Source: Leptospiraceae bacterium
Lineage (GTDB): Bacteria; Spirochaetota; Leptospiria; Leptospirales; Leptospiraceae
DNA length: 20,493 bases
Assembly: GCA_035339655.1 (NCBI GenBank)
Contig: DAOQIR010000030.1
Coordinates: 1-20,493 of the forward strand
Reading direction: 5' to 3'
Shown piece after piece: positions 1-20,493 of the stretch. A model generated the notes under the pieces. It was not told the origin of the DNA, ran no database searches, and saw nothing but the letters and a program-made list of their open reading frames with translations. Position 1 is the first letter of the stretch. Each line of letters opens with the position of its first letter. The position numbers were made by a program, and so were the translations under genes.

Positions 1-169
1 TTTTTACTGATTCATTAGATTTTCCTAATGCTTTCGGAAAATTATTGCATCTAGACAGCATATTGTATTTGCGTAAGGTGAGAGAGTCAAAGTTTCTTTC
101 GCTCAGAACTGACTGATTCAGTGATAAACTGCTTGATGTAGAAACGATATATTATATTAAAGGTGATAC

Positions 170-616
170 ATGAAGAAAAAAATTCTGATCGCTGTTCCCG
201 TCATATTTCTCCTTCTTCAGCTGATTCCGATCAACAGAAAAAATCCTGAGGTCAAAGCTGATCTGATTGCTGAAGAAAAAGTAAAATCCGTTCTGAAAAA
301 ATCATGTTATGACTGTCACTCAAATGAGACTGTGTATCCTTCTTACTCATACATTTTCCCTGCTTCCGTTTTTTTGGCTCATCATGTTGAAGAGGGAAGA
401 GAAGAGCTGAATTTTTCCGAATGGGAGAATTATACTGCAAAAAAGAAATCCAGAAAAGCAGAGGAGATAATTAAGGAACTCGATAAGAATGATATGCCTC
501 TTTTTTCCTATACTCTGATTCACAGAGATGCAGTATTGAGTTCTGAAGAAAAAAAACTGCTGAAATCCTGGGCGAAAGGTTTCTCCGGGGAACCGGAAGA
601 GAAAGAAGAAAAATAA
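170..616 (+). CDS. Haem-binding domain protein (Haem_bd family, I believe PF14376), N-terminal signal/TM helix
   Basis: ATG at 170 with AAGGTGA RBS 6 nt upstream. N-terminal hydrophobic helix (ILIAVPVIFLLLQLIP). The motif KKSCYDCHSNETVYPSYSYIFPASVFLAHHVEEGREELNFSEW matches the conserved C-x-x-CH core of the haem-binding domain family. 148 aa is typical of the family. Confidence 0.8.
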   Translation: MKKKILIAVPVIFLLLQLIPINRKNPEVKADLIAEEKVKSVLKKSCYDCHSNETVYPSYSYIFPASVFLAHHVEEGREELNFSEWENYTAKKKSRKAEEIIKELDKNDMPLFSYTLIHRDAVLSSEEKKLLKSWAKGFSGEPEEKEEK

Positions 617-631
617 AATTCTTCATTCATA

Positions 632-964
632 ATGGAATCTCGTAATAAAATTCTTTTCATTTGCAGCAGGAACAAAAAACGCAGTCCAACTGCAGAAGAC
701 ATCTATTCTGAATTTCCTAATCTGGAAACAAGATCCGCAGGACTGAACAAGGATGCAGAGTACATTCTGTCTGCAGAGGATCTGGAATGGGCGGATCTTA
801 TTTTTGTAATGGAAAAAAATCATTTGAAGAATCTGGAGAGACTCCACAGTCTGCATATTCAGAAGAAGCGGGTGATCTGTCTGAATATCCCTGATAAGTA
901 TGGATACGGCGATGCAGAACTGATTAAGATTTTAAGAAAAAAGGCAGACCCATTCATTCTGTGA
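632..964 (+). CDS. Low-molecular-weight protein-tyrosine phosphatase (LMW-PTP family)
   Basis: N-terminal P-loop ICSRNKKRS matches the C-X5-R-(S/T) active-site signature. A PDKY general-acid-like motif lies near the C-terminus. Only 15 nt separate it from the upstream gene, so it is probably co-transcribed. At 110 aa it is short for the family. Confidence 0.75.
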   Translation: MESRNKILFICSRNKKRSPTAEDIYSEFPNLETRSAGLNKDAEYILSAEDLEWADLIFVMEKNHLKNLERLHSLHIQKKRVICLNIPDKYGYGDAELIKILRKKADPFIL

Positions 965-1064
965 AAAAATGAATTTGCTTAAAATTGAATTTCTTTCCAT
1001 ACTTTAAAAAGCAGATATGGCCTGTTCCTTTAGACAGTATCAGCTGTTTTCATTTTTGTCGAGG

Positions 1065-1097
1065 GGAGACTTGAACGCTGTCAAGACTCCGCTTTTT
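1065..1097 (+). terminator. Rho-independent terminator downstream of the PTP gene
   Basis: GGAG(A)CTTGA-acgctg-TCAAG(A)CTCC hairpin with 9 bp plus one A.A mismatch, followed by GCTTTTTATAATTTTT. Confidence 0.5.
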
Positions 1098-1169
1098 ATA
1101 ATTTTTCCTGTACCGGACTTTTATTTAATAATTGAACTTACCATATCTTATGGTTGAATCAGGAGTGAT

Positions 1170-2204
1170 ATGAAATACTTTTTCATTATAATTTGTTCAG
1201 TCTCCGTTCTGATCTGGGTTCCCTCCTGCAGAAAAGCAGATTTGGGTTTTCATCAGGGACAGAATTCCATCCTGACCGGTCTGGAAAACAGTCCCGAAAA
1301 ATTGAGCGATTCCGACTGCAGGAAATGTCACAGCAGACATTTGCAGGATCAGGCAGTGAACAGCCATGGGCGTGCCTGGGTAAACCCCCTTTTTCAGTCC
1401 GGGTACAGACTTGAGCCGATGAACTGGTGCATTCACTGTCATGCACCTCTTGAATCTCAGAAAAAGGAAATTCTGGGAAAGGAGAATGGTATACTGCATA
1501 ATGAAGGAATCAACTGTGCAGTGTGCCATATCAGAAACGGGAAAATTGTTTCTTCAGAAAAAAGAAATAATTCACCTCATGATACTGTAATTGACGGGAC
1601 CCTGAATTCTTCTGAATTCTGTGCAGGATGTCATGAATTCAATTTTCCTCTTGTGCGTGAGGGCAGGTTCAGTTTCTCTTCTGAACCGATGCAGTCAGTG
1701 TATTCCGAATGGAAAAAATCGGGCACGAAAAAGAGCTGTCAGAACTGTCATTTTGAGAATCATATATTGAAAGGGCCGAGCAGTGCAGGATGGCTGAAAA
1801 AAGCGTTGGGTGATCCTGAGCTGACCGATTCAGGAAAAGGGCTTCTCCACCTTCATCTGGAAATTACTGCCAAAAGAGCACATTCATTTCCGGCGGGAGA
1901 TCTTTTCAGATCACTTTCACTTGAGTTTTCCAATTTCAGTGATTTCAAAACTCTGTTTTTTGCGAAAAAATTTGCCCGATTTTACGGAGCAGGTCTGACA
2001 GACACGGGAACTTTCTGGAACAGGAGGCTGCTCTCTGATTCCACGTTGAAACCGGATGATAATGAAATAAGGATTACTTTTGATGATCCGGGCATTCGGG
2101 ATATTTTTTTTAGAATCAGATTTTTTTATCATGATCCGGAACTGGGTGGAAAAACGGGTGCCCCTGAAAACAGTGTCATTCTTTATGAAAAGAAGATGAG
2201 GTGA
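1170..2204 (+). CDS. Pentahaem c-type cytochrome, probable lipoprotein
   Basis: AGGAGTG RBS 4 nt before the ATG. Signal peptide ending in a lipobox-like VPSC. Five CxxCH haem-attachment motifs (CRKCH, CIHCH, CAVCH, CAGCH, CQNCH) lie within the first ~200 aa. The C-terminal ~140 aa carry no haem motifs. Confidence 0.8.
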   Translation: MKYFFIIICSVSVLIWVPSCRKADLGFHQGQNSILTGLENSPEKLSDSDCRKCHSRHLQDQAVNSHGRAWVNPLFQSGYRLEPMNWCIHCHAPLESQKKEILGKENGILHNEGINCAVCHIRNGKIVSSEKRNNSPHDTVIDGTLNSSEFCAGCHEFNFPLVREGRFSFSSEPMQSVYSEWKKSGTKKSCQNCHFENHILKGPSSAGWLKKALGDPELTDSGKGLLHLHLEITAKRAHSFPAGDLFRSLSLEFSNFSDFKTLFFAKKFARFYGAGLTDTGTFWNRRLLSDSTLKPDDNEIRITFDDPGIRDIFFRIRFFYHDPELGGKTGAPENSVILYEKKMR

Positions 2205-2617
2205 GGCTGTACATTTTTTAAACCGTTTTGTCTTCGCCGTTCCTATAGGCACTTACTTTTGACTGTCCTTTTAAATAAGCGTATTTCCTGCCTGTATTTG
2301 TGCAGCAGTTCTGCCTTGGCGAAAGTCATGTCGCTAAGCACAGGTTTTGGACTTGGAGCATATTCGTCATCCCTTGCGCGTCTAATTCCGAGACTTGTCT
2401 GAGTTTTTGGTGAATTTCGGAAGAGGAAAAGCCTGTTTCAGAAAGTGCTGTTTTTCCAGGAGATCGCAGGAAAAATCAATAAAATCTGTTCTCTGCGAAC
2501 TTTGTGCCTTCCGGATAAGCTGTGACCGGTGAAACTAGGGGGATTAAAGTGAATTAGGCAGTTCCAGATTTGCGAGCCTTCATGCCGACGGATATGCAGG
2601 TGAAATGATAAAATATC

Positions 2618-3049
2618 TCAGGGGTGAGGAGAGTTTTCTTCATTGAATATCTGAAAGATTTTTTCCGGTACTGAAGTCATCTTTCCGTTTACAAAATCAA
2701 ACCAGATAAATTCTCCGAAGCCTGAGGCAGCGCATTCCTTTTCGGAATTGTAAAAAGAGCAGGCCACTGTAAACTTTCTCGACTGTACAGATTCAAGTCC
2801 TACATACACTGTAATGATTTCGGGATATACAATCTGTTTTCTGTAGTCAAGCTCAATATGGGACATCACCATTCCGTCAGAAGGATTTCTCCCGGAGTTT
2901 TCCCAGATTTTGTGATGAGAGAAGAATTCCGCTCTTGCTGTTTCAAAATATCTCAGGAAGATGACATTGTTCACATGACCGAAAGCGTCCATATCTCCCC
3001 AGTTCACTTTAATGGAAGTGCTGAATTTGAATTTTTGAGGTTTTTTCAA
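2618..3049 (-). CDS. Acyl-CoA thioesterase, 4HBT/YbgC (hotdog-fold) family
   Basis: The VNWGDMDAFGHVNNVIFLRYFETARAEFF motif is characteristic of YbgC/4-hydroxybenzoyl-CoA thioesterases, and the 143-aa length fits. The first start in the ORF is TTG (3047-3049) and no ATG gives a sensible N-terminus, so the start is uncertain by a few codons. Confidence 0.75.
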   Translation of the reverse strand: MKKPQKFKFSTSIKVNWGDMDAFGHVNNVIFLRYFETARAEFFSHHKIWENSGRNPSDGMVMSHIELDYRKQIVYPEIITVYVGLESVQSRKFTVACSFYNSEKECAASGFGEFIWFDFVNGKMTSVPEKIFQIFNEENSPHP

Positions 3050-3059
3050 TTTCTTAAAG

Positions 3060-3094
3060 GGAAATAAAAAAGGGAATGCCTTTCGACATTCCCT
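3060..3094 (-). terminator. Rho-independent terminator for the frameshifted vWA gene (- strand)
   Basis: On the - strand, GGGAATG-tcgaaagg-CATTCCC forms a 7-8 bp GC-rich stem followed by TTTTTTATTT. It begins 15 nt after the TAA stop at 3110-3112. Confidence 0.6.
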
Positions 3095-3109
3095 CAGGAG
3101 AGCCCCAGA

Positions 3110-4348
3110 TTATTTTTTTCTGGAGAAGAAAGATCTTCCTGCAAGTGCGATACCTGCGAGAAGAAGTGCACCGAATGCAAACTTGCCGACTTCTTCACTG
3201 GAAGCATTTCCGATGAATGCAGTCAGAGTCTGGTTTGAACCTGAGCTCATTGCAGTTGCAGAAGTGTTGTATTCATAAGTCACAGTGACTGCATCGCCTG
3301 CTGCAGGAGTAGCTGCCCCTGCAAAGGAGATTGCATTTGCAGTTGCATCATATACCCATCCATTTGAAGTGCTGTTGTTGATCTGCACACCTTTCACTTT
3401 CACTACGATAGTGGAAGAAATTGGAGTCTTGGAGAGTTTGTAAGGACTTGCACTGCCTGCAGCCTGAGATACGATGCTTGTCATAATCGGGCTAAAGTCA
3501 GAGGAACAGATAGAAGCAGAAGAACCTCCAGTAGCTGTAGACAGGTTGTAATACTGAACATAACCGTTGTTTCTGTTGTAAGCACAGACTGTAGAACCTG
3601 CAGCACATCCGTTATATGTCGCATTAGCATTACATGGACCGGATTTACCAGTAGAAGAATCAAGTCCTATGACTGAATAAACCTTGTATCCGTTCTGAGT
3701 AAAAACATTTGAGGATGTATTGAAAGGATTTGTAACTGTTCCTCCAGTACATGGATACCAAGGAGAAACTGTAGGATCAGAGCAGGTTACACCTGTTCCA
3801 TTATAATAATCCCAGTTGTCACCTTCATCAGATACAAATACGAAGAACAGCTTGGAACCGCTTCTTGGAGTAAGGTTGCCGTTGTTTATGCCCTGTGTTG
3901 CAAAATGAGTCGCTGATTCCTGTCCTGAGCCGCTTGTTCCTGCGCTGGTGTTAGATGTAAACACTGTCTGACCATTTGCAGTTGAACTTGTTACCCAATT
4001 TGTTCCGCCTGCTGTTCTCAGAGTTGAGCTGTCTGTTGTGATTACACCGATTCTGTAATCCAGTTTTTTTGTTCCAAGAGCAGTAAAGAATGCAGATGCT
4101 GCACTGGAAACGGCTGTCTGTGCTGCTGACATCGAACCTGAATTGTCCACGACCCATACGAAATCTGCTTTTGGATCAGATGCACCAGTCAGAGAGTCTG
4201 TCTTAGTGTCTTTAGTGACTGTTCCGCAGCTTACGTTAGATCCATCCAGAAATCCAGAGAGCACAGCCTCGGTTGTGCTGTAATTAGGTGTTGTGCTGAC
4301 ACCGATTCCCAGAGATGCAGGACAAGTTGAGCTGTAGACAACTTGCAT
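3110..4348 (-). CDS. C-terminal fragment of the frameshifted vWA lipoprotein (carries the vWA/MIDAS domain)
   Basis: It contains DFVWVVDNSGSMSAAQ, a DxSxS MIDAS motif, and is homologous to the C-terminal ~410 aa of the paralogue including the C-terminal hydrophobic tail. The internal ATG at 4346-4348 is probably fortuitous. Confidence 0.5.
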   Translation of the reverse strand: MQVVYSSTCPASLGIGVSTTPNYSTTEAVLSGFLDGSNVSCGTVTKDTKTDSLTGASDPKADFVWVVDNSGSMSAAQTAVSSAASAFFTALGTKKLDYRIGVITTDSSTLRTAGGTNWVTSSTANGQTVFTSNTSAGTSGSGQESATHFATQGINNGNLTPRSGSKLFFVFVSDEGDNWDYYNGTGVTCSDPTVSPWYPCTGGTVTNPFNTSSNVFTQNGYKVYSVIGLDSSTGKSGPCNANATYNGCAAGSTVCAYNRNNGYVQYYNLSTATGGSSASICSSDFSPIMTSIVSQAAGSASPYKLSKTPISSTIVVKVKGVQINNSTSNGWVYDATANAISFAGAATPAAGDAVTVTYEYNTSATAMSSGSNQTLTAFIGNASSEEVGKFAFGALLLAGIALAGRSFFSRKK

Positions 4349-4950
4349 ACCACATGGAAAGTAGTGGAAGAGGATTCTGTTGCTCCGGCAGATGGCAGTC
4401 CTGTTACTGTACCGCCAGTCTTGTTCAGGCCAATTGTCTGAAGAATCAAGTTGGAAAGTGTTGTAACATTCGTTGCACTGTCAGTTGTGACTGTCAGGTG
4501 ATATATGGTAACTCCGCCGCCTGTTTTTGCAATATCAGCTGAAGAGATAATTGTAACTGAATTTGAATTTGCCAGATTATTGGTTGCTGCTGATGAGGTT
4601 AATGTTGTAATCAGGGAAGACCCAAGTGAACTCGAACTAGTTGCACTTCCTGTAGGAATCTGACCCACGAAGCCTGCCAGCTCAGCAGGATCTCCTGTAT
4701 ATGTGATCCCTGTGAAATCTCCAGTCGGTGTAGTTGTCTGAATCAAACCGTTAGTCAGACTGATTGTATAAGAACCTGAACTGAGAGTTGTAGTCAGAGC
4801 AGCTCCGCCTGCCGTTGTACCCTTCTTATCTACTATAATTTGAGTTGTAGTAGTCAGTATCTTAGCTTTTTTCTTTTTTCCTTCGCAGCCGGCCATTATT
4901 GCTGCGATGGAGAGAATTCCTATTGTGGAAAAGATTTTTGCGTATTTCAT
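4231..4950 (-). CDS. N-terminal fragment of the frameshifted vWA lipoprotein (Thr/Ser-rich region with lipoprotein signal)
   Basis: This ORF would be called by a gene finder and is homologous to aa 28-~270 of the paralogue. It terminates 39 codons after the frameshift. Confidence 0.5.
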   Translation of the reverse strand: MKYAKIFSTIGILSIAAIMAGCEGKKKKAKILTTTTQIIVDKKGTTAGGAALTTTLSSGSYTISLTNGLIQTTTPTGDFTGITYTGDPAELAGFVGQIPTGSATSSSSLGSSLITTLTSSAATNNLANSNSVTIISSADIAKTGGGVTIYHLTVTTDSATNVTTLSNLILQTIGLNKTGGTVTGLPSAGATESSSTTFHVVCKLSTAQLVLHLWESVSAQHLITAQPRLCSLDFWMDLT

Positions 4951-5245
4951 TCTCGCTCTCCTTGTTTACTCTTTATTTTACGATAGAAAATTGAGATTTA
5001 TATATTTTCGCAAAAAAAAAATGAGACAGGATTTCATTTAATCATTAATAAAAATCTCAATTTGAGATGAAAATGATATATGGTATATTTTTGAATATAA
5101 AAAGATAAGACTGGGTTCAAATGCAGAGTCAGAAATATATTGATCTGAATGCAGTGCCGTCGATTTGACGCAGAAGATGTGCTGCCCTGCTGTCTTTTTG
5201 TCATTTTTTTGCGTATTTTTCAAAGGAAGTATAAAACAGTGAGAA

Positions 5246-5279
5246 TACAAAAAAAGCGCAGGAGTTTTAATTCCTGCGC
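5246..5279 (-). terminator. Rho-independent terminator for the intact vWA lipoprotein gene (- strand)
   Basis: GCGCAGGA(g/t)-ttta-(a/t)TCCTGCGC hairpin with an 8-10 bp stem. On the - strand it is followed by TTTTTTTG, which is the A-run at 5249-5255 on the + strand. It lies 29 nt after the stop at 5308. Confidence 0.6.
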
Positions 5280-5307
5280 CAAGTGGGTGCGGAAGAGAGA
5301 AAAACGG

Positions 5308-7152
5308 TTATCTGTTCTTTTTGGAAAGATAATTTCTTCCAATAAGCGTAAGTGCAGCCAGAAGGATTGCTCCTATTCCGATTTTTACTGCATTGCTGTT
5401 GACTGTATTCCCGATGTAGGCAGTCAGTGTCTGATCTGCTGCAGAGGATCTGAATGCTGTTCCTGAGCTGTTGTATTCATAGGTCACACTGATGCTTGCA
5501 CCGACGGAAGGCCAGGCAGTTCCTGAGAAAATAATGGAATTGGAGCTCGCATCATATGTCCATCCGTTCACCGAGCTTTTCGCTGCATCCGTTCCATTCA
5601 CTTTCACATTGATTGTACTGGAAATCGGAGATTTGGAGAGCACATACGGACTGGACGTTGCAGCTGCTTCATTTACAATACTGCTCATAATCGGACTGAA
5701 ATCGTCAGCACAGATCGATGCAGATGATCCGCCTGTTGCCAGTGCCAGATTATAATAGTTCGTATGCTGGTTGTTGTTGTTCGAGGCCGATGTTCCGTTT
5801 GTTCCGGTACATTTTCCTGAAAGACCGGTGGCTGCATCCAGACCGATGATCCCAAAAACCTTGTAACTGTTCTGAGTGAACACATTGCTGGCAGTGTCAA
5901 ATGAGGTACCGTTCTTACATGGACTCCAGGTAGGTGACGCGGGGGTCGTTGTAGATCCTCCATTATAACACTGGTAGCTGTCCCCTTCATCAGTTACGAA
6001 TACAAAATAAAGCTTTGAGCCGCTTCTGGGAGTCAGGTTTCCATTATTGATGCCTTGAACCGCAAAATGTGTGGCTGATTCATTACCGCTTCCGCCTGTT
6101 CCAGCCGCAGTATTTGCAACGAATGCTGTCTGACCTCCGGATGTGGAGTTGACAACCCAGCTTGTTCCTCCGGCGGTTCTCAATGTACTGCTGTCTGTAG
6201 TGATGACCCCTATCCTGTAGTCGAGTCTCTTATTGGAAAGTGCTGAAAAGAATGTGGTTGCTGCGCTGGACACTGCACTTTGCTCCTGCTGCATAGAAGA
6301 GGAGTTGTCAACCACCCAGACGAAATCTGCCTTTGGATCAGCTGCTCCGCTGAAACTGTCTGTCTTGGCAATTTTAGTGACTGTTCCGCTCGCAATGTTT
6401 GATCCGTCCAAAAATGTAGTCAGAAGAGCTTCATTTGCCGAATAGTTGGCTGTTGTGCTTACCCCTACGCCTATGACTTCAGGTCCTGTTGAACTGTATG
6501 TCACTTGGAGAACCACATGAAAACTGGCAGATGTGGATTCTGTTCCCCCGCTTGTCGGAAGGTTGGTGACCGTTCCGTTTGTGATGCTGGTTCCGATTGT
6601 CTGGAGGAGAAGATTGGAGAGTCCTGTCACATTAGTGGCACTGTCTGTAGTGACTGCCAAATGATAAATTGAGGTGCTGCCCCCTGATCCGGAAGATGTG
6701 GAGCTGGACAATACGTTTGCTGTGGCCAGATTAGTTGTGGGAATGGCGGCATTGATGATACCCAGAAGACTGGAAGAAAGCGATGCTGAATCGGCCTGTC
6801 CCTGATCCGGGACCTGTCCTATAAACCCTGCCACTTCTGCCGGATTGCCGGCGTAAGTGATCCCTGTAAAGTCACCAGACGGAGATGCTGTGGAGGTAAT
6901 ACCGGAAGGCATGGACACGGAGTAGTTTCCGGCAGATACAGAAGCTGTCACTGCAGTTCCGGAAGCAGTAGTGCCAGTTCCGGCTGATGTACCGTCAGTA
7001 GAGGTGCTCGTAGAGGCTGCTGCCTTAGGATCATCCACCAGAACTGACATTGTAGTCGTCAGAACCTTGGCTTTTTTGGGTTTGTCTTCACAGTTTAGAA
7101 CAAAGACGAGCAAAGTCGCAAGACCGGCTGCTGTCAGTTTGATTCCTCTCAT
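5308..7152 (-). CDS. von Willebrand factor type A (vWA) domain lipoprotein with Thr/Ser-rich N-terminal region
   Basis: The best start is the ATG at 7150-7152 (MRGIKLTAAGLATLLVFVLNC, lipoprotein signal), with an AAGGAG RBS 7 nt upstream; the longest ORF extends to 7236. A MIDAS motif DFVWVVDNSSSMQQEQ (DxSxS) sits mid-protein. A long low-complexity T/S/G/A stretch (STSTSTDGTSAGTGTTASGTAVTAS) follows the signal peptide. The C-terminus is hydrophobic (GIGAILLAALTLIG). Confidence 0.8.
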   Translation of the reverse strand: MRGIKLTAAGLATLLVFVLNCEDKPKKAKVLTTTMSVLVDDPKAAASTSTSTDGTSAGTGTTASGTAVTASVSAGNYSVSMPSGITSTASPSGDFTGITYAGNPAEVAGFIGQVPDQGQADSASLSSSLLGIINAAIPTTNLATANVLSSSTSSGSGGSTSIYHLAVTTDSATNVTGLSNLLLQTIGTSITNGTVTNLPTSGGTESTSASFHVVLQVTYSSTGPEVIGVGVSTTANYSANEALLTTFLDGSNIASGTVTKIAKTDSFSGAADPKADFVWVVDNSSSMQQEQSAVSSAATTFFSALSNKRLDYRIGVITTDSSTLRTAGGTSWVVNSTSGGQTAFVANTAAGTGGSGNESATHFAVQGINNGNLTPRSGSKLYFVFVTDEGDSYQCYNGGSTTTPASPTWSPCKNGTSFDTASNVFTQNSYKVFGIIGLDAATGLSGKCTGTNGTSASNNNNQHTNYYNLALATGGSSASICADDFSPIMSSIVNEAAATSSPYVLSKSPISSTINVKVNGTDAAKSSVNGWTYDASSNSIIFSGTAWPSVGASISVTYEYNSSGTAFRSSAADQTLTAYIGNTVNSNAVKIGIGAILLAALTLIGRNYLSKKNR

Positions 7153-7277
7153 AAATTTTCTCCTTACTTTATTAAACGGGAATTCCTTCCGAAATGTTAC
7201 ACTCCGATACTCTGAATGCAAGTAAAAATAAGTCATTATTGAGAAAAAGGAATTCGATAATATATTTGAGGTAAATC

Positions 7278-8135
7278 ATGAAATTTTTGTTTCTGCTCTT
7301 TCTGTTCCCTGTTTATCAGGTTTTTTCTGTTCCTACCACTCTCAGAATTGAAGAAAAGGAAAACTACCAGTTTATCGAGTCTGTCCGTGCCAAAAAATTT
7401 GCAGACAGAGAAATTGACAGACTGCATCAGTCCATCATAAAAATGCTCGCCAGAATGAAAGAGCACGAAACTTCAGGAAGCCTGAAAAATTCAGCGAAGT
7501 ACACTGCCAATGTTCCGGACGAACCGGAAATTGTATTTAAAAAAGATGCGGAAGGAAAGGAATACTTCAGTCTCTTCCTTAGTCAGGCAGTCTCACCGGA
7601 AGATTATCCGGTCTACCATATTATTAATACCCGGGTCTATGTGTATCCTTCCGAAGATTTAAAAACTCTGAAAAAAGTGATTCTGCAGTTCAACAGAGTG
7701 AATGCCAATCTGGAAAATCCTAATTTTCCTGTGTATGTGAAAGAAATGAGAAGAATCATCAACAATACCCCTAATTTTCCGGAAAAGCAGAAGACGGAAG
7801 GTGACTTAAGTGCAGGGATTCCTAAATTTCAGCAGGAAAATATCACAGATGCATCTCTGGAAACGCAGCAGAACGGTGATCTTGTGATGGAATATTATAC
7901 TGATATCGATGGAAAACTGGCCTGGGTGGACGAAAAGCCCGTGACCGGATCCAAACCGTCTCTTTCAGGAAAGATTTTAGATGAGAAGCTTCCTGTTCCT
8001 TACGATATACAGAACAAGATTTATCTGACTTACAGAGATACCCTCCGTGAAATTGACTCTAAAATAAAAAGAAAACTGAAAATTATGGATACTAATCAGA
8101 GAATCATTATCCGCAAGATGATGGAAGTCAACTGA
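7278..8135 (+). CDS. Secreted hypothetical protein (SPI-type signal peptide)
   Basis: GAGGT RBS before the ATG. N-terminal MKFLFLLFLFPVYQVFSVP signal peptide. The remainder is hydrophilic and K/E-rich with no recognisable motif. Confidence 0.6.
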   Translation: MKFLFLLFLFPVYQVFSVPTTLRIEEKENYQFIESVRAKKFADREIDRLHQSIIKMLARMKEHETSGSLKNSAKYTANVPDEPEIVFKKDAEGKEYFSLFLSQAVSPEDYPVYHIINTRVYVYPSEDLKTLKKVILQFNRVNANLENPNFPVYVKEMRRIINNTPNFPEKQKTEGDLSAGIPKFQQENITDASLETQQNGDLVMEYYTDIDGKLAWVDEKPVTGSKPSLSGKILDEKLPVPYDIQNKIYLTYRDTLREIDSKIKRKLKIMDTNQRIIIRKMMEVN

Positions 8136-16403: not shown

Positions 16404-17990
16404 CTACCAGACCAGTTTTTCGCCAAGAAGAAGTCTTTCCAGATTGCTCTTTGTTCTTGGATTCGGTTCAGTTTCAGACAGCTTTTTTACTGCCAGCTGA
16501 ATCTCTTCACTCCAGTTTTCCCTGCCCCATTTTCCCAAAGTCTGCACGCACATATTTCTTGTTCTTGTGACAGGAGCCTGAAGTCCGGCAAGAATCAGTT
16601 TCTCGCCTTTCCCCGAAAAGCTCCCTAAGTAAGTAATAATATATTCTATACAGATAAAATACTGATAGTCTTCACTGAATCCTACTACATCTGCGGGTCC
16701 GGAAGCTATCTTGTCCAAAGGCAGTGTCTTAAGAGCCAATGCAGTCAGTTCATCCGAAAATTCCGGCGGAGCTGTATTCACGGCATCATACCAAAGAGCC
16801 GTACTTTCCGGATTTTCCTTAAGAAGTGCCCAAAGCTTGTCCCAGTAAGCAATTCCAAGAATGGATGCCGTCATTTTCCCCTGGTTGAACACAGCAAAAA
16901 GTCGGCTGTTCAGTGCATCCTCTGTTTTCCTTTTCCATTCCGGTTTTTTCATAACTGTGTTTATGTCGATAAGGCAGTCTGCAATATTGTCCTGATTCCA
17001 GCCATTTTTTTCATGGCCCTGCAGGTTATCCCTGATTTCCTCAAGAAAATCCTTTATGGAATTCAATACAATGAAATCCTGCAGTTCATCGGCCATAAGA
17101 ACTGAATGCCTGATATACTGCTCAACTGTCCTGGATGCAAATTCATAATCGGACATATCTTCTGCCGGCCCGCCGGATATCAGCCCATCTATAATCTCTC
17201 CCGCCGATTCAAAGAGTCCTCTGTCGATTTTAGGAGCACAAAGTCTCTCATACAGTTTTCCGTGAACTGCTGCAATGTATGTCAGATACTCATACATTAT
17301 ATTGTTCTTATATCCCTCACGGACAAGCCAGTCTTCTGTTTCGGGAGAGCACAGAATATCGGCCAGCCTCTGAACACTCTGTATTCTGCCCCAGCCCTCT
17401 GCTTTTTTTGCCATTTCCCAGAGATCCCTTTCCATATTCCCGGAAATTTTCATCACAGCCACTGATGCAAACAGAGTAAATTCGTCATGAAGTCCAAGTA
17501 TTTTTATTTCTTCCAGATTATCTTCACTTTTACAGTAGCCTAAAAGCGCGATTCCGAACTTCACTGCATTTCTTTCAGCAGAACGGAAAGCAAAATCCGC
17601 CGCAATTATACTCAGGTTCCCGTTCAGTTTAAAACTGTCTTCATCAAGTTTTGCAAGAACTCTGTCAATAATTGAAATGACATTGTATTTATGACATATA
17701 TTATCGTACAGCTTATTCTCGCATTCATCATCTCCGACAGCAGCACGAAATATCAGATCGGAAATCTCAGCAAGTTCTTCCTCCGAAAGTTCAGTATCAG
17801 TGCTTCCAAAAACAGCATCAGCCATTCCCGGCGCATATCGAAGCCCCCCTTCCGTCCTTATTTCGTCCGGCAGTTCCATTCCCGACTCTTTCAACTTTCC
17901 TTCAGAATCCAGACTGTTGACTATAAAATTATATATGGATTCATCTGTTTTCCAGTTCACAATCTTTTCTCCATCAGAGATGCCGGTCAA
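16404..17990 (-). CDS. Hypothetical cytoplasmic protein (528 aa), alpha-helical, no recognisable domain
   Basis: Long ORF with coding-like composition, no signal peptide and no TM segments. It lies 62 nt upstream of the membrane-protein gene and 110 nt downstream of the HExxH gene, all on the - strand, so the three may be one operon. Confidence 0.6.
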   Translation of the reverse strand: MTGISDGEKIVNWKTDESIYNFIVNSLDSEGKLKESGMELPDEIRTEGGLRYAPGMADAVFGSTDTELSEEELAEISDLIFRAAVGDDECENKLYDNICHKYNVISIIDRVLAKLDEDSFKLNGNLSIIAADFAFRSAERNAVKFGIALLGYCKSEDNLEEIKILGLHDEFTLFASVAVMKISGNMERDLWEMAKKAEGWGRIQSVQRLADILCSPETEDWLVREGYKNNIMYEYLTYIAAVHGKLYERLCAPKIDRGLFESAGEIIDGLISGGPAEDMSDYEFASRTVEQYIRHSVLMADELQDFIVLNSIKDFLEEIRDNLQGHEKNGWNQDNIADCLIDINTVMKKPEWKRKTEDALNSRLFAVFNQGKMTASILGIAYWDKLWALLKENPESTALWYDAVNTAPPEFSDELTALALKTLPLDKIASGPADVVGFSEDYQYFICIEYIITYLGSFSGKGEKLILAGLQAPVTRTRNMCVQTLGKWGRENWSEEIQLAVKKLSETEPNPRTKSNLERLLLGEKLVW

Positions 17991-18100
17991 AAATGAACCA
18001 GCGCCAGATCGTCACGGTAAGGAAAAAAACCTGGACAGACCGTCATTCTTGGGTGCAAACTCTCTGTATTTCGCTCAGAATGACTTTATTATGCAGTCAT

Positions 18101-19189
18101 CTAAGATTCCACCTGTGTCATTTGAACCCAGGGTTCATACTTCTGGTTTACATCATACAGAATATAAGCTTGTCCTGATTTTTTCGGAACTGTAATGCCT
18201 GTGTGAATAAATTTTCCATCCAGATAGTAATAATTTGCATCCGTTCCGGTTTCCCAGTATTCTTCCTCTTCCTCTGACTCATTGTCGTAATGCCTCCATT
18301 GGATAAGATTGTCATCTTCATTCAGCCGAATTCGCGTGAGTTCTCCAGCTTCATAGGAATATTTGAGCAGTTCTTCTTCGGTCTCGACGGAAAGATTTCC
18401 ATCATCATCAAAATGATGATAAGTATTCATGATAAATTTCAGCTTTGTCCTGTTGAAAGGCTGCGTGATTTCCTCATACCAGTCTTCCGGCTCATCGTGC
18501 CACCCAATCAGAAATGCAGTGTAGTCGGAAACTGCAGAATTCTCCACATCGTTCTGGTAGGCACACATCACTTCATTTTCACACCGCTCTTTTGAAGCTT
18601 CTTCTGCCTCTTTTCCGGCCTCATCCCCGGCGACATTGTAAAGGTCCATTGCACTGTAGGCGTGAAGAGTCTCATGTGCCACGACGAAGGAATTGATTTT
18701 CCCGTTGTTCTTGAAAACCATATTGAGCTCGAGAAACTTTACTTCATCATCAATCGGACAAGTGGTCATATAGGATCTGTCATCTGCATTCAGCAGCATC
18801 AGAAAATGAACGCTGTAATCCGCATAACCCTCAATTATACTCTGATAAAAGTCGGTCACTGACTCATAGCCAAGTTCAATACAGGCATCATTCACGGCCT
18901 TGTTTTTTTTCTTCGCATTATCAGCCAGACGCGGAAGTCTGTCAATAATGGCATCTCCTGCCTCATCTTCGCTTTCTTCTTCGAGATTGACCGGAAGCAG
19001 TTCGAAACTGAGATCCACCTCATACTCTTCGGCCTGCTTCGTCAGCCAGTTCATCGCTTTTTCCACCTCCGCCCAGGTGGATTTTTTTTCCTTCACTGAC
19101 CACACATTATCGCCTTCTGAAATGAAAGCACCGATCACAAGGCAATTGCCTTTGAGTTTTTTTGCTGTTCCGCCCCAAATTGTCTGCAT
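18101..19189 (-). CDS. Acidic cytoplasmic protein with HExxH zinc-metallopeptidase-like motif (362 aa)
   Basis: VVAHETLHAYSAMDLY contains H-E-x-x-H. The protein is very acidic (runs such as ESEEEEEYWE and EEESEDEAGD), has no signal peptide, and was not assignable to a specific peptidase family by eye. Confidence 0.55.
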   Translation of the reverse strand: MQTIWGGTAKKLKGNCLVIGAFISEGDNVWSVKEKKSTWAEVEKAMNWLTKQAEEYEVDLSFELLPVNLEEESEDEAGDAIIDRLPRLADNAKKKNKAVNDACIELGYESVTDFYQSIIEGYADYSVHFLMLLNADDRSYMTTCPIDDEVKFLELNMVFKNNGKINSFVVAHETLHAYSAMDLYNVAGDEAGKEAEEASKERCENEVMCAYQNDVENSAVSDYTAFLIGWHDEPEDWYEEITQPFNRTKLKFIMNTYHHFDDDGNLSVETEEELLKYSYEAGELTRIRLNEDDNLIQWRHYDNESEEEEEYWETGTDANYYYLDGKFIHTGITVPKKSGQAYILYDVNQKYEPWVQMTQVES

Positions 19190-19294
19190 AATGGCTGATT
19201 ATATACGTCTCTTTTAACAGTCAAGCAGTGAATTTGAGGAAAAGCAGTTGACTCTAAATGAGCAGGATTTTTGATTTAGGAAGGAAGGATTCTC

Positions 19295-19735
19295 ATGAAA
19301 AATATACTCGTAGCCATCAATTTTGAAGACAAGGAGTCCTCTGTTCTTCTGAAAAAAGCTGTCGAAATTTCCGAAAAATTCGGCTCCAAAATCTGGATTG
19401 TTCATATTGCAATGCCCAATCCCGAATTCATCGGTTATGATGTCGGTCCTCAGCACGTCAGGGATTTCAGGGCAAAGGAACTGAAAAAAGAGCACAAAAT
19501 CATCCTCAAGCATCTGGATGATCTGAGAGCAAAAAATATTGAGTGTGACGGATTCCTGATTCAGGGAGCTGCTACCGATGCAATTCTTAAAGAGTCCGAA
19601 AAACTGGGGATTGATCTGATTATCCTCGGTCATCATAAGCATGGCTTATTATATAAAATTTTCGTAAATGATGTGGACGGGGTGATCGTAAACGAATCCA
19701 AGGTTCCAGTTCTCATCATCCCTCTGGACAAATGA
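19295..19735 (+). CDS. Universal stress protein, UspA family
   Basis: GGAAGGAAGGA RBS. MKNILVAINFEDKESS… and the C-terminal GIDLIILGHHKHGLLYKIFVNDVDGVIVNESKVPVLIIP are typical UspA alpha/beta-fold motifs. 146 aa. Confidence 0.85.
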   Translation: MKNILVAINFEDKESSVLLKKAVEISEKFGSKIWIVHIAMPNPEFIGYDVGPQHVRDFRAKELKKEHKIILKHLDDLRAKNIECDGFLIQGAATDAILKESEKLGIDLIILGHHKHGLLYKIFVNDVDGVIVNESKVPVLIIPLDK

Positions 19736-19736
19736 A

Positions 19737-20493
19737 ATGAATCCGTTTCATCTGAACGGTCCCGAGTTTCTTGCTTTTTACACAGGGTTTGGGGCAGTTC
19801 TGCTTCTGATCTCCTTTATTATCAGATTCCTGAGAGAAAATGGGGACCTGCCCAAGGTTCCTCTGACTGATCCCTATCTATTCAGTATGCTTCGCGCGGG
19901 AGAAAAAGAAACAGTCCGTCTGGCAGTGGGTTCGCTTCTGCACAGGAACGCACTGGAAAATAATGGAAAAAACCTTCTCCGCAGCGATGCTCATATTACA
20001 CTAGAAGACAACCCTTTGGAAAAAGCAGTCCTTCATCATTTCTCTTTTGAAAAGGATGCATTCAGTGTGTTCACTGATCCTGATGTGCTTGCTGTATGCA
20101 GAAAATATGAAAATTCATTAAAAAGTCTTCAGCTCCTTCCGGACGAACAGATAAAGAACAGCAGAATGTCCGTTCTTCTCCTTTCACTGACAGCCCTGGT
20201 CGGACTTTCCGGCATAAGAATTGTGAGAAGCATTATGAATGGGCATACAAATGTACTTTTCCTGATTCTTCTTACAGTATTCTTTCTTGTTGTTTTTCTT
20301 CTGACCTCAAGTCCAAGACAGACAGTAAAAGGCAGAAGATTTCTAAAAGATCTTCAGAATACCTTGAACAGAGACAGAACTGTCTCTATGCATCCTGGAA
20401 CAGATTCAAGTCTTTACCTGGCTGCCGCTGTTCTCGGCATCGGTGCATTCGGGACAGAATTTGCATTTATGCAGGAACTCTATCCGAAATCCT
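19737..20493 (+). CDS. Membrane protein, 5' partial, TIGR04222-domain-like; continues beyond the window
   Basis: The ATG at 19737 overlaps the uspA stop (19733-19735). The open frame runs to the window end with at least 252 aa: MNPFHLNGPEFLAFYTGFGAVLLLISFIIRF…, with at least three hydrophobic helices. It is not in the ORF track because no stop occurs before the edge. The family assignment is from memory of TIGR04222 N-termini (…GPEFL.FY…) and is tentative. Confidence 0.55.
   Translation, partial: MNPFHLNGPEFLAFYTGFGAVLLLISFIIRFLRENGDLPKVPLTDPYLFSMLRAGEKETVRLAVGSLLHRNALENNGKNLLRSDAHITLEDNPLEKAVLHHFSFEKDAFSVFTDPDVLAVCRKYENSLKSLQLLPDEQIKNSRMSVLLLSLTALVGLSGIRIVRSIMNGHTNVLFLILLTVFFLVVFLLTSSPRQTVKGRRFLKDLQNTLNRDRTVSMHPGTDSSLYLAAAVLGIGAFGTEFAFMQELYPKS

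Follow-up and report, generated by a model that had tools for sequence, protein, structure and literature searches.

Bd0875 and Bd1483 of Bdellovibrio are MIDAS adhesins with a lipobox, and the variable 'cap' loops around their MIDAS pocket are presumed to determine which ligand is bound (Tyson et al., 2024, PMC11003981). In Myxococcus xanthus, the gliding-motility lipoprotein CglD, which is compared here together with CglB (PMC9946355), is described as beta-integrin-like, with a MIDAS formed by D656, S658, S660, T693 and D799 (bioRxiv 10.1101/2023.10.19.562135). The window of this study, i.e., the whole stretch of 20,493 nt that was analysed (contig DAOQIR010000030.1 of GCA_035339655.1, Leptospiraceae bacterium, forward strand), carries two adjacent paralogous lipoprotein genes, A and B, of about 613 aa each on the - strand (3110..7152). 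Among known proteins, the Bd0875/Bd1483 and CglD adhesins come closest to their products, which are relatives of these adhesins and lie outside the named families. A 348-aa lipobox vWA protein of B. bacteriovorus shared 30% identity with B over the vWA and beta domains (E 1e-24). NCBIfam returned weak matches to its models for MIDAS family adhesins and for CglD: NF052240 gave 32-36 bits against a cut-off of 700, so the window proteins are not equivalogs of it, and the CglD model NF033765, which aligned with A residues 158-574, gave 29-35 bits where its cut-off is 400.

Compared with the Bdellovibrio adhesins, the window proteins are longer by about 270 aa and have a PsbP-like domain and a Thr/Ser-rich linker on the N side and a membrane helix on the C side. 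Their organism is a spirochaete, and there is no evidence that it is a predator. With CglD they share the character of an outer-membrane-type lipoprotein, a betaI-like vWA domain, the MIDAS pattern D-x-S-x-S...T(+37)...D (the Asp-to-Thr spacing of +37 is that of D282 and T319 in B) and, as reported for CglD, integrin beta headpieces as the best Foldseek matches. However, at about half its size, they have neither COMP/thrombospondin Ca-binding nor EGF-like repeats, and none of the Glt gliding genes lies near them. The eukaryotic integrin beta headpiece likewise has a vWA (betaI) domain with a MIDAS inserted in a beta-sandwich (hybrid domain), whereas sequence identity to it was only 12-17% and the window proteins are without an alpha-subunit partner, PSI or EGF domains. 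The integrin resemblance is one of fold and no proof of homologous function.

We consider it probable that the locus encodes two paralogous MIDAS lipoprotein adhesins, of which B is conserved and A swaps its head, and that A has been genuinely and recently frameshifted, giving a null allele that is polymorphic. Gene B (5308..7152, -), the conserved paralogue, is an unbroken 614-aa ORF for a beta-integrin-like vWA/MIDAS lipoprotein; its start matches the NCBI annotation HNF12768.1, and an extension of the ORF to 7236 is possible. Gene A (3110..4950, -), the variable paralogue and the downstream copy of the tandem pair, is disrupted by a 1-nt deletion and encodes 613 aa once restored. Restored A and B aligned end to end with 57% identity (BLASTP E = 0.0), in agreement with an earlier sequence-only reading that had described tandem paralogous lipoproteins of about 610 aa on the - strand. 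Each gene has its own AAGGAG RBS and its own terminator, as that reading held: the RBS of B lies at 7160..7165 (-), 7 nt upstream of the ATG at 7152, and that of A at 4958..4963 (-), while terminator-like hairpins with a T-run follow B (5255..5280, -) and A (3070..3095, -). The two paralogues would be transcribed independently of each other. All of the shared motifs quoted earlier (GDFTGITY, AGF[VI]GQ[IV]P, IYHL[TA]VTTDSATNVT and DxSxS) were found. The host is an uncultured Leptospiraceae bacterium of activated-sludge type, and a syntenic relative was found in an activated-sludge metagenome.

Both proteins begin with a lipobox signal peptide, a disordered Thr/Ser-rich linker and a PsbP/Mog1-like alpha/beta domain, followed by a small beta domain with the vWA domain inserted in it, a short linker, a C-terminal hydrophobic helix and a basic tail. 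The domain before the vWA is not a beta-sandwich of the kind that was to be looked for there. Their Thr/Ser-rich linkers have diverged, as previously stated. A lipobox cysteine is present in both; that of B (Cys21, preceded by ...VFVLN) was read at 7090..7092 (-), where the consensus of the homologue alignment has Cys as its majority residue. The MIDAS site (DxSxS...T...D) is complete in both vWA domains: the DxSxS motif of B (D282-N-S284-S-S286) lies at 6295..6309 (-), where homologue conservation supports it and the coordinates were verified, and that of A (D269-N-S-G-S273) was read intact at 4133..4147 (-). Across 22-30 homologues, the MIDAS residues showed no or almost no variation; by B numbering, D282 and S284 were invariant and S286 nearly invariant among 22 homologues, and T319 and D388 were conserved in at least 90%. 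The Pfam VWA gathering score of 23.8 was not reached by B (21.4) or A (13.4). The predicted structure of B had a pLDDT of 78.5 and a pTM of 0.76, and the model of the 412-aa fragment of A a pLDDT of 74.6; integrin beta headpieces were the top Foldseek matches of both (E 2e-6 to 4e-7), with low TM-scores of 0.2-0.35 that leave the inter-domain geometry unsettled. The earlier call of a vWA domain with a DxSxS MIDAS is borne out by the conserved residues and these matches. By analogy with Bd0875/Bd1483 and CglD, A and B are most likely envelope-anchored, metal-ion-dependent adhesins.

The two genes differ in how they vary. Gene B had a dN/dS of 0.01-0.03 and is under strong purifying selection. 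In gene A, a mosaic vWA cassette (residues about 275-470; 3542..4129, -) starts just past DxSxS and stops just short of TGGSxASIC. Between window A and the L007 allele, the flanks were 98-100% identical at the nucleotide level and the cassette only 46-74%; L007 is a 1.9-kb metagenome contig in which a chimera is conceivable, but three further independent contigs show the mosaic pattern again. It holds between L092 and L008/L009. The cassette pS was 0.82 (saturated) against a flank dS of 0.01. The cassette of L092 was nearest to that of a distant homologue, L090, and window A carries its own Cys-rich inserts. The divergent cassette alleles all keep the MIDAS residues, and within one allele class dN/dS was 0.12. 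The hypervariable element is not mainly the Thr/Ser stalk, as had been claimed, but the vWA head of A, exchanged as a cassette between strains. Old and strongly diverged alleles take the place of the whole head, a pattern that fits a shuffling of long-lived allele classes by homologous recombination through the conserved flanks of A; phage, grazers, predators or ligand specificity are candidate selective agents. The diversification suggested before is supported as such. The habitat lends no support to its antigenic side or to the proposed binding to host surfaces: with the syntenic relative coming from activated sludge, there is no sign of a host immune system.

In Borrelia, the OspC allele groups are a balanced, recombining polymorphism of a surface lipoprotein. 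Gene A may resemble it as a spirochaetal lipoprotein gene whose old, sharply distinct allele classes are recombined among otherwise near-identical genomes, with purifying selection within a class. It differs in that only the vWA head is swapped rather than the whole gene, that a conserved paralogue (B) adjoins it, and that the habitat is wastewater and not a vertebrate host. Spirochaetes are known for cassette-based antigenic variation, and the variation in A is sharply limited to one segment with identical flanks; both would fit a dedicated mechanism, such as a diversity-generating retroelement or silent-cassette gene conversion of the vlsE/tprK kind, in place of ordinary recombination. We regard this as very unlikely. 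On the 20.5-kb contig there is no template/variable repeat pair, reverse transcriptase or extra vWA fragment, though distant donor sites elsewhere are possible. In addition, over about 600 nt the cassette divergence includes indels as well as saturated synonymous sites, unlike adenine-targeted mutagenesis, and A and B share no near-identical tracts (longest 46 nt at 78%).

A second peculiarity of gene A is its broken frame. The gene is split into two ORFs overlapping by 118 nt. The 5' ORF (239 aa; 4231..4950, -) holds the signal peptide and lipobox (Cys22), the linker, and 201 native plus 38 out-of-frame residues, while the 3' ORF (412 aa; 3110..4348, -) holds the end of the PsbP-like domain, the beta domain, the vWA and the C-terminal helix. 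On the coding strand the break reads CATGTGGT directly followed by ATGCAAG (window about 4348-4350), and the intact alleles L007 and L093 read GTGGTTATG at this site; GGT thus abuts ATG at 4348..4350 (-) where intact alleles have GGTTATG. The frame breaks directly after FHVV (A residues 198-201), as had been placed at about 4346-4350. The missing base is one T of a GTT valine codon (GTT ATG to GT ATG), i.e., of a TT dinucleotide. Since the lost T belongs to GTT-ATG, the native peptide is FHVV-M-QVV and not FHVV-L-QVV as was proposed; the residue after FHVV is M in all A-type orthologues and L in B-type ones. A core beta-strand of the PsbP-like domain is interrupted by the break: in B this strand spans residues 207-220, and FHVV occupies 211-214. 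As a truncated lipoprotein fragment of 239 aa and an ORF of 412 aa without a signal peptide are what is left, gene A is read as a null allele.

The sequence-only reading had left open whether this was genuine pseudogenisation or a sequencing indel, and the data speak for a genuine deletion, polymorphic in the population. The exact 239-aa fragment protein (P0181) was found on nine contigs and the 412-aa fragment (P0011) on seven (NCBI, ENA and Logan), although the sister MAGs possibly all come from one study or reactor and so represent one population. Six compared contigs from six different assemblies aligned gap-free to the window. By contrast, the sister MAG GCA_035345255.1 (L093; P0182) has the same gene A allele in an intact state, so the comparison with sister strains that had been called for yields both states. 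Within gene A it differed from the window only by the indel and one SNP (at 4504), which marks the deletion as a loss-of-function polymorphism of very recent origin. The window is a contig of a MAG, and given an otherwise identical intact allele, an error of a single base in the consensus would suffice to account for the difference and leave gene A intact in the organism. Such an error is nevertheless very unlikely: the same deletion occurs in nine contigs, which stem from MAGs at NCBI, a MEGAHIT assembly at ENA and Logan assemblies, and the compared contigs L001-L005 each carry some SNPs against the window and are thus separate consensus sequences. Moreover, it lies at a TT dinucleotide and not in a homopolymer, where indel errors cluster, and a sister MAG of neighbouring accession number yielded the intact state.

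A genuine deletion might still act as a switch, through reversible phase variation, a programmed -1 ribosomal frameshift or transcriptional slippage that restores full length. Frameshifted and intact states are both present in closely related genomes, the affected gene is the variable and presumably exposed paralogue, the downstream frame is still open over 412 codons, and a -1 shift after GTA would yield exactly FHVV-M-QVV. We consider this highly improbable. No simple-sequence repeat lies at the site, and the whole 0/-1 overlap contains neither an X XXY YYZ heptamer nor a run of at least five identical bases, in line with the earlier statements that the site is not a homopolymer and that slipped-strand phase variation is unlikely. 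Val-tRNA on GUA should also be unable to re-pair on GGU after a -1 slip, and the open downstream frame is explained by the very recent mutation, one SNP from an intact allele. That gene A works split, with both fragments made and useful, is hardly credible: both ORFs are long and uninterrupted and the second begins with an ATG exactly at the break, but the break lies within a core strand, the 412-aa ORF has no purine-rich RBS in the 30 nt before its ATG and no signal peptide, and the split layout occurs in no orthologue (L007, L008, L009, L092 and L093 are all single ORFs). The loss in gene A is read as an ordinary deletion, neither a recoding nor a phase-variation device.

The hydrophobic C-terminal tail noted earlier in both proteins is present as a helix, predicted in B with its basic tail at residues 589-613 (5314..5388, -). 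This tail occurs in one Leptospiraceae subclade only, and other homologues stop directly after the beta domain. An N-terminal lipid anchor together with a C-terminal membrane helix is an unusual combination for a surface adhesin; the pairing could indicate a protein that faces the periplasm or spans the envelope, or else a sorting signal that is cleaved off.

The contig, which the window covers completely at 20,493 bp, belonged to an uncultured 'Leptospiraceae bacterium' MAG (locus tags PK453_038xx) and carried two tandem genes on the minus strand that proved to be paralogues with vWA/MIDAS folds. Gene B (5308..7152) was an intact ORF of 614 aa. Gene A (3110..4950) was split into a 239-aa ORF (4231..4950) and a 412-aa ORF (3110..4348) sharing an overlap of 118 nt; when one base was put back, it encoded 613 aa and could be aligned with B over the full length (57% identity, E = 0.0). 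Each gene had its own AAGGAG ribosome-binding site 7 nt before the ATG (4958..4963 for A, 7160..7165 for B) and its own terminator-like hairpin with a T-run after the stop (3095..3070 for A, 5280..5255 for B), all on the minus strand. The sequence-only reading had claimed exactly this arrangement of tandem paralogues, and the motifs that it listed were all found as well. In the 5' region of A, a T10 homopolymer (5012..5021, minus strand) sat with promoter-like hexamers on one side and the ribosome-binding site on the other. The tract had equal length in the sister assemblies that covered it, all gap-free there, and thus gave no sign of phase variation.

Both proteins began with a candidate lipobox signal peptide read from the sequence, MKYAKIFSTIGILSIAAIMAG before Cys22 in A and MRGIKLTAAGLATLLVFVLN before Cys21 in B. 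The family alignment consensus had Cys here as the majority residue, and only the looser spirochaetal rules allow an N at position -1. The signal peptide was followed by a disordered Thr/Ser-rich linker (17 residues longer in B), a PsbP-like alpha/beta domain, a small beta domain (strands 253-268 and 505-561) into which the vWA domain was inserted, another linker and finally a C-terminal helix with a basic tail (589-613). The PsbP-like domain thus occupies the place where an upstream beta-sandwich had been suspected earlier. Pfam VWA (PF00092) scored 21.4 bits for B and 13.4 bits for A, both below the gathering score of 23.8, and the precomputed PF00092 matches of three orthologues (P0004, P0005 and P0008) were mostly labelled weak or faint. 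Despite these sub-threshold scores, the earlier assignment of a vWA domain with a DxSxS MIDAS was supported by the conserved residues and by the models. A complete predicted MIDAS site (D-x-S-x-S plus distal Thr and Asp) could be recognized in both sequences: in B, D282 and S284 were invariant and S286, T319 and D388 were at least 90% conserved, and A kept all the residues (D269-N-S-G-S273, T at about 306, D375). The AlphaFold2 model of B, built on a 22-sequence alignment, reached pLDDT 78.5 and pTM 0.76, that of the 412-aa ORF of A reached pLDDT 74.6, and the Rossmann-like alpha/beta vWA fold was found. With both models Foldseek placed integrin beta-subunit headpieces on top, followed by the SpaC and LapA vWFA adhesins; the TM-scores were low (0.2-0.35), so they support the fold and the insertion topology and not the domain geometry. 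A sequence search of the PDB with B gave no match.

In outline the C-terminal tail followed a motif-helix-basic order (L[TM]A[YF]I[GS]N, then a hydrophobic helix, then R/K); it was confined to one Leptospiraceae subclade and was missing from many homologues. No curated NCBIfam model of C-terminal sorting signals (PEP-CTERM, MYXO-CTERM, GlyGly-CTERM and similar) matched it even at E 10, and scanning the isolated tails and the N-terminal 260 aa against NCBIfam returned nothing at E of 10 or less. Since the tail coexists with a predicted N-terminal lipid anchor, the proteins may end up at the surface, facing the periplasm or spanning the envelope. A and B are probably envelope-anchored, metal-dependent adhesins.

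Similar proteins are known from predatory and gliding bacteria. A 348-aa lipobox protein of B. bacteriovorus was 30% identical to B over the core formed by the vWA and beta domains (E 1e-24). M. xanthus CglD has been described as a lipoprotein that resembles beta-integrin and has the MIDAS residues D656, S658, S660, T693 and D799 (bioRxiv 10.1101/2023.10.19.562135), and its Asp-to-Thr spacing of +37 is the same as in our proteins. Membership of the named families was ruled out: A and B scored 35.8 and 32.3 bits with NF052240 (MIDAS family adhesin, Bdellovibrio Bd0875 equivalog; cut-off 700), the two scores with NF033765 (adventurous gliding motility lipoprotein CglD; cut-off 400) were 28.7 and 34.9 bits, and the Pfam scan of A, B and the neighbouring genes detected neither COMP nor EGF repeats, nor any Glt genes. 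By analogy, the two proteins may nonetheless work like Bd0875/CglD-type adhesins. The class of bacterial 'integrin-like' lipobox-MIDAS adhesins recognised in recent work (Bd0875/Bd1483, CglD) now takes in Leptospiraceae, with a PsbP-like domain and a C-terminal anchor as additions. The underlying family is large and mostly unnamed: 4161 cluster representatives passed an E-value limit of 1e-3, and 1383 passed one of 1e-10. Among the matches listed, the homologues in GTDB genomes were mostly from Bdellovibrionota and Myxococcota, and the genome contig scan listed relatives at 46% identity or less. Proteins of 1000-2467 aa (P0012, P0040-P0050) also ended in the whole module, as their C-terminal 560 aa or so, and some of them have precomputed Big_2 domains. 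The adhesin head was thus reused on stalks of very different length.

Comparison with related contigs revealed that the vWA head of A was mosaic between strains while B was conserved. In the codon alignment of A from the window with the intact allele on contig L007, DNA identity was 98-100% for some 800 nt at the start and some 450 nt at the end, and it fell to 46-74% in a cassette of roughly 600 nt (about 3542..4129, minus strand) between DxSxS and TGGSxASIC. The mosaic pattern was repeated when gene A of the related contig L092 was compared with those of L008 and L009, where the ends were 100% identical and the centre 55-60%. The nearest match to the L092 cassette was the one in L090 (75-86% nt, 80% aa); L090 is a distant homologue present as a single copy, and its flanks were only about 65% identical in protein. 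The earlier reading had taken the T/S-rich stalks as the hypervariable part and had missed the segment that is exchanged, the vWA head of A. MIDAS residues and an even cysteine count were kept in every A allele, and the allele of the window had two extra Cys-rich inserts. A protein search with the N-terminal 274 aa of A yielded no further A alleles. B differed uniformly across the same genome pairs (about 80% DNA and 93-99% protein identity), and its dN/dS was 0.01-0.03.

Several sources of this diversity were considered. Recent gene conversion from B to A was rejected on the DNA, where the longest shared stretch was 46 nt at 78% and the cassette was only 54-76% identical to B, although residues 331-400 of A were 72% identical to B in aa vs 58-61% to other A alleles. 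In situ hypermutation or positive selection was also rejected as the source: by Nei-Gojobori counts, synonymous differences in the cassette were saturated (pS 0.75-0.82; pN 0.26) between genes whose flanks were nearly identical (dS 0.01, window vs L007). A diversity-generating retroelement (DGR) or gene conversion from silent cassettes was dismissed, as the 20.5-kb contig had no silent cassettes, template repeats, repeat pairs or extra vWA fragments, and no reverse-transcriptase domain among its neighbouring genes. Within one A allele class (L008 vs L009), dN/dS was 0.12. We interpret the cassettes as old, functional-looking alleles, probably imported by recombination; neither in situ hypermutation nor decay is taken to have produced them. 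Recombination via the conserved flanks would have moved them.

The gene order 285-aa secreted protein, B, A, 4HBT thioesterase and multihaem cytochrome was kept in L008 and L009, and the short contig L092 kept the A and cytochrome side; A was intact in all three. Another Leptospiraceae MAG (L091, 5960..9839) had an independent tandem pair (P0003/P0005, 81-85% identical), and a further MAG had a single copy. Sister MAGs that were otherwise near-identical to the window showed tight clusters of mostly third-codon-position SNPs, located at 6280..6490 (30/210 nt) and 6733..6862 (23/130 nt) in B and at 9781..9841 (8/60 nt) in an MVP-like gene. These variant patches were not identical to the sister lineages L008/L009, and they are either short tracts that recombination brought in from unsampled lineages or an effect of mixed strains on the consensus of the MAG assembly.

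The coding strand of A at the break reads TTC CAT GTG GT-A TGC AAG (hyphen at the break). Two intact alleles, on L007 (JGI 3300009206) and on L093 (GCA_035345255.1, contig DAORCB010000126.1), both read GTG GTT ATG CAA, so that the GTT codon has lost one T and FHVV-M-QVV is the native peptide. The earlier reconstruction, FHVV-L-QVV, had therefore the right base and the wrong residue; Met occupied this position in all A-type orthologues, and Leu is the B-type residue. Whether the indel was pseudogenisation or a sequencing error had been left undecided. Nine contigs encoded exactly the 239-aa protein and seven the 412-aa fragment; these contigs came from NCBI MAGs, Logan assemblies and an ENA MEGAHIT assembly. 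The window aligned without gaps to six fetched contigs from six different assemblies, and five of the contigs with the frameshifted allele (L001-L005) each had some SNPs relative to the window and were thus separate consensus sequences. The sister MAG L093 (neighbouring accession number) carried the same A allele in intact form, the sole differences in gene A being the indel and one SNP at 4504. Deletion in multiple assemblies beside an intact L093 argues for a genuine segregating null allele and against sequencing error; as judged from these alignments, the loss of 1 nt is genuine and very recent, and closely related genomes are polymorphic for it. The sister MAGs may all derive from one reactor population. 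A metagenome pattern scan for the intact or deleted junction, ACTTTCCATGTGGT(N0-1)ATGCAAGTTGTCTACAGC, gave no match; a metagenome protein scan with the N-terminus of A, in a collection lacking the species, found only two relatives at 35% identity. The 239-aa 'hypothetical protein' and the 412-aa 'vWA domain-containing protein' in the deposited annotation of several MAGs are the two halves of a single gene that was disrupted recently. At the end of the L093 contig, 135 nt (6583..6717) were foreign, high-GC sequence; this chimeric end gave the deposited protein HNO22382.1 (P0182) a spurious 22-aa C-terminus.

The simplest reading is that the frameshifted A is a null allele. The break falls within a core beta-strand of the N-terminal domain (207-220 in B, with FHVV at 211-214), and the 412-aa ORF had neither a signal peptide nor a purine-rich ribosome-binding site. 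Only the young age of the mutation explains why the frame beyond the break, downstream, remains open. A programmed -1 ribosomal frameshift, which in the frameshifted strain would yield the junction peptide ...TTFHVVMQVVYSS, was rejected since no X XXY YYZ slippery heptamer occurred in the 250-nt stretch with 0 and -1 frames both open; the Val-tRNA on GUA would also be unable to re-pair after a -1 slip. A phase-variable contingency locus was rejected because the site is a TT dinucleotide outside any simple-sequence repeat or homopolymer tract, with no run of five or more bases in the 250-nt overlap, in agreement with the earlier judgement that slipped-strand variation was unlikely. The deletion is an ordinary event.

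A duplicated adhesin-like gene with a fresh frameshift, as first stated, is likewise ordinary; the cassette-like variability of A beside a frozen paralogue is the sole moderately interesting aspect. The locus offers a natural contrast, one paralogue being frozen by purifying selection and the ligand-binding head of the other being exchanged as a cassette. B would supply the conserved function, and A would be a dispensable, diversifying copy whose loss-of-function alleles can reach high frequency. As a tentative and rather doubtful joint reading, the two could form a 'constant plus variable' adhesin pair, in which B is the conserved working adhesin and the head of A comes from a set of ancient allele classes that co-existing strains exchange by recombination via identical flanks. 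These classes, and null alleles such as the T deletion, would be held by negative frequency-dependent selection, for example if the exposed head served as a phage or predator receptor. If true, an integrin-like domain of a free-living wastewater spirochaete would show a balanced polymorphism similar to that of OspC. Host-surface binding and antigenic diversification had been proposed before; since the syntenic relative L009 came from an activated-sludge metagenome, phages, grazers, predators or floc-matrix ligands are more plausible selective agents than host immunity. The A/B contrast marks the vWA surface under diversifying pressure and could guide ligand or phage-receptor studies.

The surroundings of the pair were partly conserved. 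The 285-aa ORF (7278..8135, plus strand), with an N-terminal hydrophobic stretch and no Pfam match, diverges from gene B and was kept in place in six contigs (L001, L002, L004, L008, L009 and L093); its product may be a functional partner of the vWA pair. Downstream of A lay a block, syntenic in related contigs, of a 4HBT thioesterase, a multihaem MtrC/MtrF-like cytochrome and a Haem_bd protein (genes at 170..616 and 1170..2204 on the plus strand and 2618..3049 on the minus strand), in which one small ORF had a faint LMWPc match only. An 842-aa ORF (8852..11380, plus strand) encoded a full-length bacterial homologue of the Major Vault Protein of eukaryotes, with Pfam matches to MVP_shoulder (E 1.9e-21) and Vault_3 (E 1e-7) and a C-terminus rich in coiled coil. 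Phmmer against the PDB recovered Major Vault Protein chains (E 9e-13), residues 469-770 being collinear with 467-787 of 861 aa, and counterparts were present near the vWA pair in L009 (835 aa) and L001. Further along were a CAP/SCP-domain protein with a hydrophobic N-terminus (12654..13385, minus strand; E 2.6e-28) and a bacterial lipocalin (13595..14281, plus strand; E 5.7e-41).
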